Positions 1 to 64,000 of a stretch of 64,000 nucleotides of DNA are shown here, piece after piece. The notes under the pieces are model-generated. The model made no database searches, was not told the DNA's origin, and was given only the letters and a program-made list of their open reading frames with translations. Location of the stretch: positions 32,001-96,000 of the forward strand of contig CAVVYR010000007.1 in assembly GCA_963752475.1 (NCBI GenBank). The letters run 5' to 3'. How positions within the stretch are numbered: position 1 is the stretch's first letter; each line of letters begins with the position of its first letter. The stretch comes from an uncultured Chloroflexia bacterium. GTDB taxonomy: Bacteria > Chloroflexota > Limnocylindria > Limnocylindrales > CSP1-4. Position numbers and translations under genes: made by a program.

Positions 1-2
1 TC

Positions 3-134
3 GTCGTGCCGGTCCTGGGTGTGGTCCTCTCCACCTGGCGAACCATCCTGCGGGTGATCGGCTCCGATGAGCCGGCTCAAGACTCGCCGGGGGTGGCTCA
101 GCTTGACGAGGTCGCTGCGCCTGAACCGAGCTGA
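3..134 (+). CDS. C-terminal end of a membrane protein, possibly AI-2E family transporter (truncated by window start)
   Basis: Hand translation VVPVLGVVLSTWRTILRVIGSDEPAQDSPGVAQLDEVAAPEPS*; hydrophobic VVPVLGVV followed by an acidic tail. Confidence 0.4.
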   Translation, partial: VVPVLGVVLSTWRTILRVIGSDEPAQDSPGVAQLDEVAAPEPS

Positions 135-200
135 CGCGGGGGCTGCCGCTGCGATCGCGAAATAGGTCGTTCGGCAGGACGTGCGCTCAGCGCCGGCAAG

Positions 201-1694
201 TCAGACGCCTTTGACGACCTCCATCCGGCCTTCCTTGGCGGCCGCGGCGAAGGCCTCGTAGTCCTGCTTGTTCTGATCGGCGTAGGCCACTGCGAACGAG
301 CCCATGGCCTTGTCGAACGCCTCGCTCTTGCCCAGATAGCCGGAGATGGCAGTGGCGCCACCCGATCGAGCGTGTGCACGGGCGAGAGCCTCCGCACAGA
401 CCTCGACGTAGTTGCTCAGATGCCGTTCGTCCATCTTTCCGATGTTTGCCGAAGCCTTGTAGTCGTTGAGCTGACGCACGTAGAAGTCCATCTTCTGTCG
501 CTTGCTGGTGCCGCTGGCGAAGCCCAGGAAGGTGTCGCTCGAGGCCTGCATCAGGCGTTGTCCGAAGACGACACGCGCGCCCTGCTGCTTGAAGATGTCG
601 CTGATGGTGTAGCGCTCGAGCACCGAATCGTCAGCTTCCTTCAGCTGCAGGAAGAGCGCGTCGCCGTGACGCGTGCCGATGAGCAGCAGCACGAACGCCT
701 GCGTGCCGACCGACCCGACCCCGACCACCTTGCGCGCGAAGTCGACCACCTTGTAGTGGTGCATCAGCGGCAGCAGGTGCTTGGGCAGTGAGTCGAGGTA
801 CTGCCTGTAGAAGTCACCCAGTCGCTTGCGCAGCTCGGGCGTGACGTGGGCTCGCTCGATGAGTGGCGGCTCGTCCTTGATCCGCCACTGGCCATCCACG
901 CGCTCTGCGAGGCGATCGAGGGCACCCGTATTGGTCTTGCGTTGCGCCTTCGCCTGCGTCTTCTTGGCGGTCTTGATATCGGACTTGGAAGCGGACTCGC
1001 GGGCCGCCTCCAGGCGATCTCGAACGTCGACATGCGAATACCAGACGTCGAGGAAGTTCATGCGTGAAAGCGCGCGCATCTGCTGGCGATAGCGTGAGGC
1101 GGCATGCTGGGCGATGGCACGGCTGGCCTTGCGTGGAATGCCGTTGTCATCGCTGGCCACGACGATGCTGGCGGCCAAGCGCATGACATCCCACTCGAAT
1201 GGTGCCGGGTGGGATTCATCGAAGTCGTTGACGTCGAAGGCCGCCGTTCGCTCAGGCGTCGCGAACATGCCGAAGTTGGAGACGTGCGCATCCCCGCAGC
1301 ACTGCACGTAGATGCCGCTCGATGGTGTCCGAGCCAGGTCCGCAGCCATGACCAGGGCTCCGCCGCGGTAGAAGCTGAAGGGAGAGGCCAGCATGCGGCC
1401 GTGGCGGATAGGGACCAGGCTTTGGACCCGGTTCGCTGATTGCTCGAGGATCAGGGCGACCGGATCAGGGCGATCTGCTGCTGGGGCCCAGTCGCGCTGC
1501 GTGGAGCGCGGGACCTCGTTGCGGATGGCCGCACCGGCGGCGGCCGTCTCCTTGGGCGTGTCGCCCTCGACCGTTCGCCTGGGCGCGCGAGGGGGCTTTG
1601 GATCAGCCCCTGGCATGCTCTTGCTGGTCACCTGGGCCGTAGCGGAGCCGGAGCTGACCGCCTTGCTGCCCTTTCCATCTCGATCTCCGGACAT
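201..1694 (-). CDS. DUF2252 family protein (kinase-like fold)
   Basis: Motifs RHGRMLASPFSFYRGGA, CGDAHVSNFG, FDVNDFDE, KVVGVGSVGT, LQLKEA, FYVRQL, LARAHARSG. Confidence 0.92.
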   Translation of the reverse strand: MSGDRDGKGSKAVSSGSATAQVTSKSMPGADPKPPRAPRRTVEGDTPKETAAAGAAIRNEVPRSTQRDWAPAADRPDPVALILEQSANRVQSLVPIRHGRMLASPFSFYRGGALVMAADLARTPSSGIYVQCCGDAHVSNFGMFATPERTAAFDVNDFDESHPAPFEWDVMRLAASIVVASDDNGIPRKASRAIAQHAASRYRQQMRALSRMNFLDVWYSHVDVRDRLEAARESASKSDIKTAKKTQAKAQRKTNTGALDRLAERVDGQWRIKDEPPLIERAHVTPELRKRLGDFYRQYLDSLPKHLLPLMHHYKVVDFARKVVGVGSVGTQAFVLLLIGTRHGDALFLQLKEADDSVLERYTISDIFKQQGARVVFGQRLMQASSDTFLGFASGTSKRQKMDFYVRQLNDYKASANIGKMDERHLSNYVEVCAEALARAHARSGGATAISGYLGKSEAFDKAMGSFAVAYADQNKQDYEAFAAAAKEGRMEVVKGV

Positions 1695-1756
1695 GGCTGC
1701 TCCTCTCGCGGTCGGTCAACGTCTGCCGGCCGGCATCGTCCCTCGTGACACCGGGC

Positions 1757-1855
1757 CTAGATGGCCTCGTCGTCAGAGCGGACGCGATACGCGACCAGGC
1801 CCGCGACTGCCAGCACTACTGCGACGATCACGAACTTGCGGATGATGCTCGACAT
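1757..1855 (-). CDS. Small single-TM protein, 32 aa (MSSIIRKFVIVAVVLAVAGLVAYRVRSDDEAI)
   Basis: ATG preceded by AAGAGGGGAAG purine-rich RBS; one hydrophobic helix flanked by basic residues; below the ORF-track cutoff. Confidence 0.55.
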   Translation of the reverse strand: MSSIIRKFVIVAVVLAVAGLVAYRVRSDDEAI

Positions 1856-1963
1856 GGCCTGCTTCCCCTCTTGCGGTGTGGTCCGCCAACGATGAGGGCG
1901 TATCTCGCTCTTGGCTACCCCCGAAGCGGGTGGTACCTCGTCCCGTTCGACCCTGGGGGTCGC

Positions 1964-2215
1964 TCAGTCGGCCAGGTCGAGTCGGTAGCTGAGGTCGCCA
2001 CCCGGACTGGTACCAGGCTCGCGCACGAACCCGTAGCGCTCGAGCAACCGCGTCGATGCCGTGTTCTCCATCGCGACGCCACCGACGATCGAACCGACAT
2101 CCCCTCGAGCCCGGCACCAGGCCACACCGCCGCCGAGCAGTTCACGCCCAGCCCGCGACCCCAGGCGTCCTCTGCGAGCAGGTAGCCGAGCCGCAGTTCG
2201 GTGCCCTCTGGCACG
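1964..2215 (-). pseudogene. C-terminal fragment of a RimJ/RimL-type GNAT acetyltransferase (frameshifted, 5' end missing)
   Basis: ELRLGYLLAEDAWGRGLG / ELLGGGVAWCRAR...GGVAMENTASTRLLERYGF across two frames; closely parallels 27349-27867. Confidence 0.75.
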
Positions 2216-2289
2216 TGGGTCAGCATCAACTCCTGGGTCACTCCCGCCGTCGGCCTGGCGGCGTCTCCTGACGAGTACCACGGCAGCCT

Positions 2290-2445
2290 TGTGCAGCGGA
2301 TCGCCGAGATGATCACTGCCGGTGGCTGGCCTGACAACCTGGGGTCGACCCCCGAGCAGGCGCAACGGCTTGTCCGGGGCTACGTCGCAGAGATCGGCCG
2401 AACGGATATCCAGCGCGTTGATGGTGTACGCCGAGACCCCGAGAA
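2290..2445 (+). pseudogene. Internal fragment of an AAA_14/DUF4143-type ATPase
   Basis: RIAEMITAGGWP...YVAEIGRTDIQRVDGVRRDP resembles the GGWP...Y..I...D segment of these ATPases; no Walker A or start present. Confidence 0.5.
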
Positions 2446-2573
2446 CTCCCAACTCGGGGATGCCGACCGGGAACTACGAAGGTTGGATAGTTGCGCCAGC
2501 AACTAATCTACCGTGTCCATCTCTCACAACTCTGGATACTGGACGGCCATCCCGCAGAGCGGATCGAACGCCC

Positions 2574-2801
2574 TCAGTCATTCGCCGTCAATCCCAGGGC
2601 GACCTCGAAGACGCTCTTGTTGGCGGCGTCAAGGGCCGTCGCAGCTGCGGAAGGCGGGGCGTCCAGGAAGCGACGACCGCGGGTGAGTTCATCCCACACG
2701 ACCAGCAGCGACACGGCCTCGGCGCCGAACCGCTCCGCGACCGCGAGGGTCGTGGCCGTCTCCATCTCCACCGACAGGAGGCCCTCTTCGTCAGCGCGCC
2801 A
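2574..2801 (-). pseudogene. C-terminal fragment of a purine/uridine nucleoside phosphorylase
   Basis: GLLSVEMETATTLAVAERFGAEAVSLLVVWD matches the PNP_UDP_1 EME motif region; in-frame stop just upstream. Confidence 0.65.
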
Positions 2802-3061
2802 TCATGGACGATGACTCCGCGAACAGCGACGAGAACGTGATGTGTGGCCCGACGTGGACATCGTGGCCTCGCTGTCGCAAGGAGGCGCTGGCCCGCTCAA
2901 CGTGTCGCTGCGTCGCGCGGACCGTGTCTGCCTCCGCATAGTGGTGATACTCGCTGCCCGCGCACCTGACAGCCGGCTATGAGCCCATACACGCCGACGA
3001 CGCGGCCACGGTCCGGCCGTTGCCGAGCGGCCGGGTCGCGACGCTCGGTCACACCTTGAGG

Positions 3062-3680
3062 TCAGGCCTCCGGTGCCGGCTCCTCGGTCGGCTCTGGCGT
3101 GTAGCAGGGGAACTCATACGGCGGCGTCGCCTCTGGGTCGAAGCTGTAGTCCGGCGGCAATGCGAGATCCGGAGGGAAGGTGAAGTCCGGCGGGAGCGTC
3201 GCCTCGGGATCGAAGCTCTCGTCAGGACCCAGGCTCGGACATGGGCCCATGGTCCACTCGGGCGTGGGCTCCGGCTCAGGCGTGGGCTCCGGCTCCGGCT
3301 CCGGCGTGGGCTCCGGCTCCGGCTCAGGCGTTGGCTCCGGCTCCGGCTCGCGCGTCGGCTCCGCGCGTCGGCTCCGGCTCCGGCTCGCGCGTCGGCTCCG
3401 GCTCCGGCGTGGGCTCCTCCGTGGGCTCCGCGGTGGCCTCTTCCGACGATCCTGGTGACGGGCTGACGATGAGCGTCGGCTCAGGCGACGAGGTCGACTC
3501 CTCCGGATCGAGGAAGCCCCCGAACAGGACGGCGCCAGCGACGATCAGCACGCCCACCGCGATGATGGCGATCCACCACCTGTTCCCCGCGGGGCCGCTC
3601 GGCTCGGTCGAAGCCTCCTCAGCTGGCGCATCCTCGGGCGTCTTCTCGTCGGTCATCTTGGGCGTCTCCTCGTCGGTCAT
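3062..3680 (-). CDS. Membrane-anchored Pro/Glu/Thr-rich protein (frameshift near 3360)
   Basis: TM WWIAIIAVGVLIVAGAVLFGGF, (EP)nT[PR] tandem repeats, continues in a second frame to ...SFDPEAT...EPAPEA*. Confidence 0.75.
3262..3432. repeat. Coding low-complexity tandem repeat (GGCTCC-based, EPEPTP)
   Basis: Repeated ggctccggctc/ggcgtgggctcc units. Confidence 0.9.
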
Positions 3681-3877
3681 GATGCGGTGCTCTCCCCGGC
3701 AACAGTCATCCTCTATCTGACCATCACACTAGGATATCGACTGGTCGCCGCTTTGCGTATCACGCTCTGCTCTGGGCGGGCGCTACAGGGCGGCCGCGGC
3801 TCCTCTGTGGCCGCTCCCGAAGCGTCGCCAAGAAGGGCGTGCACCGCTACACCCGAAGCGGGTGGATTCCGGACCGC

Positions 3878-3903
3878 GCTCTCCGCTCCCGGGAGCGGAG
3901 AGC
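3878..3903. repeat. Perfect 26-bp palindrome in a hairpin-rich intergenic region
   Basis: GCTCTCCGCTCCC|GGGAGCGGAGAGC. Confidence 0.9.
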
Positions 3904-4072
3904 CTCCGCAAGGCCGAACGGTCGCCTGGGCAACATCGACGCTGGGTAGACTCGGCCCAGCCTGGTGCCTGCGAGCCGCGAGGGAAGGATAAGGTGGAAG
4001 TCTTACGGTGAAGTCCGCTGGTACATCGGGCTCTCGAAACTCTCGATACCTGCAGGATCGGAATGGCTACCA

Positions 4073-4100
4073 TGCGCCTGGCTCTCGCCGGGCGCGCCAT
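4073..4100 (+). repeat. 28-bp direct repeat copy 1; tRNA-3'-end-like att scar candidate
   Basis: TGCGCCTGGCTCTCGCCGGGCGCGCCAT, 27/28 identical to 21894-21921; ends in CGGGCGC-G-CCA. Confidence 0.7.
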
Positions 4101-4145
4101 AACCACGTTCTCGGTAAGGGCTTCGTGTTGAACGACGCCCAGCTC

Positions 4146-4580
4146 TCAGGTCTCCGCTGGCCGGGTCCTGGCGTCGGAGCCCTCGATCCCGAGCACCTCG
4201 AGTGCCGCGGCGAAGCCTTCCAGGTCGTCCACGCCGACATAGAACACCGGTACGGACAGCCGGAACCATCGAACGGGTCTCTTGAGCTCAAGCCGCACGC
4301 CGCCGCGGGCGCTCCCGGCGAATGACAGCTCGCCGCTCCGGATGCCTCGACGAACGCCGATGGCGGTGATCGAGCGCCATGGGCCCTCGATGCGCCACCC
4401 TTCGATACCGTCGACCGGAAGGCTGAGCTCCCACCAGCCGAAGCGAGCCGTGAGCGTCTTCGCATCCAGATCGACCCACGCCTTCTCCTCGTTGGCACCG
4501 AACGCCAGCCGGACCAGCCGCCGCCACGTCTTCTCGATGCGGATCGGGTATCGCATGGTGTGCATCGTCGCAGGTATCAC
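4146..4580 (-). CDS. Hypothetical protein (start may be the downstream MRYPIRIE)
   Basis: 144-aa ORF with protein-like composition (ARFGWW, GPWRSITAIGVR). Confidence 0.75.
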   Translation of the reverse strand: MIPATMHTMRYPIRIEKTWRRLVRLAFGANEEKAWVDLDAKTLTARFGWWELSLPVDGIEGWRIEGPWRSITAIGVRRGIRSGELSFAGSARGGVRLELKRPVRWFRLSVPVFYVGVDDLEGFAAALEVLGIEGSDARTRPAET

Positions 4581-4708
4581 GGTGCCAGGCGATCGATCCG
4601 CCAGGCGTCCTCGTTACGCAGGTAGCGGAAGCGATCGTGCATGCGATCCCGCCAGCCCTGCCAGAACACACTAGGGCATGACGACCCTCTCGCGCTACGC
4701 TGACGACG

Positions 4709-6136
4709 ATGCCTACCAGCCTGGTCCATCCGGATCGCATCAAGGTCCTGAGCGACCGTGACGCGGAGCCTGCCGCCGCAGGCTATGTCCTCTACTGGAT
4801 GCAGCGTGCGCAACGCAGTCAGCACAACGATGCACTCGAGCACGCTGCGAGGCTGGCCAACGAGCACGCGGTGCCGTTGCTCGCCTGCTTCGGGCTGACC
4901 GACGACTACCCCGAGGCGACCAGCCGACACTACCGCTTCATGCTGGACGGGCTGGCTGAGACCGCCGCCGCCCTGGAGCGACGCGGCATCGGCTTCACCA
5001 TCCGCCGAGGTTCGCCGCCCGACGTCGTTGCCGACCTCGCCAGGGACGCGGTGCTCATCGTGGTCGATCGTGCCTACGAGCGGCACCTCGCGAGCTGGCG
5101 TCGTGAGATCATCGACGCGGTCGCCTGTCCGACGATCCAGGTGGAGAGCGACGTCGTCGTGCCGGTGGAGGTCACATCCGACCGTCGCGAGTATGCCGCT
5201 CGTACGATCCGCCCCAAGATCCACGCGCACCTCGAAGACTTCGTCGAAGAGCTCACCACGACCAGCGTCGACCACGCACTCACGGACGCGCCCGCGAGCG
5301 ACGTCGACCTCGGTGACGTCGACGGCGTGCTGGAGCAGCTCGGCATCGAGTGCGCCGAGGATCCACTCGTGTTCCTGCGTGGCGGCACGTCGCAGGCTCG
5401 GGCGCACCTCCGTCGCTTCGTCGACGACGGTCTCGTCGGCTACGCCGACCGGCGGCCCGACCCCCTGCAGCCGAAGGTCAGCCACCTCAGCCCGTACCTC
5501 CACTTCGGGCAGATCTCACCCACCGCGGTCCTGCTCGAGGTCCGCGCCGCCGATGCCCCCGACGCCGACGTGACGGCCTTCACCGAGGAGCTCGTGGTCC
5601 GTCGCGAGCTGGCCGTCAACTACGCGCGATACGAGCCGGACTACGACGCGTATCGGGCGCTCCCCGACTGGGCCCGCACCACCCTGGACGAGCATCGCGA
5701 CGACGCCCGCGAGCCTGGCTACACTGCCACCGAGTTGGCCGAAGGCCGAACGCACGACCAGGCCTGGAACGCCGCGATGGCCGAGATGCGCGCGACCGGC
5801 TACCTCCACAACCACCTGCGGATGTACTGGGGCAAGCAGGTCCTGCGGTGGGCAAGCAGCCCGGAGCACGCCTTGCGCACCATCCTTGCGCTCAACGATC
5901 GCTACTTGCTCGACGGCCGCGACCCCTCGGGCTTCGCCAACGTGGCCTGGGTGCTCGGCCTGCACGACCAGGCGTTCGCCGAGCGGCCCGTGACCGGCAA
6001 GACCCGCCCCATGACCCGCAGCGGCCTCGATCGCAAGTTCGATGTGGCGGCCTGGCTCGACGATGTCCGCTCGCGGCTCGGCGATGCCGCAGTGGACGGG
6101 CCCGACGGCGAGGCAAGCGCAGATGAGGGAGGGTAG
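4709..6136 (+). CDS. phrB: Deoxyribodipyrimidine photolyase, class II CPD type
   Basis: YVLYWMQRAQR..HNDALE, SHLSPYLHFGQIS, EELVVRRELA.N, GYLHNHLRMYWGK, LDGRDPSGFANVAW. Confidence 0.95.
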   Translation: MPTSLVHPDRIKVLSDRDAEPAAAGYVLYWMQRAQRSQHNDALEHAARLANEHAVPLLACFGLTDDYPEATSRHYRFMLDGLAETAAALERRGIGFTIRRGSPPDVVADLARDAVLIVVDRAYERHLASWRREIIDAVACPTIQVESDVVVPVEVTSDRREYAARTIRPKIHAHLEDFVEELTTTSVDHALTDAPASDVDLGDVDGVLEQLGIECAEDPLVFLRGGTSQARAHLRRFVDDGLVGYADRRPDPLQPKVSHLSPYLHFGQISPTAVLLEVRAADAPDADVTAFTEELVVRRELAVNYARYEPDYDAYRALPDWARTTLDEHRDDAREPGYTATELAEGRTHDQAWNAAMAEMRATGYLHNHLRMYWGKQVLRWASSPEHALRTILALNDRYLLDGRDPSGFANVAWVLGLHDQAFAERPVTGKTRPMTRSGLDRKFDVAAWLDDVRSRLGDAAVDGPDGEASADEGG

Positions 6137-6269
6137 CCGCGCCTACTTCGACCGCCTGAGCGACTACCGCGATGACGGTCGTCCAGGGTAGCCGTGCCGG
6201 CACCGTCTAGGCTAGACAGCCGAGCCCGCCACGGCGCAGGCTCTCCGACGACTGGAGGAGGTATCGAGG

Positions 6270-7181
6270 ATGCGCGCTGTTCGAGTACGCACCTATGACG
6301 AGCCGCCGGCGACCGAAGACATCGAGACGCCCGGCGCGCCCGACTCGGGGCAGCTGGCCATCGAGGTCGCCGCCGTTGGCGTCGGCTCCTGGGACGTGGG
6401 TGTCGCCACGGGTCGCCTTGCTCGGTTCGTCGACTTGGAGCCTCCGTTCGTGATGGGCGCGGAGCTGGCAGGCCGGATCGCCGAAGTCGGTCCCGAGGCC
6501 GAGGGCTTTGCGGTCGGCGATCGCATCATCGCCAACCCCGGGATCGTCGGGGCCTGGGCTGCTCGCGTGAACATCGCCGCCGATGCCTGCGGTCCGGCAC
6601 CAGCGGCGCTCGACGACATCCAAGCTGCGGCCATCCCGGTCGGCGCCGTGACGGCGCTCCAGTCGCTCGATCTGCTGGCTCTGGCGCCTGGTGCGTCGCT
6701 GCTCATCCTTGGCGCCGGCGGCAGCGTCGGGCGGGCGGCCATCCAGCTGGCACGCGCCCGCGGCCTGCGTGTGCACGTACTGGTGCGGACCGGGGATGTC
6801 GAGCGATGCCGCGAGCTTGGCGCGGAGACCGCGCTCGATCAGGCGGGCGACTGGGTGGGGCAGCTGGCGGGGCCGGTCGATGGCGTTCTCGACCTCATCG
6901 GCGGCGAGCAGCTCGAGCGATCAGCGGCGGTCCTGCACTCCGACGGCCGCGCAGTCACGACCCTTGCCCGATCGATGCGTTCGCTAGTCGCCTCGCGGAT
7001 CCCGCTGCGCTACCTTCGCATGCGCAGCACGACCCGTGATCTGGCACTGATCTCGGCCCACGTAGACGCTGGCGACTTGTCGCTACCCGTGGGGGTCGTG
7101 CTCCCGGTCGAGGAGGTCCGCTCAGCGCTCGATGGCGTGGAGGAAGGCGTGGACCGCGGTAAGCACGTCCTCGAGTTCTAG
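6270..7181 (+). CDS. NADP-dependent oxidoreductase, MDR / quinone-oxidoreductase-like
   Basis: GGAGG RBS; P.VMGAELAGRI..VG....F.VGDR, LILGAGGSVG..AIQLA, VDGVLDLIGG, GKHVL. Confidence 0.9.
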   Translation: MRAVRVRTYDEPPATEDIETPGAPDSGQLAIEVAAVGVGSWDVGVATGRLARFVDLEPPFVMGAELAGRIAEVGPEAEGFAVGDRIIANPGIVGAWAARVNIAADACGPAPAALDDIQAAAIPVGAVTALQSLDLLALAPGASLLILGAGGSVGRAAIQLARARGLRVHVLVRTGDVERCRELGAETALDQAGDWVGQLAGPVDGVLDLIGGEQLERSAAVLHSDGRAVTTLARSMRSLVASRIPLRYLRMRSTTRDLALISAHVDAGDLSLPVGVVLPVEEVRSALDGVEEGVDRGKHVLEF

Positions 7182-7550
7182 CGAGTGTGCCGCCGCGGGG
7201 GCGCTCGCGCGGTTGTCATCGGTCCAGCCCTACGGTTTGCGTCACCCTATGTCGCCAGGTTGGGGGCGTGCTGCCTCGCGAGCGGGACCGGGCTACGAGG
7301 CCTACTGCCATCCTGCGCTGTCGGTCGCAGATCGCCTGTACCGCATCACGCGTGCCGTGAGCCCATGCGCCTTGACGCGGTCGCACCCGTCCTGCTTTCG
7401 GTTCGGAACCAGATCCCCGCGGCGGGAAGACCCGGCGCCTCCGTGGTCGAGGAAGATGGAACCGACTGGGCGGACGGAGTCCCTTAGTGAGTAGGAGCGC
7501 CCTGGGGGGTCGTGCCTGGGCGCGCCCATGGGGGGTGAAGGAGAGGCTTC

Positions 7551-8102
7551 GTGAGGAAGCGACTCACTACCCGGAGGATGTCGGCGTTGGTCAGCGCGCT
7601 GCTCCTGACCCTGGTCATGGCCGTGCCGGCGAGTGCGGGAGGAAACGGAGCGACCCAGATCTCAGGGGTCGGCCTGCCGGATACGTCCTACGTTTGCGAC
7701 GATTTCTCGCAGAAGGACATCTACTACGCCATCATCATGGACGAAGGCAGCCTCAACGGCTGTGTGTACGGCTTCTACGACCCTGACTTCAAGATCGGAC
7801 CGAGCGGCGTAGCCAAAGAGCGCGCTGACGAGATGTTCATCGGCTCGTACGACAACGGAACCCCAGATGAACCCGAGGACGACCTAGTAGGGACGTTCCG
7901 CATGACGGAGAACTGGCACGCGAAGTACGACCCTGCCTCGGGGATCCAGAAGTTCGGGTTCTGCAAGCACCCGATCGTCAGGGGCAGCGGCACAGGAGAC
8001 TTCGAAGGTGTCCGCGGCCGTCTCGATTTCAGGGATGATCTCACCGGTGGCCCCGGCAAGGAGCGCTTCCCCTACAAGGGTCACCTCAAGAACCTCGACT
8101 AG
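7551..8102 (+). CDS. Secreted hypothetical protein
   Basis: AAGGAGAGG RBS; signal peptide MRKRLTTRRMSALVSALLLTLVMAVPASA; C.HPIV.GSGTGDFEGV.GRLDF motif. Confidence 0.85.
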   Translation: MRKRLTTRRMSALVSALLLTLVMAVPASAGGNGATQISGVGLPDTSYVCDDFSQKDIYYAIIMDEGSLNGCVYGFYDPDFKIGPSGVAKERADEMFIGSYDNGTPDEPEDDLVGTFRMTENWHAKYDPASGIQKFGFCKHPIVRGSGTGDFEGVRGRLDFRDDLTGGPGKERFPYKGHLKNLD

Positions 8103-8127
8103 CAGCCAGGAGAGGATCCAGACCGAA

Positions 8128-8157
8128 ACGAGACCCCTGCTCCGGCGGGGGTCTCGT
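8128..8157. terminator. GC-rich hairpin downstream of 7551-8102, probable terminator
   Basis: ACGAGACCCCTGC-TCCG-GCGGGGGTCTCGT; U-tract weak. Confidence 0.55.
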
Positions 8158-8821
8158 CATCTCAGGGGTGAAGCCCGATCCGGCTGCGAAGGCAACCCCT
8201 CCAGCTGCGCGCCCATGAGCGCGTCCTGCCCGGCCTCGCGGTCGGTCATGGAGGCGACGGACGCCTCCGTTCACGCGCCGTACCCACACCCTGCCGCCTG
8301 GACCACGCTGAGACACTGGCGGACCCGGCCCGCGCGTCAGTCCCGATGCGTTCGAGGGGAAGCCGAGGAGATCGCTAGTGCCGCAATTCATAACGTCGGG
8401 TGTTGAATTCGCGGCAGGGTGCATTCACGCTGCCGGCCTCGAATTCGCTCCCCAACGTTGTGGCATGGAGCACTAGTGACGCGGTGCACCGGAGCCCACC
8501 TCACGGTCCTTGCTACCAGGGCTCGCCACTCCTAGGCTCTGCGGCGCGGCCGCGCCGCGCGATGCGGCCCGTCTGGCCGAGGCTCGCCCACGGCGCGACC
8601 TGAACCAGTCAGGCTCGTGTCCGCAGGTGCGACCGGGAGTGCGACCGTGACGCACCCATCGACGACCTCTCTCAGGCACCCGCGCCAGCTGCAGGGGTCC
8701 ACGGTCCAGCAGCGGAACGAAACTCCTATCGTCCTGGACGATGGATGCCCTACCCTCTCCACGTGGATATCGCACTTGACGATGACCGCTGTGCCTGGGG
8801 GTCTGGGCTCCTGACCGCAGC

Positions 8822-10282
8822 GTGATACCCGTTACCCGAACGCAGGTCCTCCTGCGCCCTGATGCCCGGCGGGTCGTCATCAAGCCCTTCATGCCCGGCG
8901 CCCACATTCCGTCGAATGGCCATAAGCGAGCCCGCCAGGTCATCGATCGGATCCTTGGCCTCTCAGGGGCTGAGGTGGCCTCCACGCTCACGTCTACGCT
9001 CACCCAGTTCGCCGCACGGCACCCCGACCTCCCTGGAGCACTACTGCGCAACTACGAGGCCGTAGCTGGACTCATCGAGGACGCTGATCGCCTCACCCAG
9101 GATCAGCGGGTGCTCATCGGTGCCTACTTCACGCACGAGTACGCGATCGAAGCCGCGGCGCTCTCGAACCCGTCCATCGTCCGGGCTCCCGACCAGACCG
9201 GCCTCGATGCCGGGGAGCAGCGCTTCGTCCTGAGCTTGCGGGCGATCGGGGAGGGGCACCTGTCCTCGATCGAGTTCCGCTCAGGCGTCATCGACACGAG
9301 CGGCTACATCACCCTCGAGCAGCCAAGCCGCTTCACGACGATCGGAGAGCGCCGCGAGCCGCTCTATCACCGCGATACCTTTGGCGCGAAACTCCGAGAG
9401 CTTGGGGTGCACAACGAGATCGCCGGCCTGGTGCTCGACCCCCTGCCGGCTCAATTCACGATCGTCCAGCTCGAAGCCGCCATCGCGGACCTGGACGAGC
9501 ATGGCGTGGACCGGGTCGTGGCATATGAGACCACGAGGATCATCCACTGGGTCGCTGCGTCGAACTACACCATCGAGTTTGCGGCCGAGTCGCAGATCTC
9601 CGAGCGGGTCATCTTCCCTTCCGGCCCGGCCGAGAGCCAGGGCATGGAAGACGCTCGTTTCGTTCGCTTCAGCCGCGACGATGGCACCGTCGTCTACTAC
9701 GCCATCTACACCGCCTTCGACGGCTTCGAGATCCTGCCGCAACTCATCGAGACGGCCGACTTCCGCATGTTCAAGGTCGCCACGCTCAATGGCGATGCCG
9801 CTCGCAACAAGGGCATGGCCCTGTTCCCGAGGATGATCGACGGGCGCTATGCCGCGCTCTCACGACAGGACAACGAGAGCAACTTCCTGATGCTCTCCGA
9901 CGATGTCCGATTCTGGCATGAGCCGATCCGGATCCAGCAGCCCGAGCAGCCCTGGGAGCTGATGCAGCTCGGCAATTGCGGTTCGCCGCTGGAGACCGAG
10001 GCAGGCTGGCTCGTGGTCACCCACGGGGTCGGTCCGATGCGCCGCTACGCGCTGGGGGCGATCCTCCTCGACCTTGACGATCCGCGGCAGGTCATCGGTC
10101 ATCTCGAAGAGCCGCTGCTGGCGCCGAACGAGGCGGAACGCGACGGGTACGTGCCCAACGTCGTCTACTCGTGCGGCAGCCTGATCCATGGCGACGACCT
10201 CGTGATCCCGTACGGCTTCTCCGACCTCGGAAGTGGCATCGCGGCCATCCCGCTCGCGGATATCCTCGAGCGGCTTACCTGA
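8822..10282 (+). CDS. Glycoside hydrolase family 130 protein (long form)
   Basis: YFTHEYAIEAAALSNPS, SLRAIGEGHLSSIEFR, GMEDARFV, NKGMALFPR, GNCGSPLET, THGVGPMR, REGYVPNVVY-like RDGYVPNVVYSCG. Confidence 0.92.
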   Translation: MIPVTRTQVLLRPDARRVVIKPFMPGAHIPSNGHKRARQVIDRILGLSGAEVASTLTSTLTQFAARHPDLPGALLRNYEAVAGLIEDADRLTQDQRVLIGAYFTHEYAIEAAALSNPSIVRAPDQTGLDAGEQRFVLSLRAIGEGHLSSIEFRSGVIDTSGYITLEQPSRFTTIGERREPLYHRDTFGAKLRELGVHNEIAGLVLDPLPAQFTIVQLEAAIADLDEHGVDRVVAYETTRIIHWVAASNYTIEFAAESQISERVIFPSGPAESQGMEDARFVRFSRDDGTVVYYAIYTAFDGFEILPQLIETADFRMFKVATLNGDAARNKGMALFPRMIDGRYAALSRQDNESNFLMLSDDVRFWHEPIRIQQPEQPWELMQLGNCGSPLETEAGWLVVTHGVGPMRRYALGAILLDLDDPRQVIGHLEEPLLAPNEAERDGYVPNVVYSCGSLIHGDDLVIPYGFSDLGSGIAAIPLADILERLT

Positions 10283-11354
10283 CCGCCCGGCTTCCGGCCA
10301 GCCGGTGCTGGGCGATGACCTGCCGATAGACGTCGAGATAGGCATCGACCATCCGGTCAAGGTCGAAGCGCTGCTCAACCGAGGCGCGCACCGCTCGCCG
10401 ATCGATGTCGGCGCAGGAGTGGACGGCGGCTACGGCTTCATCGAGGCCACGCACCAAGTACCCGCCTTCTCCATGGCGCACGATCTCCGGCATCGATCCC
10501 CGGGCATTGGCGATAACGGGGGTGCCGCAGGCCATGGCCTCGACCACGCTGTAACCGAAGGGCTCCTCGAAGTCGATGAGGTGCAGCAGTGCCCGTGCCC
10601 CCGCGAGCAGGTCGGCGCGAGCCTCGGGCCCGATGGGACCGATGTATCTGACCCGCTCTCCGTCGAGCCGCGGCTCAACCAGGCGCTCGAAGTACTCGTG
10701 GTCTTGGATGATGCCCGCGATGATCAGCGGCAGCCCAGTCCGCTCGGCGACGTCGATGGCGGTAGCGGTGCCCTTGTCGGGGTGGATCCGGCCGAAGAAC
10801 AGCAGATACGTGCCCGCCGCCGAACGCGCCTCGAATGCGGCCAAGTCGATGCCGTGGTGGATGGTGGCGACGTAGTGAAGCCGCGCATGTCGGTCCGCCT
10901 CGCTGATCGCAACGTAGTGGCCCCGCTCGTCGTACTTCTCATAGACGGCCACGATGCGTTCCGATGAGAAGCCGTGGATGGTCGTGACGACCGGCGTCTC
11001 CACCAGTCCGCTGTAGGTGAGTGGCAGGAAGTCGAAGCTGTTGTGGATCAGGTCGAACTCGCCGGCGCGCTCGAAGAGCGCAGCGATGTGCAGGCTCTCC
11101 GCGACCTTGGGGTCGAGCGAGGGATCCTCGGAGTACCCACGCGGGACGCAGGCACTGAGTCGAGCACTCGTGATCGAGTCGGCCGTGGCGAACAGAGTGA
11201 CATCCACGCCGCGGCTGACGAGACCCTCTGTCAAGAGCGACACGAATTGCTCCCAGGGACCGTAGTGACGTGGCGGTACCCGCCACGAGATGGGGGCGAG
11301 CATGGCGACCCGGAGGGGGCTATCCACGGTTGCCTGCGTGTCTGATCGAGGCAC
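10275..11354 (-). CDS. Glycosyltransferase family 4 protein
   Basis: APISWRVPPRHYGPWE, FFGRIHPDKG, EEPFGYSVVEAMACGTPVI. Confidence 0.93.
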   Translation of the reverse strand: MPRSDTQATVDSPLRVAMLAPISWRVPPRHYGPWEQFVSLLTEGLVSRGVDVTLFATADSITSARLSACVPRGYSEDPSLDPKVAESLHIAALFERAGEFDLIHNSFDFLPLTYSGLVETPVVTTIHGFSSERIVAVYEKYDERGHYVAISEADRHARLHYVATIHHGIDLAAFEARSAAGTYLLFFGRIHPDKGTATAIDVAERTGLPLIIAGIIQDHEYFERLVEPRLDGERVRYIGPIGPEARADLLAGARALLHLIDFEEPFGYSVVEAMACGTPVIANARGSMPEIVRHGEGGYLVRGLDEAVAAVHSCADIDRRAVRASVEQRFDLDRMVDAYLDVYRQVIAQHRLAGSRAVR

Positions 11355-11407
11355 GTCGCGGCGACCTCATCGCGGCGTCGATCGTGCCCCCTCGCGGCCG
11401 GCCGCCA

Positions 11408-12508
11408 TCAGGCCACGGCTCCGAAGGCCTCACGCGATCTCGGGGTCGAATGCGCGCTTCGAGCCCGCAGGTCGCGGGTGTGCTCAAGAGCGATGAGCCA
11501 CATCAGCGTGGATTCGGCTCCCTGGTTGCGGCTGACGCCAGCCGGACCGATGCCGTCAGCACCGGCGCCCGATGTCGGATCGGCGACGGGTGCGTGGGCA
11601 TCGTTGCGACCCAGGAACCAGCCATAGGCGGACTCCACGGCATCGCGGTAGCGTGGGTCGGCGGTCTCCTCGAACGCGGTCTCGGCCGCGAGGAGCATCG
11701 TCGTCGTGGAGATCGGTTGCTGGTCGTAGCGAGCCACCCATCCACCTCGCGGCCACCAGCCCGCGTTGCCCACGGTCCGCAGATCCCCGTGCGCGCCCAT
11801 CTGCGCATCGATGAGCCAGTCAAGGACGTGCAATCCGGCCTGGACCATACGTGGGCGCCTCAGCCGGCGACCGGCGACGATCAGGGCCTGCGGCAGTAGC
11901 TCGTTCTCGTACGTGACCAACGCCTCCGGCCAGGGCCAGTCGGTGTCGGATTCGCAGCGGGCAAAGGACTTCCACAGGTCGTTCGCCACCCGCTGGTAGA
12001 CGTCGGCCATCACATCGGACCCTCTTGTGCGGGCCACCGCTTCGCAGGCCAGGATCACCGTCGCCTGTGGCCGCAGCGAGCTGACGCGGCTCGCGGTCGA
12101 GAACGAGCGCTCGAACAATGCCGAGGCGTCGTCGCGCACGGTGCCAGCAGGGGCCGACGCGATGACCTCGGCAAGCGCCTGCAAGGCCCGCGCGTTGGCA
12201 TCCTCCGATCCGGGAAGGTCCAGCCAGGCACCATCCCATCGCCGGAGGTTGCGGAAACGGCCGGTCGAGCTCTCGAATGCTTGGGCCAGGAATCTCACGT
12301 TCCGCTCGGCGCTCGCGACGACAGCTGACCAGCCGAGCTGGCGGTGGTGCAACAGATCGACCATCAGGGCCCGTGCCACGTCATCGGTGCAGTAGCCGTG
12401 GCTCGGGTCCGGCTGGGCACCGTGCGCGTGCTGCATGATCCCGATCTCGGTGGTCAGGATGTCGAGATGATGACGACTGACCGGGAACAGCGGGAAGAGT
12501 TCAGGCAC
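11408..12508 (-). CDS. GT4-associated alpha/alpha-barrel (six-hairpin glycosidase-like) protein
   Basis: GIMQHA..AQPD.SHGYCTDDVARAL, WPWPE..VTYEN, YDQQPI, WFLGRND, NQGAESTL; GTG start overlaps upstream stop (GTGCCTGA). Confidence 0.85.
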   Translation of the reverse strand: MPELFPLFPVSRHHLDILTTEIGIMQHAHGAQPDPSHGYCTDDVARALMVDLLHHRQLGWSAVVASAERNVRFLAQAFESSTGRFRNLRRWDGAWLDLPGSEDANARALQALAEVIASAPAGTVRDDASALFERSFSTASRVSSLRPQATVILACEAVARTRGSDVMADVYQRVANDLWKSFARCESDTDWPWPEALVTYENELLPQALIVAGRRLRRPRMVQAGLHVLDWLIDAQMGAHGDLRTVGNAGWWPRGGWVARYDQQPISTTTMLLAAETAFEETADPRYRDAVESAYGWFLGRNDAHAPVADPTSGAGADGIGPAGVSRNQGAESTLMWLIALEHTRDLRARSAHSTPRSREAFGAVA

Positions 12509-13760
12509 CCTGCACAGCCGGCGCTGGGAGGCCCAGGACGGCCATATTGCTCGGTGCCACCTGCGGTCGTCTGAAGAGTCGCTCGTAGTCCGCTGCGACT
12601 CGGGACCAGAGCATGCTCCGTCCGTGAAGGTAGGCACGCTGCGCCATCGCGGCACGGAGGCCGTGGTCCTGGAGCAACTCGATGAGTGCGTCGGCCATGG
12701 CACCCGGGTCGCCCGGCGGTACCAGTCGGCCGCGTCCATCCGCGAGGATCTCGGAGGCGTAGAGATAGGGGGTGGATACCGTCGCCTTGCCGGCGGCCAT
12801 CGCGTAGGAGAGCGTCCCCGAGACGATCTGGTCGAGGTTCGGATACGGCGTCACGAACACGTCTGCCGCTTCCAGCCATCGACTCAGCTCGTGCTGACTC
12901 ACGAAGCGATCGACGAAGACGACGTGCTTGCTCATGCCCAGGTCGGCCGCCAGGGTCTCGAGCAGGGTCCGGTAGCGCTCGCCTTCGGTCCGCTGGAGCT
13001 CAGGATGCGTGGCTCCAAGGATGACGTAGCGGGCGTTTGGCACCGCACGCACCACATCGGGCATGGTTTCGATGACCGACTCATAGCCCTTGCTCGGCCC
13101 GACCAGCCCGAAGCTGAGAAGGAGCTGGCGGCCGCCCATGCCAAGTCCCGCCTTCACGCTGTCGGGGTCGACGAAGGGCAGATCAGGCACACCATGGGGG
13201 ATGATCTCCACGCGGCTCGGATCGGCGGCGTAGCGGTCGACCAGGATCCTGGCTGCGGCCGACGACATCACGACCGTAGCTGCGGTGGCATCAAGGATGC
13301 CCCGCATCACTCGACGCTGCCCGACGGTCGGGTGGCGCAGCACTGTGTGCAGTGTCGCTACCGCCGGCATGGAGAGCGCGGCCAGGAAGTCGAGGACGCC
13401 CTCGCCGTCGTTCCTGCCCCAGATGCCGTACTCGTGCTGCACGGAGACCGCGCTGACGCCGCACTCGCCGAGTGAACGGGCGGCACGGGCATAGTCGGCA
13501 CGAACATCGGTCCGGATGACGTGATGGACCGGGTGGGTCATCGCCAACGTGGGACCAGGGCTGTTGAGGGCCACGATCTCACCCTCCCCGAGAGCCCGCT
13601 CGAGGTCAGCTGTGAACGTGGCGATGCCGCAGCGTCGTGGTGGATAGGTGGAGACAAGCGCGATAGGTGCCACCGAGGCCCTGCTAGCGTCCCGCGCGCC
13701 GCGCGGGGTCGGGGCCGACGACAGATCGATGCTTCGACTTCCGACCTGTCGTGAAACCAT
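12501..13760 (-). CDS. Glycosyltransferase family 4 protein (start uncertain)
   Basis: STYPPRRCGIATFT, QHEYGIWG, IPHGVPD, FGLVGPSKGYE, TPYPNLDQIVSGTLSYA. Confidence 0.93.
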   Translation of the reverse strand: MVSRQVGSRSIDLSSAPTPRGARDASRASVAPIALVSTYPPRRCGIATFTADLERALGEGEIVALNSPGPTLAMTHPVHHVIRTDVRADYARAARSLGECGVSAVSVQHEYGIWGRNDGEGVLDFLAALSMPAVATLHTVLRHPTVGQRRVMRGILDATAATVVMSSAAARILVDRYAADPSRVEIIPHGVPDLPFVDPDSVKAGLGMGGRQLLLSFGLVGPSKGYESVIETMPDVVRAVPNARYVILGATHPELQRTEGERYRTLLETLAADLGMSKHVVFVDRFVSQHELSRWLEAADVFVTPYPNLDQIVSGTLSYAMAAGKATVSTPYLYASEILADGRGRLVPPGDPGAMADALIELLQDHGLRAAMAQRAYLHGRSMLWSRVAADYERLFRRPQVAPSNMAVLGLPAPAVQGA

Positions 13761-14158
13761 GTTGCACCTTGGTCAAGCAGACGGCGATCGACCACGGCCA
13801 AGCAGAACGGCGCGTCGTGCGCTTCGGGTCGTCAGCGACCCGGCGAAGCTCGGCCTCCTCTGCGATTTCAACGATGCGCGCGATCACAGGCTTTGTCAAT
13901 CGCTCCAGAAGCCTCATCTCGCGGGCCGCCACCCACCCTGAGCGTGAAATGGCCCCTTCGGGCGCACTGGAGTGGTCTCTCTCGTCCCGTCGCATGTACC
14001 GAGTTGGTCGCCGTTGGGTACGGTCCACAGCCCGATGCCGTCGTTGGCGAGTCCGACCACGATGCCGGCCGCTCGCGAGCCGCGGCCAACTACGCGGCCA
14101 TACCGCGGAGGGGCCCATTCCGAGGCTGTCTTCTGTGCCAGCGATGTTGCGACCCCAC

Positions 14159-15406
14159 TCACGTATCGGACTCCTGGTGGACGACCTCTGGGCCCGCAGC
14201 GAGGCGGTCTCCACAGACGACGTAGAGTGCCCCACGACCACTGACGATCCACGCCAAGCCATCCGGACCGACGCGGAGGTCAAGGGCGCCCCGTCCGGAA
14301 TCGGGGATCTTGACACGGTAGAAGTCGGCGCCGTCGTAGACGTGCAGGCCGATGCCATAGACCGAGAACCAGACCCGGCCATCAGGGTCGACCGTGATGA
14401 TGTTCGGCGCAGTGGGATCCCAACCGGTCCAGACGTCAAGCCTCCCTTGCGGCATCCCTTGTTCCGGGCCGATGGCCGACCATGTGCCCTCGTCGTACCG
14501 CAGGAGCACGTACTCACCTGGCCGGTTGTCGTGAAGCCTGCGATCCGCGATCGCCCAGAGCGATCCATCCGGGCCGACCGAGAGTCCGAGCACCCTGGGT
14601 ACCTCGGCGGTTCCGATCTCGTCGCCACTCCAGCCTGCTTCGTCGTACGTGGCGATACCGCCGGGGCGGTATCCACGATCGATGCCCAGCCATACTCGCC
14701 CGTCGGTCGTGCGCGCGAAGTCGTAGTGACCCGCACCGCCGGCGAGGGGCTCCTCGAGACCGACCGACTCGGAGGACACCCAGGCTTCCCCCTCCAGCTT
14801 GACGATTTCACTCGTTCGATCCCGGGAACGTGTGACACGCCACACGGAACCATCGTCCAGCGTTCCTACCGAGTGCCCGGCGCTGCGCATGCCACCCGAA
14901 CGATCGACCCAACGTCCATCCTCGGCCACCACGGTCGAGCCGCCATCCTCCACGGCCCAGAGCTCGCCCCATGGCGCGAGATGGAGGAAGCGGACGAACG
15001 AACGCCAGCCGTCGGTCCTCGGCACGATCGCGCCCGGCTCGCCAAGCTCGATGACTCGACGTCCCTGCGCGACCACGATGGTCCCGTCGCTGCCGACCTC
15101 GACCTCGCGGATCCGACCACCATCGAATCGGTGGCCGGCCTGATCGGCGATCACCTGCAGGACGCCAGGCCCGACGGCCTTGGTCACCAGCCCCTCCTGC
15201 ACCTCACATATCGGTGATGGGCTAGTGGCCGATGCGCCGGGGTCGATGCCGGCGACATCGGCCGGGGCAGCCAGCAGAGCGATGACCACCAGCGCGCTGC
15301 CCGTGAGGAGAGCGCGGCGTGGTGAGGCGGCGCGCGGTAGTCGTGATGCGAGACCGTGCCCAGGCAAAGGGAGAACAACGCGCACATCCGGTCGATGCGA
15401 CGTCAT
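14159..15406 (-). CDS. Exported beta-propeller-repeat protein (two-component-regulator-propeller-like repeats)
   Basis: Hydrophobic segment LLTGSALVVIALLAAPA; repeated [VI]..DG.[VL]W blades (GPDGSLWA, DPDGRVWF, GPDGLAWI). Confidence 0.75.
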   Translation of the reverse strand: MTSHRPDVRVVLPLPGHGLASRLPRAASPRRALLTGSALVVIALLAAPADVAGIDPGASATSPSPICEVQEGLVTKAVGPGVLQVIADQAGHRFDGGRIREVEVGSDGTIVVAQGRRVIELGEPGAIVPRTDGWRSFVRFLHLAPWGELWAVEDGGSTVVAEDGRWVDRSGGMRSAGHSVGTLDDGSVWRVTRSRDRTSEIVKLEGEAWVSSESVGLEEPLAGGAGHYDFARTTDGRVWLGIDRGYRPGGIATYDEAGWSGDEIGTAEVPRVLGLSVGPDGSLWAIADRRLHDNRPGEYVLLRYDEGTWSAIGPEQGMPQGRLDVWTGWDPTAPNIITVDPDGRVWFSVYGIGLHVYDGADFYRVKIPDSGRGALDLRVGPDGLAWIVSGRGALYVVCGDRLAAGPEVVHQESDT

Positions 15407-15433
15407 CGGCGTGAGACCTCGAGGCCAGGGCCG

Positions 15434-15487
15434 CGCTCAAGGCCCCACTGGTCGGAATGCGCACCGCTGGATCCAGAGGTAAATGTA
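15434..15487 (-). promoter_or_regulatory. Conserved promoter/leader motif copy A
   Basis: Minus strand TACATT-N16-GGTGCGCATTCCGACCAGTGGGGCCTTGAGCG, then GAGGT SD and ATG 15406. Confidence 0.8.
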
Positions 15488-15565
15488 GTCCCTGGTATCC
15501 GCGCATGCGGTCAACGAACCGTGGATGGCCGGTGTCGTTTCCGATATCTCCAGCGCCGCAGCGCG

Positions 15566-15754
15566 TCAGAAGCCCGGCGGTGACTCGATCACGAGCCACG
15601 CGAGCAAGGCCACGACGGCCGCCATCGCGATGGCCGCGATGAGCGCCGCGCGTCCGTTGCTGCCGGAATCATCATCGTGGTCGGGCTCGGGTTGGACTTC
15701 CCAGCGTGGGTCGTCCTCGAACTGGTCTAGCCGATGGTCAGTGCGCATGGTCAT
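15566..15754 (-). CDS. Small single-TM membrane protein, last gene of the PASTA operon
   Basis: Acidic N-terminus, TM AALIAAIAMAAVVALLAWLVI; ATGA overlap with upstream stop. Confidence 0.7.
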   Translation of the reverse strand: MTMRTDHRLDQFEDDPRWEVQPEPDHDDDSGSNGRAALIAAIAMAAVVALLAWLVIESPPGF

Positions 15755-16179
15755 CTGCCTCGCTTCTTCAAGATGCTCCTCGCTGGTGCGCCGAGCGGTC
15801 GCAGTCGGACGACGTGTGGCGAGAGCGCGCGTCTGCGAGCACCTCCTGATCGCTCATCCGCGTCATCCCTGGCGAGACGCACGGCTTGAGCGTCGGGGGC
15901 CTCCGTCGGCGCCGACGAGCGAGATGGTGCTTCCGCCACGAGAACGTGGATCCGCCAGAGCTGCTTCAGGTGTGTCCCGGGGGAAGGCGATTGCGCGACG
16001 ATGACGCCCCAGGGTTCACGAGTGCGGACGACGCGCGTCGCGTTGACGCTGGTGCCGGCCCATGCCGCCGCCGCGAGCGCGTCGGCGAGGCCAAGCCCGA
16101 TCAGGTCAGGGACGACCGTCGTCGTGGCCGGCGCCGGTGCGGCTGGAGCCCTGCTCGTGTCGTGCGCGAGCTCAGTCAC
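15751..16179 (-). CDS. PASTA-domain protein (one domain, no signal peptide or TM)
   Basis: VVPDLIGLGLADA...GVIVAQSPSPGT.L.....IHVLV; GTG start overlaps upstream TGA. Confidence 0.75.
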   Translation of the reverse strand: MTELAHDTSRAPAAPAPATTTVVPDLIGLGLADALAAAAWAGTSVNATRVVRTREPWGVIVAQSPSPGTHLKQLWRIHVLVAEAPSRSSAPTEAPDAQAVRLARDDADERSGGARRRALSPHVVRLRPLGAPARSILKKRGR

Positions 16180-16730
16180 TTGCCGATCGATCTGACGCGG
16201 TCGATCGACGACGGGTTCTTCTCTGCGAGTCGCGCCAGGGTCAGCGCCACGACCGACCCGTCCGTGAGCAGCGTGCCTGCAGACGGGTGAGTCGACACGA
16301 TGTGGCCAGCCGGCACGCTCCTCGACGCACGCCGCCCCTTGACCAGCGGCACGAAGCCCAGCCAACACAGCAGCTCGAGCGCGGCTTCGAGCGGCAGCCC
16401 CCGGACGTCCGGGACCGGTGCGAGCGGCCGACCGGAGACGATGACGCGGATCCTCCCGCCTCGCCGTACACGCGTGCCGGCTTCAGGTCGCTGGTCGACC
16501 ACCAAGCCCCATGGCCCGATCGTGGTCTCCCACACCGAGACGGACAGCCGAACGCCAGCCATCCTGGCCGCGGCGTGTGCTTCGAGTGCTGGAAGGCCAA
16601 CGAGATCCGGAGCGAGGCACGGCACACGTCCCGGCGAGTCGGTCTGACGGGCGGGGAGCTCCAGCGCGGGACCGGGGGAGAGTCCCTCGTCCGCCGGGCC
16701 CGGGATGAAGATGCGGTCGCCGGTGATCAC
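16176..16730 (-). CDS. PASTA-domain protein (two domains, no signal peptide or TM)
   Basis: APDLVGL...VVDQRPEAGTRV..GGRIRVIVS and VPDVRGLPLEAA...SVPAGHIVSTHPSAGT.L..GS.VALT. Confidence 0.85.
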   Translation of the reverse strand: MITGDRIFIPGPADEGLSPGPALELPARQTDSPGRVPCLAPDLVGLPALEAHAAARMAGVRLSVSVWETTIGPWGLVVDQRPEAGTRVRRGGRIRVIVSGRPLAPVPDVRGLPLEAALELLCWLGFVPLVKGRRASRSVPAGHIVSTHPSAGTLLTDGSVVALTLARLAEKNPSSIDRVRSIGK

Positions 16731-17008
16731 GGGTGCCGTGGGCGACCGGATCGCCGCAAGGCCGCATCGAGTGCTCTTCGCATCCGTGTTCGATCCGATG
16801 GGGATCGCCCGTAGACGGCGGGGACGTCGACAGGCGATGTGGTCGCCGCGCTGGTGAGACCCGGGACGGGGACCTCTCCAGCCCGGCGTCGCTCAGCCGC
16901 CGCCCTCGCCTCCAGGCGTCGCACGGCACGAGATCGCGTCGCAGACGCATCGCGACCTCCCTCGACCGGTGCCTGCGGGCTGCTGGGTGGAAGTTGGCCG
17001 CCGCTCAC
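16727..17008 (-). CDS. Hypothetical Arg/Ala/Pro-rich protein within the PASTA operon
   Basis: Exactly fills the gap with 4-bp GTGA overlaps at both ends; no recognisable domain. Confidence 0.5.
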   Translation of the reverse strand: MSGGQLPPSSPQAPVEGGRDASATRSRAVRRLEARAAAERRRAGEVPVPGLTSAATTSPVDVPAVYGRSPSDRTRMRRALDAALRRSGRPRHP

Positions 17009-17445
17009 GCCAGTGTCTCCATGGGTCGGCCAGAGCGGAAGAGCGTATCGACGACATCGTGGTCGACATAGGCACCGGGCTTCGTGCGCTTGCGTGGCTC
17101 GCCCGGAAGCACCTCATAGTCGATGCGAGATCCGGCCGAGACCAACGACCCGACTCGAGGGTTCGTCCGGATGACGACCTCGGAGCGACCAGACACCGGT
17201 CGCGGTGCCGGGTCGCGGCGACCTGGCACGAGTCCCGCAGCAACGAAGTCCGCACGGGCCTCACTCTCGGTGCTCAGCACCACGTCGGGGACGCGGACGT
17301 GCGAGCGGGCGGCGACGCCGCGCGTGACCGTGTCGTCGTCGGCGTTCACTCCACCAGCTGAACCGAGGCTCGCATCGCCTGTCATGGGGATGGGTTCGGC
17401 GGGTGCGCCGAACAAGACAGACACATCAACCCGATGCGTCGCCAT
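17005..17445 (-). CDS. PASTA-domain protein (one domain)
   Basis: VRVPDVV..TESEARA...AGL...VVIRTNPRVGSLVSAGSRIDYEV. Confidence 0.75.
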   Translation of the reverse strand: MATHRVDVSVLFGAPAEPIPMTGDASLGSAGGVNADDDTVTRGVAARSHVRVPDVVLSTESEARADFVAAGLVPGRRDPAPRPVSGRSEVVIRTNPRVGSLVSAGSRIDYEVLPGEPRKRTKPGAYVDHDVVDTLFRSGRPMETLA

Positions 17446-17472
17446 CAGCCGGAACCTCGAACATCGTGGTGT

Positions 17473-17526
17473 CGCTCAAGGCCCCAGGTGGTCGGAGTGC
17501 GCACCGCGTCTTCGCGCCGGAATGTA
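17473..17526 (-). promoter_or_regulatory. Conserved promoter/leader motif copy B
   Basis: Minus strand TACATT-N15-GGTGCGCACTCCGACCACCTGGGGCCTTGAGCG, then GAGGT SD and ATG 17445. Confidence 0.8.
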
Positions 17527-17646
17527 CACCCGGCGGTGGCCCGCGGATGCGTAACGATGCGTGTCGACTCGATTGCGGAACCTTAACCAACCGAGGACCC
17601 GCCGGCTCGTCGTCTCCTGAGGTCCCCGTGGGTTCCGATTTGGGTA

Positions 17647-17722
17647 TTGCGTTCCTCTGTCGAAGGTCGTACATTCCCGCGCACGATCGTGGTGCGCAGT
17701 CCGACCGCAGTGGCCTTGAGCG
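17647..17722 (+). promoter_or_regulatory. Sigma70-like promoter plus conserved leader motif copy C
   Basis: TTGCGT-N17-TACATT-N15-GGTGCGCAGTCCGACCGCAGTGGCCTTGAGCG, then GAGGT SD and ATG 17749. Confidence 0.8.
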
Positions 17723-17748
17723 CCACCACGACGATGAGGTCACGGCCG

Positions 17749-18369
17749 ATGTGGCGCACCTTCTCCACCGCACATGGTGGCTGTTTCCCCCTGCACGGAG
17801 ACCCTGGACCTGCGTTCCCCGCCACTCATCATCACGGGACGCGCGAGGAGTCGTTGAGCACACGGCCCACCCTCGGGTCGGTGACGGTTCCGGACCTCGT
17901 CGGCATGTCATCGCAGGATGCTCGACGCACGGCGCGATTGAGTGAGCTCGGTCTGTTCCTCGAGGAGAAGCCTGCCGACTCCGGCCTTCGCGGTCGTGTG
18001 ATCCGGCAGGACCCCGAACCGGGTACCCTCGCGCGACCCGGAGACGTCATCGACGCCCAGGTCGGAGGGAGGCCGGGAGTGGCCGTTCCCGATGTGCGCG
18101 GAGCTGACGAGCAGGACGCGCTGGTGTCGCTGCGCACGGCCGGTCTGACCCCGACTCGGCGTGTCGTACGACGGTCCAGCTCCGTCGCGCCAGGCCTCGT
18201 GATCCGTACTCGCCCCCGCGCCGGCACCGAGGTCCCGGTCGGGACCCGTGTCAGCTACGTGATCGCATCCGCGGCGCGCGAACGGGCATCCGCGAAGCGA
18301 GCGGCCAGGCGGTCACGGGTGCGATGGATCCCCGATGGGGCCTTCCTCTCCATGCCGGACCGGGAGTGA
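17749..18369 (+). CDS. PASTA-domain protein (two domains; alternative TTG start at 17854)
   Basis: VTVPDLVGMSSQDARR...GRVIRQDPEPGT and VAVPDVRG...SSVAPGLVIRTRPRAGTEVPVGTRVSYVI. Confidence 0.88.
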   Translation: MWRTFSTAHGGCFPLHGDPGPAFPATHHHGTREESLSTRPTLGSVTVPDLVGMSSQDARRTARLSELGLFLEEKPADSGLRGRVIRQDPEPGTLARPGDVIDAQVGGRPGVAVPDVRGADEQDALVSLRTAGLTPTRRVVRRSSSVAPGLVIRTRPRAGTEVPVGTRVSYVIASAARERASAKRAARRSRVRWIPDGAFLSMPDRE

Positions 18370-19188
18370 ACGCGCTGGCCGAGGCGGGTAGCGGCCGTCG
18401 GGTCGCGAGCACCTGGGACGAGGGCAGCGCGTACGAGTCGTTCATGGGGCGATGGAGCCGACTCATCGCAGCCAGCTTCGTGGAGTGGCTCGACATCGCG
18501 CCCGGTGGGATCTGGCTCGACGTGGGTTGTGGGACTGGAGCCCTCACCTCGGCGATCTGTGACATGGCCGACCCCGTCGCGGTCACCGGGATGGATGCAT
18601 CACCCGAGTTCGTCTCGCACGCGGCCGATCTCTCGTGCACCGACACGGCTAGCTACGTCGTGGGAGAGGCGTCGTCGATACCGTTCGTCGACGGCATCTT
18701 CGATGTCGCCGTGTCAGGACTCGTCCTCAACTTCCTGCCGGACCCGGTCGCGGCGCTCAACGAGCAATCGCGCGTCGTCGCCCCGTCCGGAACGATCGCC
18801 GCCTACGTCTGGGACTACGCCGAGGGGATGCGGCTGCTCCGCCACTTCTGGGATGTGGCGAGGCGGGTCGTCCCGTCGGCCGTCGCGCTTGATGAGGCAG
18901 TGCGCTTCACCAACTGCGACTCCCAGAGGTCTCGAGCGCATGTTCGAGGCTGCCGGGTTGGGCCCGGTGGCCACGACGACGCTGGAGACCGAGAGCACCT
19001 TCCGCGACTTCGACGAGCTCTGGGCCTCGTTCCTGTCTGGACAGGGGCCTGCGCCAGGGTTCGTCGCCACCCTTGACGATACCGATCGGGCGTCGCTCAG
19101 GGATGGCCTCGCGACGGTCTTGCCAGTGGGTTCGGACGGTTCGATCCGTCTTGCAGCACGGGCCTGGGCCATCCGCGCCAGCGCCTGA
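18366..19188 (+). CDS. Class I SAM-dependent methyltransferase (frameshift near 18920)
   Basis: YESFMGRWSR, WLDVGCGTGAL, FDVAVSGLVLNF, AAYVWDY; C-terminus GQGPAP...ARAWAIR in a second frame; GTGA overlap with the PASTA gene. Confidence 0.88.
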
Positions 19189-19252
19189 ACCATGGTCGTG
19201 AGTGCCGCGAGACGGCGCGTCGTGGATTGCGGATTCTTCATCGATGATCAGA

Positions 19253-19282
19253 TTGACAATCGCCTCCATTAGGCGTACACCT
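19253..19282 (+). promoter_or_regulatory. Probable sigma70 promoter of groESL
   Basis: TTGACA at 19253-19258, 17 bp to TACACC(T); -10 imperfect. Confidence 0.55.
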
Positions 19283-19288
19283 ACCGTC

Positions 19289-19315
19289 TTAGCACTCTCA
19301 TTGGTAGAGTGCTAA
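19289..19315 (+). promoter_or_regulatory. CIRCE element (HrcA operator)
   Basis: Perfect TTAGCACTC-N9-GAGTGCTAA upstream of groES. Confidence 0.97.
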
Positions 19316-19355
19316 TCGGCCCACCCGAGGGCTGGTATCCAGGAGGACACCTCAG

Positions 19356-21348
<1,993 letters not shown>

Positions 21349-21629
21349 CGGTTTCGAGCGCCCACGTCGCCGATCGACGGCTGTGGCGACCACGTTGATC
21401 CAGATCCCTGAGCCCATCGTCGAACACGTCGGGGTGGACGACCCCGGGACCGCTCACGGCGGAAGTCCTCGGCGGATGCCAGGCCCGCCCGTCCCAGGCG
21501 GTCTGGTGACACGCGTGCGAGCGCCCGTCGTTCCGCCGACGAAGGTTCGACGCATCGGCATGAGGCCATCGGGGCCCAGCATCCGTTGAGATCGCCGGGT
21601 CTTCGGCGGTAGTCGAAGGGACTGGACCG

Positions 21630-21842
21630 ATGGAGTATCGAGCCATCTCAGTGCCGTGGTTGCATGAGACTGAGCAGCGAGAGGCGCCGGGCATCTACCG
21701 GGCAACGAGGCACGAGGCTGCCGTCAACGAACTCGCTCGTGACGGGTGGGAGTTGGCGACGACCACGTATCTGCCCGACGCTGATCGTGCCGGCATGGGC
21801 CGGATCATGATGTTCTTCAAGCGACCGCTTCGAACGAACTAG
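21630..21842 (+). CDS. DUF4177-like small protein
   Basis: MEYR...VNELARDGWEL...FFKRP pattern. Confidence 0.7.
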   Translation: MEYRAISVPWLHETEQREAPGIYRATRHEAAVNELARDGWELATTTYLPDADRAGMGRIMMFFKRPLRTN

Positions 21843-21893
21843 GCGTTCTAGCTCTGGCGCCACTCGACCACCCGGAGCATCGGTTTGGTGCCT

Positions 21894-21921
21894 TGCGTCT
21901 GGCTCTCGCCGGGCGCGCCAT
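21894..21921 (+). repeat. 28-bp direct repeat copy 2; tRNA-3'-end-like att scar candidate
   Basis: TGCGTCTGGCTCTCGCCGGGCGCGCCAT, 27/28 identical to 4073-4100. Confidence 0.7.
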
Positions 21922-22089
21922 TCCCCCTTGGCGTCTTGTCCGCGCCTCTGGCCTCCGCGTCGCACAGCGGGCAGACGCGTCTCCGGCGGGTCGGTTTCGA
22001 GGTGACAGGGCAGGTCGCTATCGCTACGATCGAGTCGGCACATCAGCCCGCCGATCCTGCGGGGCAGCGAAGCCTTAGGGGAGAGAACG

Positions 22090-22995
22090 ATGATGCTCCA
22101 TCCACGCCGAGCGGCGCTACTCGGAACGCTCACCATGGCGCTTGTGATGGCTGCGCCCGCCGCGGCCCAGAGCGAGCCCGTGCCCTATCTGGACCCGGAG
22201 GGTACGGAGCTGGGGGCGATCACCATCCGTGAGATCGCCGACCCCTACGCCGAGTTCGAGCCGACGCGACCGCCTGCCGAAGGTCAGCGCTATGCGCTGC
22301 TGACGGTGACATTCGAGGCTGCAGAAGACCAGACGTTCCCGACGGACCCCCGATTGATCCAGTTGCAGGACTCCGCTGGCTACCTGCACTTCCCCGGCAG
22401 CGTCCCGCGTCCGGCGGATGCGACGCTACCGGAGCTCCAGAGCCAGGTCCTCGCGCCCTTCGATCGTGTCAGCGGGGTCGTGGGCTACGTCCTCCCTGCG
22501 GAAGCCGACATCGTGCGCATCCTGTATCGCGGGGACGGCAGCCGACTCATGCCCATCGCTGCTCCAGGTGCCACCGGTGCGGTCGCGATCGCGGAAGCGC
22601 AGACCTTGGCCGACGCAGAGGGCACCCCCCTCGGCAGCATCACCGTCCGCGAGATGGCCGACCCGTACACGGACTTCGAGCCCACCCGTCCACCGGCTGA
22701 AGGCCAGCGCTATGTGCTCCTGACGGCGGTCTTCGAAGCCGCTGAGGACCAGGCCCTGTATGCCGACCCGAGGGCCATCTATGTGGTCGATCGCAACGGC
22801 ACCGTCTACCGGCCGGCACAGGTCCCGCGGCCCGCCGGCGAGCTGCTGCAGAACCTGGAGCTCCAGCCGCTGTCCCCGGCGGACCGCATCTCCGGCGTCG
22901 TCGGCTACCAGGTCCCGGCCGACGCCGTCCTCGACTCGATCGTCTACGAGTCAGAGACCAACCGCTTCGTACCGATCGCCGACATCGGCGGGTGA
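22090..22995 (+). CDS. Secreted protein with two tandem DUF4352-like Ig-fold domains
   Basis: Signal peptide ...LVMAAPAAAQ; duplicated ADPY..FEPTRPPAEGQRY.LLT..FEAAEDQ ... DR.SGVVGY..PA. Confidence 0.8.
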   Translation: MMLHPRRAALLGTLTMALVMAAPAAAQSEPVPYLDPEGTELGAITIREIADPYAEFEPTRPPAEGQRYALLTVTFEAAEDQTFPTDPRLIQLQDSAGYLHFPGSVPRPADATLPELQSQVLAPFDRVSGVVGYVLPAEADIVRILYRGDGSRLMPIAAPGATGAVAIAEAQTLADAEGTPLGSITVREMADPYTDFEPTRPPAEGQRYVLLTAVFEAAEDQALYADPRAIYVVDRNGTVYRPAQVPRPAGELLQNLELQPLSPADRISGVVGYQVPADAVLDSIVYESETNRFVPIADIGG

Positions 22996-23062
22996 GGCGG
23001 CCTCCGCCGGCCGCTGTCGTATCCGACACTTCTTGGGCTGCAGGACGGCTACGATTCATCCC

Positions 23063-24124
23063 ATGAGCCGACACCACTACGGGGCCAGGGTCCGCGACTT
23101 CACCGAAGCTGGTCGCCGCGTCCTCGCGCTGGAGAACGAGCTGATCCGCGTGGAGCTGCTGCCGGACAAGGGCAGCGACATCGTCTCGTTCGTCCACAAG
23201 CCGACCGATACCGATTTCATGTGGCGCACCGCCAAGGGGCTGCGCCCGCCCATCCCCGGCGGGAGGTTGCCCGGCCCCAGTGACGCGGTCAACTTCGACG
23301 AGTACGAAGGCGGCTGGATGGAGTGCTTCCCCAACGGCGGCGGCGGCCTCACCTACCGCGGCGCGCCGCTGCCGTTCCACGGCGAGCTGTGGTCGGCCGG
23401 CTGGGACGTGGCCATCGCAGAGGACACCCCCGAACGCGTTTCGGTGACCCTCACCGTCGAGACCCCGCGCACGCCCTTCCGCGTCCAGAAGCGACTCACG
23501 CTCCAGTCCGGCCGCGCCGCGCTGATCATCGACGAGTCGATCACCAACCTGTCATCGACCCCGATCGACTACATGTGGGGCCATCATCCGGTCTTCGGGC
23601 CTCCGTTCCTCGACGAGACCTGCCGCATCGATATCCCCGCCGCGAGCGGCTCGACCTCGCGCCCGGGCCCGATGCCCACGAGCGCGATCGAGTTCGACAC
23701 CGAGTTCGACTGGCCGCACGCACCACTCATCGACGGCGGCACCACGGACCTCACGGTCATCCCGAGCCCCGACGAGGGACGCCTCGAGTGGGCCTGCCTC
23801 AAGGAGCTCCGCGAAGGCTGGTACGGCATCACCAGCGCGAGCCGCAACGTCGGCTTCGGTCTGCGCTGGGACGTCGAGGTCTTCCCCTTCGTCTGGTACT
23901 GGCAGTGCTGGGGTGGCGAGCCCGACTATCCCTGGTGGGGCCGCCACTACAACTGTGCGCTCGAGCCCTGGACCAGCTGGCCCGACGGACTCGACAACGC
24001 CATGGCCAACGGCACCGCCCGCGTGCTCGACGGGGACGCCACCGTGGAGACCCGCCTCATCGCCGTGGCCTACGCGGACCGCGAGCGCATCGGCGGCATC
24101 GACGAGGCCGGCGAGGTCTACTAG
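23063..24124 (+). CDS. Aldose 1-epimerase-like / DUF4432 family (galactose mutarotase fold)
   Basis: LENELIRVELLPDKGSDIVSF.HKPTD, GGWMECFPN, FHGELW, YMWGHHP.FG.PFL, ALEPWTS. Confidence 0.85.
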   Translation: MSRHHYGARVRDFTEAGRRVLALENELIRVELLPDKGSDIVSFVHKPTDTDFMWRTAKGLRPPIPGGRLPGPSDAVNFDEYEGGWMECFPNGGGGLTYRGAPLPFHGELWSAGWDVAIAEDTPERVSVTLTVETPRTPFRVQKRLTLQSGRAALIIDESITNLSSTPIDYMWGHHPVFGPPFLDETCRIDIPAASGSTSRPGPMPTSAIEFDTEFDWPHAPLIDGGTTDLTVIPSPDEGRLEWACLKELREGWYGITSASRNVGFGLRWDVEVFPFVWYWQCWGGEPDYPWWGRHYNCALEPWTSWPDGLDNAMANGTARVLDGDATVETRLIAVAYADRERIGGIDEAGEVY

Positions 24125-24138
24125 AGCAGCGACCGACC

Positions 24139-25380
24139 CTACGGATACGACAGCGAGCCATCCCGCTTGCGCGCCTGCGTCCATTCGATGACCTCGGCCT
24201 GCGCCCCGAATCGCCCGGCAGCGCTCTCGTCCACGTCGATCCCCAAGCCCGGGCGCTCGTTGGGGTAGAGATACCCGTCCCGCAGCTCGGGCAGGCCGTC
24301 GAAGATCTCCGCCTCCTGCTCGCTGAACGAGGGGAACTCCTGGATGCCGAAGGCGTGGCTGGCGAGGTCGAGGTGGAGCTGTGCGGCGTGGCCGACCGGC
24401 GAGACGTCCTTGGGCCCGTGCCACGCCGTCCGCACGCCGTGCGCCTCGCACACCTGGGCCGCGCGCCAGGCCGGGGTCAGGCCACCGACCGCCGAGACGT
24501 GCAGCCGAAGGAAGTCGATGAGCTTGCCGCTGACGAGCGGCAGCCACTCGGCCGGGTGGACGAACAGCTCGCCGACCGCCTGTGGTGTCGTCGTCGCTGC
24601 TCGCAGGCGCTCGTACCAGTCGAGGTGCTCCGGCGGCAGCGCGTCCTCGAGGAAGAGCAGCCCGAATGGCTCCAGCCGCCGGGCGAAGTCGACCGCATCC
24701 GCGGGGGCCAGGCGCGAGTGGACGTCGTGCAGGAGCCCCACGTCCTGGCCCAGCCGATCACGCAGGAGCCCAAGCGCCTCGATCGTCGTGCGTTGGTAGA
24801 CACCTGCGTCGAAGTAATCACCCGGCAGGGCACCATCAGGCGGTGAGCCGGCCAGGGTCGCTCCACCGTACCCGGCGGTCGCGGCAGCCAGGTCGCCCAA
24901 CGGCCGCGGGTCCTTGCTCAGCTGCACGCGGACGTTGCGCACGCCCTGCTCCACGAGCGCGGCCGCCTGGTCGCCCAGCTCCTCGGCATCGCGCCCCGAG
25001 GCATGCTGGTACACCTCCGCTGCCTCTCGGACCTTGCCACCGAGCAGGTCGTAGACCGGCATCCCGGCCCGCTTGCCCTTGATGTCCCAGAGCGCCTGGT
25101 CGACCCCGCTGACCGCGTTGTTCAGCACCGGCCCGTTGCGCCAGTAGCCGTTGACGTGCATCAGCCGCCAGAGCTCGCCGATGCGCGCCGGATCGCGACC
25201 CACCACCAGCGGCTCGAGGTAGGTCTCGACGACCTCGACCGCGGCCGCATACCGCTGCGTGAACGTGGCGCAGCCCCAGCCGTACAGCCCCGGCTCCGAG
25301 GTCTGCACCTTGACCAGCACCAGGTTCTCGGTCGTGGGCCGCACCGCGATGGCGCGGACGGACTCGATCGTGAGCGTCAC
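24139..25380 (-). CDS. Enolase-superfamily acid-sugar dehydratase, mannonate dehydratase (ManD/RspA) subgroup
   Basis: GYWRNGPVLNNAVSGVDQALWDIKGK, LLHDVH, FLEDAL.PE, AVGELF, RTAWHGP.D.SPVG. Confidence 0.9.
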   Translation of the reverse strand: MTLTIESVRAIAVRPTTENLVLVKVQTSEPGLYGWGCATFTQRYAAAVEVVETYLEPLVVGRDPARIGELWRLMHVNGYWRNGPVLNNAVSGVDQALWDIKGKRAGMPVYDLLGGKVREAAEVYQHASGRDAEELGDQAAALVEQGVRNVRVQLSKDPRPLGDLAAATAGYGGATLAGSPPDGALPGDYFDAGVYQRTTIEALGLLRDRLGQDVGLLHDVHSRLAPADAVDFARRLEPFGLLFLEDALPPEHLDWYERLRAATTTPQAVGELFVHPAEWLPLVSGKLIDFLRLHVSAVGGLTPAWRAAQVCEAHGVRTAWHGPKDVSPVGHAAQLHLDLASHAFGIQEFPSFSEQEAEIFDGLPELRDGYLYPNERPGLGIDVDESAAGRFGAQAEVIEWTQARKRDGSLSYP

Positions 25381-26126
25381 CTCGTCGTCCCCTGGGCCAG
25401 GTAGCCGCCGTCGATGATGAAGTCCTGCCCCGTGATCCAGGCCGCGTCATCGGACAGCAGGAAGGCCACCAGGCCCGCGACGTCGCTCGGCTGCCCGATC
25501 CGGCCGAGCGGATACATCTCGATATGGCGCTGGTGTTCGGCCCCAGGATCGTCACTGGCGGCGATGTAGCGCTCGTACATCGGCGTCTCGATGGTGCCCG
25601 GACAGACCGCGTTGCAGCGGATGCCATCGGGCGCGCCGTCCATGGCGATGCCGCGGGTCATGCCCAGCACGGCGGCCTTGCTCGCAGAGTAGGCCAGCTG
25701 CCCGGGGCCGCTGTTGTAGGCCATGATCGAGGCGCAGTTGACGATCGAGCCGCCACCGGCTGCGCGCATGGGGCCGAAGGCGTGCTTGGCCGCGAGCATG
25801 TCGCCCGCGACGTTGACGTCGAGCATCCGATGCCAGTCGTCGAGCGTCTGCTGTTCGACCGAGGCGCCGACCATGATGCCGGCGTTGTTGACCACGCCGT
25901 GCAGCCGACCTTCCGGGTCGCACGCCGCCAGGACGGCCTCGCGCACGACTTCCTCGTCGGCCACGCTGCCGACGACCGAGTCGATCCCGGTCGCCTCGGG
26001 CCCGACCTGTTCGAGGTCGAGGACGGTGACCGCGGCACCCTCGTCTGTCAGTCGTCGTGCGACCCCGGCACCGATGCCGCTGGCACCACCGGTCACCAGG
26101 ATGTGCTTGCCCACGAAACGCTCCAT
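25377..26126 (-). CDS. SDR family oxidoreductase
   Basis: VTGGASGIG, VNNAG, YSASK, IRCNAVCPG, ITGQDFIIDGG. Confidence 0.93.
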   Translation of the reverse strand: MERFVGKHILVTGGASGIGAGVARRLTDEGAAVTVLDLEQVGPEATGIDSVVGSVADEEVVREAVLAACDPEGRLHGVVNNAGIMVGASVEQQTLDDWHRMLDVNVAGDMLAAKHAFGPMRAAGGGSIVNCASIMAYNSGPGQLAYSASKAAVLGMTRGIAMDGAPDGIRCNAVCPGTIETPMYERYIAASDDPGAEHQRHIEMYPLGRIGQPSDVAGLVAFLLSDDAAWITGQDFIIDGGYLAQGTTR

Positions 26127-26187
26127 CGCGCCACGATAGCGCGTGAGGAAGCCTACGGAGCGATTGTCGGGCCGGGGCTCGCGGGGC

Positions 26188-27339
26188 CTACCAGTTGGTG
26201 ACGGAGCCGTCCTTTCGCTTCCAGTGCGGCGCTTCCCAGAACCGGAAGTCGTCCGTGCCGATGAGGCTCTCGTCGATCTCGATGCCCAGCCCAGGCGCAT
26301 CGTCGACCCGGTAGACCACGCCATCGAGCCTCGGCCGACGCGCGAAAAGCTCGGGGTCGTCTTCGGCGAGGTAGTCATCGGCCTCGCCCACGCGCACCTC
26401 CAGCCAGGCGAAGTTCGGCACCGCGGCCGCGAGGTGGATCGAGGCGGCCGTGCAGATCGGCCCCAGCGGATCGTGGGGCATGAGGTCGACGTAGTGTGCC
26501 TCGCTCCAGGCGGCCACCTTCATCGCCTCGGTCAGCCCGCCCACGTTGCACACGTCGAGGCGGTTGAACTGGTGGATGTCGCGCTCGATGTACGGCAGGA
26601 ACTGCCACTTCGAGGCGAACTCCTCGCCCACCGCGAACGGGATCGTCGTCATCCGTCGTAGCGCCTCGTAGGCCTCCGGCGTCTCGTCGCGGATGGGTTC
26701 TTCCAGGAAGTCGAGCGTGCCCGCGGGCAGCTTGGCGCAGAACGAGGCGGCCTCCGCCACCGACAGGCGGTGATGCCAGTCGATGCCCAGCACGACCTCT
26801 GGGCCCAGCGCCTCACGCGCCCGCACGCACAGGTCCGCCGAGGCCGCGATCGACTCGCGTGGCTCGAAGACCTCGCTGCCGTCGTCGACGGGGAAGAGGC
26901 GGATGCAGCCCCAGCCCTGGTCCTTCAGTCCGTACGCCTGCGCCAGCGCGGTCTCGACGTCACGCGCCGTGGCGCTCGCGAAGGTCGGCACCGTGTCGCG
27001 CTGTCGGCCGCCGAGCAGCTCGTAGACCGGTACGCCCAGCGCTTTGCCCTTGAGGTCGTGAAGTGCGATGTCGACCGCCGAGATCGCCGCCTGCAGCACG
27101 CGCCCGCCCTCGAAGTACTGCGATCGATACATCTCCTGCCACAGTGCGCCGATGGCCATCGGGTCACGGCCCACGAGGAACCGCTCGAAGTGCGCCAGCG
27201 CCCCGAGGACCGCCTGCTCGCGCCCGGAGAGCCCACTCTCACCCCAGCCGAAGACGCCCTCGTCGGTCTCGACCTTGACGATGAGCTGGTTGCGGGCCCC
27301 GATCCAGACGGGAAACGGGCGAACGGCGGTGATCCTCAC
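26188..27339 (-). CDS. Mandelate racemase/muconate lactonizing family, galactonate dehydratase (DgoD)-like
   Basis: YRSQYFEGG, SAVDIALHDLKGK, IDWHHR, FLEEP, AVGEE, MPHDPLGP. Confidence 0.9.
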   Translation of the reverse strand: MRITAVRPFPVWIGARNQLIVKVETDEGVFGWGESGLSGREQAVLGALAHFERFLVGRDPMAIGALWQEMYRSQYFEGGRVLQAAISAVDIALHDLKGKALGVPVYELLGGRQRDTVPTFASATARDVETALAQAYGLKDQGWGCIRLFPVDDGSEVFEPRESIAASADLCVRAREALGPEVVLGIDWHHRLSVAEAASFCAKLPAGTLDFLEEPIRDETPEAYEALRRMTTIPFAVGEEFASKWQFLPYIERDIHQFNRLDVCNVGGLTEAMKVAAWSEAHYVDLMPHDPLGPICTAASIHLAAAVPNFAWLEVRVGEADDYLAEDDPELFARRPRLDGVVYRVDDAPGLGIEIDESLIGTDDFRFWEAPHWKRKDGSVTNW

Positions 27340-27348
27340 CCGGTGATG

Positions 27349-27867
27349 CTAGCGCGACGAGACCGGTAGCCGATACATCAGCTCCTCGCCCGACTCGTCG
27401 TCGGCCACGAAGCCTTGTCGCTCCAGCAGCCGGATCGAGGCGGTGTTCTCACGGGCCACGCCACCGATGATCGAACAGACCTCCGGCCGCGCGCGGCACC
27501 AGGCCACGATGCCACCGAGCAGCTCGCTGCCGAGGCCCTGGCCCCAGGCCTCTTCGGCCAGCAGGTAGCCCAGCCGCACCTCGACGCCGTCATCGGTCGG
27601 CTCCTCGAACAGCAGCACCAGGCCCACCGGCCGGTCACTCTCCCGTGAGACGACCATCAGCACCGGCCCCTCCGCGTCCCGCTCGGCGATCCACACTGAG
27701 GCTCGCGCGCGCGTGTACGCACCTTGCCAGTGCGGCGGCAGCCAGCGTGTGACCGGCTCGGTCAGCATCTGGGAGATCACGGTCGGCAGGTCCTCCACCG
27801 ACCCAGCCGCGGTCTCGTGCCAGGCACAGGCGCTCAGCCGCTCCGTCTCGAACGTCGCCTCGGACAC
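27349..27867 (-). CDS. GNAT N-acetyltransferase (RimJ/RimL type)
   Basis: FETERL, RLGYLLAEEAWGQGLGSE, ENTASIRLLERQGF. Confidence 0.9.
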   Translation of the reverse strand: MSEATFETERLSACAWHETAAGSVEDLPTVISQMLTEPVTRWLPPHWQGAYTRARASVWIAERDAEGPVLMVVSRESDRPVGLVLLFEEPTDDGVEVRLGYLLAEEAWGQGLGSELLGGIVAWCRARPEVCSIIGGVARENTASIRLLERQGFVADDESGEELMYRLPVSSR

Positions 27868-28008
27868 TGTCGCACCACCTTTCGCTGCCCGTCTGCAGGG
27901 TAGCTGGCGGCAACGCAGCGGTCGGCGATTGCGTTGCGAGGGATAATCGGAGTGTCACAGACTGAGCCGTCCCCCAGCTCCGTACGTAGCAGCGGGGGAG
28001 AGCATCCC

Positions 28009-29019
28009 ATGTCCAGACATCCCACCGGTCGCGTAGTGGCGCTCTGCGCCTCAGTGGCCCTTCTGGCCAGCTTCACCGTCGCCGTCCCGGTCGCGGCCGA
28101 GGAGACCTACACCTGCCTTGGGCATGAGGCCACGATCGTGGGCACAGCCGGCGCGGATGTCCTCGAAGGCACGCCCGGGGCCGACGTCATCGTCGGACGC
28201 GGCGGGGCCGACATCATCTACGGCCTCGGCGGCAACGACCTCATCTGCGGCGGCCTGGGTGCCGATCGTATCGTGGGCAACGGCGGCAACGACCGCATCC
28301 TCGGCAATGCCGGGCCCGACCGCATGTTCGGCGGCCGCGGCCACGACCGCATGTTCGGCGGCGTGGGCAACGACCTGCTCGCGGGCCGCAAAGGCAGCGA
28401 CCTGCTCGACGGCGGCCCGGGCACCGACCGCTGCTACCAGAACCTGGGCTCCGGCATCGAAGCTCGTTGCGAGTTGCCGGCCAAGGTGGTGAAGGCACCC
28501 GAGCCGAAGAACCTGGCCGTCGCCTACTCGAACCTCGATGGAGTCGACGGTTTCCAGGAAGGCGGCAAGGACGTCCTCATCGCCAAGCTCGTCGACACCA
28601 ACCTGGATGGGGTGCTCAGCAAGGGCGACTCCGTCGTGATGGGCAAGTACCCCACCAAGCTGCAACCAGGGGCACCGTATGCTGCTTGGAGCGAGAAGAA
28701 CCACGTGGTCGAGAAGATCGACTTGGCAGACAAGGACGAAGTGCATCTCATCTCGACGAGCGGCGGCACTCACGTTTGGATCACTGCCGAAGACCAGGAG
28801 GTCTATTCGGAAGGAGGCACCGTGAACGGCGCCAGCCCAGCCGTCAGTCGACCTGAGAGTGGGATCGGGGACTGGATCCTCGACGATTCTGAGATGGACA
28901 AGATCACCGTGCAACTCGGTTCACCCAGCTTGCCGGCCACGGCGGCCTGCGACGCGAACACCGATCCCGGCAGCCAGTCGTTCCTCGACGTGGACATCAA
29001 CGTCAAGGTCACGTACTAG
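28009..29019 (+). CDS. Secreted Ca-binding protein with hemolysin-type (RTX) nonapeptide repeats
   Basis: Signal peptide ...VAVPVAA; TC.G..ATIVGT.G.D; repeated GGxGxDx[LI]; DTNLDG EF-hand-like motif. Confidence 0.85.
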   Translation: MSRHPTGRVVALCASVALLASFTVAVPVAAEETYTCLGHEATIVGTAGADVLEGTPGADVIVGRGGADIIYGLGGNDLICGGLGADRIVGNGGNDRILGNAGPDRMFGGRGHDRMFGGVGNDLLAGRKGSDLLDGGPGTDRCYQNLGSGIEARCELPAKVVKAPEPKNLAVAYSNLDGVDGFQEGGKDVLIAKLVDTNLDGVLSKGDSVVMGKYPTKLQPGAPYAAWSEKNHVVEKIDLADKDEVHLISTSGGTHVWITAEDQEVYSEGGTVNGASPAVSRPESGIGDWILDDSEMDKITVQLGSPSLPATAACDANTDPGSQSFLDVDINVKVTY

Positions 29020-29104
29020 CCCGACCGACCGAGGGGTACGCCCACAGGTCGAGCCTCCGTCGACGCTGCTGCCCACGTGGCGCATGACAAGCATCGACTC
29101 GGAC

Positions 29105-29116
29105 GCATCATGATGC
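29105..29116. promoter_or_regulatory. Palindrome GCATCATGATGC, probable antitoxin operator
   Basis: Perfect 12-bp palindrome 12 bp upstream of the vapB ATG. Confidence 0.55.
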
Positions 29117-29128
29117 CAAACTCAGTGC

Positions 29129-29359
29129 ATGCGTACGACGGTCAACCTTGACGACGACGTGGCTGCTGGGGTCGAGCGGCTCCGACAGCAGCAAGGCATG
29201 GGTCTCAGCGAGGCGGTGAACCAGCTGGCCCGGGCTGGTATGCGTCAGAAGCCAAGGCGCACGTCATTCCGGCAGCGAACAGCAGACATCGGCCTGACGG
29301 TCGACGTCTCGAACGTCGCGGAGGCGCTCGAGCAACTCGACGGCCCCTCTTCTCGCTGA
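29129..29359 (+). CDS. vapB: VapB antitoxin (ribbon-helix-helix / CopG type)
   Basis: MRTTVNLDDDV...GLSEAVNQLARAG; upstream of a PIN gene. Confidence 0.88.
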   Translation: MRTTVNLDDDVAAGVERLRQQQGMGLSEAVNQLARAGMRQKPRRTSFRQRTADIGLTVDVSNVAEALEQLDGPSSR

Positions 29360-29371
29360 GGCCGGACTGCC

Positions 29372-29804
29372 ATGCTCATCGATGCGAACCTGCTCATCTA
29401 CGCGGTGGACGCCACCGCACCCGAGCATCGCCGGGCCTCCGACTGGCTGACCGACCGACCGACTGAACGGTGATCGACGGGTCGGCCTGCCCTGGGAGTC
29501 GCTGCTGGTCTTCCTTCGCATCACCACGCACCCACGGGCCACGCTCCATCCACTGCAGCCGGCCGATGCCTGGCGCTTCATCAGGGACTGGCTCGCGCTC
29601 GAGGTGGTCTGGGTGCCGGTGGCCACGGAGCGACACGCCGACGTGCTCACCGGCCTGATCGACCGCTATCGGATCGCCGGGAACCTCGTCCCAGACGCCC
29701 ACCTCGCCGCTCTTGCCATCGAGCACGGCCTCGAGATCTGTTCGGCCGATACCGATTTCGCCCGCTTCACCGAGGTGCGCTGGCACAACCCCTTGGCCGG
29801 CTGA
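29372..29804 (+). pseudogene. vapC: VapC PIN toxin interrupted by an extra 4-bp repeat unit
   Basis: MLIDANLLIYA ... GLPWESLL.FLRITTHPR ... GNLVPDAHLAALAIEHG...SAD.DFARF; (GACC)3 at 29449-29460 shifts the frame by +1. Confidence 0.85.
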
Positions 29805-29855
29805 CGGACGGCCAAGCAGCCGAGCGCCCATACAGCGAGCACCTGGTTGCCTGTC

Positions 29856-31766
29856 CTACCACGCCGGTCCTCCGACCGTGACGAGCGCCTCCGCGACCTG
29901 GCCGAACGGACGTCCACCAGCGATCAGCTCGATCGCGATCGGCTGCCGCCGGCACTCTCCCTCGACCGTCAGGCTCAACTCACAGCTCACTTCGGCCCGG
30001 GCTTCGGCCGTGAGGGTCGCGCCACCGCAGGTCCAGCCCGCCGGACCCACGAGACGGACCTGGAGCGTGGTCGCCTCGGGTAGCGGATTGCGCACGGTCG
30101 CCCGCACCGTGGTGGTCTCACCGTCGTGGAGGTGGAGACGATACGGCCAGAGCCATCCGCCCCACGAGTCCACATCGAAGTGGACCTCCGAATCGTCCAG
30201 CGGCATCGCGCGCCGATGCACCCCTTCGTACAGCCGGGCCCGCTCATCGACAAGGTCGAAGAAGCCCTCGTTGGCTCGGAACGGCGCCCAGTGGCCGCTG
30301 AGCACGATGTCCGGGCGTTGCTCCTTCAGCCACGCGGCCGAGTGCGCGAACGAGTCGAGGCGTGCACCGCCGCGGTAGACGTGGTTCTCCTGGTGCGTGA
30401 CCCCCGACCAATCCGAGATCACCTCGCCCTTAGTGGTCGGACCGTGCGATCCCGGAAGTCCGACTCGTCGATGAAGCCGTATTGGTCGCCGCTGTGCGCG
30501 AATCGAAGGCCATCGACCTCGAAGCCGATGAGGCTCTGGAAACGGGTGTGTCCGCTGGCCGCCTCCAGCTCGAACTCGATCCCCTCCCATGTCACCGTCT
30601 CGCCATCGCGCAGCCGCCGGTGGACACGCGTGGGGACCGGGTTATCACAGGGGAACTGGTGTGCCTCGGGTCGCTCCAGCAGGTCGGCGAAGACTTCGTG
30701 TGCCCAGCATTCGGTGCCCTGACTACGCTGGAGGAACGGGATGCCCGCCACGTGGTCATCGTGATAGTGGGACGGGATGACGACATCGATGCGCTCCACC
30801 CCGGCCTGCCCGCGCAGGGCCTCGAGCGTGTGCGCCAGGGCCCGCGACCGATACGTGTCGAAGGGATAGCCCTGCCACCATCGCTGGGCGTGGTAGCCGT
30901 AGTCGAGCGCGAGCGCAGCGCCGGATGCGCCGACCACGAACACGCACGAGCTGGCCGAGTGCTGCGAGAGCCAGACGTGCTCGCTCAGCCGCATGAGTGC
31001 CGGCTGTCCGCCGTCTGCCCGCGCTGCCTCGAGTTCCGCCGACTCCTCGGGTCGCGTGGCGCATAGCGCCTCCATCGTCTGCTGCACTGCCCCCAACGCT
31101 TCCTCGGCAGCGGTCGTGATGGGCGAGCCCAGACTGGGCAGCAGGACGTCGGTCCCTCTGCGGCGCAGGTCGGCGGCAGCATGCCAGACCTCCACCGCGC
31201 CCCAAAGGCCGGCGTAGTCGTATTGCAGCGGTGCCACCCGCGGCACGCGGCCGTGATGAGTGGATGGTCTCGCCCGAGCAAACGGCCCGCAGCGACGTTC
31301 CCGGTACCTCGAATCCCAGGCCGACCTGGTTCATCGTCGCGCCGGACAGGGGGATGACCTCCACGTCCAGGCCAGCGAGCTCGATCCGCTCGTAGTCGCG
31401 GAGGACGCCGGCAACGGGGATCGGCTCGATGGGGGCGAAGTGATCCCAGTAGTTGACATAGACGATGTAGGTCTTGCGGGAGCGGAAGTGCTCGAGCGGA
31501 TCGGCGAAGAGTTCCCGCTCGCGCTCCGGCACCAGGACAGGGATCCCGAGCTCCTCGGCTGCGCGGGCGGCGCCTGCACTGTGATCACGGAAGAAGTGCG
31601 TACAGGCCAAGGCCACGGGTCGGTCGGGGAGCTCGCCAACGTGGTCGATCCAGGCCCCGGTACCGGCGTCGACGACGAGGACGCCCTGCGGTCCTCGGAT
31701 GGCATACACGTTGCAGCTGTCCGGCCACATCCAGACACCCGGAAGGATCGTTCGCCACTCAGACAT
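29856..31766 (-). CDS. Tandem MBL-fold metallo-hydrolase (frameshifts near 31250 and 30430)
   Basis: CTHFFRDHSAG and PSHYHDDHVAG motifs, SGHT, HSGD, LSGH across three consecutive ORFs. Confidence 0.8.
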
Positions 31767-31873
31767 CACAGCTCCCTCGTGCGCGGTCACGCGCCCGGCA
31801 CGCGTCCCGACTCCATCGAGCAACATACACGCTGCTGCGGCGGCACCAACGAGTCTCTGATGCTGGCTTCAGC

Positions 31874-32266
31874 TCAGTCCGCCCGAACCACTTCGACGTC
31901 GTAAGCGTCAAGGGCGTCGTCGACCGTCACGAGGGGCACGCCCTCCAACTGGGCTTGTGCGATGAGGAGCCGATCGAACGGATCGCTGTGATGACGCGGC
32001 AATGTCGCGACCTGCAGGGCGTGGGAGTGCGTCACCGCCAGCGGCTCGACACTCGTGCGCTGCATCCTGGACGGGACATACGTCGCCGGTGGCTCCGGGA
32101 GCGACAGACGGCCGACAGCCCACTTGATGGCGATCTCCCACGACGTCGCCGCGGACAGCAGCAGCGTGGTCCGGTTCGCTGCAAGCTCGGCCAACAGGTC
32201 TGGGCGGATCCGGTCGGGGTCACCCAGCATCCACAGCCAGACACGCGTATCGAGCAGGTACCTCAA
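31874..32266 (-). CDS. vapC: VapC PIN-domain toxin
   Basis: YLLDTRVWLW, SAATSWEIAIK, LPRHHSDPFDRLLIAQA. Confidence 0.93.
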   Translation of the reverse strand: MRYLLDTRVWLWMLGDPDRIRPDLLAELAANRTTLLLSAATSWEIAIKWAVGRLSLPEPPATYVPSRMQRTSVEPLAVTHSHALQVATLPRHHSDPFDRLLIAQAQLEGVPLVTVDDALDAYDVEVVRAD

Positions 32267-32493
32267 CGCTCGAAGTCTTCCATCAGCTCGGAGGGCAACG
32301 GATCGTCGAAGTCCTCCGGGATGGTGAGGAGTCCTGCGTCGAACCCAAGCTCGCGGGACTGGTTCGGTTCGAACGGCACGAGCCGAGCCGTCGGCCGACC
32401 ACCGCTCGTGATGATGATCTGCTCGCCAGCCGCTACGCGACGAAGAAGGCGTGAGAGATGCGTCTTCGCTTCATGTACTCCGACCTCGGCCAT
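32263..32493 (-). CDS. Phd/YefM family antitoxin
   Basis: VGVHEAKTHLSRLL..V.AGE.IIIT..G.P.ARLVP; overlaps the toxin start. Confidence 0.93.
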   Translation of the reverse strand: MAEVGVHEAKTHLSRLLRRVAAGEQIIITSGGRPTARLVPFEPNQSRELGFDAGLLTIPEDFDDPLPSELMEDFER

Positions 32494-32516
32494 GGCGTCA
32501 TCGTCGCACGTCGATC

Positions 32517-32539
32517 TGACTTAGTCAACGACTTAGTCA
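32517..32539. promoter_or_regulatory. Tandem GACTTAGTC palindromes, probable antitoxin operator
   Basis: GACTTAGTC at 32518-32526 and 32530-32538, upstream of the phd start. Confidence 0.7.
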
Positions 32540-32648
32540 TATTGCTAGCCACCCGCGACGCGTTGACGCGGGAGCCTTGTACCATCGCGGTCAGCCACGC
32601 CCCACACTCCAGGCAGTCCCAGCACCCGATCCGAGGGGAGGATCAACC

Positions 32649-35277
32649 GTGCCACGCCGAACCATCGCCGACGCCGCGTTCGAGATCTTGGGCGAGCTTC
32701 GCACAGCGACATCCGCGGAGATGGCCGAGCCGATCGCCGCGGAGGGCCTGACACGGGCCAAGTCACCGACTCGAGCCGTCTCGGCAGCCCTGAACGAGGA
32801 TGCCCGCTTCCTTCGGATCGATGACCAACGCTGGGTCGCGCCGACACAGCTTCTGGCGGACGCTTCGTTCACCCACCGGGCCACGCGCCAGGAGCTGGCC
32901 GGCGACATCCTCGCCCTCGAGCCTGACTTGGCGCCCCTGGAGTCCGTGGGGCTGGCTCGACTCCATACGCCGGACGGGACCGCGCTCATGCCAGTGTGGG
33001 GCGACGACGCGCGCTCGCTGACCGGCACCGACACTGATCTCGCCGTGCAGGGACCACCCGGGTGGCTCTCCGGGATCGACGCAGCCGACGATGAGATGCC
33101 CCTGCTGCATGCTCGCATCGAAGACGATGCACTCTCCGTGGCGCCCGGTCCCGAGCCGGCGACGACCGCACGCATGGGTGGGCGCCGCCTCATCGAGGGA
33201 CTTCGCCGGCAGGTCGACGAGCGATCGCGCGTGACCTTCTTCGACTTGCCACCCTCCGTCGACGCGGGCCGGGCCATCCTGGCGCTCCTCGTCGACGACC
33301 CAGGGCTGCTGCGAGAGCCGCTGGCGCCGCTCTCGAGTCTGCTCGAGGATTCGGGCCTGGAGTCCCACCGGAACTGGATCGGCTACGCGGGCGCCGACTG
33401 GAGCGCGCACGACGAGTACTTCGGTGATGACGACGACTGGATCCTCGAGGAGCCGGATCCCGATCGGGACGGGGACGAGGGCTACGAGCTCGATGAGCGA
33501 GGAGGACCGCGCCATCCTCGAGTCCGACGACGAGGCTGTCCTGACCGAGTACCTCGCGGAACGGTTCGGGCTGTCCGAGGACACTGTCGAGGGGCTCAAA
33601 GCGGTCATGGGCGCATACGAGATGGCGCGTCGGGGCCGAGGCCTCGATGACCCCGAGTCATTGGCCTTTGTCGGCGAGGTCATGTCCGACCCCGGCGTCG
33701 CGCTCCTCCTCGCCGGCACGGCAGCACGAGATGCCGAGTTCGAGCCCTTCGTGTCCGACATCGAGACGCATTCGCGGGGGACGTCGGCTGCCGGCCCTCG
33801 CTTCCTCCTCGCTGTCTGCGCCGAGGCCCGCGACGACCTCCTCGAAGCCGAGCGCCGACTGCGGGCCGCGATCGAGGCCGACCCCGGCTTCGGACCTGCG
33901 GCAGCCGAACTGGCGCGTTTCGAACTCGACCGCGGCCGATACCGCGAGGCCGCCAGGCTGGTGCGCGCAGCCGGTGCTCCTGACGACGACCCCGAGCTCG
34001 TCTGGCTCGAAGGCGTCGTCCAGACTGCACCAGCGAAGGTCGGCCGCAACCAACCCTGCCCCTGTGGCTCCGGACGCAAGTACAAGACCTGCCACCTGGG
34101 CCGCGAAGAGGTCGGAGCGGTCGATGTGGCCGGGGCGCTCCTGCGCAAGATCTGGCGTTGGCTCGACGGCCCCTCGGGCCGGCGCCTGGCCCAGGACCTG
34201 TTCCGCGAAGCCCATCCCGAGCGAGACCCCACCCGTGATGAGGACGACGACGAGCGCCTCCTGCTCGAGGGCCAGTTCATCGATGACGTGCTGCTCTTCG
34301 ACCGGGACCAGCTGGAGCGCTTCATCGACCTGCACGACGGTATCGTCCCGCCGGGCGAGCTCGACCTCGCGAGGAGCTGGGCCGATACGCGCCGCTCTCT
34401 CTACGAGGTGCGCTCGGTGCGACCGGGCCGGGTCCTGGTGCACGACCTCCTGGCCGACGGACCGGACATCGAGCTGGCCGACCGGGCCCTCTCCACGACG
34501 GTCGAGCGGCTCGACGTGCTCTGCCTACGGCTGGTGCCCGATGGAAGCGGCGGGCTGACACCGACGACAGCCATGCACGTTCCCCGACCTCAGCGCGACC
34601 GCGTGGCTGAGGTCCTCGGTTCCGGCGACCCACTGGAACTGTTGCGCTGGATCCTGGAGCCGGTCGTCCTGCCCAAGCTGGTGAACGCCGAGGGCGAGCC
34701 ACTGCAGCTCATCGAGGCCTCGTACCGGCTGCCCGATCCGGCTGCCGCCGAGGAGACACTCGCCGCGGAGCTCGAGCGAGACGGCGAGGGCCGGTTCGTC
34801 GACCTCGTCGAGATCGAGGGCCGGGACGTCATCCGTGGCTTCATCCGCATCGAGGGCGATGAGGCCCATATCGAGACGAACTCAGCCCAGCGGCTGGACC
34901 GCATCGAGCGGCTGCTCGAGGACGCGGCACCCGGCGTCCGCCTCATCCGTCGCACCGAACGTGGCATCGAAGAGGCCATCGCCGGCCTTGAGGATGCTGA
35001 GGATGGGGTGGCATCGTCTGGCTTCGAGCCGGACGTGCCACTGGCCGATCCCGCGGGCGAAGCCGTCCTGGAGCAGTTCATCCGAGATCACGAGCGCAGG
35101 TGGGTGGATGAGTCCATCCCCGCCCTCGATGGCATGACGCCTCGCCAGGCTCGTGACGACGCCGCGATGCGGCCACGACTCGACTCTCTGCTCGATGACA
35201 TGGAGTGGCAATCGCGCCGGTCGCCCGCCGGCACCATGGACGCTGCACGGGTCCGGGCCCTGCTCGGCCTGGACTGA
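32649..35277 (+). CDS. HTH / TPR-like / SEC-C motif protein (probable frameshift near 33490, or two genes)
   Basis: N-terminal TIADAAFEIL...GL.RAKSP...VSA (HARE-HTH-like); KVGRNQPCPCGSGRKYKTCH; C-terminal WVDESIPALDGMTPRQA. Confidence 0.75.
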
Positions 35278-35310
35278 ACCAGTGGCGACGTTTGCGGGAT
35301 ATCGAAGTGC

Positions 35311-35348
35311 GTTACAGCATGTAGAAATCGCGTTCGATATATGAGAAA
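35311..35348. promoter_or_regulatory. Two AT-rich imperfect boxes upstream of iclR, possible autoregulatory operator
   Basis: GTTACAGCATGTAGAAA and GTTCGATATATGAGAAA, 21 bp apart. Confidence 0.4.
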
Positions 35349-35357
35349 CTTTGCACC

Positions 35358-36113
35358 ATGGGGAACAACGACCGTGCTACTGCGCCTGCCGTCGTCCGGG
35401 CCGTCCGGATCCTGGCCTACCTGGCCGAGCATTCGACCGCCCAGCGCCTGACGGCTATCGCCGGCGCCATCGCCATCCCCGTCTCCTCCACCGCGGCCAT
35501 CTGCAACGCCCTCGAGGCCGAGCGCATGATCGTCCGCCGCAACGAGGGCTACGTCCTGGGCCCGCTCAACGTGGAGCTCGCGCAGCGCTTCCTGAGCCAG
35601 CTGCAGCCGCTCAGCGCCTTCGGTGACGTCGTGGCCGACCACACGACCCTGCGCCACGAAACCGTGCAGATGGCGCTCCTCGACGGTTTCGACATGCTGT
35701 ACGTCGCCCGACATGACTCCGACCAACCGTTCCTCATCAGCAGTGCCGTGGGCAAGCGTCTGCCGGTCAACTGCACTGCGGTGGGCAAGGCCAGCCTCGC
35801 GGTCCTCGATCCCGACCAGCGCAAGCTGCCCAAGACGCTGCCAGCGCTGACCGACAAGTCCATCGATGATCCCAAGGCCCTCATGGCCGCCGTCGAGGAA
35901 GCGGCCGAGCGCGGCTATGCCGTCGATGACGAGGAGACCTCGCCGGGCGTGATGTGCTTCGGCGTCGCTCGCAAGACCCCGCGCAACGAGGTCTACGGCA
36001 TCTCCGCCACCTTCCTCAAGTCGCGCGTCACGCCCCAACTGCGAGACGCCATCGTGGCCGACCTGACCTCGACCGCGGATGCCCTCTTCCCGCCCGAGCT
36101 GCGCCCCGCCTGA
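35358..36113 (+). CDS. IclR family transcriptional regulator
   Basis: PAVVRAVRIL HTH, ETVQMALLDG, VGKRLP.NCTAVGKA.LA, RGYAVDDEE. Confidence 0.93.
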   Translation: MGNNDRATAPAVVRAVRILAYLAEHSTAQRLTAIAGAIAIPVSSTAAICNALEAERMIVRRNEGYVLGPLNVELAQRFLSQLQPLSAFGDVVADHTTLRHETVQMALLDGFDMLYVARHDSDQPFLISSAVGKRLPVNCTAVGKASLAVLDPDQRKLPKTLPALTDKSIDDPKALMAAVEEAAERGYAVDDEETSPGVMCFGVARKTPRNEVYGISATFLKSRVTPQLRDAIVADLTSTADALFPPELRPA

Positions 36114-36115
36114 GC

Positions 36116-36533
36116 GTGGTCAAGACCGTCGCCGCCTCTCTGGGCATGGAGCCCGGTTCGCTCGCCACCGACGTGGTCGTGCGACACCATCATTTCGGCG
36201 TCGACGAGGCCCCTCCGCAATACGACAGCCGAGATGACCATCCCGACCCGTACGACTACATCCTTGCTGGCTCTGGCAGCCTGCACAGCGATCTCGATTC
36301 GCCTATCAGCCGAGTCCAAGCGCTATCCGCTCGAACGAGTCGACGTGGAGGTCACGTTCGAACGTTGCCAGCCCGTGGAGCCCGGCGGCCAGCCGGACCG
36401 CATCGTACGAGTGATCACCCTGCATGGCGAACGGCTGACCAAGCTGGAGAGGCTCAAACTCATGCGCGCGGGCAACTGTGCGGGCTACAAGTCCATCACC
36501 ACGGGCATCCCAGTGGAGACCCTGGGCGGCTAG
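36116..36533 (+). CDS. OsmC family protein (frameshift near 36270)
   Basis: VDEAP...D..PDPYDYIL.. then LAACTAISIR...KRYPLERVDVEV ... AGNC in the next frame. Confidence 0.75.
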
Positions 36534-36586
36534 CGACCCAACCAGCCGCCATCAACGGTGATCGATCGAGGCGTCCGCCCGGGCGC

Positions 36587-37180
36587 TCAGACGCCGGAGC
36601 GCACGTCGGCCAGCCGGGCGGCGGTGAACTCGATGTCCTCGAACCGGGCCTCACAGCCGTCGCCGGCCGGGGACTGGGCCAGGAACCCGACCTCTACCGG
36701 ATCCTCGGTCCCAAGGCCGAAGTAACGCACCATCTCCCAGCGCTCGCCGTCCGCCGACCAGTGGAAGGCGAACGCGCGGCCCAGCCGTGAGATCCGCAGC
36801 CACGTAGCGGTGGCATCCACGTACACCGAGTTGCAGTCATCGGACACCCCGCGGGTGACGACCGAGACCACCATCACGCGGCCATCGGGCGCCAGCTCCA
36901 GGCAGAGCTTGGCCCAGGTCGTGTCGTCCGCGTAGACCACCAGCACGGCCGCGTCGAACGTGGCGCGATGGTCGGCGCTGGCCCGGGCTGACAGCATCCA
37001 GTCACCGGATACCGGCATCACCAAGGCCGGCGCGCCGCGGACATCGGCATCACCCCCTGGGTCGATGAACCAGTCCATCCGGGCATCGGCACGCAGGTGC
37101 AGTCGGCCATCCCGGACCTCACGTCCGTCGGCCTCATTGATGGGGCGGAGCGGTGCGGGCAGCGCCGGCATCTCGATCAT
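36587..37180 (-). CDS. DUF1349 (ConA-like) protein
   Basis: DWFIDP, TFDAAVL, WAKLCLE, VSVVTRGVSDDCN, AFHWS.DG..W..VRYF, GFLAQSP.G. Confidence 0.85.
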   Translation of the reverse strand: MIEMPALPAPLRPINEADGREVRDGRLHLRADARMDWFIDPGGDADVRGAPALVMPVSGDWMLSARASADHRATFDAAVLVVYADDTTWAKLCLELAPDGRVMVVSVVTRGVSDDCNSVYVDATATWLRISRLGRAFAFHWSADGERWEMVRYFGLGTEDPVEVGFLAQSPAGDGCEARFEDIEFTAARLADVRSGV

Positions 37181-37185
37181 CGAGC

Positions 37186-37947
37186 TCAGGCCTCGCGGAT
37201 GTGGTTCTCGAGGCGACCGGTGTTGGCGCTCGGGGCGAGGAAATGGTTGTCATGGATGTGTTGCCACTCCGGCAGCAGGCCGGCCTTGCCTTCGGCCGTG
37301 GGCTCGTGGCTATAGCACGAGTTCTCACGGATGACGACCGGCGTGCGTGCGTCGGGGGGACAGCGGAACCCGTGCAGGTGCTTGCGGGGCATCAGGAACT
37401 TGGGGTCACCCGGCCGCAGGCGCTGGTAGGAGGTGAGCTGCTTCCATGCATCCTCACGACCGGCGGCGAAGACGATGTCGTCCGGCACCGGGTCGCCCTT
37501 GGGCATGGGCGTGCGCCCGATGACCTCATCACCGACCACGCCGAGCTCGGGGAAGTCGATGATCTCGGGTGCGTAGAAGAGGTCCATCTCGCCCAGCACG
37601 ACCTCGTAGTACTCGGTCTTGCGCCAGTGGAAGTGGGCACTACAGAACTTGCCCGGATGGACGATCATGATCTTGTCGCAGAGCCCGCCGAACTCGGCCC
37701 ACTGCATTGCGTCGGGCGGGAGGCCGTCGATGGTGGGCTCGTTCATGGACTCGAAGATGGCGAAGAGCTCGTACGGCTCGCCGGACCACAGCCCGTTCTC
37801 GAAGGCCTGGTACTGGTCGTCACCGAGGATGAGCCCGGTGCTGTCGTTGATCATCGAGTCCTGGATGGGATAGCCGCAGGCGATGGCCAGCGAGGCCGCC
37901 TCCCGGATCCAGTCGTCGTACTCGCGTCGTGTGACGTGGTCGCGCAT
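37186..37947 (-). CDS. Cupin-fold protein, D-lyxose/mannose ketol-isomerase-like
   Basis: GGAGGGAG RBS; CDKIMIVHPGKFCSAHFHWRKTE...G and L.PG...P...HGF......IRE.S cupin metal motifs. Confidence 0.7.
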   Translation of the reverse strand: MRDHVTRREYDDWIREAASLAIACGYPIQDSMINDSTGLILGDDQYQAFENGLWSGEPYELFAIFESMNEPTIDGLPPDAMQWAEFGGLCDKIMIVHPGKFCSAHFHWRKTEYYEVVLGEMDLFYAPEIIDFPELGVVGDEVIGRTPMPKGDPVPDDIVFAAGREDAWKQLTSYQRLRPGDPKFLMPRKHLHGFRCPPDARTPVVIRENSCYSHEPTAEGKAGLLPEWQHIHDNHFLAPSANTGRLENHIREA

Positions 37948-37982
37948 GTCGTCTCTCCCTCCTGGCCCCTCGTGGGTGCCGG

Positions 37983-38978
37983 CTATGTCAAGAGGCTGCC
38001 CATGTAGCGGCGGCGCAGCGCGTCGAGACCGAGCGCGATCACGATGATCGAGCCGACGGCCACGTACTGCCAATAAGCCCCCACGTTGTACATGTTCAGC
38101 GCGTTGCTGATGAGCGTGAAGAAGAGTGCCCCGGTGAACGTACCGAGGAGGGTGCCGCTGCCACCGCGGAGGCTGGTACCGCCGACCACGGCGGCCGCGA
38201 TGACGCGGAGCTCGTAGCCCTGGGCCATGATCGCGTTGGCCGACGAGAGATAGCCCGTGAGCACGATGGCGGCGATGCCGATGCAGATCCCGAGCAGTGC
38301 GAACGCGAAGATGCGCACGCGGTCCACCCGCAGGCCGCCGACGTATCCGGCCGTCTCGTTGCTGCCTACCGCGCGGATGTTGCGGCCGTAGGTCGTGCGC
38401 GTCATCACCAGGTGCAGGCCGATGTACGTCAGCACCATGAGGATGAACGGGATAGGCAGCTCCAGGATGTCGCCGGTGCCCAGTTGGCGGAAGGTCTTGT
38501 CGCTGACGCCGACGACCTGGCCGCTCGTGATGATGAAGGCGACGGCCAGGTAGATGTTCATCATGCCCAGCGTCGCGATGAAGGCGGGGATCTTGAGCTT
38601 GGTCACGACGATGCCGTTGACCACGCCGAGCAGGCCCCCGAGTGCGAGCGAGACCATGATGGCGCCCACCAGGCCCACGTCGGGCAGCAGGAGTGCGATG
38701 ACCACGCCGCAAAGCCCCAGCATGCCCGCCACCGACAGGTCGAAGGCGCCGTTGATGATGACGATGGTCATGCCCGCCGCGCCGATGCCGATGAACGAGG
38801 CCTGCAGCAGCACCGAGAGAATGTTGTTGACCGAGCGGGCGTTCTCGTTGGTGGCGAAGATGACGACGACCGCCACGAGCAGCAGGTACTGGATGGTGTA
38901 GCGCGCGAGGCTGCGCTTGAACCAGGCCACCGCGGGGGTGCCGGTCGTGCCGGAGGCGGGAGGGGCAGCCGCGCTCAC
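37983..38978 (-). CDS. Sugar ABC transporter permease (RbsC/BPD_transp_2)
   Basis: GAFDLSV, IPAFIATLG, TTYGR.IRAVG.NE, YELRVIAAAVVGGTSL.GG.G. Confidence 0.93.
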   Translation of the reverse strand: MSAAAPPASGTTGTPAVAWFKRSLARYTIQYLLLVAVVVIFATNENARSVNNILSVLLQASFIGIGAAGMTIVIINGAFDLSVAGMLGLCGVVIALLLPDVGLVGAIMVSLALGGLLGVVNGIVVTKLKIPAFIATLGMMNIYLAVAFIITSGQVVGVSDKTFRQLGTGDILELPIPFILMVLTYIGLHLVMTRTTYGRNIRAVGSNETAGYVGGLRVDRVRIFAFALLGICIGIAAIVLTGYLSSANAIMAQGYELRVIAAAVVGGTSLRGGSGTLLGTFTGALFFTLISNALNMYNVGAYWQYVAVGSIIVIALGLDALRRRYMGSLLT

Positions 38979-39997
38979 AGCCGGCCCTCCGTCACCGCCC
39001 GCTTGATGAGCTGTCTGCGCAACGTGTCCAACGCGAGCGCACCGATCAACAGCAGGCCCAGGGCTAGGTACTGGTAGAACGGCTCAACCTTGAGGATGTT
39101 GAGGGCGCTGTTGATGACGCTGATGAGCACGGCCGCGAGAAGTGTGCCGAACATGTTGGCGTTGCCGCCCATGAGGCTCGTGCCGCCGAGGACGACGATG
39201 GCGATGGCCTGCAGCTCCAGGCCCACGCCGAGGGTGCCGTCGACGATCATCAGCTGCGAGGTCAGCATCACGCCCGAGAGCGCCGCGGTGGCGCCAACGA
39301 TGACGAAGACGAGGACCTTGACGCGGTCGATGTGCAGGCCGGTGGCCTGCGCCGCCTTCTCATTGCCGCCGATGGCGCAGATGTGCTGGCCGAAGGCCGT
39401 GTGGCGCATGACCAACCAGAGGGCGGCGAACAGCCCCAGGGCGATGAGCACCGGGATGGGCACGCCCAGGACCTCGCCTGAGTTGAGCCGGGCGAAGTCG
39501 GGCTGGTCCATGAGCAGGATCGACTGGCCGTCCGTGATGAGCAGGGCCGCACCTCGGAGCACGCTCATGCCACCGAGCGTGGCCACGAAGGCCGGCACGC
39601 CCAGGCGCGTGACGATGAGGCCGTTGGCCAGGCCCACCGCCGCGCCCAGCAGGACGGTGGCACCGATGCTCAACGGGATGCCCACAGTGCCCAGGAGGAT
39701 GGCCACGGTGCACGCGGCCAGCGCCTGCAGCGAGCCGATCGAGAGGTCCAGCGCACCCATGGCCAGGGCCAGGGTCATGCCCAGTGCCGGCACGGCTGCG
39801 ATGGCGGCGGTGACGAGCAGGCTCGAGACGTTGTGCGGGCTGAGGAAAGCGGGTGTGGCCGAGGTGACGAGGGCGACGACCACGACGATCATGATCAGCA
39901 CACCGAGGTTCTCGAAGAGCTCGAAGAACCGCAACGCGCGGTCGATCCCGCGGCTGCCGGCCTCGGCCTTGGCCGCGCCCGAGGTGTCCGCGGTCAT
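38975..39997 (-). CDS. Sugar ABC transporter permease (RbsC/BPD_transp_2)
   Basis: GALDLSIG, VPAFVATLG, AIGGNE.AA, LELQAIAIVVLGGTSL. Confidence 0.93.
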   Translation of the reverse strand: MTADTSGAAKAEAGSRGIDRALRFFELFENLGVLIMIVVVVALVTSATPAFLSPHNVSSLLVTAAIAAVPALGMTLALAMGALDLSIGSLQALAACTVAILLGTVGIPLSIGATVLLGAAVGLANGLIVTRLGVPAFVATLGGMSVLRGAALLITDGQSILLMDQPDFARLNSGEVLGVPIPVLIALGLFAALWLVMRHTAFGQHICAIGGNEKAAQATGLHIDRVKVLVFVIVGATAALSGVMLTSQLMIVDGTLGVGLELQAIAIVVLGGTSLMGGNANMFGTLLAAVLISVINSALNILKVEPFYQYLALGLLLIGALALDTLRRQLIKRAVTEGRL

Positions 39998-41514
39998 GCC
40001 TCCACCCCGATCGTGGCGTGGGCCACGGCGCAGGCCAGGATGTTGTCCTCGTTCAGGCTGGAGCCCTCCAGCAGGCCCGTGACCTGCCCAGCCGAGAGCA
40101 CGAGGCAGCGATCGCTGACCTTGTCCAGCTCGGGTACGTCGGATGAGCTCACGATGACCGCGTGTCCTTCGCGGGCAAGGTCGCGGATCAGCTCGTGGAT
40201 CTCGACCTTGGTGCCGACGTCCACGCCGCGCGTTGGCTCGTTGAGCAACAGGATGCGGGCATCGCTCACGAGCGCGCGACCCAACAGCACCTTCTGCTGG
40301 TTGCCGCCGCTCAGTGTCGAGACCAGCTGCGTGGGGGAGTGGGCCCGGACCGCGAAGAGCTCCTGCACGCGGGTCCAGGCGTCGCGTTCCTCCCTGCTGT
40401 CGAGCAGTTGCCGACGCCACGACGAGGCCTCCGTGCGCGGGCGTGCCACGACCAGGTTCTCGAGCACGTCGAGGTCGGGGAAGATGCCTTCGGTCTTGCG
40501 GTCCTCGGGGAGCATGAAGATACCCTCGCGCAGCGCCGCGTTGGGGCCATCGAGCGTGACCGGTCGGCCATCCAGACGCACCTCACCGGCGTTGCGGCCG
40601 AGCAGGCCGAAGAGCGCACGCATCAGCTCCGACCGTCCCGAGCCGACGAGGCCGGCGACACCGAGGACCTCGCCGTAGTGGGCCTCGAAGGAGACCGGTC
40701 CCAGGCCACCTCGTGCGCGGAGTCCGGTGACTGAGAGTGCTGCCTGCGTATCGGTCGCGACCGACTTGTGCACTTCGTGGTGCTCCAGCTCGCGGCCCAG
40801 CATCATGGTGATGATGTCGGTCTCTTTGAGCTCGTCGACCCTTCTCGTGTCCACCCGTCGTCCGTCCCGCAGCACCGTCACCCGGTCCGCGATGCGGAAG
40901 ATCTCGCTGAGACGGTGCGACACGTAGAGCACGGCCACGCCGCGCCCGCGCAACTCAGCCACGATGTCGAACAGGCGGTCCACCTCCGCGCTGTTGAGTG
41001 CCGCCGTGGGCTCGTCCATGATCATGACGCTGAAGTCCTGGGACAGGGCCTTGGCGACCTCGACGAGCTGCTTGTCGGCCACACCGAGGTACTCGACGCG
41101 GAGTTCCGGCTTGGTCTCGAGACCGAGCTCGCCCAGCAGCTCCTTAGCCCGGCGGTTGACCAGCGGCCAGTCGATGAGCCCGCTCCGCCGGCGGGGCTCT
41201 CGCCCGAGGAAGATGTTGGCCGCGATCGACAGCTGTGGGATGAGGTTGAACTCCTGGTTGATGACGCTGATCCCCGCCTGCTGTGATTGGAGCGGGTCAC
41301 CGAATGCGACCGTCTCGCCGCGAACCTCGATGGCACCCGACGTGGGCTGGTGCTGGCCGCCGAGGACCTTGATGAGCGTGGACTTGCCGGCGCCGTTCTC
41401 ACCCACGAGCGCATGGACCTCACCCGGCAACAGCTCGAGGTCGACGTCGTCGAGCGCGAGCACGCCGGGGAAGCGTTTGGTGATGGCCTGGGCGGTGAGG
41501 ATGGGGTCTGGCAC
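39994..41514 (-). CDS. Sugar ABC transporter ATP-binding protein (RbsA/MglA type, two ABC domains)
   Basis: GENGAGKST, MDEPTA, YVSHRL, GLVGSGRSE, LSGGNQQK, EPTRGVDVG. Confidence 0.95.
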   Translation of the reverse strand: MPDPILTAQAITKRFPGVLALDDVDLELLPGEVHALVGENGAGKSTLIKVLGGQHQPTSGAIEVRGETVAFGDPLQSQQAGISVINQEFNLIPQLSIAANIFLGREPRRRSGLIDWPLVNRRAKELLGELGLETKPELRVEYLGVADKQLVEVAKALSQDFSVMIMDEPTAALNSAEVDRLFDIVAELRGRGVAVLYVSHRLSEIFRIADRVTVLRDGRRVDTRRVDELKETDIITMMLGRELEHHEVHKSVATDTQAALSVTGLRARGGLGPVSFEAHYGEVLGVAGLVGSGRSELMRALFGLLGRNAGEVRLDGRPVTLDGPNAALREGIFMLPEDRKTEGIFPDLDVLENLVVARPRTEASSWRRQLLDSREERDAWTRVQELFAVRAHSPTQLVSTLSGGNQQKVLLGRALVSDARILLLNEPTRGVDVGTKVEIHELIRDLAREGHAVIVSSSDVPELDKVSDRCLVLSAGQVTGLLEGSSLNEDNILACAVAHATIGVEA

Positions 41515-41559
41515 GGTCCGTTCGGTCGCAGGTGAGAAGCGAGGAAGCGTGGATGTGTT

Positions 41560-41647
41560 CGAGCCGGGCCCGAGTGCCCGCGGAGCGGACAAGGAAGAGG
41601 TGGGCCCGGCTCGAGAGCCGGCTCCCTCGGATGGCCGAGAGAGCCGG
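41560..41647. other. Intercistronic stem-loops after the binding-protein gene (mRNA stabiliser or partial terminator)
   Basis: CGAGCCGGGCCC...GGGCCCGGCTCG and CCGGCTC.CTCGG...CCGAG.GAGCCGG. Confidence 0.55.
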
Positions 41648-41660
41648 GTCACCGAGTGGC

Positions 41661-42653
41661 TTACTCGGCAGACATGTACATGTCGACGTTCTCGGCCGTC
41701 ACGACCTCCACCGGGAAGAACAGTGAGCGGGTCTCGGGATCGTCATAGGTCAGCTCCCCACCGTCGAGCAGGGTCAGCGCGGCCTCGACCGCGGCCTTGC
41801 CCTGGCCGTAGGGATCCTGGCGGATGGTGGCCGCCATCTCACCGGCAGCGATGAGCTCGAGCGCCGGAGCGTCGCCGTTGAAGCCGACGAGCAACACGTC
41901 CTCGACACCGCTCAGGCCAGCCTGCTTGAGGGCCTGGTTGGCGCCGATGGCCTCCGGGTCGTTGGTGGCGTAGATGCCGACCAGCTCGGGGTTCGCCGCG
42001 AGCGTGTCGCGCGTCACTTCGAAGCCACCCTCGACGGTGTCGTTGCCGTTGAGCTCGGCCACGATGGTGAAGTCGTCGTAGTTGGCCATCTCGTCGCGGA
42101 AGCCCGCGGCGCGGACCTCACCGACCGCCGAGCCCGGATGCAGCAGGATCGAGAGGACTTCCTTCTCGCCCTCGATGTCAGCGAGCTGCTCGGCCATGTA
42201 CTGGGCCGCGAGCACGCCGCCCTCGTAGTTGTCCGACAGCACGAAGCCGTCGTAGTCACCCTCTGCCCCGACGTCGCCGATGAGGACGGGGATCTTGGCC
42301 TCGTGCGCGGCGTCGATGGGTGCCGGCAGAGCGGCCGGCTGGACCGGTGAGATGACCAGCGCGCTGATGCCCTGGTTGATGAGGTCGAGGCTGCCCGAGA
42401 CCTGGGTCTCCTGGCTGCTCTTCTGGTCGCTCAGCAGGAATTCGGCGCCGGCGGCCTCAGCGGCCTCCTCCACGCCGCGCGCGTACTCCTGCCAATACGG
42501 CTGCTGCATGTCGTAGACCGAGTAGCCGATCTTGAGCGGATCCTTCTTCTCGAAGGCCATATCGTCCTGGGCCACGACGGCTCCAGCGCCGAACACCAGG
42601 CAAGCGGCAGTGGCGATGCCGACTGCGCGGATAGCGGTTCGCATGGTAGTCAA
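41661..42653 (-). CDS. Sugar ABC transporter substrate-binding protein (RbsB-like)
   Basis: AAGGAGG RBS; signal peptide; QPYW, SDNYEGG, R..GF, YATND..AIGA, VGFNG, ATIRQDP. Confidence 0.93.
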   Translation of the reverse strand: MTTMRTAIRAVGIATAACLVFGAGAVVAQDDMAFEKKDPLKIGYSVYDMQQPYWQEYARGVEEAAEAAGAEFLLSDQKSSQETQVSGSLDLINQGISALVISPVQPAALPAPIDAAHEAKIPVLIGDVGAEGDYDGFVLSDNYEGGVLAAQYMAEQLADIEGEKEVLSILLHPGSAVGEVRAAGFRDEMANYDDFTIVAELNGNDTVEGGFEVTRDTLAANPELVGIYATNDPEAIGANQALKQAGLSGVEDVLLVGFNGDAPALELIAAGEMAATIRQDPYGQGKAAVEAALTLLDGGELTYDDPETRSLFFPVEVVTAENVDMYMSAE

Positions 42654-42718
42654 CCCTCCTTGATCGCCGGCCGTTCGTAGACTCCTCGCACGGCCGGTTC
42701 CTCCTGTGATTGAGATGC

Positions 42719-43795
42719 TCAGTGGTTCGTTCGGGGCGACACCTCCTTCTTCGCTCCTTGGGTGCGGATGGGTGGTGCGGCCGTCGACTGGCGGACCACG
42801 AGCTCTGGCTCGAAGACGACCTGCGGCTCAGCGGGGGTGCGGCCGTTGGTCAGGTCGAGCAGGATCTTGGTCGCCAGCGTGGCCACGTCGGTCAGGCTCT
42901 GGCGGACGGTGGTCAGGGGCGGTGTCTGGAAGGGCGCCAGCTCGATGTCGTCGACGCCGACGATGGAGATGTCCTCCGGGATGCGCAGGCCGCGCTCCAC
43001 GGCCGCGCGCATGGCGCCGATGGCGAGGCGGTCGTTGGAAGCGAAGACGGCGGTGGGCCTGGGTTCGCGGTCAAGCAGCTCGCCCATGGCCTCGAAGCCC
43101 GAGTCGCAGCTCCACGCCGCGTCCCCGACCGCATGAGGAAGGGGCTCCAGCCGGCGGGCTCGGATCGCGTCGCGGAACGACTCGAGCCGCTCGAGCGAGA
43201 GGCGCAGATCGAGGGGACCGCAGATGTGGGCCAGTCGCTCGTGCCCCAGGTCCAACAGGTGATCGGCCACGATGGCGCCGGTACGCGTGTTGTTCAGGAT
43301 GACGGAAGGGCCGTCGTAGTCGGTCGGGATGCGGTCGATGGCAACGACCGGGATGCCCGCCTCTCGCAGATCGCGCAGACCGTGCAGCGTGTCGGTGGTG
43401 GTCACGAAGAGCATGCCATCCACCCAACGCTGGGCCGCGATGTGCAGGTAGGTCCGCTCGCGCTCGGGGTCGCTGTGCGTGTTGTAGAGGATGACGTTGT
43501 AGCCGGCGGCGTGAGCGTGGTCCTCGACGGCATCGGCCATGCGCGCGAAGAACGGGTTGGTGATGTCCGCCACCATCAGGCCGATCGTTCGGGTGGAGCC
43601 GGTACGCAGGTTGCGGGCGGTCGCCGACGGTCGATAGCCCAGCTCCTCGATGGCGGCAAGGATGCGGTCGCGGGTCGCTGCCGAGACCACGGCCTTGTCG
43701 TTGACCACCATCGACACGGTCTGGACCGACACGCCCGCGAGGCGCGCCACGTCCTTCATCGTGGGTCGTTGCGTCTTCTGTACCGCAGGTGCCAA
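42719..43795 (-). CDS. LacI family transcriptional regulator (start uncertain)
   Basis: PTMKDVARLAGVS.QTVS.V.N, LGYRPS..AR.L, ITNPFF, PTAVFASND, IPEDISIVG.DD, PLTTV.Q. Confidence 0.95.
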   Translation of the reverse strand: MAPAVQKTQRPTMKDVARLAGVSVQTVSMVVNDKAVVSAATRDRILAAIEELGYRPSATARNLRTGSTRTIGLMVADITNPFFARMADAVEDHAHAAGYNVILYNTHSDPERERTYLHIAAQRWVDGMLFVTTTDTLHGLRDLREAGIPVVAIDRIPTDYDGPSVILNNTRTGAIVADHLLDLGHERLAHICGPLDLRLSLERLESFRDAIRARRLEPLPHAVGDAAWSCDSGFEAMGELLDREPRPTAVFASNDRLAIGAMRAAVERGLRIPEDISIVGVDDIELAPFQTPPLTTVRQSLTDVATLATKILLDLTNGRTPAEPQVVFEPELVVRQSTAAPPIRTQGAKKEVSPRTNH

Positions 43796-43826
43796 GCGAC
43801 TGCCCCCCGCACTCGTGGCTGTGTTC

Positions 43827-43860
43827 TGAACGTTCCTATGAACGTTCACGTGAACGTTCA
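43827..43860. promoter_or_regulatory. Three tandem LacI-type operator palindromes TGAACGTTC(A)
   Basis: Copies at 43827, 43839 and 43851 (12-bp period), just downstream of minus-strand TTGACT-N18-CACAAT with an extended -10 TG. Confidence 0.8.
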
Positions 43861-44132
43861 GATTGTGCCAAGCGTGTCAACCCCCAGTCAACTCCTTGGG
43901 GGTGCGTCCGCGCTTGTAGTCGTAGTTGAAGGCCCAAGGGCGGCGCATATCCGGCGTGCCACTCGAAGTCGTCGACCGGCTTATGCGCGTCTACCTCGAG
44001 ACCCAGGACGAGGGAGAGCAGATGCTCAAGGACGTAACCAATCGGTCCGCCGCCGGCGAAGTCTTCGGCGGCGTGGAGACCCCCGGCTGAGTCAGCGCTG
44101 CTCGTCGAAGTCGGATGGCTCCGAGGCGACCT

Positions 44133-44546
44133 CTACAGGGCGGTGTCGGGCGTGAGCCTTGAGGCTGTCAGCGTGGCCGGCACCGGGGCGTCACTACCAT
44201 CGGGACGAGGACGCGTGATCTCCGTCTGCATCGTGTAGGTCGCACCGTCGGGCGAGAGGACGGCGGTGCCTCGCCAGGTGAACCAGCCTCTCGTGCCCTC
44301 ACCGTGGGGGACCGGGCGTACGACGAGCAGTCTGGCGCTACCGGCATCGGTCGCCCGCCAGGCCCCGTCATGAGAACCCTCGGAGGTCACGATGGTGGCC
44401 GTTCCGTCGGCGTGGAAGGTGGTGGTGAGGTAGTCGGTGCGGAACTGGTTTCCGAACTTGGCCTCGGCGGTCCAGGCTCCGATGATCGGGTGCGTCACGT
44501 CATCCCTCCGGTCGACGGGTGTGTGCGTGGACGGTAGCAGTCCCAC
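44133..44546 (-). CDS. Hypothetical protein (start probably the VTHPIIGAW GTG)
   Basis: HPIIGAW...TTFHADGT...GAW.AT pattern; protein-like composition. Confidence 0.65.
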   Translation of the reverse strand: MGLLPSTHTPVDRRDDVTHPIIGAWTAEAKFGNQFRTDYLTTTFHADGTATIVTSEGSHDGAWRATDAGSARLLVVRPVPHGEGTRGWFTWRGTAVLSPDGATYTMQTEITRPRPDGSDAPVPATLTASRLTPDTAL

Positions 44547-44729
44547 GGCTTCCGGCCATCGCGGCCTTCTCGTGGCCCCATCCCGCCGAGTTCGGCTCGC
44601 CGAGCTGGCCGACGGTCACCGGGCCCGAGCGACGACGAAAGAGGAGTCACCAGGCCGGTCCGGAGGAGGTGAGTGGACCGTCCTGGCGTTCGGAGGTGTG
44701 AGCGTCCCGGCGCTCGTCTGTGGTGTGGA

Positions 44730-45500
44730 CTAGCGACCCATCCAGCCACCGTCGACGGTGATGATCGAGCCGTTCATGTAGGCGCCCGCGTCCGAGGCGA
44801 GCAGCACACATGGCCCGCCGAAGTCCTCTGGTGTCCCCCAGCGGCCCTGCGGGATGCGCTCGAGGATAGCCTTCGAGCGGTCGGGATCGTCGCGCAAGGC
44901 CTGGGTGTTATCGGTAGCGATGTAGCCCGGAGCGATGCCGTTGACGTTGACGCCCATGCCCGCCCATTCGTTGGCGAACGACATCACCAGCCGTGCCACA
45001 CCCGACTTGGACGCGGCGTAGCCGGGCACCGTGATCCCGCCCTGGAAGCTCAGCAGCGACGCGGTGAAGACGATCTTGCCCGAACCGCGTTCCACCATGT
45101 CCCGTCCGAACTCGCGGGTGATGATGAATTGGGACGAGAGGTTCACCTCGATGACCTGGTCCCAGTACTCATCCGAGTGCTCAGAGGCGGGCTTCCGCAG
45201 GATGGCGCCGGCGTTGTTGATCAGGATGTCCGGCGTCCCGAGGTCCGACTTGACCGCCGCGATGCTGCGATACAGCCCCTCGCGGTCGGCTAGATCCGTT
45301 CGATAGAACGAGTACCTGCGCCCGAGTCCCTCGACGATCGCCTGTGTCGCGCCACTGCCATCGCTCGAACCTCGGCTGAAGTCGACGATGTCCGCTCCGG
45401 CCTCGGCGAGGGCTCTGGCCATGCCTTGGCCGATTCCCTGGGAGGCTCCCGTCACGAGCGCGAGCTTCTCGTCCAGCCGGAACCTGTCCAGGATCGCCAT
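44730..45500 (-). CDS. kduD: SDR, 2-dehydro-3-deoxy-D-gluconate 5-dehydrogenase-like
   Basis: TASLLSFQGGITVPGYAASKSG, ANEWA..G.NVN.IAPGYIATDNT.ALR.D..R...IL.RIP.GRWG, VDGGWMGR. Confidence 0.85.
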   Translation of the reverse strand: MAILDRFRLDEKLALVTGASQGIGQGMARALAEAGADIVDFSRGSSDGSGATQAIVEGLGRRYSFYRTDLADREGLYRSIAAVKSDLGTPDILINNAGAILRKPASEHSDEYWDQVIEVNLSSQFIITREFGRDMVERGSGKIVFTASLLSFQGGITVPGYAASKSGVARLVMSFANEWAGMGVNVNGIAPGYIATDNTQALRDDPDRSKAILERIPQGRWGTPEDFGGPCVLLASDAGAYMNGSIITVDGGWMGR

Positions 45501-45528
45501 TTCGTCGTCTCTCCTCCTCTGCGCTCGA

Positions 45529-46554
45529 CTAGCTCTGGCAGTCGATGAGCAGCTTCACCACGTTCTCGCCGCTATCGAGTCGCCCGAGTGCGGCGGCGGT
45601 CTCGCTCAGCGGCATCACGTCACTGATGAGTGCGTCGGCCGGGATGGTGCCGTCGGCGACCAGGTTCACGGCCTCTTCGAAGTCGGCCCGCTCGTACACA
45701 CGCGCGCCGATGATGCTCAGCTCTTTCCAGAAGATCTGAAACACGTCCACCGGCGGGGCCACCGGCTGGATACCCACGATCACGCCGGTGCCGCGACGAC
45801 GCAGCACATCGGTCATGGCCTTCACGCCGGGCACCGAGCCCGAGACCTCGAACGCGATGTCCGCGCCGGCACCGTCGGTCCACTTCTCGACGACCTCGTT
45901 CAGATCGTCACTCACGGGGTTGACGGTGGGGAAGCCGAACTCGGCGGCCAGTTCCAGGCGCGATGCGGCGACCTCGCTCAGCAGCACCTCGGCGCCGCGG
46001 TCGCGGGCGATGATGGCGATGAGCAGGCCGATGGGACCAGCGCCGATGACGACGACCTTCTGGCCCGACTGCACGGCCGCGCGGCCGACGTCGTGCTGGG
46101 CCACGGCCACCGGCTCCACGAGCGCAGCCGTCTTGAGATCGAGCTCCGCGGGGAGACCTACAAGCCAGTCGGCCTTGACGTTCCAGCGATTCTGCAGTGC
46201 GCCCGGGGAGTCGATGCCCACGAAGTTGAGGTTCTGGCAGATGTGGTTGACGCCGGCCTTGCACGCGGGACAGGTGCCGTCCCAATCGAGCGGCATGACG
46301 GTGACCTTGTCGCCGACGTTCCAGCCCTCGACGGCGGGGCCGATCTGGGCGATCGTGCCGGACATCTCGTGCCCGATGGGCCAGGGTTCCTTCACGCGAC
46401 CGTCCATGCCGCCGTGCGAGATGGTGAGGTCGGTGCCACAGATGCCGGTGTAGGCCACGGCGATCTGGACCTCGCCCTCGGCGGGCGGGACCGGGTCGTA
46501 TTCGCGGGCCTTGAAGACGCCCGACCCGTGGTAGTCGATGGCCAGCTGCACCAT
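45529..46554 (-). CDS. Zinc-dependent alcohol/sugar-acid dehydrogenase (MDR)
   Basis: GICGTD, GHEMSG, C..C..G..H.C, GIDSPG, LVEP.AVA.H, GAGPIG, FWKEL...GARVY. Confidence 0.92.
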   Translation of the reverse strand: MVQLAIDYHGSGVFKAREYDPVPPAEGEVQIAVAYTGICGTDLTISHGGMDGRVKEPWPIGHEMSGTIAQIGPAVEGWNVGDKVTVMPLDWDGTCPACKAGVNHICQNLNFVGIDSPGALQNRWNVKADWLVGLPAELDLKTAALVEPVAVAQHDVGRAAVQSGQKVVVIGAGPIGLLIAIIARDRGAEVLLSEVAASRLELAAEFGFPTVNPVSDDLNEVVEKWTDGAGADIAFEVSGSVPGVKAMTDVLRRRGTGVIVGIQPVAPPVDVFQIFWKELSIIGARVYERADFEEAVNLVADGTIPADALISDVMPLSETAAALGRLDSGENVVKLLIDCQS

Positions 46555-46673
46555 GATTCGCCCTCTGGAGGTCCATGCTTTCGTGCTTTCATTACAGTGT
46601 AGCTTCGACAACATACTGAATACGAGGATGGTTCTGATGGCATCGCACTACGGCCGCGTCGCACGGTAGCGAC

Positions 46674-47828
46674 ATGAGCGAACTCAAGGGCATCACCTGG
46701 AACCACACCCGGGGTGTGGTGCCGATGGTGGCCGCGGCGCAGCGTTTCGAAGAGCTCCACCCCGGCGTTCGCATCTCGTGGGAGAAGCGATCGCTGCAGG
46801 AGTTCGCGGACCAGCCGCTGGCGGACCTGAGCGCGAGGTACGACCTGCTCGTCATCGATCACCCCTGGGCCGGCTTCGCGGCTTCCTCTGGTGTGCTCAT
46901 GGCCATGGAGGACGTGGTCTCGCCCGCGTTCCTCGCCGACCAGGCCGCGAACTCCGTGGGCCCGTCCTATGAGAGCTACCGCTACGACGGCCGCACCTGG
47001 GCGCTGCCCATCGATGCCGCCACGCCCGTGGCCTCCTGGCGGCCGGACCTGCTCGAGCGGGCAGGGGAGTCGGTGCCCGCGAACTATGACGAGCTGCTTG
47101 CGCTGGCGCGCAAGGGGCTGGTGATCATGCCCGGCATCCCGCAGGACACGATCATGAACTTCTACATGTACTGCGAGCTGCCGGGGTCGGACCTCTTCGC
47201 GAGCAAGGAGTACGTGGTCAGCGACGAGGTCGGCATCACCGCGCTCGAGCGCATGCGCGAACTGGCCTCGCTGATGCCGCGCGCGATCTTCGACCAGAAT
47301 CCCATCGCGGTCTACGAAGCCATGACGCGGGGCGATGAGTTCGCCTACTGCCCATGGGCCTACGGCTACTCGAACTACGCGCGCGAGGGCTACGCGCGTG
47401 CGGTCCTGCACTTCGGAGACGTCGTCTCGCTCGAGGGGGTTCCCTTGCGAACCACGCTGGGCGGTACCGGCCTCGCCGTGTCGAGCGCCACGAAGCACCT
47501 CGAGATCGCGTCCGAGTACGCCGAGCTCGTGGCCGGCCCCGAGTACCAGCGCACGCAATTCGTCGAGAATGGAGGCCAGCCGGGCCACCGCGCGGCGTGG
47601 ACGGACGCCGAGAACGACCGGCGCACGTCCGACTACTTCAAGTCCACGCTGCCGTGCCTGGACCGAGCCTACTTGCGACCGCGCTATCCCGGAAGCCTCG
47701 CCTTCCAGGATCGCGACGGTGGCGGGGTGCCCATCCGGGAGTACATGATGAACGGCGGCGACCCGCGCTCGGTCATGGAGACCCTCAACCGGATGTATCG
47801 AGAATCGCAAGAAGGCGGCGCCGAGTGA
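46674..47828 (+). CDS. Solute-binding-protein family 1 homologue lacking a signal peptide
   Basis: [48 protein letters not shown]. Confidence 0.82.
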
Positions 47829-48973
47829 CCGGGCCCCTCGAGGGCCTGCTGGTCCTGGAGTTCGCCCAATTCATGGCCGGGCCCTGGTGCGGCCTGCGCC
47901 TCGCCGACATGGGTGCGACCGTCATCAAGGTGGAGCGTCCCGGCACGGGTGAGGCCGGCCGCGGGCTGGCCACCAAGAACATGTTCGTCGACGGCGACAG
48001 CCTGGTGGCCCACACGGTCAACCGCAACAAGGGCTCGTTCGCGGCCAACCTCAAGAGCCCCGAAGACCTCGCGCAGGTCAAGGTGCTCATCGAGGCGGCG
48101 GACGTCATGACCCACAACTTCCGGCCGGGCGTGATGGAGCGCATCGGCCTCGACTACGAGACCGTGCGTGCGCTCAACCCACGCCTCATCTACGGCACCG
48201 TGACCGGCTACGGCACCGAGGGTCCCTGGCGCGACAAGCCGGGCCAGGACCTGCTGGCGCAGTCGCTCAGCGGCCTGCCCTACTGGACCGGCCGGGCCGA
48301 CGATCCGCCGGTGCCCATCGGCCTGGCCATCGCCGACGGCATCTGCGGCCACCACCTCGCCCAGGGGATCCTGGCGGCGCTCGTGCGTCGCGGCCGAACG
48401 GGGGAGGGGGCGCGTATCGAGGTCAGCCTGCTCGAGTCCATCCTGGACCTGCAGTTCGAGGGCCTCACGACGTACCTCAACGACGGTGGCCGGCCGCTGA
48501 AGCGCAGCGCCGTCAGCGCCACGCATCCGCTGCAGGGCGCGCCCTACGGCATCTACTCCACGGCCGACGGCTTCCTGGCCCTGGCCATGGGCGGGCTCGA
48601 CACCCTGGCCGACGCGCTGGGACTCGAAGAGCTCCACACCTTCGACGGGCCGAACGACGACTTCGAGCGAGGTGACGAGATCCGTCGCCTCATCGCCGCG
48701 CACGTGGGCGCCAAGACCACGCAGCACTGGATCGATCTGCTGGAGCCGGCGGGTGTCTGGTGTGCACCCGTGTTGCGCTACGACGAGCTCCGTCAGCAGC
48801 CGGGCTACCAGGCCCTGCGCATGGAGCAGACGGTGACGCGCGATGGTGAGTTCCCGGTGCACACGCTGCGCAGCCCCATCCGCTTCGACGGGGAGCGCAT
48901 GTTCGCGCCTGACGCAGCGCCCCGGGTAGGTCGTGACAACGAGCGCCTGAAGGCGGAGATCATCGATGCCTGA
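47825..48973 (+). CDS. CaiB/BaiF family (class III) CoA-transferase
   Basis: PLEGL.VLE..Q..AGP....LADMGA.VIKVE, NRNK.S, NFRPG.MER.GLDY, KPGQDLL; GTGA overlap. Confidence 0.93.
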
Positions 48974-50120
48974 CCAGAGCGCGCCGCTCGCCGGTATCAC
49001 CGTCGTCGACTTCAGCCAGTTCCTCGCGGGGCCCTCGGCCTCGCTGCGCCTCGCCGACCTGGGTGCGACCGTCATCAAGGTCGAGCGCACAGACGTCGGC
49101 GACATCTGTCGCGCCCTCTACGTCTCGGACGTGTCCATCGACGGCGACAGCACGATCTTCCACGCCATCAACCGCAACAAGCTCGGCTACAGCGCGAATC
49201 TCAAGGACCCCGCCGACCGGGCGCGCATCGAGAAGCTCGTGGCCCAGGCCGACGTGGTCATGCACAACTTCCGCCCCGGTGTGATCGAGCGCCTGGGCCT
49301 GGACTACGCGACGGTGAAGGCGCTCAACCCCGGCGTCGTCTACGGCGAGATCAGCGGCTACGGCACCGAGGGTGAGTGGCGCGACAAGCCTGGCCAGGAC
49401 CTGCTGCTGCAGGCGATGTCCGGCCTCACCTGGCTCAGCGGCAACGCCGATGACGGGCCCGTGGCCATGGGCGTCGCGGTCGTCGACATCTGGGCCGGGG
49501 CGCTGCTGGTCGAGGGGATCCTCGGTGCGCTCGTGCGTCGTGGCATCACCGGCGACGGCGCGCTCGTCGAGGTCAACATGCTCGAGGCAGCGCTGGACTT
49601 CCAGTTCGAGCCCATGACCACGCACCTGCAGGACGGCTCGCTGCCCGAGCGCACGGCCACGAACAGCGCGCATACGCTGCTCGGCGCCCCGTACGGCATC
49701 TACCAGACGGCGGACGGCTATCTCGCCCTGGCCATGGGCAGCATCACCGTCCTGGGCGAGCTGCTCGAGCTACCGGCCCTGGCCGACTACCCCGAGCCGG
49801 CCTCGTGGTTCGACCAGCGAGATGAGATCAAGGCGCTGCTCGCCGCGCATCTGGTGACCCGGCCCACGCAGGCCTGGCTCGACGTGCTCGAACCCGCTGA
49901 CATCTGGTGTGCCCAGGTGCTCGACTGGGACGCTCTCACGCAGGACCCGCAGTTCGAGACGCTCGACATCCTGCAGGAGGTCGAGATGGGCAGCGGCACG
50001 ACCTACCGCACCACCGTCTGCCCTATCCGCGTGGACGGCCGGAAGCTGTTCTCGCGGCTCGGCTCCAACGCGCTCGGCGAACACGACGCCCGCATCGACG
50101 AGGAGTACGACCTCCGCTAG
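48966..50120 (+). CDS. CaiB/BaiF family (class III) CoA-transferase, paralog of the upstream gene
   Basis: [56 protein letters not shown]. Confidence 0.93.
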
Positions 50121-50427
50121 GCGCCTGCCCAGGATCCGCGCACTCGCGCCCCGCCCGCGCCGCCGCGCCTCCGCGCCTGACGCGCACCGCCACGCCTCGT
50201 GCGGGTCATCCAGTGCTGGCTGAAGTCGACACGTTCGCCGCCGAAGTGTCGATCCTCAGTCCCGTGGAGACTCAGGCCGCCAAGCCGAGCCTCCAGGCGG
50301 CTGATTCCTGCGAGACCAGCGTCAGGGTGGTCGAGTCGAGCCACCGGGGGATGAGCGCCCAGCCGCCAGTTCGAACGACCGTCGAACAGCCATCACGAGG
50401 CTGGCCCGCCACCACACCCGGACACGG

Positions 50428-50465
50428 CGAAGCCCCGGCCGAGCTGATGCCAGCCGGGGGCTTCG
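50428..50465. terminator. Hairpin downstream of the aldehyde dehydrogenase fragment
   Basis: CGAAGCCCCGGC...GCCGGGGGCTTCG. Confidence 0.5.
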
Positions 50466-50510
50466 TGTAGCTCGGGACGCCGAAGGAGGGAGGCGCCCCG
50501 AGCGGATCTG

Positions 50511-50945
50511 CTAGCCGTGGTTGAGGTAGATCGTCTTCTTCTGCAGGTACTGCTCGATGCCGTGGACGCCGTCTTCGCCACCGATACCACTGGTCTTGTG
50601 GCCGGTGTGGAAGCCCTGGATCTGACCGGTGATGGGCTGGTTGATGAAGATGGTGCCCGTCTCGAGGTGGTTGATGGCGTGGATCATCGTCTTGTAGTCG
50701 TTGGTCCAGAGGTAGGCCGAGAGACCCTCTTCGCGGGCGTTGGTCAAGGCCAGCGCCTCCTCGTAACCGGAGATCTTGGTGATGGGCATGACCGGGCCGA
50801 AGAGCTCGTCGGCCACGGCGGCACCGCCCGGCTTGACGTTGTGCAGGATGGTCGGCTCGAACCAGTTGCCGTTCTGGAAGTACTCGCCCTCGGGCACCTT
50901 GCCGCCGAGTAGCAGGTCAGCACGTTTCATCTCGACGATCATGTC
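50511..50945 (-). pseudogene. C-terminal fragment of an aldehyde dehydrogenase (AldA-like)
   Basis: [48 protein letters not shown]...Y.QKK; N-terminal two-thirds absent. Confidence 0.85.
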
Positions 50946-50984
50946 GAGCAGCCAGAGGGCACGCTCCTCGCGTAGCGCCAGCGC

Positions 50985-51326
50985 GAACAGTTGCGGCAGC
51001 ATCCGGCGTGTCATCCCCGACCTCATCGACGCCGGCGTGGAGATTCTCAACCTCGTCCAGTACACCGCCAACGACATGGACACCGCCGAGCTGAAGCGCG
51101 AGTTCGGGGCCGATCTCACCTTCTGGGGTGGTGGCATCGAGACGCAGAAGACGCTGCCGACAGGCTCGGTGCAGGACGTCATCGACGAAACGAAGAAGCA
51201 GCTCGACATCCTCATGCCTGGCGGCGGCTTCGTCTTCGCCAGGTCCACACCATCCAGTGGGGCACGCCGGTCGAGAACGTCTTCGCCATGTGGGACACCG
51301 TCCGTGAGTACGGCGTCTACGGTTAG
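50985..51326 (+). pseudogene. C-terminal fragment of a uroporphyrinogen decarboxylase/MtaA-family protein (frameshift near 51240)
   Basis: SCGSI...[18 protein letters not shown]...LK.EFG..LTFWGGG...Q..LP.G, GGGFVF..VH.IQ...P.EN. Confidence 0.85.
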
Positions 51327-51455
51327 GCTCCGACGTGGCTGATCGTATTGCCCGAACCGCGCCAGCTCTCGTGTCGCGATCTGCGGCGGCTACACTCAGG
51401 CCGTCCCGGACACCCAGGCGCACTCACTCGTTGAATCACTACCCAGGAGCAACCG

Positions 51456-51893
51456 ATGGCCAAGAAGCGATACCAGCGTGACGCCAGGCGGCGCATCCTC
51501 GACTCGCTCATGGGGATCGTCACCCGTCTCGGAATGAGCTCCCGCGTGGGCAGCATCGTGACCACCGGTCGGACCTCGGGGCAGCCCCGTTCCACGCCGG
51601 TCGATCTCATCCACATGGACGGCCAGCTCCATGTCGTGGGCATCTACGGCGCCAGGTCATGGGTCCTCAACCTCCGGGCCGATCCGGCCTGTCGCATCCG
51701 GGCGCGGGGCGGCGAGTCCGCCTACACCGCCGTCGAGCTGCCGCCCGTCGAGGGCGCTCCGGTCTTGCGTCGCTACCTGGAGGACTCATCCTTCGTACGC
51801 GACTACCAAGAGGTCGGGCCAGACGCTTCGGACGAGGAGATGCTCGCCGCGGCCGCCGATCGGCCGGTCTTCCGACTCGATCGCGCCGAGTAG
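51456..51893 (+). CDS. Deazaflavin (F420)-dependent nitroreductase / DUF385-like protein
   Basis: AGGAG RBS; TTGR.SGQPRSTPV, YGARSWV.NLRA.P, RPVFRL. Confidence 0.8.
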   Translation: MAKKRYQRDARRRILDSLMGIVTRLGMSSRVGSIVTTGRTSGQPRSTPVDLIHMDGQLHVVGIYGARSWVLNLRADPACRIRARGGESAYTAVELPPVEGAPVLRRYLEDSSFVRDYQEVGPDASDEEMLAAAADRPVFRLDRAE

Positions 51894-51949
51894 GTCAGAA
51901 TCCAGTCCAACGACCCAAGCGGGGTCGCTCCGCACCCAGAGGTTCTTCC

Positions 51950-52534
51950 ATGGTCGCCACCAACTCCACGATGCTTCCGCTCGGCACCAGCGCGCCAGAC
52001 TTCACCCTGCGCGACGCCACCACCGGCGCCGACGTCTCGCTCACCGACTTCGACGACAAGCCCGTCGTGCTGGTGATGTTCATCAGCAACCACTGTCCCT
52101 ACGTCAAGCACGTGGCCGAGGAGCTGGGCCGGCTGGGCAGCGAGTACGGCCCGCAGGGCGTGGGCATCGTCGCCATCGGCAGCAACGACACCGAGAACTA
52201 CCCCGACGACGCACCCGTCCATATGGTCGAGTTCGCGGCCGCCAATGGCTTCACCTTCCCGTACCTGCACGACGAGACTCAAGGTGCGGCGCTGGCCTAC
52301 CGTGCCGCCTGTACACCCGACTTCTTCGTCTTCGACACCGATCGCAAGCTCGTCTACCGCGGGCAGCTCGATGGCGCCCGTCCCTCGAACGAGGTGCCGG
52401 TCGATGGTCGTGACCTGCGAGCCGCCCTGGACGCAGCGCTCGACGGTGCCCCCATCCCCGAGCCGCAGGTGCCGAGCATGGGCTGCAACATCAAGTGGAA
52501 GGCCGGCAACGCCCCCGACTACTTCCCTGGCTGA
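51950..52534 (+). CDS. Thioredoxin-fold AhpC/TSA family protein
   Basis: LGTSAPDFTL, MFI.NHCPYV.H, YPDD.P..M, FPYL.DETQ..A..Y.AACTPDFF, Y.G.LD, PSMGCNIKW. Confidence 0.92.
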   Translation: MVATNSTMLPLGTSAPDFTLRDATTGADVSLTDFDDKPVVLVMFISNHCPYVKHVAEELGRLGSEYGPQGVGIVAIGSNDTENYPDDAPVHMVEFAAANGFTFPYLHDETQGAALAYRAACTPDFFVFDTDRKLVYRGQLDGARPSNEVPVDGRDLRAALDAALDGAPIPEPQVPSMGCNIKWKAGNAPDYFPG

Positions 52535-53133
52535 TGGCCGGCGCGAACCGCGAGCGGCTGCGTGGTCGCAAGGTCTGGCTGCGCGCGCTCGAGGAGGCCG
52601 ACCTGCCGGCCTACAAGCGGGCCATCAACTCGGTCGAGGTCGGGTCCTGGGCCGGGTACCCCTGGCCGCACTCCGATGGCACCGTCGAGCTCTGGTTCGA
52701 AGCGGTGCGGACGCGCCATGGTCACGGCGAGTACTGGTTCGCGGTCTCGCCACTCGGATCGGACGAGTTCATCGGCACCGTCTGGCTCTGGTCCAAGGGC
52801 GATCGACTCGACGGGCTGGAGCTGTCGGTCTTCGTGGCCGAGGAAGCCGGCCTGGGCACCGGCATCGGTAGCGATGCTATCGATGTCGCGCTCGACTTCA
52901 TCTTCGGCAGCTACGAGATCGAGCGTGTCTGGTTGACCACAGAAACGGAGAACGCACGCGCCGTCCGCGCCTTCGAGAAGAGCGGCTTCCGCGTGGACGG
53001 CACGGTCCGCCACCACTTCCGGCGGGAGGGGCAGTGGCGCGACTCCGCGCTGATGGCCATCACGCGCGATGACTGGGAGGCGCTGGAGCGGCCGCGGAGC
53101 TGGGAGCTCAACGGCTTCGCGGCGGAGACGTGA
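52534..53133 (+). CDS. GNAT N-acetyltransferase (RimJ/RimL type)
   Basis: KVWLRALEEADL, G.GIG.DA, ERVWL....EN.RA.R.FEK.GF...G..R. Confidence 0.9.
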   Translation: MAGANRERLRGRKVWLRALEEADLPAYKRAINSVEVGSWAGYPWPHSDGTVELWFEAVRTRHGHGEYWFAVSPLGSDEFIGTVWLWSKGDRLDGLELSVFVAEEAGLGTGIGSDAIDVALDFIFGSYEIERVWLTTETENARAVRAFEKSGFRVDGTVRHHFRREGQWRDSALMAITRDDWEALERPRSWELNGFAAET

Positions 53134-53834
53134 CCGAACTCGCCGAGCTGCCGGTCGCGGCCCGACGCTGGCTCGGTCGCGCGACGCCGCACGGTCAGGT
53201 CGAGCTCTCGCACATCGCCATGAGCCAGACCGGGACGCTCGAGTCCGCCGACCGCTGGCTGGCGTTCCGTTCCGAGGCCACGTACCGCCCGAACCCGTTG
53301 GCCTTCGAGTGGCGCGCGCGGATGAGGGTGATGCTCGGGATCTGGGTCATCGCCACCGACGGACATGCCGATGGCGATGGCTGGGGCGGAGCCAAGCTCT
53401 GGGGCCTCAAGTCGATCGGTGCCAAGTCGGGTCCCGAGGTCCATGCGACCCAGCTCATCCGCAACATCGCCGAGCTGGTTTGGGTGCCCGACATCGCGCT
53501 GGCCGACCCTCGGCTGCGCTGGGGTGGTGGCGCCGAGACCTTCGAGATCCGCGCCGATGCGGCCGATCGTGAGGTCCTCGTCCGCTTCGAGGTGGACCAG
53601 GCGGGCGACATCACGCGGGCCCACAGCCCCGCTCGCCCGTACGACGTGCCCGAGGGTTTCGAGGACGCGCCGTGGCGCTACGACCTGGGCGATCATCGCG
53701 AGATCGACGGCGTGCGCATGCCGGCCTCGGTCGTGGCCACCTACCTGCTGCCAGACGAGCCGTGGGAGTACCTGCGAGCGCAGGTCACGAGCAGGCAGCG
53801 CTTCAGGGCCGGCGAGTCAGAGCCCTCGGCCTAA
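53130..53834 (+). CDS. DUF6544/DUF6920-like hypothetical protein
   Basis: LAELP..ARRWL, Q.G, W..F, F.W.AR, R..AE..W.P, GVRMP; GTGA overlap. Confidence 0.7.
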   Translation: MTELAELPVAARRWLGRATPHGQVELSHIAMSQTGTLESADRWLAFRSEATYRPNPLAFEWRARMRVMLGIWVIATDGHADGDGWGGAKLWGLKSIGAKSGPEVHATQLIRNIAELVWVPDIALADPRLRWGGGAETFEIRADAADREVLVRFEVDQAGDITRAHSPARPYDVPEGFEDAPWRYDLGDHREIDGVRMPASVVATYLLPDEPWEYLRAQVTSRQRFRAGESEPSA

Positions 53835-53921
53835 CGCTTCGGTCTGGCGTTGGCGACGCTGGCCATCGGGGTGTAGCCTTCCGACCACGTTCAGCAAGTC
53901 ATCCCGTAGTCGAGGTCGTCC

Positions 53922-54686
53922 ATGTCCCGCTCGCTTCCCCGTGTGGCTACGGCCACCGCGCTCACCATCACCGCCGCGATGCTGGCGGTCCCGGCGGCGG
54001 CACAGGAGGGATCCGGCGAGCTCGAGGCGGGTGTGCTCGGTGAGATCCTGCCGTCTGAGGTCGGGGGCGTGCCCATGGACCCGCTGGAGCTCCCGTTCGA
54101 GATCGTCCTCGAGGGTGCCGATCCCGACAACCCCGATGATGTGGCCGGCGTCGCTGCCTTCGAGGCCTTCGCCGAGTCGCAGGGCGCCGGCATCGAGGAC
54201 TTCGTCTTCGGGAACGCGAGCGCGATCGATTTCGACACGGGCACCGGCATCTTGATCTCCGGCGCGCGCTCGACCGACCCGGAGACGACGCCAGACCTCG
54301 CGGCCTTCGTGGAGCTGATGCTGGCCCTCGACCCCGCGCTCACGCCCGGCGACTCCGACATGGCCGTGGAACCGGGCCAGATCGAAGGGCGCGATGTGCT
54401 GCTCGTCTCCCTTGAGGTGCTGCAGGACGGAGTCTTCGACGAGACCGACCACGTGGGCATCTCCGCTGGCGGCTACGCGCTGTTGCTCCAGGGAGACCCC
54501 GAGCCGATCCTCGAGGTCGTGGCCGCCCTCCCTGTCGATGAGGCGGTGCCCGCCGAGGAGACCGACGAGACGTGGAGACCGAGGAGGGCTGATCGACATC
54601 GGAAGGCGGGCACCGGATCCCGAGCGGCGTCCTCGACACCGAGCTCCAGCCACCCCCCAGCACGCCACCGCCACCCGGTCGGGTAG
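53922..54686 (+). CDS. Secreted acidic hypothetical protein (3' end blurred by frameshifts)
   Basis: GAGGT RBS; signal peptide ...MLAVPAAAQ; acidic body. Confidence 0.75.
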   Translation: MSRSLPRVATATALTITAAMLAVPAAAQEGSGELEAGVLGEILPSEVGGVPMDPLELPFEIVLEGADPDNPDDVAGVAAFEAFAESQGAGIEDFVFGNASAIDFDTGTGILISGARSTDPETTPDLAAFVELMLALDPALTPGDSDMAVEPGQIEGRDVLLVSLEVLQDGVFDETDHVGISAGGYALLLQGDPEPILEVVAALPVDEAVPAEETDETWRPRRADRHRKAGTGSRAASSTPSSSHPPARHRHPVG

Positions 54687-54741
54687 CGGCCTCTACCCTG
54701 TCGACAACCGGACCTCCGAGGACTACGCTCCTCACTAGGGG

Positions 54742-56230
54742 GTGTCCACGATGCTGAACGCCAAGCGGCTCTACCTCTACAGCGTCCTGGGTGTACGCTC
54801 GCGATGTTGCTCATGGGGCGTGACATCCATCTTCCGTCTCGCGCTGCAGGCGATAGGGGCCGCCGCGGGCTCCGGAGACGCGGTCGGCGCAGACTGGCGC
54901 GTACGAGCTCAGCCTCCCGGGCCCTTCTGCTCGTGGCCGTGCCGGTGACTGGCGGTCTACCTCATGGCTCATCCGGCGGACCGTCGTTGATCGCTAGCGC
55001 TGCGCGATGCCGACAGCGGCATCGCGATCTGACGCACCAGGCGCATCGCCGCCATCCAGCTTAGAGCCCGGGCTCTACCGCGTGCGCTCTCAAGAGCGAG
55101 TACGGGCCCGCCGGCCACGCGCATCGCTGACCGCGATCCCTCGGTGCATTCGGCGCTCCGTCCTCGCTGAGCGGCGCGCCCGGTGATGGCCACCTCCGCC
55201 TACCTCGACGAAACGTCCCGTCGGATCGTGGCCAGCCGCTGGCCTAGGTTGGCCACATCCGCTGCGCTCGCTCCTCGCCTGCACGACAAGCTGGGAGCCT
55301 CGAGCAGGACATCGCCACTCTCTTCGCGGTCGCCGACAGGCGCCTGCCGCCGGTCGAGTGGGTCGACGCCGGCTGGCCGACGGTCGCCGACTGGGTCCAC
55401 GCCCTCCTGCCTCCGGACGCGCGTCGACTTCCTGGGTGCTGCCCTACAGTGGCTCGTCTTGCCGGCGCGGTCTCCGGAGCCTGCGCATCCTGGCGTTGCG
55501 ATGCCCCGCTCTGGTCGGGACGTATCGCGCCGCTGCTGATGTCGTGCCGCTGCCGCGGGAGGGGCGACCAGCACCGGCTGGTCCGAGGCCGCTCGGCGGC
55601 CCGGCGCTCGGCTCGCGTGCGACGGCTGGCTCGGGGCTCGGAGATCACCCGGGTGGCTCGACCGCCCACGGGGCCTACGATCCGGGCCTGCTCTTGCCGG
55701 ACGTGGCCTGCGCGGATGGCAGCACCGGCCAGGGCTTCGCGCGGCGGTTTCCTCGATGTCGGCCTGGGGCGCTCGCCGCGACTGTGCGCAGGCGTTCTGG
55801 GGCGGACTCGGCGCATGCGAGCCTCGTGCTCGACTGCCTTCTCGGCCCTCGCTGTCGTGGCTACTGGTCGCCCTATGCGGAGCTGGCGTACAGCTCATCC
55901 GTGGGGTTCTCGATCGCTGGTCCTGGATCGAAGCCGGCCTGGGCCTCTCCGCGGCGGACGGGCGCCGTGTGTCGGGCTATCATCTGCTCCTCCTCCGGCC
56001 GTGGCGCCTGGCCGGGCGCCGGTGCCCAGCGGAATCACCGACGGCGAGGGCGCGACCATACCGCAGGGTCGCCGAGACCCAACGCCGAGCTCGCGCCGGC
56101 CGATGCATCGAGCGCTAGGCCGTCAACGCGGCCATCCGAGCCGATCTGCCCGAGGGCTCGGAGATGCGGGTGCTACCCGGACCGAACTGGGGCACGCTCT
56201 GAGCTCAGCGCATCGCGATCGGGGCGAGGC
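54742..56230 (+). pseudogene. Heavily frameshifted polytopic membrane protein (DUF5671-like)
   Basis: Starts MLNAKRLYLYSVLGV; hydrophobic fragments scattered across frames; no continuous ORF. Confidence 0.45.
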
Positions 56231-56484
56231 CGCATCATGACCGTGCGAGGTCGTCGAACTCCGCGCCGGAGCCGCGCGGCGACCACGCCGTACGAGACTG
56301 CGCGCGCCGCCCACGAAGCGCACGGCGCTACAGGCGCTGGCCGGATCATGAGCGGCATGACACCGCGACGAGGCCGGAGGCGGAGAGGCGCGGCACGTCG
56401 AGGTTGTAGGCACACGCTCGGACATCGGTGCCGCTGCAGCGATACCGTTGCCGGAGCCACCAACCCGCACCATCGGATACGCCC

Positions 56485-58187
56485 GTGAACCCGAAGAGCC
56501 CCACGCCCGAGAACCAGCGAGCGACCCTCCGACTTCATCCGCGACATCGTGGCCGCGGACGTCGCGGCCGGCCGGCACGAGACCATCGTGACCCGCTTTC
56601 CGCCGGAGCCCAACGGCCACCTCCATATCGGGCATGCCAAGTCCATCGCGCTGAACTACGGCATCGCCCGGGAGTTCGGCGGTCGCTTCCACCTGCGCTT
56701 CGACGACACCAACCCGGAGAAGGAGGAGCAGGAGTACATCGACGCCATCGAGGAGGACGTGCGCTGGCTCGGTGCCGACTGGGGCGATGACCTGTTCTAT
56801 GCCTCGGACTACTTCGAGCAGCTCTACGAGTGGGCGTTGCACCTCATCGATGAGGGGCTCGCCTACGTCGACGAACTCTCCGCCGAAGAGATCCGCGAGT
56901 ACCGCGGCACGCTTACCGAGCCCGGCCGGCCCAGCCCGTACCGCGATCGCACCCCGCAGGAGAATCGCGATCTGCTGGCCCGCATGCGCGCCGGGGACTT
57001 CCCCAACGGCGGCCCGGTGCTGCGTGCCAAGATCGACATGGCCTCGCCCAACATCAACATGCGCGACCCGGTCCTCTATCGCATCGTGCATGCCTCCCAT
57101 CCCCGCACCGGCGACGCCTGGTGCATCTACCCGACGTACGACTTCGCCCACGGCCAGGGCGACGCCATCGAAGGCATCACGCACTCCATCTGCACGCTCG
57201 AGTTCGAGAACCACCGCCCGCTCTACGACTGGCTCATCGAGCATCTGCCGGTGCCCTCGGTGCCGCACCAGTACGAGTTCGCCCGCCTCAACCTGACCTG
57301 GACGGTGCTGTCCAAGCGCTTCCTGCTCCGGCTCGTCGAGGACGGTCGGGTGCGCGGTTGGGACGATCCGCGCATGCCCACCATCGCCGGCCTGCGCCGG
57401 CGCGGCTATCCGGCGGAAGGCATCCGTGACTTCGCTGCCGCCATCGGCGTGTCCAAGGCCGCCTCCACCGTCGAGCTGGCGCGCCTCGAGTATCACGTCC
57501 GCCAGGTCCTCAACCGCGATGCCCAGCGGCGTATGGCGGTGCTGGATCCCGCTAAAGGTCGTCATCACCAACTACCCCGAGGACGGCGAGGACGAGCTCG
57601 ACGCGGTCAACAACCCCGAAGACGAAGCGGCCGGCAAGCGCAAGGTGCCGTTCTCCCGCGAGCTCTGGATCGAGCGCGGCGACTTCATGGAGGACCCGCC
57701 GCGCAAGTTCTTCCGGCTGGCCCCGGGTCGCGAGGTCCGACTGCGCTACGCCTACTTCATCACCTGCGACGACGTCGTCAAGGACGAGGCCGGCGAGATC
57801 GTCGAGCTGCGCTGCTCGTATGACCCTGCGACGCGCGGCGGCGATGCGCCCGACGGCCGCCGGCCCAAGGCCACGCTGCACTGGGTCTCCGCGAGGCACG
57901 CGGTGGCGGCCGAGGTGCGGGTCTACGAGTCGCTCTTCACGCGTCCCGACCCGGGGGCCGACGGCGACCTGCTCGATGACCTGAACCCCGAGTCCGAGCG
58001 CATCATCCCGCAGGCCTGGATCGAGCCGGCTGCGGCGGAGACCCCTATCGGTGAGACCGTCCAGTTCGAGCGGCTGGGCTACTTCTGCGCTGACCCTGAT
58101 TCGGCCGAAGGCAAGCTGGTCTTCGACCGCACGGTCACGCTCAAGGACACGTGGGCCAGGATGCAGAAGCAGGGCAGGAAGGGCTAG
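56485..58187 (+). CDS. glnS: Glutamine--tRNA ligase (frameshifts near 56520 and 57550)
   Basis: [94 protein letters not shown]. Confidence 0.97.
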
Positions 58188-58789
58188 GGCCGCCCGACCA
58201 GCGTGTAGCTTCCGGGACCAGCGGCCTCGTCCGGGCAGCTGTCCGGCTCGTCCTCGCCCTCCGCGGTGGCCCAGGCGTAGAAGGCGAGCTCGTCAGGGTC
58301 GCCGATCAGCTTGCGGTCGACGCTCAGCGCCAGGGTCGGGCCCTCGACCGCCACGTCCACGACGCCCCAGAAGACCTCATCGCCCTCGGCAGCGGTGGCG
58401 TCGTAGAGTCCGGCTCCCGACTCGGTCATCTGTTCCAGCGTGGCTCCGTGGACGATGAGGGCGTAGTCGGCGTCATCGGGCATCACCGGGTCCGGCTCGG
58501 CCGACACCACCAGCCACAGCTCATCGGTGGTCCAGGTCTCAAGGTCGTATCCCAGTGGCGGATCCGACGCGAACTCCAGCTCGAAGCGGACAAGCAATTC
58601 GAAGGGCTCGCTGACGCTGCAGCCGATGAGGTCTGGTGTGCCCTCGGCGACGTCGCCGAGGGGATCCTCGTAGACCGCCGGTGGCCCCAGCGGCGGCTCC
58701 GTCGGCTCTGCCTCGATGTCGGCGGCAGTCGCCGGTGTCGCCAGCAGCATCGTCGCTGCTACCGTCCATCCAAGTCGGTTCGTACGCAT
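58184..58789 (-). CDS. Secreted acidic hypothetical protein
   Basis: GAGGGGA RBS; signal peptide ...LLATPATA; D..GD...PDL and D.CPD motifs. Confidence 0.75.
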   Translation of the reverse strand: MRTNRLGWTVAATMLLATPATAADIEAEPTEPPLGPPAVYEDPLGDVAEGTPDLIGCSVSEPFELLVRFELEFASDPPLGYDLETWTTDELWLVVSAEPDPVMPDDADYALIVHGATLEQMTESGAGLYDATAAEGDEVFWGVVDVAVEGPTLALSVDRKLIGDPDELAFYAWATAEGEDEPDSCPDEAAGPGSYTLVGRP

Positions 58790-58826
58790 CGTCCGTTCCC
58801 CCTCTGCTGCGGCTCGTCGCAGCGGA

Positions 58827-60146
58827 TCAGCGAGCCTCGAGCGCCTCGGTGATGACCTCCGCCAGCGGCCGTCCCTCTGCCTGGGCCAGTTCGTAGCGCA
58901 CGCGCGTGACCGGCTTCTCGAGCTCGAGCAGCCACGCGAGGTCGATGGGCGTCGCCGCCAGGACGATCGTCGGCATCGGACGCTTCGAGCGTGCCGTCAG
59001 CTCCGCCATCTGCTGCTCGCCGTAGCCCATGGCCGGCACCAGCGGCTCCAGGTCCGGATAGCGCTCGAGCACGGCCTTGATGGAACCGACCGCGACCGGC
59101 TCGGGGTCGACCAGCTCGGCCGCACCGAAGCGCCTGGCGGCTACGACGCCGGCGCCATAGGTCATGCCGCCGTGCGTCAGCGTGGGCCCATCCTCGACCA
59201 CGACCACGCGCTTGTCGCCGATCGACGGCCCGTCGAGGAAGAGGTCCGAACGCGCGGTCAGGATCTCCGCCTCGGGGTTGACCGACTCGATGGTCGCGAT
59301 GACCGCGGCGAGGTCGTCCTCGGAGGCTGAGTCGATCTTGTTGATCACGACCACGTCGGCCATGCGCAGGTTGGTCTCGCCTGGGTGGAAGCGGGTCTCG
59401 TGGCCGGGCCGCAGCGGGTCGACCACGACGATGTAGAGATCGGGCAGGAAGAAGGGCAGGTCGTTGTTGCCGCCGTCCCAGAGCACGACGTCGGCCTCCT
59501 TCTCGGCCTCGCGCAGGATGGCCTCGTAGTCGACCCCGGCGAACACGACCCGGCCGGCCTCGAGATGTGGCTCGTACTCCTCACGCTCCTCGATGGTCGT
59601 GCGGTGGCGGGCGAGGTCCTCGTAGCTCGCGAACCGCTGCACCCGCTGGGCGACGAGGTCGCCGTAGGGCATCGGATGGCGCACCACCACCGAGGTCAGG
59701 CCCTGCTCCTCGAGCGCTGCTGCCACGGCGCGCGTGGTCTGGCTCTTGCCGCAGCCGGTACGCACGGCGCAGACCGCGATCACCGGCTTCGACGACTCGA
59801 GCATGATCCCGCGTGGCCCGATGAGCCCGAAATCCGCGCCGGCCGACATCGCCCGGGAAGCCGCGTGCATGACCGTCTCGTGGGGCACATCGCTATAGCT
59901 GAAGACGACGATGTCGATGTCGTTGTCGTAGATCAGCCGCTCCAGCTCCTCCTCGGGCACGATGGGGATGCCGTCGGGGTAGAGCTCGCCGGCGAGTTCT
60001 GGCGGGTAGCGGCGATCGTCGATGCCGGGGATCTGCGTGGCCGTGAAGGCCACCACCTCGGAGTCCGGATCGTCCCGGTAGACGACGTTGAAGTCATGGA
60101 AGTCACGCCCTGCGGCGCCCATGATGACGACCTTGGCTCGTTCCAC
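58827..60146 (-). CDS. Cyclic 2,3-diphosphoglycerate synthetase-like P-loop GTPase
   Basis: IMGAAGRDFHDFN, AFTATQIP.I..R.YP, AVRTGCGKSQ, RHPMPYGDL, EEREEYEPH, WDGGNND.PF, EDGPTLTHGGM, PAMGY. Confidence 0.88.
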   Translation of the reverse strand: MERAKVVIMGAAGRDFHDFNVVYRDDPDSEVVAFTATQIPGIDDRRYPPELAGELYPDGIPIVPEEELERLIYDNDIDIVVFSYSDVPHETVMHAASRAMSAGADFGLIGPRGIMLESSKPVIAVCAVRTGCGKSQTTRAVAAALEEQGLTSVVVRHPMPYGDLVAQRVQRFASYEDLARHRTTIEEREEYEPHLEAGRVVFAGVDYEAILREAEKEADVVLWDGGNNDLPFFLPDLYIVVVDPLRPGHETRFHPGETNLRMADVVVINKIDSASEDDLAAVIATIESVNPEAEILTARSDLFLDGPSIGDKRVVVVEDGPTLTHGGMTYGAGVVAARRFGAAELVDPEPVAVGSIKAVLERYPDLEPLVPAMGYGEQQMAELTARSKRPMPTIVLAATPIDLAWLLELEKPVTRVRYELAQAEGRPLAEVITEALEAR

Positions 60147-60261
60147 GATCGGCCTCCCGTGCGCCTCGGGCAGCGCTCGACGCAGTACCTTCGAGGTGCA
60201 CCGCGACTGTGCACCCACGTGTCAAGGGGTGCTAGGGCCCTTCGGCCTGTGCGAGTCAGCC

Positions 60262-60642
60262 TCAGGCGGCCAGCAGTGGCACCGAATAGGCGTCGAACGC
60301 GGAGTCACGCGTGACGATGGTCAGGCCCTCGATCCTCGCCTGGGCGATCAGGATGCGATCGAACGGGTCCGCGTGGTGTGGCGGCAGCTCAGCGACCTCT
60401 TGTGCGTGCAGGACGCTGACAGGCAGCTCGCGGAAGCCGTTGCTGGAGATGGCCTCGGCCACGTCGGTCGGCGAGTCGAGACGGCCCTTGCCGCGCTTGA
60501 TCGACATCTCCCATGCCGAGGCGGCACTGAGGTACACGACCCTCGATGGATCCTCCATGGCATCTCGTGCGGCCTCCGACAGGGCTGTTCCGCCCGCCAT
60601 CCACCAGAGAAAGGCGTGAGTGTCGAGAAGGAGGTGCGTCAA
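60262..60642 (-). CDS. vapC: VapC PIN-domain toxin
   Basis: LLLDTHAFLWW, SAASAWEMSIK, LPPHHADPFDRILIAQA. Confidence 0.93.
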   Translation of the reverse strand: MTHLLLDTHAFLWWMAGGTALSEAARDAMEDPSRVVYLSAASAWEMSIKRGKGRLDSPTDVAEAISSNGFRELPVSVLHAQEVAELPPHHADPFDRILIAQARIEGLTIVTRDSAFDAYSVPLLAA

Positions 60643-60893
60643 TCGATCATCCCGAACTCGCGAGCGATCTCCTCATCGACCTCATCGAAGCCCGGCAGCA
60701 TCTTGATCCGGCCCTTCCAGCCTCCAGGCACGCGCGGCTTGCGCTCCTCGCCATAGGGGACCAGCCGGGCTACCGGTCGGCCGTTGCGGGCGATGACGGT
60801 CTCTTCGCCCCGCTCGGCGCGCTCGACCAGCCGCGACAGGTGCGTCTTGGCGGCGTGGATGTTGACGGAGGTCCCGGGCTCGTGCGTGGCCAT
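60639..60893 (-). CDS. Phd/YefM family antitoxin
   Basis: VNIHAAKTHLSRLVE.A..GEE.VIARNG.PVARLVP. Confidence 0.93.
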   Translation of the reverse strand: MATHEPGTSVNIHAAKTHLSRLVERAERGEETVIARNGRPVARLVPYGEERKPRVPGGWKGRIKMLPGFDEVDEEIAREFGMID

Positions 60894-60927
60894 GGACTTA
60901 GTCTAGTCTAGTCCATCCTCGTGTCAA
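60894..60927 (-). promoter_or_regulatory. Leaderless sigma70 promoter overlapped by a GACTTAGTC/TAGTC operator
   Basis: Minus strand TTGACA-N16-TAGACT-N6-ATG; GACTTAGTC at 60895-60903 plus two TAGTC half-sites. Confidence 0.72.
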
Positions 60928-60929
60928 GC

Positions 60930-62789
60930 CTAGCGGCCCAGCCGGCGGTCCTCCAGGCGCTCGCGCGTCGGCACCAGCCACATCACGTCGTACGGGCCCA
61001 GCTCCAGGCGCAGTGTCGTGGCCGAGCCGTTCCAGTGCTCACCGGCGATGAGGTCGTACCAATGCTCGTCGTCGACCCCGAGTTCGCTGATGGGACACTC
61101 CACGTCGACGACCTCGTTGGTCACGTTGGTGAGGGCCAGCACGCGGCGCTCGCCGTCGGGGGAGATGCGCAAGGCGGTGAAGACCCGTGTCGACGGCGTG
61201 AGCACGCGCATCTCGCCGGCCGGATGGAAGGCGCGGTTGCGCGTGCGCATCTTGGAGATCTCGCGCTGCTCCAGGCGCAGGAGCGAGCGCTTGGAGCCCG
61301 GCTGATGGAGGTGCTCACGGTAGATCTCGGTGTCGATGACGCCGCGGTTGACGTCGCGCTTCACGCCGGTCTGCTCCACGAGTCTGTGGTCGTTCGGCAG
61401 GGCGATGGCCCCATGGGTGTAGATGCCAGGGATACCCTTGAGCACCAGCGCGATCGAGCGTGAGGCCACGTAGCGTTTGACCTGCAGCGCGATGGGCTCC
61501 GTGCTGCCGTCCATGTTGATGGCGCTCCACCAGGTGGTGTTGACCTCGTAGGGTTCTTCGCCGTCCTTCGTGGGTTTGTACGAGACGTAGGCGCCGTGGG
61601 TCTTGGCCACGTCGATCATCGCGTCGATCTGCTCGCGGGTGAGGATGCCCTTGACGCCCTGCACGCCGACCCCGTCGTGCGTGTCGAGCATGTTGAAGAG
61701 GTGCGTCTGGCCCGAGGGCAGCTCCAGCCCCGCGGCCCACTCGGAGATGGCGGTGGTGTCCTCGGCATAGAACGTGTGCAGCACCAGCGGCGGCAGGGCG
61801 AAGTTGTAGACCATGTGTGCTTCGTCGGTGCCGTCGCCGAAGTAGGAGATGTTCTGCTCGTGTGGCACGTTGGTCTCGGTCACCAGCGCCACCGACGGCG
61901 CCACCGTGTCGAGCACGTCGCGCAGGAGCTTGATGATCTCGTGGGTCTGGGGCAGGTGGATCGACTCTGTCCCCGGCTCCGACCAGAGGTAGGTGACCGC
62001 GTCGAGGCGGATGATGTCGGCGCCGCGCCGGACGTAGAACAGGAGTGCCTCGAGCACCGCCAGCAGCACCGCCGGGTTGCGGAAGTTGAAGTCGATCTGG
62101 TCGGGCGAGAAGGTCGTCCAGATGTACTTGGGCCCGTCGATGGTCTCGTAGCGGGTGAGGATGTCCGAGGTCCGCGGCCGGAAGATCTTGGAGCGCTGCT
62201 CGGGCGTGAGGTCGTCAGGCGAGTCGTAGGCGATGAAGAAGCCGGCGTACTGCGGCTCACCGCGCAGGAACCCGCGGAACATCTCGGAGCGTGACGAGGC
62301 GTGGTTGAAGACCGCATCGAACATCAGGTCGTAGTCGAAGGCCAGCTCACGCACCTGGTCCCACGAACCGACCTTGGGGTCGACCGCCTTGAAGTCGACG
62401 ACGCTGAAGCCACGGTCCGACGAGTAGGGGAAGAAGGGCAGCATGTGGATGGTGTTGATCGAGTCGTAGTAGGTCTCCACGAACCGGTGCAGCGCCCCGA
62501 TGCCGGTGGCGTCCTTGCTGCGCACGGCGTCGGCGTAGGTGATGAGGATCATGTCGCGCTCGGTGAAGCGATCGGCCGGGTCCAGGCCCTGCTCGTACTC
62601 GAGGAGCGCGGGTGGCTTGTGGGCGTGGTGGACCTTGAGGATCCGCTCGAGCTCGGGCATCGCCGCGCTCGCCGTCTCGAGGCCGTACAAGAGCTCGAGC
62701 CGTCCAAGCATGTGGGCATGGACGTCAGGGTCGATCTCGAGCAGGGGACGCGAGAAGTCCGGGTCTCGCTGATACGGGATGCGGGTCAT
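60930..62789 (-). CDS. GH13_18 sugar phosphorylase, glucosylglycerate phosphorylase-like
   Basis: LITYAD, H.LPFFPYSSD.GF, D.V.NH.S, FRPRTS..LT, WTTFSPDQID, IRLDAV..LW, TETNVPH, VYNFALPP, THDG.G. Confidence 0.9.
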   Translation of the reverse strand: MTRIPYQRDPDFSRPLLEIDPDVHAHMLGRLELLYGLETASAAMPELERILKVHHAHKPPALLEYEQGLDPADRFTERDMILITYADAVRSKDATGIGALHRFVETYYDSINTIHMLPFFPYSSDRGFSVVDFKAVDPKVGSWDQVRELAFDYDLMFDAVFNHASSRSEMFRGFLRGEPQYAGFFIAYDSPDDLTPEQRSKIFRPRTSDILTRYETIDGPKYIWTTFSPDQIDFNFRNPAVLLAVLEALLFYVRRGADIIRLDAVTYLWSEPGTESIHLPQTHEIIKLLRDVLDTVAPSVALVTETNVPHEQNISYFGDGTDEAHMVYNFALPPLVLHTFYAEDTTAISEWAAGLELPSGQTHLFNMLDTHDGVGVQGVKGILTREQIDAMIDVAKTHGAYVSYKPTKDGEEPYEVNTTWWSAINMDGSTEPIALQVKRYVASRSIALVLKGIPGIYTHGAIALPNDHRLVEQTGVKRDVNRGVIDTEIYREHLHQPGSKRSLLRLEQREISKMRTRNRAFHPAGEMRVLTPSTRVFTALRISPDGERRVLALTNVTNEVVDVECPISELGVDDEHWYDLIAGEHWNGSATTLRLELGPYDVMWLVPTRERLEDRRLGR

Positions 62790-63002
62790 CCTCTGTGGCT
62801 CCTCGCGTCGGACGGGCGTGGCTCAGGCAACCCGGAGGCTAGCACCCGGCGTGCTCAGCGCGAGGCACGGACACGCATCTGAGGCCACGCGGAGGCCGCC
62901 CGCGCGCTGCCCATGACCATCGGTGCACTTGACGGCTCACCCTACAAGACCGACAGTCAATGGTCCGGACCGCACCAGCGCCGGGGGACATGAGGCCGTC
63001 GC

Positions 63003-64000
63003 ATGCCTGAGACACTCGAAGACAAGCTCGTCGTGGGTATCTCTTCGCGCGCGCTCTTCGATCTCGACGAGGCCAACACGGTCTTCGAGCAGAACGGTCT
63101 CAGCGCCTTCCGTGAGTACCAGCGCGAGCATGAGCACGAGATCCTCGAGACCGGTACCGCCTTCCCCCTGGTCCGGGGCTTGCTCGCGGTCAACGAGCGT
63201 GCCGGCGAGCATCTCGTCGACGTCATCATCTTCAGCCGCAACGACGCGGACTCCGCCATGCGCGTCCTGCGCTCCATCGAGGCCTACGAGCTACCCATCA
63301 CCCGCGGCGTCTTCCGCGGCGGTCGCGACCCCTGGCCGATGTTGCCGGCGCTGAGCTGCGACGTCTTCCTCAGCGCGGAGTCCTCGCAGGTGCTCAAGGC
63401 GCGAGAGCAGGGCGTAGCCGCGGCTGTCATCCTGCCCGGCGCCCGGATGGCCAACGAGGACGTGACCGAGGTGCGCATCGCTTTCGACGGCGACGCGGTG
63501 CTCTTCGATCAGGCCTCGCAGCTGGTCTTCGATGAGCAGGGCCTCGACGCCTTCCACCAGCACGAGGACAGCCACCAGGACGAGCCCATGTCACCGGGCC
63601 CGTTCCGGCCCTTCCTCGACGGGCTTGCCCGCATCCAGGCGCATTTCGGTGCGGCCTCGCCGGTGCGAACGGCGCTGGTCACTGCCCGCGCCGCGCCGGC
63701 GCACTACCGGGTGGTCAACACCCTGCGCTCGTGGGGCGTCAACATCGACGAGACGTACTTCCTGGGCGGGGTCGACAAGACCGATGTGCTCAAGGCCTTC
63801 GGCGCCCACATCTTCTTCGACGATCAGCGCGTCCACGCCGAGCGCGCCTCGGCCCAGGTCCCGGCGGCCCAGGTGCTGTGGTCGGAGGACGACCTGCCCG
63901 CGGCCGATCAGCCTCCGCAGCCGGTGATCGTGAAGGGCAAGCGCAAGGCCAAGTCCGGCAAGGCCAAGCGGCCGAAGAAGGCCGCTACTCCTCGTGGAGG
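63003..64000 (+). CDS. 5'-nucleotidase (cN-I family), runs off the window end
   Basis: LVVGISSRALFDLDE, G.AFPLVR.LL, RIAFDGDAVLF, GPF.PFL..L, RTALVTAR.AP.H.R...TLRSWG..IDE.YFLGG.DK, HIFFDDQ. Confidence 0.92.
   Translation, partial: MPETLEDKLVVGISSRALFDLDEANTVFEQNGLSAFREYQREHEHEILETGTAFPLVRGLLAVNERAGEHLVDVIIFSRNDADSAMRVLRSIEAYELPITRGVFRGGRDPWPMLPALSCDVFLSAESSQVLKAREQGVAAAVILPGARMANEDVTEVRIAFDGDAVLFDQASQLVFDEQGLDAFHQHEDSHQDEPMSPGPFRPFLDGLARIQAHFGAASPVRTALVTARAAPAHYRVVNTLRSWGVNIDETYFLGGVDKTDVLKAFGAHIFFDDQRVHAERASAQVPAAQVLWSEDDLPAADQPPQPVIVKGKRKAKSGKAKRPKKAATPRG

Follow-up and report, generated by a model that had tools for sequence, protein, structure and literature searches.

A conserved leader element, possibly a translational control RNA, upstream of PASTA and orphan genes in one subgroup of an uncultured genus

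Within a window of 64,000 nucleotides (the whole stretch of DNA analyzed here, from an uncultured Chloroflexia bacterium), three noncoding segments, each read in the direction of the gene that follows, carry a common element between a promoter-like hexamer and a start codon. We lean toward the view that this element is a lineage-specific leader for translational control, one in which an anti-Shine-Dalgarno (anti-SD) segment and an anti-anti-SD segment compete and which acts as RNA in response to a trigger that we leave unspecified. The main clue to this mechanism, absent from the first-pass annotation of this DNA, is that the conserved block GGCCTTGAG is complementary to the Shine-Dalgarno (SD) region.

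The three copies lie at 15487 to 15434 on the minus strand (A), 17526 to 17473 on the minus strand (B), and 17670 to 17722 on the plus strand (C), exactly where the first-pass annotation had aligned them, and all have the same layout: the hexamer TACATT, 15 to 16 nt, GGTGCGCA-N-TCCGACC, 4 to 5 nt, and (G/T)GGCCTTGAGCG. The core is followed after 13 to 14 nt by GAGGT and then by an ATG (at 15406 in A, 17445 in B, and 17749 in C). A 16-nt core pattern matches three times in the window with no mismatches; with up to two mismatches allowed, shuffled sequences give a mean of 0.52 matches, and 3 of 100 shuffles reach three. The exact GGCCTTGAGCG occurs at only three places in the window, which are copies A, B, and C. 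Scored against model R1, the copies reach 66.4 (A), 83.6 (B), and 87.5 (C) bits.

In copy A (minus strand), the -10-like hexamer, as read in the sequence, occupies 15482 to 15487, the 5' arm of a helix designated P1 (15469 to 15459) and the core together span 15434 to 15469, with the core reading GGTGCGCA-T-TCCGACC-AGTG-GGGCCTTGAGCG, and the 3' arm of P1 continues to 15425; the ribosome-binding region at 15404 to 15420 consists of GAGGT (15420 to 15416) and the start codon (15406 to 15404). Copy B (minus strand) has its hexamer at 17521 to 17526, the P1 5' arm at 17509 to 17499, the core at 17505 to 17473, and the P1 3' arm at 17475 to 17464 (17464 to 17509 in all), followed at 17443 to 17458 by GAGGT (17458 to 17454) and the start codon (17445 to 17443). 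On the plus strand, copy C has TTGCGT (17647 to 17652) 17 bp 5' of its hexamer (17670 to 17675), then the P1 5' arm (17687 to 17697), core (17691 to 17722), and P1 3' arm (17720 to 17731), together 17687 to 17731, and, at 17736 to 17751, GAGGT (17736 to 17740) and the start codon (17749 to 17751).

How widely is the element distributed, and does it always sit in front of a gene? A joint motif pattern has four matches in the 4.25-Mb genome and none when the pattern is reversed as a control. The fourth copy lies outside the window, and all four are directly 5' of a gene, which is not the random position and orientation of a dispersed repeat. Searches of related genomes and metagenomes brought the total to 39 distinct, gene-oriented copies, 23 from 16 of the 49 genomes of the genus and 16 from 13 metagenome contigs; they all belong to the same subgroup of one uncultured genus, recovered from sediment or salt-marsh metagenomes, and thus represent few independent events. 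Every one of the 39 lies on the sense strand between the -10-like hexamer and the start codon and is followed by GAGG and that codon. When only the core pattern is used, 19 of 21 matches in relatives and 14 of 17 in metagenomes are leaders; the other five are chance matches inside open reading frames (ORFs). In a sample of the order (151 genomes, 150 besides the source genome), strong matches are confined to the element's own genus, and 4 of 145 genomes from other genera have weak matches (E of ~1e-3) that inspection suggests are chance. A loose core pattern run over genome contigs gave at least 119 matches in unrelated phyla, which are also chance; at 80 of these loci, model R1 finds only short stretches of core length (17 to 24 bits) and never the whole element. 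Together, these observations bear out the earlier reading of an asymmetric element, specific to one strand and shared by several genes, that sits between a -10-like box and a start codon, and they show it to be conserved across species with variable spacers.

The hexamer behaves as expected of a -10 element: positions T1, A2, and T6 are invariant in all 39 rows of the alignment, and TACATT is spelled out in 35 of them. Some copies have a -35-like TCGAC or TTGCGT at 17 to 19 bp, and a consensus promoter scanner run over 15300 to 17900 reported no promoter-like sites. Farther upstream, ~50 nt 5' of TACATT, alignments of relatives reveal a second conserved block in many copies, TGAAGAATCC-N-TAAYC...TCGACA, which in promoter B falls at 17562 to 17586 (minus strand). 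Transcription probably starts ~7 nt 3' of TACATT. Contigs assembled from four RNA runs, at low depth, cover parts of the genes after B as well as of A, B, and C themselves; these parts are coding sequence only, and no contig spans a leader.

Three helices are possible among the conserved blocks. P1 is a hairpin that closes the element, built from variable flanks plus GGUGCGC and GCG-N-CACC; P3 pairs UCCGRCC with GGCCUUGA inside P1; and P2, of 6 to 13 bp, pairs GGCCUUGAG with the SD region and competes with both P1 and P3. We propose that the first ~70 nt of an mRNA starting ~7 nt past TACATT would fold in two mutually exclusive ways. In the open (ON) fold, P1 would close the hairpin with P3 inside, leaving the SD sequence GAGGU free; in the closed (OFF) fold, P2 would hide the ribosome-binding site. 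The mean constrained energies of the two folds are close (-20.2 kcal/mol with P1 and -21.2 kcal/mol with P2), with P2 favored in 18 of the 39 copies. Because the predicted stabilities are similar, any factor favoring one fold would set the rate of translation. The three helices account for nearly every invariant base and leave no sign of a ligand pocket; a protein (perhaps encoded at the locus), a small RNA, or cotranscriptional folding kinetics seem likelier triggers than a metabolite.

Pairing potential was counted on a MAFFT alignment of 39 rows. The proportion of paired cells is 81.3% for P1, 88.0% for P3, and 84.2% for P2 (of 386 cells), against 34 to 48% (39 to 44% for P2) when the partners are slid by one to three columns. 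The covariation score exceeds that of all 500 shuffles, a result that related sequences without any structure can also produce, as the tool itself warns. Cells changed on both sides (18 for P1 with P3 and 23 for P1 with P2) are matched by none of 500 shuffles. Counting whole pairs altered on both sides, which is the test that phylogeny distorts least, gives no significant result, with 174 and 187 of the 500 shuffles doing as well. Compensatory changes are few, and the sequences are close relatives of one another. Among individual P1 column pairs, 25-62 is GC in 32 rows, CG in 3, and GU in 2, and 19-67 is UA in 8, UG in 6, CG in 5, GC in 2, and GU in 1; in P2, pair 47-81 is GC in 16, GU in 11, and UA in 4. 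Mismatches are frequent at P1 22-64 (27/39) and 27-60 (15/39), at P2 55-73 (24/35), and at P3 37-50 (A·C, 23/39); four of the six P3 pairs hardly vary. A degenerate leader on a minus strand, L192, has changed core letters and, read by eye, apparently keeps P3- and P2-type complementarity.

The median predicted probability that GAGG is unpaired is 0.23 in the 39 leaders versus 0.42 in 400 other genes of the same genome with a GAGG SD (p = 1e-5, one-sided Mann-Whitney test, the leaders not being independent of one another). Folding z-scores for eight leaders are unremarkable (-1.64 to +0.18). Duplexes of the SD window with upstream sequence have energies that do not stand out in this GC-rich genome: among 1,469 background genes, the median of the motif leaders ranks at the 37th percentile. 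The predicted minimum free energy (MFE) folds differ among the copies in the window: in A, GGGGCCUUGAG pairs with CUCGAGGUCUC; in B, a helix of 15 pairs joins the conserved block to the stretch containing the SD region and extends two pairs into the P1 3' arm; and in C, P1 is formed. A scan of 15300 to 17900 for intrinsic terminators found none in the leaders.

The sole terminator-like site in that scan is instead in codons 2 to 9 of gene B (17420 to 17440, minus strand), a hairpin of GACGCAUCG and UGAUGUGUC followed by a T-rich stretch and made of His-CAT and Asp-GAT codons, both rare in the genome. In most copies, the conserved unit indeed continues into the first 8 to 15 codons, and codons 3 to 9 may contribute a further hairpin built from rare codons. 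CAT encodes His4 in 25 of 25 cases and GAT encodes Asp7 in 23 of 24, compared with genome-wide frequencies of 21% and 23%; the third positions of the loop codons are variable. Genes A and B have the N-terminal motif M-[TA]-[ST]-H-R-x-D-V in common, and this motif, in rare codons, recurs in many of the regulated genes.

Gene A (14159 to 15406, minus strand) encodes 415 aa with the N terminus MTSHRPDVRV and a hydrophobic stretch; it was first annotated as a beta-propeller gene, and its Pfam matches are all subthreshold (Reg_prop, 19.3 bits against a cutoff of 20.4). Gene B (17005 to 17445, minus strand) encodes 146 aa with one PASTA domain, the N terminus MATHRVDVSV, and the C terminus YVDHDVVDTLF. 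After it, at 15566 to 17008 on the same strand, come four ORFs, of 93 aa, 184 aa (two PASTA domains), 205 aa (PASTA, overlapping), and 62 aa (hydrophobic C-terminal end); we infer that these genes form an operon. Gene C (17749 to 18369, plus strand) encodes 206 aa with two PASTA domains, begins MWRTF, and has no visible signal peptide. Among the matches listed, its close relatives (E of 4e-31 or less) occur in 13 of the 49 genomes of the genus, the source included, and all have the motif.

The first-pass annotation took the differing downstream genes to mean a shared regulatory element rather than a gene duplication. The element is indeed shared, but the second half of this claim is partly wrong, and the downstream genes are not entirely unrelated: A and B have an N-terminal motif in common, genes B, C, and those after B are PASTA paralogues, and in most copies the unit reaches 8 to 15 codons into the gene. 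Given this extension and the paralogy of the PASTA genes, the copies are probably duplicated 5' modules maintained by selection.

The module would govern a genus-restricted set: PASTA proteins lacking signal peptides, kinase domains, and transmembrane segments; small proteins that are disordered; and a membrane protein of the beta-propeller type. PASTA and orphan disordered protein genes are evidently coregulated. AlphaFold2 predicts an essentially disordered chain (pLDDT of 56.7, pTM of 0.16) for the small protein that follows several of the copies. This protein has only 26 matches among 5.8 billion proteins and belongs to a family absent from 200 other genomes of the taxonomic family that were searched (191 of them from other genera). 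The YVDxD at the C termini of small and PASTA proteins hinted at type VII secretion; EccB (PF05108) and WXG100 (PF06013) were not found in the source genome, which is 88.8% complete. The part of the full-text literature available to us holds nothing tying PASTA genes to a leader RNA. Could promoter, leader, and the first ~9 codons be a portable cassette placed before unrelated genes, a true sensor (riboswitch or protein responsive) coupling translation of signal-less PASTA proteins to a cell wall-derived signal? We consider this broader proposal quite unlikely.

There are several rival explanations. Might the element be a DNA operator, bound just 3' of the -10 box by a transcription factor that represses or activates, with the RNA pairing incidental? 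Such a factor is perhaps encoded nearby or acts with the upstream block, and that second conserved DNA block, ~50 nt away in many copies, is one of the attractions of the idea, together with a core that sits where repressors often bind, a near invariance of GGTGCGCA, TCCGRCC, and GGCCTTGAGCG beyond what base pairing alone requires, and the weakness of the thermodynamic signals for RNA structure. We nonetheless regard an operator as unlikely, for the core is asymmetric, and its distance to the -10 box ranges from 8 to 17 nt, with internal spacers varying by 2 to 4 nt. The full spacer ranges (loop, 5 to 7 nt; after the -10 box, 8 to 17 nt; GAGCG to SD, 12 to 16 nt) include changes that are not multiples of three, so the core is neither coding nor a DNA site of fixed geometry; coding sequence as the cause of its conservation is ruled out by the same indels. 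The variable flanks remain complementary (P1, 81% of cells), and an operator does not predict the match of the conserved block to the SD region. G·U pairs, meaningless in duplex DNA, make up 29% of P2 cells, and pairing on the opposite strand would drop to 55%; P2 therefore fits the sense RNA only.

Among readings that also invoke RNA, a new class of metabolite riboswitch would have a small molecule stabilize P1/P3 or a P1-P2 pseudoknot, with a cell wall precursor as the candidate ligand because PASTA genes lie downstream. Its layout would be that of translational riboswitch expression platforms, the core is highly conserved, the folds are nearly equal in predicted energy, and no known family matches; yet the element is small, its invariant columns fall almost entirely in P1, P2, and P3, so that a pocket would have neither a conserved junction nor a conserved bulge to draw on, it occurs in 16 of 49 genomes of one genus with only weak matches elsewhere, and the PASTA, orphan, and beta-propeller genes are neither metabolic nor transport genes. 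We judge a metabolite riboswitch improbable, and we give as little credence to a constitutive leader without a switch, in which a 5' hairpin blocks 5'-end-dependent decay and partial SD masking keeps translation low and fixed. P1 does begin within a few nucleotides of the inferred 5' end (at that end itself in two copies with a 9-nt deletion), and the SD is predicted to be poorly accessible whatever the temperature, but a stability hairpin needs neither invariant loops nor two mutually exclusive partners for one block. An RNA thermometer, with P2 melting on warming, is very improbable: G·U pairs are a feature of some RNA thermometers and P2 has two, at 49-79 (33/39) and 53-75 (39/39), but the predicted probability of unpaired GAGG is nearly flat (0.19 at 20 °C and still only 0.24 at 45 °C), and no Rfam family, and hence no thermometer family, matches the copies at an E of 10 or less.

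Confirmation of the translational control leader would establish a cis-regulatory RNA that is both new and compact, its ~70 nt displaying every one of the three parts of a translational switch, which makes testing by compensatory mutation easy. It also marks a previously undescribed gene set, of PASTA and orphan disordered proteins, in an uncultured sediment lineage. The narrow distribution of the element limits its wider importance.

How does the proposed leader compare with known systems? The first-pass annotation recognized no riboswitch in it, and Rfam 15 agrees: a search of 14800 to 18400 at an E of 10 or less gave three weak matches, none over a copy, and at gathering thresholds the whole window and three related loci gave none; the families included ydaO-yuaA, ykkC-III, ROSE, FourU, and SAM-II-like pseudoknots. 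The ydaO/yuaA (c-di-AMP) riboswitch lies 5' of cell wall genes in Actinobacteria, and our leader likewise precedes cell wall-related genes in high-GC, Gram-positive-type genomes, but it is much smaller, has another architecture, and yields no Rfam match on its three copies. In ROSE and fourU thermometers, non-Watson-Crick or G·U pairs destabilize the helix that holds the SD sequence; the proposed SD helix of the leader is weakened by G·U pairs, too, but unlike those thermometers, the leader has the competing P1/P3 fold and flat predicted melting and lacks a match in Rfam. It resembles autoregulatory protein-binding leaders, such as those of ribosomal protein genes, in being short, conserved in sequence, structured, and overlapping the translation start, although no candidate RNA-binding protein is apparent, and for the small protein that several copies precede, disorder is predicted. 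Finally, the thiM TPP riboswitch of Escherichia coli is a translational platform of anti-SD/anti-anti-SD design. Unlike riboswitches of that type, the leader has no visible separate aptamer or unpaired pocket, measures ~70 nt, and is confined to part of one genus; like their platforms, it is a 5' leader in which an anti-SD segment would face a competing segment and the two folds are of similar predicted stability.

The three segments that the first-pass annotation had put forward as a candidate new cis-regulatory element are present exactly as it wrote them (minus strand: copy A, 15487>15434, and copy B, 17526>17473; plus strand: copy C, 17670>17722). The collection now stands at 39 copies, and no Rfam family matched the element in a search covering the window and three related loci. 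We rate it as real and previously undescribed. In copies A, B and C, TACATT is followed by 15-16 variable nt, GGTGCGCA-N-TCCGACC, 4-5 nt and GGCCTTGAGCG, and reading the sequence bore out the reported spacing from there to GAGGT (13-14 nt) and on to the ATG (8-9 nt further, at 15406, 17445 and 17749, respectively). The 16-nt core pattern matches the window three times, always exactly, against a mean of 0.52 matches in shuffled controls at two or fewer mismatches; exact GGCCTTGAGCG occurs in the window at copies A, B and C only. A combined-pattern search of the source genome (G000) found a fourth copy on its contig C8, and the reversed pattern had zero matches there. A dispersed repeat was rejected because the genome holds four copies only, every one directly before a gene. 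Some caution is needed in counting copies in this genome because identical stretches lie on separate contigs (C2/C3 and C4/C29), in keeping with strain heterogeneity or with the assembly's estimated contamination of 5.8%. We also rejected a coding explanation, since spacer lengths differ by non-multiples of three (loop, 5-7 nt; after the -10 box, 8-17 nt, with 9 nt deleted in two of the copies; GAGCG to Shine-Dalgarno [SD], 12-16 nt).

Within the genus, a covariance model derived from 17 copies located the element at 23 places, spread over 16 of the 49 genomes. When an order-wide set of 151 genomes was searched (150 without the source genome), strong matches fell in this genus only; the four weak ones in other genera (E about 1e-3) do not look like homologues. 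In a scan of metagenomes, a specific pattern matched 17 times on 16 contigs, comprising 14 full-length copies and 3 chance matches inside ORFs of other organisms; the model added 2 further copies on the same contigs, for 39 distinct copies overall. All belong to one subgroup of one genus. A looser pattern scan of species-representative genomes returned chance matches only.

Comparison with these relatives makes clear that the conserved unit is longer than first described. The upstream hexamer (TACATT in 35 of 39 copies; T1, A2 and T6 invariant, C3, A4 and T5 nearly so) appears to behave like a -10 element. A simple sigma-70 consensus scan of window positions 15300-17900 reported no promoter, so it is the conservation pattern that carries the promoter call. 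Some 50 nt before TACATT, many copies have an extra block, TGAAGAATCC-N-TAAYC...TCGACA. A related version precedes copy B (17562-17586, minus strand), and at the fourth-copy locus, L026, the block lies at about 7920-7945. The divergent promoters may have this block in common, as a site for an activator or as an operator. At loci of the fourth-copy type, the divergent PASTA gene has a perfect TTGACA, which lies on the opposite strand.

What does the leader serve? Gene A encodes 415 aa with a hydrophobic stretch and sub-threshold propeller matches only; gene B (146 aa) has one PASTA domain and is followed by more PASTA ORFs; gene C (206 aa) has two. Neither a signal peptide nor a kinase domain was seen in translations of B, C and relatives. 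Elsewhere the leader precedes proteins of 72-116 aa with TEWxADLS and a C-terminal YVDxDxxD, a family with only 26 matches among 5.8 billion proteins, none of the 26 with a Pfam domain and none found in the other genera searched; one member is predicted to be disordered. Of the earlier proposal of a regulatory element shared by differing genes rather than a gene duplication, the shared element stands, and the genes prove not to be wholly unrelated: B and C are both PASTA genes, and the C-terminal YVDxDxxD of the small proteins also occurs in B. We therefore take the copies to be paralogous 5' modules that belong to a gene cluster specific to the lineage, and not an element that unrelated genes share. 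Among the matches listed, close relatives of gene C occur only in genomes that also carry the leader, and at many loci a gene-C-type gene, with a different leader of its own, diverges from the leader-bearing gene. The listings and abstract openings returned by a full-text literature search contained nothing that connects an RNA leader with PASTA genes.

The fourth-copy locus (G000:C8:80332-96332; also L027 and L029-L032) is syntenic across species. A 542-aa gene whose product starts MQLAEALL comes first, followed by a divergent two-PASTA gene; next are the leader and its small orphan protein, then other ORFs, with a PASTA protein among them in some loci, and last a 453-aa gene (N-terminus MT[IV]ETDR). 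Judging by similar N-termini, the two flanking genes presumably encode a thiamine-pyrophosphate enzyme and an MgtE-like transporter. Within the window, overlapping ORFs in different frames at 15751-16368 and 16176-16730 (both minus strand) both match PASTA; a frameshift, a fault in the assembly or a true start further along the downstream ORF could account for this. About 1 kb beyond gene C, ORFs of 102 and 539 aa (19356-21348, plus strand), presumably GroES and GroEL, have no leader copy before them. Genomes of the genus also contain very long tandem PASTA-like frames, up to 3,812 aa (among others G001:C6:338523-344138 and G007:C61:126402-128618), with far more units than usual PknB- or PBP-type proteins.

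Conservation extends past the start codon. In 27 of 39 copies the reading frame begins M-x-[TS]-[HD]-[RH]-x-D-V-x-V, and in these frames His4 is CAT in 25/25 and Asp7 is GAT in 23/24, against genome-wide usage of 21% and 23%, respectively. The motif codons can form a 6-7 bp hairpin (CGCAUC/GAUGUG) spanning codons 3-9, in the same place in all 27 (window 17420-17440 and 15383-15401, minus strand), and third positions of its loop codons vary. A scanner scored the copy B hairpin (17420-17440) with its T-rich tail as terminator-like. The hairpin might belong to the regulatory RNA, bind a protein or act as an attenuator.

Three helices are possible in the leader itself. P1 joins the variable 5' flank plus GGUGCGC to GCG-N-CACC plus the variable 3' flank; P3, nested inside P1, joins UC-GRCC to GGCC-GA; and P2 joins GGCCUUGAG, often extended 5', to the SD region, sharing the GGCCUUGA block with P3 and its final G with P1. 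On a MAFFT alignment, which was not fitted to any structure, 81.3% (P1), 88.0% (P3) and 84.2% (P2) of cells are paired, against 34-48% when partners are slid by 1-3 columns; a model-fitted alignment gives the same picture. Both sides change in 18 cells (P1+P3) and 23 cells (P1+P2), e.g., columns 25-62 from GC to CG (3 rows) and 47-81 from GC to UA (4 rows). None of 500 shuffles reaches either count or the observed covariation score, with the tool's own warning that related sequences can beat every shuffle on that score without any structure. Median predicted unpaired probability of GAGG is 0.23 in the leaders versus 0.42 in 400 other GAGG-SD genes of the same genome (p = 1e-5, for copies that are not independent). 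Two divergent copies, L192:415-496 (minus strand of a metagenome contig; 20 bits) and L054:1501-1584 (plus strand; 30 bits), have changed core letters and appear to keep P3- and P2-type complementarity (in L192 by our reading of the sequence). Of all the sequences, these two offer the most informative test of the model, and they suggest the existence of older relatives that have diverged further.

Several measures temper this structure. For eight leaders, folding z-scores lie between -1.64 and +0.18, and the SD-window/upstream duplex energy is ordinary for this 68%-GC genome (among 1,469 genes, the median of the motif leaders falls at the 37th percentile). Counted as column pairs, both-side change is not significant, with 174 and 187 of 500 shuffles reaching the count. 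Pairs 22-64 (27/39) and 55-73 (24/35) are usually mismatched, 27-60 is mismatched in 15/39, and 37-50 is A·C in 23/39. Contigs from four RNA libraries cover parts of the coding regions, leave the leaders uncovered and yield no transcription start.

The best-supported reading, to which we give somewhat better than even credence, is an RNA leader controlling access to the SD. The GGCCUUGAG block would alternate between two partners, pairing with the SD in a closed state and with UCCGRCC within the P1 hairpin in an open state. Under constrained folding the mean energy is -20.2 kcal/mol for P1 and -21.2 kcal/mol for P2, and P2 comes out as the more stable in 18 of 39 copies. With both helices complete, 3-6 nt would have to cross an 11-bp stem, so by our own geometric reasoning P1 and P2 are more likely mutually exclusive than a pseudoknot. 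Could the element instead be a DNA operator? This is possible given such strict sequence conservation, but an operator leaves unexplained why the spacing varies, why the variable flanks are complementary, why the conserved block matches the SD, and P2 itself, which, being 29% G·U, exists on the sense strand only. Predicted melting is flat from 10 to 55 °C, which speaks against an RNA thermometer. As for what would switch the RNA leader, nearly all invariant bases are taken up by the three helices, so nothing indicates a pocket for a metabolite; the trigger is more likely a protein, a small RNA or the kinetics of folding. The element belongs to none of the curated RNA families, and its layout works like that of a translational riboswitch expression platform or an autoregulatory leader.

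Follow-up and report, generated by a model that had tools for sequence, protein, structure and literature searches.

A genus-restricted cassette of small PASTA-only proteins behind a predicted RNA leader in an uncultured Chloroflexota bacterium

PASTA domains are a standard example of sensors that detect muropeptides and lipid II from outside the membrane; in the classical description, they lie behind a signal peptide or transmembrane segment in PknB-type kinases and penicillin-binding proteins, and beta-lactams count among their ligands. In the window, a 64,000-nucleotide stretch of DNA from an uncultured Chloroflexia bacterium, a sequence-only reading had picked out four genes encoding PASTA proteins that bear no export signal. 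Are these genuine genes, and if so, what might such proteins do, and on which side of the membrane?

Gene layout and integrity of the locus

The minus strand carries five consecutive open reading frames (ORFs): A (17005 to 17445; 146 aa, one PASTA domain), B (16727 to 17008; 93 aa, Arg rich), C (16176 to 16730; 184 aa, two PASTA domains between disordered tails), D (15751 to 16179; 142 aa, one PASTA domain and a basic C-terminal tail), and E (15566 to 15754; 62 aa, a single C-terminal hydrophobic segment). Divergent from A to E, on the plus strand, F (17749 to 18369; 206 aa, two PASTA domains) is coupled to a gene for a class I SAM-dependent methyltransferase (MT; 18366 to 19188). A further minus-strand gene, H (14159 to 15406; 415 aa), encodes a protein with a leader-borne N terminus, a membrane segment, and a beta-propeller-like region. 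With the Pfam PF03793 model (gathering cutoff, 23.2 bits), A scores 27.1 bits (one domain), C 81 bits (two), D 32.4 bits (one), and F 84.9 bits (two), so that all four genes claimed to encode PASTA proteins do so. Pfam assigns no family to B or E, and it finds no Pkinase or Transpeptidase domain in A to F, as the sequence-only reading had supposed for the PASTA proteins.

That reading had also described 4-bp overlaps at every junction of the five minus-strand ORFs and the same coupling between F and the methyltransferase gene. Both are evident from the coordinates and the sequence read directly: the A/B, B/C, and C/D junctions are GTGA, the D/E junction is ATGA, and the F/MT junction is GTGA, with the MT start codon GTG at 18366. 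A lone RTGA overlap is not rare, since any TGA stop that follows an A or a G yields one, and with this base composition about one TGA stop in two would be expected to do so. The coupling is nevertheless meaningful, because identical overlaps recur in relatives: C/D, D/E, and F/MT in genome G005, A/B and B/C in G022 and G054, and, where A and C are fused, AC/D in G013.

We considered whether the ORFs could be nonfunctional, either decaying fragments of a former multi-PASTA gene or assembly artifacts. The source genome comes from a draft bin (completeness, 88.8%; contamination, 5.8%), giant PASTA-repeat genes are present in the genus, and a frameshift lies close by: MT has one extra base at 18914 in the window that is missing from DNA run X1, an independent assembly that differs from the window by SNPs and spans 15429 to 19300. 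Without this base, MT is 273 aa long, the same length as its G005 ortholog, and 172 of the 273 positions are identical. The X1 contigs, however, bridge the A/B, B/C, C/D, and D/E junctions with no indels, which answers the concern that the overlaps might be frameshifts within one long gene at four of the five junctions; at the fifth, F/MT, X1 has just 9 bases on one side and hence does not bridge it. C, D, E, and F have the GC3 pattern of coding sequence (B is atypical), each gene has non-PASTA tails and family-specific motifs, and a synteny check in related genomes recovered the same small genes, start positions, and overlaps in 16 of them. Decay or artifact is thus very improbable. Contigs from two RNA libraries map to stretches of A/B, C, D, F, and MT, a weak hint that the genes are expressed.

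It is harder still to credit that the genes really begin farther upstream and have overlooked signal peptides. Longer forms of D (start at 16368; 205 aa) and F (start at 17647; 240 aa) are possible, but we rejected both: neither extension is hydrophobic, and the codon usage is that of noncoding sequence (GC3 of 0.57 for D; a codon position 1 value of only 0.50 for F). The F extension would also cross a conserved leader whose indels are not multiples of three, and the starts of C homologs coincide at one Met in an alignment of 19 sequences. Both the GC3 pattern and the Shine-Dalgarno stretch carried by the conserved leader favor the shorter D and F starts.

The leader RNA and its distribution

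The sequence-only reading had proposed a co-regulating leader motif, and the three transcription units A-E, F-MT, and H do have one leader in common, with the features of a structured RNA. Covariance model matches lie upstream of A (17419 to 17542, minus strand; 125.9 bits, E = 6.5e-30), F (17654 to 17775, plus strand, divergent from the A copy; 98.5 bits, E = 1e-22), and H (15380 to 15503, minus strand; 91.3 bits, E = 7.5e-21). All three copies in the window are sense oriented ahead of a start codon, and each unit begins 55 to 60 nt after an invariant RNA core. The core pattern matches three times in the window versus 0.40 expected, a count reached by 1 of 100 shuffles. Inverted repeats I2 and I6 further support the F-leader copy.

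The leader of A contains a conserved TACATT, a GAGG Shine-Dalgarno (SD) sequence, and the AUG at 17445 within a small hairpin; GAGG and the start codon fall inside the model in all 22 full-length copies. In hairpin P1, GGUGCGC pairs with GCGC-x-ACC (GCG-A-CACC in the A leader) around a loop that includes UCCGRCC (invariant UCCGACC in the A leader) and an anti-SD, GGCCUUG. Pairing of the anti-SD with the ribosome-binding site, CGAGGUC, is possible in the geometry of an H-type pseudoknot. GGUGCGC can alternatively pair with codons 3 and 4 (helix P1'), which gives two mutually exclusive folds.

Across 23 sequences, 85.8% of cells are paired in the pseudoknotted structure, compared with 32 to 45% when the partners are slid. 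Changes occur on both sides in 8 of 22 pairs, and the covariation score was reached by none of 500 shuffles, a test inflated by relatedness, as the covariation set consists of 22 full-length sequences from one genus. P1, which is not part of the search model, is 89.6% paired by itself and has 3 compensated pairs out of 7, which 12 of 500 shuffles also attained; P1' pairs equally well (92.1%) yet shows scarcely any covariation. Single-sequence folds of five copies outdo shuffles only modestly (z of -2.6 to 0.0). A search of positions 12000 to 22000 of the window against 4,227 Rfam families gave no match at an E value of ≤1. On this pattern of pairing and covariation, the leader is a previously undescribed RNA predicted to fold and to conceal the ribosome-binding site.

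SAM-II, preQ1-II, and guanidine-III are translational riboswitches in which an H-type pseudoknot masks the Shine-Dalgarno sequence. The leader resembles them in being a short 5' UTR with a conserved loop that pairs with the ribosome-binding site and with an alternative pairing; it differs in having no Rfam match and in its restriction, among the genomes searched, to a single genus. It may equally be operated by a protein or an sRNA.

The covariance model finds the leader 23 times, in 16 of the 49 genomes of the genus, and outside the genus it returns just two partial, weak matches among 145 genomes of an order-level sample. What follows leader-A-B is either a set of signal-less PASTA proteins (C, with or without D and E) or a membrane-anchored beta-propeller protein. 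H-like genes come after leader-A-B in G049 and G014 and after a B-like first ORF in G022b, and the G049 protein matches Reg_prop at 1.8e-8. H itself begins with MTSHRPDV, the common N terminus encoded within the leader. Around residue 33 it has one hydrophobic segment, which follows SPRRALL, a sequence that looks twin-arginine-like by eye, and its Pfam matches to Reg_prop and Vgb_lyase are weak. Leader-A-B is a front end common to two payload types, with H as the beta-propeller-like alternative in the window. A gene for an mgtE magnesium channel lies downstream of 9 of 22 leader copies.

The PASTA proteins and their small partners

C belongs to a stand-alone family of ~184 aa with the signature VSVWET.(V/I)GPWG. 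Its 32 close homologs (137 to 197 aa) are all PASTA-only and have aligned N termini with a shared start methionine, and no homolog above 37% identity is longer or fused to a kinase or other domain. The AlphaFold model of C has a pLDDT of 80.7 overall and >90 over both PASTA domains; disorder is predicted for the hydrophilic N-terminal tail of ~31 aa and for the C-terminal tail. The PASTA fold is a compact alpha/beta unit of ~65 residues, with one helix against a sheet of three to four strands, and frequently comes in tandem. In a Foldseek search, the 27 best matches of C (E ≤ 0.001) are PASTA structures, headed by PASTA 1-2 of PknB (E = 2.9e-9). D has the motif PWGV..AQSPSPG within its PASTA domain and has orthologs in G005 (57% identity; PASTA score, 30.6 bits) and G013 (72% over 61 aa), both overlapping C by GTGA. 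F begins with MWRTF.T.HGG and ends in a conserved tail, R.PDG.FL..P..E; its G005 ortholog is 53% identical and retains the GTGA overlap with the methyltransferase gene. MT fits the profile of class I SAM methyltransferases (Pfam Methyltransf_11; E = 1.6e-19, 70.8 bits versus a cutoff of 21.2) and reaches no NCBIfam equivalog cutoff, the best being the DVU_1556 family (44.4 bits versus 155).

Known PASTA proteins share the fold and differ in context. Like the ectodomains of PknB/PrkC/Stk1-type kinases, C has tandem PASTA domains, and its model superposes on PASTA 1-2 of Mycobacterium tuberculosis PknB (5e10) and on single PknB PASTA domains (3ouv; target TM score, 0.87). The proteins here, however, are only 142 to 206 aa long and have neither a kinase domain nor a membrane segment, and they score 14.6 to 68.9 bits against NCBIfam NF033483 (Stk1/PknB; cutoff, 450), through the PASTA part only. 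Class B penicillin-binding proteins (PBPs) with PASTA tails (PBP2x, Staphylococcus aureus PBP1, and SpoVD) have the same fold as C, and F has a weak NCBIfam match to the SpoVD tail (4.4e-4), but A to F have no transpeptidase domain (PF00905), and the PASTA proteins here have no membrane anchor. Small PASTA-only proteins of other phyla (for example, P0038, labeled Latescibacterota, and P0045, labeled Longimicrobiales) are short like C. They are at most 34 to 38% identical to it, however, and 5 of 14 such remote proteins begin with a hydrophobic segment (peaks of 2.0 to 2.9 at residues 1 to 15), in contrast to the C and F families. None is known to be linked to the leader.

The three remaining products are small. 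We assign A to a family of ~80 aa that we call A-like, with a PASTA domain inserted in A between the flanking motifs MATHRxDV... and ...YVDxDxxDTL. Two other proteins found by the A-like profile, P0089 and P0088 (53% and 47% identical to A, respectively), also have a PASTA domain inside. The structure model of A is of low confidence (pLDDT 58), and most of the protein is disordered; its short invariant motifs are TVSEWTADL and GYVDFDxxDSVHE. B, listed as unknown in the sequence-only reading, is no orphan: it has no Pfam, NCBIfam, or PHROG family, but it is a member of a small Arg-rich B-like family with the motif ..P.PGGRD....RRLA.R.AA..RR.G...RRPR... When the 40,336 six-frame ORFs of the genome were ranked by an HMM trained without B, the B frame was the best nontraining match (E = 1.7e-5), and a profile that includes B found it at 8e-20 in the genus search. 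The A-like and B-like proteins are thus two small families so far without annotation. E had been called a small transmembrane protein, and this is supported by a hydropathy of 2.89 at residue 38 of 62, in a segment conserved in five orthologs. Alignment of these orthologs shows an acidic N-terminal part with an invariant DPRWE.QPEP, and E, like A, is mostly disordered. Its orientation is ambiguous, given the acidic N-terminal tail and one Arg per flank in four of the five orthologs. E sits after C or D in five genomes (G000, G005, G010, G044, and G059).

These features bear on the idea that the PASTA fold here is a protein-protein adaptor with no peptidoglycan ligand, at work in a small regulatory or assembly complex in which C, D, and F bind short motifs of A, B, or E and F may bind the methyltransferase. 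Short invariant motifs within disordered proteins, as in A and E, would be typical of peptide ligands. A is fused to C in five genomes (G013, G024, G010, G001, and G044) and carries a PASTA domain of its own in the window and in the two related proteins, and the Trp-rich signature of the C family is unusual and goes beyond what the Pfam model requires. Against this, A occurs in only 9 and B in only 5 of the 49 genomes, and both are missing from many leader-C cassettes, so that the core of leader and C can do without them. We regard an adaptor role as rather unlikely.

Location, proposed role, and meaning

Export signals were assessed by Kyte-Doolittle hydropathy (best mean over 19 residues), a rough substitute for SignalP or DeepTMHMM. 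By this measure, A (0.88), C (1.71), D (1.52), and F (0.73) have no hydrophobic segment, in agreement with the claim that the PASTA proteins have neither a signal peptide nor a transmembrane helix; the value for B is 0.65. The peak of C lies at position 112, inside its second PASTA domain, and the positive controls E (2.89 at position 38) and H (2.01 at position 33) stand out. Export signals in homologs would have counted against the claim, and hydropathy reveals none in the 32 close homologs of C. Elsewhere the genome encodes an ordinary membrane-spanning PknB-type PASTA kinase and the machinery for peptidoglycan synthesis, including four PBP transpeptidases and MraY, the two systems whose presence the sequence-only reading had wished to see checked. 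The kinase and a 1,518-aa PASTA-repeat protein of the same genome have membrane-like segments by hydropathy, which argues that the missing signals are not an artifact of its gene calls.

We consider it likely that the locus represents an enlarged version of a cassette confined to the genus, whose leader folds and whose small proteins are real and conserved. How the cassette works is a more tentative matter. The reading that we favor, though we give it less than even weight, is a leader-gated envelope module with ligand-binding PASTA proteins on the cytoplasmic side, a location that is the default inference from the missing signal. The folded 5' leader would turn the cassette on at the level of translation when opened by a signal, be it a metabolite or a protein. 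The PASTA proteins would then build up on the cytoplasmic face, where E might tether them to the membrane, and could bind a peptidoglycan precursor bearing a stem peptide (UDP-MurNAc-peptide, inner-leaflet lipid I/II, or a similar ligand), thus buffering or reporting precursor supply. In other cassette copies, the same switch would yield a membrane-anchored beta-propeller sensor.

Two points weigh against a cytoplasmic location. Hydropathy windows are not SignalP, and nonclassical export exists, so that a signal-less protein may still leave the cell. H, the alternative payload, is predicted to be membrane anchored with its propeller apparently extracytoplasmic. PASTA domains, like propellers of this kind, typically serve as sensors that face outward, which would also suit C, D, and F acting outside the cytoplasm. 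The PASTA proteins might then reach the wall by a signal-independent route (help from E or the A termini, hitchhiking on a signal-bearing partner, or release by lysis) and bind peptidoglycan like ordinary PASTA modules. The solved PASTA structures recovered by the fold search are those of PknB/PrkC ectodomains and PBPs, which are extracytoplasmic; the interchangeable payload H is a membrane segment followed by a propeller; and the remote small PASTA-only proteins are in part membrane anchored, as described above. On the other hand, none of the 33 C-family members has a hydrophobic N terminus and the N-terminal tail of C is hydrophilic, no secretion-system gene lies within the cassette in any locus read, and the other PASTA proteins of the genome carry ordinary membrane segments. 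We judge an extracytoplasmic role to be unlikely, slightly more so than that of an adaptor. The most specific form of the cytoplasmic proposal, a new riboswitch class whose ligand-binding hairpin and pseudoknot sense an envelope metabolite or cation, conceal the ribosome-binding site, and control intracellular precursor-binding PASTA proteins with A, B, and E as partners, would be a long shot.

A conserved family of signal-less PASTA-only proteins, if true, would mean either a second, intracellular use of the fold or an export route that predictors miss; if the PASTA proteins do bind precursors inside the cell, this would be the first cytoplasmic PASTA signaling or buffering system. As a candidate translational RNA switch of a new kind, the leader is compact and open to testing, and two small protein families, A-like and B-like, are added. 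Besides PASTA proteins, the small and coherent candidate regulon takes in a beta-propeller sensor, a methyltransferase, and mgtE (in 9 of 22 copies), and it would give direct access to envelope regulation in a lineage of soils and sediments that has no cultured model.

Gene content and integrity of the PASTA units

Three units in the window, which start with the minus-strand genes A (17445-17005) and H (14159-15406, a membrane segment plus a propeller) and the plus-strand gene F (17749-18369), share one structured RNA leader able to hide the ribosome-binding site. Their products are conserved small proteins, among them four that are PASTA-only and have no hydrophobic signal. The draft genome comprises 4.25 Mb in 38 contigs, at 88.8% completeness and 5.8% contamination; the window belongs to contig C7, and G+C near the locus is ~67 to 70%. 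A homolog of the product of gene C with 57% identity is deposited as "Candidatus Limnocylindrales bacterium," an order of Chloroflexota.

The sequence-only reading had placed A, B (17008-16727), C (16730-16176), D (16179-15751), and E (15754-15566) in one overlapping minus-strand series and had coupled F, with two PASTA domains, to a SAM methyltransferase gene. An ORF listing recovered A to F, and reading the sequence bore out the start/stop overlaps at every claimed junction: on the minus strand, GTGA at 17005-17008 (A/B), 16727-16730 (B/C), and 16176-16179 (C/D) and ATGA at 15751-15754 (D/E); on the plus strand, GTGA at 18366-18369 (F/methyltransferase). By our reasoning, an RTGA overlap is expected at about one TGA stop in two; the overlaps are thus weak evidence by themselves, and their conservation is what counts. 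Among genomes of the same genus, the C/D, D/E, and F/methyltransferase overlaps are kept in G005, AC/D in G013, and A/B and B/C in both G022 and G054. Whether the ORFs might be fragments of one long gene was checked with contigs from a public DNA run, X1, which differ from the window by scattered SNPs. These contigs span A/B, B/C, C/D, and D/E with no indels; the F/methyltransferase junction is covered, but no contig has 31 bases on each side of it. Given this evidence on conservation and junctions, decay of the genes is a highly improbable explanation of the locus. One low-depth contig from the salt-marsh run X3 skips 109 bases over the C/D junction (16113-16223), with 28 bases on its shorter side and 90% likeness; it probably reflects either a relative with another C-D arrangement or a chance join. 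In two RNA libraries, whose contigs give no transcript ends and could include DNA carry-over, partial coverage of A/B, C, D, F, and the methyltransferase gene, with none of the leaders, is at most a hint of expression.

The single indel between the window and X1 is base 18914, absent from X1, in the methyltransferase gene (18366-19188, plus strand). As assembled, the protein ends after 236 aa, and the remaining C-terminal sequence continues in the frame of ORF 18505-19188; without base 18914, it has 273 aa, the same length as in G005, and 172 of the 273 positions are identical. Since X1 lacks the base and the product then has the G005 length, the frameshift is confined to this assembly, and the extra base reflects an assembly error or else a frameshift specific to the strain. 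The leader-F-methyltransferase unit occurs in this genome and G005 only; a search of genome contigs with F returned only remote PASTA proteins of unrelated phyla (28 to 38% identity) and no syntenic loci. PADLOC matched only the PASTA part of PD-T4-6 kinase models and, for the methyltransferase, mad2; we do not interpret these matches as a defense system.

PASTA proteins and the missing export signal

The PASTA content assigned to A, C, D, and F held up when checked with PF03793, with above-threshold Pfam matches in all four and six domains in total, and Pfam found no kinase or transpeptidase domain in A to F. The NCBIfam model for PknB-PASTA kinases covered the PASTA part only, at 15 to 69 bits versus a cut-off of 450. 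B and E had no Pfam match; A, B, and E belong to no Pfam, NCBIfam, or PHROG family, and PHROGs gave no match for eight proteins. Signal peptides and membrane segments, said to be lacking from the PASTA proteins, were sought with Kyte-Doolittle windows, in place of SignalP and DeepTMHMM. Hydropathy reached at most 1.52 in A, B, D, and F and 1.71 in C, where the maximum lies inside the second PASTA domain, while the positive controls E and H gave 2.89 and 2.01, in agreement with that claim.

The C family provided a comparative view of the N terminus. A database search yielded 32 close homologs (E values of 2e-86 to 1e-32; 137 to 197 aa) with PASTA as the sole Pfam domain, and 19 that were aligned have a common start Met and a hydrophilic tail, M..[DE]R..IPG..DEG...; the family signature is VSVWET.(V/I)GPWG. 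An N-terminal hydrophobic peak was found in none of the 32; among 14 small, remotely related PASTA proteins from other phyla, 5 had one, at residues 1 to 15. No longer protein was more than 37% identical to C, and thus no fused form of the family was found. That upstream starts, and signals with them, were missed is extremely improbable in light of this start and N-terminus evidence.

In the AlphaFold model of C (pLDDT, 80.7), residues 1 to 31 and the C-terminal tail are disordered, the two PASTA domains between them are confident, and the best structural matches are the PASTA domains of PknB, PrkC, and PBP2x. The domains of A, C, D, and F are PASTA by sequence, and those of C by fold as well. 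The proteins fall outside the PknB/Stk1 kinase and PBP families, since a kinase domain, a transpeptidase domain, and a membrane segment were looked for and not found. They lack an anchor and in this differ from membrane-anchored small PASTA-only proteins of other phyla. PASTA is treated as extracytoplasmic in passages of PMC7159879, bioRxiv 10.1101/2021.02.01.429150, and PMC6428115.

The genome does encode the PknB and peptidoglycan-synthesis functions that the sequence-only reading had asked after: a PknB-type kinase of 607 aa, which has an ordinary membrane segment (hydrophobic, at residue 327), plus MraY-type transferases and four PBP transpeptidases. A 1518-aa PASTA-repeat protein of the same genome likewise has an ordinary membrane segment, near residue 138, and an acidic N terminus. 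It is one of two giant PASTA-repeat genes (1270 and 1518 aa) at 317512-327197 of contig C8, outside the window; PASTA-repeat open frames reach 3812 aa in relatives, and the 63 PASTA matches genome-wide represent an unusual expansion.

A leader RNA shared by the three units

A repeat search found three leader copies in the window, two direct and one inverted; each is in the sense orientation and ends at a start codon, that of H, A, or F. Three occurrences of the core GGTGCGCASTCCGACC were counted in the window versus 0.40 expected, and these are its only copies in the whole genome. A covariance model built from 12 leader copies gave 23 matches in 16 of the 49 genomes of the genus, one of which, a partial match, is probably spurious; in an order-wide sample, the 145 genomes from beyond the genus gave just two matches, both weak and partial. 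A fourth, weaker copy is located on contig C8 of the same genome (33 bits, E value of 1.4e-5). In metagenomes, 120 stretches fit the core pattern, but the covariance model recognized none of the 80 that were retrieved, and we attribute them to chance. Rfam had no match to the leader at E ≤ 1. The word GGUGCGC suggested a guanidine-III (ykkC-III) riboswitch, an assignment that was dropped for want of an Rfam match.

We propose that a leader hairpin, P1, forms between the 5' strand GGUGCGC and GCGC-x-ACC (7 bp with one bulge) and that its loop, which contains a near-invariant A.UCCGRCC plus GGCCUUGA, contributes an anti-SD strand, GGCCUUG, that would pair with the ribosome-binding site CGAGGUC in an H-type pseudoknot, with 1 nt between the helices and ~9 nt crossing back. 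A small hairpin, CCGAUG...CAUCGG, is proposed to enclose the AUG; it would account, at the level of RNA, for the M-x-T-H-R that the first codons specify regardless of the protein encoded. In the 23 aligned matches, paired cells make up 85.8% versus 32 to 45% with slid partners; 8 of 22 pairs are altered on both sides, and no shuffle had as high a covariation score. P1 lies outside the search model, so the alignment does not favor it, and three of its columns carry compensated pairs (two changes of G-C to C-G and one of G-C to A-U). An alternative helix, P1', between GGUGCGC and codons 3 and 4 is paired equally well but scarcely covaries, with a single compensated pair. RNAalifold and single-sequence folds favor a nested P1' form with a long anti-SD/SD helix; the single-sequence z-scores of five copies (-2.62, -0.01, -2.62, -1.56, and -0.14) are weak alone. 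Two mutually exclusive folds around a hidden ribosome-binding site are the mark of a translational switch; the evidence, from 22 related sequences, is suggestive but not conclusive. The leader would work like pseudoknot riboswitches that sequester the Shine-Dalgarno sequence, and it differs from them in belonging to no Rfam family.

An invariant TACATT ~16 nt 5' of P1 may be a -10 element; a scan for sigma-70-type promoters found no site. Just inside A, at 17440-17420 (minus strand), a terminator-like hairpin of nine pairs is followed by a U-rich tail and uses the same CGCAUCG that is able to pair with the AUG region. Its sequence is conserved and 70.9% paired, with no covariation (340 to 488 of 500 shuffles scored as high), and we therefore do not claim a terminator.

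A modular cassette behind the leader

Following the genes downstream of each leader revealed a modular layout. The first gene is A-like (~80 aa), with an N-terminal M.THR.DV, a central DVTVSEWTADL, and a C-terminal GYVDFD..DSVHE; in some genomes the second is B-like and Arg-rich. A-like genes are present in 9 and B-like genes in 5 of the 49 genomes, and each adjoins a leader. The A-like profile retrieved 43 representatives from a set of 1.84 billion proteins, and 39 of these have 52 to 130 aa; an ESM Atlas search with the A-like protein of contig C8 gave no usable match. The YxxxD-like C terminus of A might suggest a type VII secretion signal, a reading that we dropped. The window's B does not show the codon-position pattern of high-GC coding DNA seen in C, D, E, and F. 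With an HMM trained without it, its frame outranked every other non-training match among the genome's 40,336 six-frame ORFs (E value of 1.7e-5), and B is thus a true family member despite its odd GC3.

Two types of payload follow. In the first, C is often accompanied by D and/or E, that is, PASTA-only proteins with a small membrane protein. In five genomes (G013, G024, G010, G001, and G044), the leader-encoded N terminus is fused straight to C, and in two database proteins of the A-like family, P0088 and P0089 (47% and 53% identical to A), PASTA is inserted as in the window's A. Such A-C fusions and PASTA-carrying forms of A would fit PASTA acting as an adaptor for short motifs of A, B, and E, a role that we consider doubtful. 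The second payload, in G049, G014, and G022b and as H in the window, is H-like, with a membrane segment and a Reg_prop-type propeller. Because this alternative payload is membrane anchored, and because PASTA and the propeller are both classical outside-facing sensor domains, the PASTA proteins might be exported by a signal-independent route, which we judge unlikely.

The N terminus of H consists of the leader-encoded MTSHRPDV followed by SPRRALL, a hydrophobic stretch, and APADVAG, and by eye it looks like a twin-arginine signal or anchor. Downstream of H, 10275-13760 (minus strand) holds two small ORFs, two GT4-type glycosyltransferase genes, and a gene for a 366-aa protein without a family, all of which may share its leader-controlled unit.

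Behind the C8 leader (locus L049, ~87558-89500), the order is A-like, B-like, a 78-aa ORF, and the magnesium channel gene mgtE; a further signal-less two-PASTA gene is divergent from this leader. Across the genus, 9 of 22 leader cassettes have mgtE downstream in the same orientation. It is absent from 7 with at least 6 kb of downstream sequence, including all three of the window, and in the remaining 6 the flank is too short to tell. Since mgtE stands behind so many leaders, an mgtE leader region may be where the cassette originated. In G010 and G001, the C-E pair and mgtE are separated by a gene (L017, 7938-9326; L018, 7811-9199) for a 462-aa protein that has an alpha/beta-hydrolase domain (S33/S9-like) and, by eye, several hydrophobic stretches in its N-terminal part; this gene is absent from the window's locus.

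What the sequence-only reading observed is borne out, and so, in part, is its interpretation; its cytoplasmic system is the part that we can offer only tentatively, as the likeliest of the readings but no more than possible. A cue would open the leader, and the PASTA proteins would then work inside the membrane, on its cytoplasmic face, where E might tether them and where they would bind a precursor bearing a stem peptide. A complex prediction for C with E (alignments A2 and A5) scored 0.00, below the mark, which speaks neither way on their binding. In the literature searched, which covers few subscription journals, neither signal-less PASTA-only proteins nor this leader is described. The finding is of a lineage-specific, leader-controlled cassette with stand-alone PASTA proteins that have no signal, and it adds a candidate cis-regulatory RNA and two unannotated families of small proteins.

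Follow-up and report, generated by a model that had tools for sequence, protein, structure and literature searches.

The SAM-II, SAM-V, and preQ1-II riboswitches are H-type pseudoknots that sequester the Shine-Dalgarno sequence (SD). Ribosomal-protein leaders and CsrA-type sites are translational operators bound by proteins, and the ydaO/c-di-AMP riboswitch sits upstream of cell-wall genes in Actinobacteria. To our knowledge, few cis-regulatory RNAs have been described in the Chloroflexota; a literature search returned no riboswitch reports for the Limnocylindria and nothing joining the PASTA domain, an RNA motif, and the Chloroflexi. Here, we describe a leader RNA from an uncultured member of this phylum that is real, conserved, structured, and new to Rfam. 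On balance, we lean towards reading it as a promoter-proximal, SD-occluding leader that acts on translation, either as a switch between two helices, P1 and P2, or as a pseudoknot.

The window (the whole stretch of 64,000 nucleotides that was analyzed) is high-GC DNA. It carries three copies of the leader, designated A, B, and C, and every string quoted for them in the original prediction, which was made from this sequence alone, is found at its place. When the three copies are aligned, a common order emerges: the hexamer TACATT is followed after ~15 nt by GGUGCGCA-N-UCCGACC, a short variable spacer, GGCCUUGAGCG, a variable stretch, GAGGU, and finally the ATG (Table 1). A search of the whole window against Rfam 15 at the gathering score yields 0 matches, and a search of positions 15200-18000 with E values up to 10 yields just two irrelevant matches elsewhere and nothing near the motif.

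Table 1. Leader copies, their predicted elements, and the associated genes, in window coordinates.
Feature	Position	Strand	Basis
Copy C leader	17682-17751	+	read from sequence
Copy C: -10-like hexamer TACATT	17670..17675	+	read from sequence
Copy C: P1 5' strand (UCGUGGUGCGC)	17687..17697	+	stem analysis
Copy C: invariant loop block 1 (A-N-UCCGRCC)	17698..17706	+	invariant alignment columns
Copy C: predicted anti-SD, P2 5' strand (GUGGCCUUG), within invariant block 2 (GGCCUUGAGCG)	17710..17718	+	folding, pair counts
Copy C: P1 3' strand (GCGCCACCACGA, one bulged C)	17720..17731	+	stem analysis
Copy C: SD GAGG and flank, predicted P2 3' strand (GAGGUCAC)	17736..17743	+	folding, pair counts
Copy C gene, 206 aa, two PASTA domains	17749..18369	+	Pfam PF03793, E 2.1e-24
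Copy B leader	~17516 to ATG at 17445-17443	-	read from sequence
Copy B: -10-like hexamer TACATT	17521..17526	-	read from sequence
Copy B: P1 5' strand (CGCGGUGCGC)	17499..17508	-	stem analysis
Copy B: predicted anti-SD, P2 5' strand (CUGGGGCCUUGAG)	17475..17487	-	folding
Copy B: P1 3' strand (GCGACACCACG)	17465..17475	-	stem analysis
Copy B: SD region, predicted P2 3' strand (UCGAGGUUCCGG)	17449..17460	-	folding
Copy B gene, 146 aa, one PASTA domain	17005..17445	-	Pfam
Further PASTA ORFs after copy B gene	16730..16176 and 16368..15751	-	Pfam
Copy A leader	~15476 to ATG at 15406-15404	-	read from sequence
Copy A: -10-like hexamer TACATT	15482..15487	-	read from sequence
Copy A: P1 5' strand (CCAGCGGUGCGC)	15459..15470	-	stem analysis
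Copy A: predicted anti-SD, P2 5' strand (GUGGGGCCUUGAG)	15436..15448	-	13-bp helix in minimum-free-energy fold
Copy A: P1 3' strand (GCGCGGCCCUGG)	15425..15436	-	stem analysis
Copy A: SD region, predicted P2 3' strand (CUCGAGGUCUCAC)	15411..15423	-	folding
Copy A gene, 415 aa	14159..15406	-	profile matches, sequence reading

The leader family, its geometry, and its genes

The leader is a family and not a set of three chance look-alikes. A strict core pattern matches only A, B, and C in their own genome, and a looser pattern that admits R at the variable core base recovers a fourth copy, D, on another contig of that genome. The core blocks of these four paralogues are identical, and their flanks and coding regions are unalignable. 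Across the genus, the R-variant pattern occurs at 18 sites in 13 of 49 genomes, one of these sites (L047) being an apparent chance match. A covariance model, R1, built from 17 copies identifies 22 instances scoring 49-95 bits in 16 of the 49 genomes, together with four further divergent copies at 18-33 bits. Scanning metagenomes with a stricter pattern gave 27 stretches, of which 13 hold 14 true copies and 14 are chance matches; R1 applied to those metagenome contigs contributed two more copies. The family thus comprises 38 instances (alignment A6), 22 in genomes of the genus and 16 on metagenome contigs. With 44 occurrences in the genome, the 11-mer GGCCTTGAGCG has the look of a frequent word of coding sequence and is useless in a search for antisense partners.

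Among the genomes searched, the leader is so far confined to one genus of uncultured Chloroflexota. No credible copies were found in 145 non-genus genomes of the family or in 150 genomes of the class, the latter drawn from five families and both samples scored with strict filters. Two R1 matches in the family sample (30.9 and 30.1 bits) and one in the class sample (37.4 bits) were rejected as lacking both the -10 box and the core blocks. The pattern TCCGACC..GGCCTTGAG matched in 14 of 200 family genomes, and these matches were likewise discarded, all being coding-like and devoid of the upstream block. A loose-pattern scan of genome contigs gave at least 117 stretches; among the matches listed, 6 pass the filter and 4 are true copies, each already known from the genus.

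The geometry of the -10 box, SD, and AUG is fixed. The -10-like hexamer reads TACATT in 35 of the 38 copies and carries one mismatch in the other 3. Its end lies 23-25 nt from UCCG in 35 copies, and in two of the 38 the -10 box stands just 16 nt from this core. Over all 38 copies, UCCGRCC and UGAGCG are separated by 10-12 nt and UGAGCG and GAGG by 12-16 nt. The SD and start codon noticed in the window recur in every copy (38/38), with 12-16 nt from GAGG to the start, which is ATG in 36 copies and GTG in 2. The conserved part of the promoter is the TACATT box alone, usually with a preceding G. Because only this box is conserved and a consensus scan for a sigma-70-type -35/-10 pair at 16-18 nt spacing came back empty, the -35 element appears to be dispensable or different.

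An RNA-library contig covers positions 17288-17516, which comprise the 5' part of the B gene and the entire B leader. Its end at 17516 falls 5 nt downstream of the B hexamer, a weak hint that the B transcript starts nearby, given that the contig is a single low-depth piece from one study with possible DNA carry-over. The RNA runs consisted of contigs only, and no weight was given to uncovered stretches or to an X4 contig that starts just past the start codon of copy C.

In the copy A protein, the shared N-terminal module is followed by a hydrophobic segment that is Tat-like and contains RR; the protein also gives weak beta-propeller matches. Pfam places at least one PASTA ORF within 1.5 kb of the leader at 16 of 17 loci, taken from other genomes and from the other contig of the window's own genome (scan of the 80 longest of 210 ORFs of at least 110 aa). 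A typical locus contains two of these cell-wall-sensor-like PASTA genes, one divergent and one that follows a small first gene. PASTA repeats are highly abundant across the genus, so some adjacency is expected anyway. The first gene after the leader often encodes a protein of 59-116 aa, for which we found neither a Pfam family nor a usable match in the ESM Atlas, and whose recurring motifs are an N-terminal M-x-T-H-R-x-D-V, a central TEW-x-ADLS, and a C-terminal YVDFD-like sequence. The PASTA-domain proteins and small proteins presumed to be regulated share even their first ten codons.

The closing stem P1 and the predicted anti-SD helix P2

The invariant blocks A-N-UCCGRCC and GGCCUUGAGCG reside in a loop of ~22-25 nt that is closed by a stem, P1. 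The original prediction proposed such a stem, with covariation, from copies A, B, and C; in those three alone the covariation could have been chance. Both the stem and its covariation hold in the 38 leaders, a set about twelve-fold larger, as does its placement immediately ahead of the SD. Drawn by hand, P1 contains 11 bp with one bulged C in copy C, 9 bp with one C.A mismatch and one bulged A in copy B, and ~10-11 bp with a bulge or mismatch in copy A. Its general layout is an inner helix of 7-8 bp with one bulge, a position that is mismatched in most copies, and then 3 outer bp.

In A6, 80.6% of P1 cells are paired; offsetting the 3' partner by 1-3 columns lowers this to 20-48%. The counting tool cautions that relatedness among the sequences may be enough to beat shuffles without any structure, and read with that caution the covariation score is 0.155 vs 0.120 ± 0.011 in shuffles (2/500), the cells changed on both sides number 16 vs 8.6 (2/500), and the pairs with a double change number 4, no excess over shuffles (187/500). 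Individual compensations include GC to CG at columns 20/57 in three copies and at columns 19/58 in one, and, as judged by hand at column 23, GC to AU in 2 copies and GC to CG in 1. Columns 15/63 display five pair types, and columns 18/60 are mismatched in 28 of the 38 copies, C-G in 6, and U-A in the 4 C-type copies. One-sided wobble changes are frequent (C-G to U.G at 26/51 in 7 copies, U-A to U.G at 21/56 in 5), and P1 contains 28 wobble cells in all (U.G or G.U), each of which would be A.C on the other strand.

P1 was also evaluated without recourse to an alignment, by contrasting the duplex energy of each copy's own arms with that of arms exchanged between copies. Across 37 copies (one was left out, its coding region being incomplete), own arms give -14.02 kcal/mol vs -12.72 for swapped arms, with 0 of 5000 permutations as good; the corresponding values are -14.38 vs -12.79 kcal/mol (1/5000) for 25 cluster representatives and -14.05 vs -12.22 kcal/mol (13/5000) for 13, permutation counts that overstate independence, the sequences being related. 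Against random genomic partners P1 scores z -1.85, and 4.7% of random partners equal the median copy. The P1 hairpin has a mean energy of -18.0 kcal/mol. RNAalifold, suggested from the outset as a check, recovers only the inner 6 P1 pairs in the model-fitted alignment; the energy is weak (-3.57), and the covariation term is -0.41. Single-sequence folds are unexceptional (z -0.3 to -1.6, one at +1.3). On balance, these comparisons of sequences indicate that P1 is a real stem.

Helix P2 did not figure in the original prediction. The invariant loop block GGCCUUG and the G-run that precedes it complement the extended SD YGAGGUY; a conserved segment complementary to the SD is placed so that pairing is possible, as in an SD-occluding leader. 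P2 would measure 6-15 bp across the family: 13 bp in A (GUGGGGCCUUGAG with CUCGAGGUCUCAC), ~15 bp in B, and 8 bp in C (GUGGCCUU with GAGGUCAC). In A6, 81.8% of P2 cells are paired vs 35-57% when slid, and the core CCUU/GAGG pairs are present in 35-38 of the 38 copies. Positions 75 and 76, the SD flank that follows GAGGU, are pyrimidines in most copies, and standard pairing with the G-run is present at the former in 34 and at the latter in 31 of the 38. This complementarity of the SD flank exceeds what pairing with the ribosome would need.

Folding of full leaders returns P2 as the dominant helix. It is part of the minimum-free-energy fold at a probability of at least 0.9 in 11 of 22 leaders; the other 11 fall short of that value, several of them with a probability close to 0. 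The isolated P2 hairpin has a mean energy of -16.6 kcal/mol (range -8.9 to -25.2), and P2 scores z -1.73 vs random genomic partners. The shuffle control for covariation gives 16/500, with no excess over shuffles of pairs changed on both sides (311/500), and the swapped-arm test gives 151/5000 for all copies and 933 and 773 of 5000 for cluster representatives. Because covariation is not significant by the shuffle control or by swapped arms, it is the conserved complementarity that argues for P2.

Other pairings were considered and discarded. Helix P4, in which the 5' strand of P1 pairs with codons 3-6, occurs in many minimum-free-energy folds; it is no better than random partners (z -0.61) and does not covary (691/5000), and changes that P1 compensates (in copies G032, G204m, and D/G210) are left uncompensated in P4. 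P5, a hairpin in the early coding region (GACGCAUC/GAUGUGUC), exists but shows no covariation (1345/5000). Inspected by eye, the complementarity of UCCGRCC to the GCCGAUG region or to the early coding region is inconsistent.

Because P2 draws its 5' strand from the P1 loop and its 3' strand from the sequence downstream of P1, the two helices cross. The linker to the SD strand measures 2-7 nt when the full 11-bp P1 is formed and ~7-11 nt when only the inner 7-8 bp are. Judged by pseudoknot geometry, a linker of 2-7 nt looks too short to cross the full P1, and for this reason the full P1 and P2 would be mutually exclusive. With the longer linker an H-type pseudoknot of the inner P1 with P2 is plausible, and 28 of the 38 copies have a helix break beyond the inner P1. 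When nested-fold ensembles are confined to one helix or the other, the P1 and P2 states have nearly the same mean energy (difference +0.8 kcal/mol), but the difference has an sd of 5.5 and a range of -11 to +9 kcal/mol; 13 of the 38 copies fall within 3 kcal/mol. The modeled energies do not portray a finely balanced bistable switch.

Possible modes of action

In the SD-occluding reading that we prefer, the element would be a 5' untranslated leader that spans the ~75 nt between the likely transcript start and the AUG and acts in cis on translation. Its second invariant block would serve as an anti-SD, such that formation of P2 would bury the ribosome-binding site. The two helices may alternate, with P1 leaving the SD free and P2 hiding it; alternatively, the inner P1 and P2 may form together as an H-type pseudoknot in which the SD is hidden. 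The invariant loop bases needed by neither helix (A-N-UCCGRCC and UGA) would be the most likely contact surface for a trans factor, and this factor, be it a small ligand or a protein, would set the balance between P1 and P2. We infer the formation of P2 in vivo, the direction of regulation, and the existence of a trigger.

Control would probably be exerted on translation and not by attenuation, because no terminator-like site lies between P1 and the AUG in the three leaders; the only such site in positions 15300-17900 belongs to the coding region of B. The frame in which block 2 would be read differs between B and C, which does not fit a leader peptide or an upstream ORF. Taken together, the compensations, the 28 wobbles, the variable spacer, the differences in frame, and the lack of a terminator favor an RNA acting from the sense strand over a DNA operator, an upstream ORF, or an attenuator.

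A different account dispenses with the switch. The leader could be constitutive, with P1 acting as a 5'-terminal hairpin that protects against 5'-end-dependent decay and the anti-SD fixing a low level of translation irrespective of any signal. P1 does start no more than ~10 nt from the predicted transcript start, the copies differ widely in the energy gap between P1 and P2, and the trigger is as yet putative, all of which would suit such a leader. A stabilizer hairpin, however, needs no set of ~18 invariant loop bases, and these were kept while the stems and flanks of the paralogues drifted. We regard a constitutive leader as unlikely, though a serious contender.

The covarying P1 and the invariant unpaired bases of its loop are structural features of a riboswitch, with ligand binding putative. 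More speculatively, and in our estimation rather doubtfully, the leader might represent an orphan riboswitch class restricted to one genus, in which the P1-closed loop (A-N-UCCGRCC ... GGCCUUGAGCG) would bind an envelope-linked small molecule, such as a precursor of peptidoglycan or a product of its turnover. The anti-SD would be freed or held upon binding, and the PASTA-domain proteins and the small proteins of no known family would be co-regulated.

A transcription factor might instead bind the conserved blocks as a DNA operator immediately after the -10 box, the pairings being incidental; we consider this improbable. The fixed position relative to TACATT would be expected of an operator, and the pair of blocks has a loose dyad (GCGC...GGCC/GGCC...GCGC). 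Copies B and C, moreover, have one divergent promoter region in common, a layout repeated in G204 and on three metagenome contigs. Yet the arms of P1 change in a compensatory manner, with wobbles that would be mismatched on the opposite strand, the inter-block spacer ranges between 10 and 12 nt, and the element always has the same orientation relative to its gene at a fixed distance from the SD.

The original prediction envisaged a two-state leader in which the 5' strand of the closing stem alternates with a mutually exclusive local 5' hairpin and another hairpin holds the start codon, a model that we now consider very improbable. Copies A, B, and C each contain the string of a local 5' hairpin, which reaches -5.0 kcal/mol in B and -6.9 in C, but the family lends it no support. 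Its mean energy is -2.3 kcal/mol vs -18.0 for P1, with 5 of 38 copies at or below -5; it does not covary (1763/5000 permutations), and it pairs no better than random genomic partners (z -0.8). Two of the three hairpins can form at most 3 bp because they are palindromes with just 2 central bases, and two of the 38 copies have no room for the hairpin because of the short distance between the -10 box and UCCG. The hairpins at the ATG also exist in A, B, and C and show no covariation (4409/5000); where both arms have changed (G217b and G219), the changes are not compensatory. What survives of the two-state proposal is a conserved, structured leader for which translational control is the best reading, and what falls is the opposition of stem and 5' hairpin.

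An RNA thermometer, also suggested at the outset and here taken to mean that P2 melts with temperature, is very unlikely: the SD pairing does include several G.U pairs (for example at columns 44/74, 48/70, and 43/75), but P2 averages -16.6 and reaches -25 kcal/mol, the SD helix of known thermometers (ROSE, fourU) is imperfect, far less stable, and melts within the physiological range, and a thermometer has no need for invariant unpaired loop bases.

Significance and comparison with known leaders

If the SD-occluding reading is true, a compact new leader RNA family would be added to the known SD-occluding regulators, and it would mark a co-regulated set of PASTA-domain proteins and small proteins of unknown function in a lineage with greatly expanded PASTA repeats. 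The restriction to one genus, the lack of an isolate, and the moderate covariation limit this significance. The invariant loop offers a concrete target for ligand or protein fishing, and the small size (~60 nt, P1 through SD) would keep in vitro probing and toeprinting cheap despite the organism being uncultured.

The leader resembles the SAM-II, SAM-V, and preQ1-II riboswitches in that a hairpin loop would pair with a downstream SD strand and in that a long loop contains invariant unpaired bases. Like them, it is small and has no terminator, so that control would act on translation. In contrast to these riboswitches, its ligand is putative, its genes encode PASTA-domain and unknown small proteins rather than metabolic functions, and it has no sequence or model similarity to them in Rfam. 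The full P1, given its short linker, also seems too long to stand beside P2, and judged by pseudoknot geometry only the inner P1 would be compatible with such a fold.

Translational operators bound by proteins offer a second parallel. As in those systems, a hairpin with invariant loop bases lies near the SD, and the leader precedes several unlinked genes in a regulon-like manner. The loop differs from CsrA-type sites in lacking a GGA-type motif, and no candidate RNA-binding protein was identified in the neighborhood of the leaders. Finally, the ydaO/c-di-AMP riboswitch has a different and much larger fold, and Rfam gives no match for the leader; what the two have in common is the placement of a leader RNA before cell-wall-related genes in high-GC bacteria.

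Leader variants within and beyond the genome

A fourth copy of the structured leader, scoring 67.8 bits against the covariance model R1 (built from 17 copies), lies elsewhere in the same genome, opposite a divergent two-PASTA gene. One pair of its closing stem, P1, is C-G in place of G-C, and its loop is able to form an inner hairpin, GGCCGA/UUGGCC, which would sequester the anti-SD.

Two further loci carry the -10-like box at an atypically short distance from the invariant UCCG; a transcript begun ~7 nt past the box would thus hold only the inner part of P1. A divergent subclass shares the sequence blocks GGUACGYAUUYCGAUYC and UGAGCGUCGCCACG. In its member L080, the CCUU anti-SD is placed 7 nt farther upstream and can pair locally with an SD-mimicking GGGUCU stretch (CAGACC/GGUCUG), which suggests that this subclass may act as a three-part switch.

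Coordinates of leader variants and associated coding features
Feature	Location	Strand	Remarks
Fourth leader copy	G000:C8:88314-88402, outside the window	+	67.8 bits
Short-spacing leader copies	L063:1501-1588; L206:579-666	-; +	-10-like box only 16 nt before UCCG (usually 23-25 nt)
Divergent leader subclass	L080:1501-1589; L082:1501-1587; L079:1501-1587 and 1240-1324	+; -; + and -	18-33 bits
Shared N-terminal module	window 17445-17411 (gene B), 15406-15372 (gene A)	-	~10 codons; homologues in L053-L068
Gene A	window 14159-15406	-	Shared N-terminal module and RR-containing hydrophobic segment
Small-protein family	L086:1580-1837 (on a different contig of this genome); L054:1289-1510; L067:1582-1827; L068:1578-1823; L078:1580-1816
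PASTA expansion, examples	G152:C6:335700-344744; G068:C1:782374-788403		Matches to two-PASTA query

The first codons downstream of the leader

The regulatory RNA may extend past the start codon into the coding region. The first ~10 codons, M-x-T-H-R-x-D-V, recur in proteins whose bodies are otherwise very unlike: some carry PASTA domains, some are small and of unknown kind, and one is a putative beta-propeller protein with a Tat-like signal. The His codon is CAU in 23/23 copies of this type and the Asp codon GAU in most of them; for comparison, four of the window's genes use CAU 7 and CAC 25 times, and GAU 36 and GAC 82 times. Within the early coding region, GACGCAUC is able to pair with GAUGUGUC (-8 to -14 kcal/mol), and a terminator scan scored this hairpin and its U-rich tail, at 17440-17420, as terminator-like. 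No covariation was detected in the hairpin (1345/5000 permutations).

Proteins encoded behind the leader

Small proteins of 59-116 aa form a family immediately downstream of the leader, with the conserved motifs TEW-x-ADLS and G-Y/F-VD-F/Y-D-x-x-D-S-x-H; they belong to no Pfam family, and the ESM Atlas gave no usable match. Their C-terminal motif also closes PASTA protein B (AYVDHDVVD).

The hydrophobic segment of gene A looks like a Tat signal, and the body gives weak Reg_prop/Vgb_lyase (beta-propeller) matches. At L075, a propeller ORF resembling this body is located after the leader gene.

PASTA repeats are greatly expanded among the genus genomes, where tandem units of ~130 aa matching the two-PASTA query build open frames of up to ~3800 aa; the genome studied here alone holds 31 matches.
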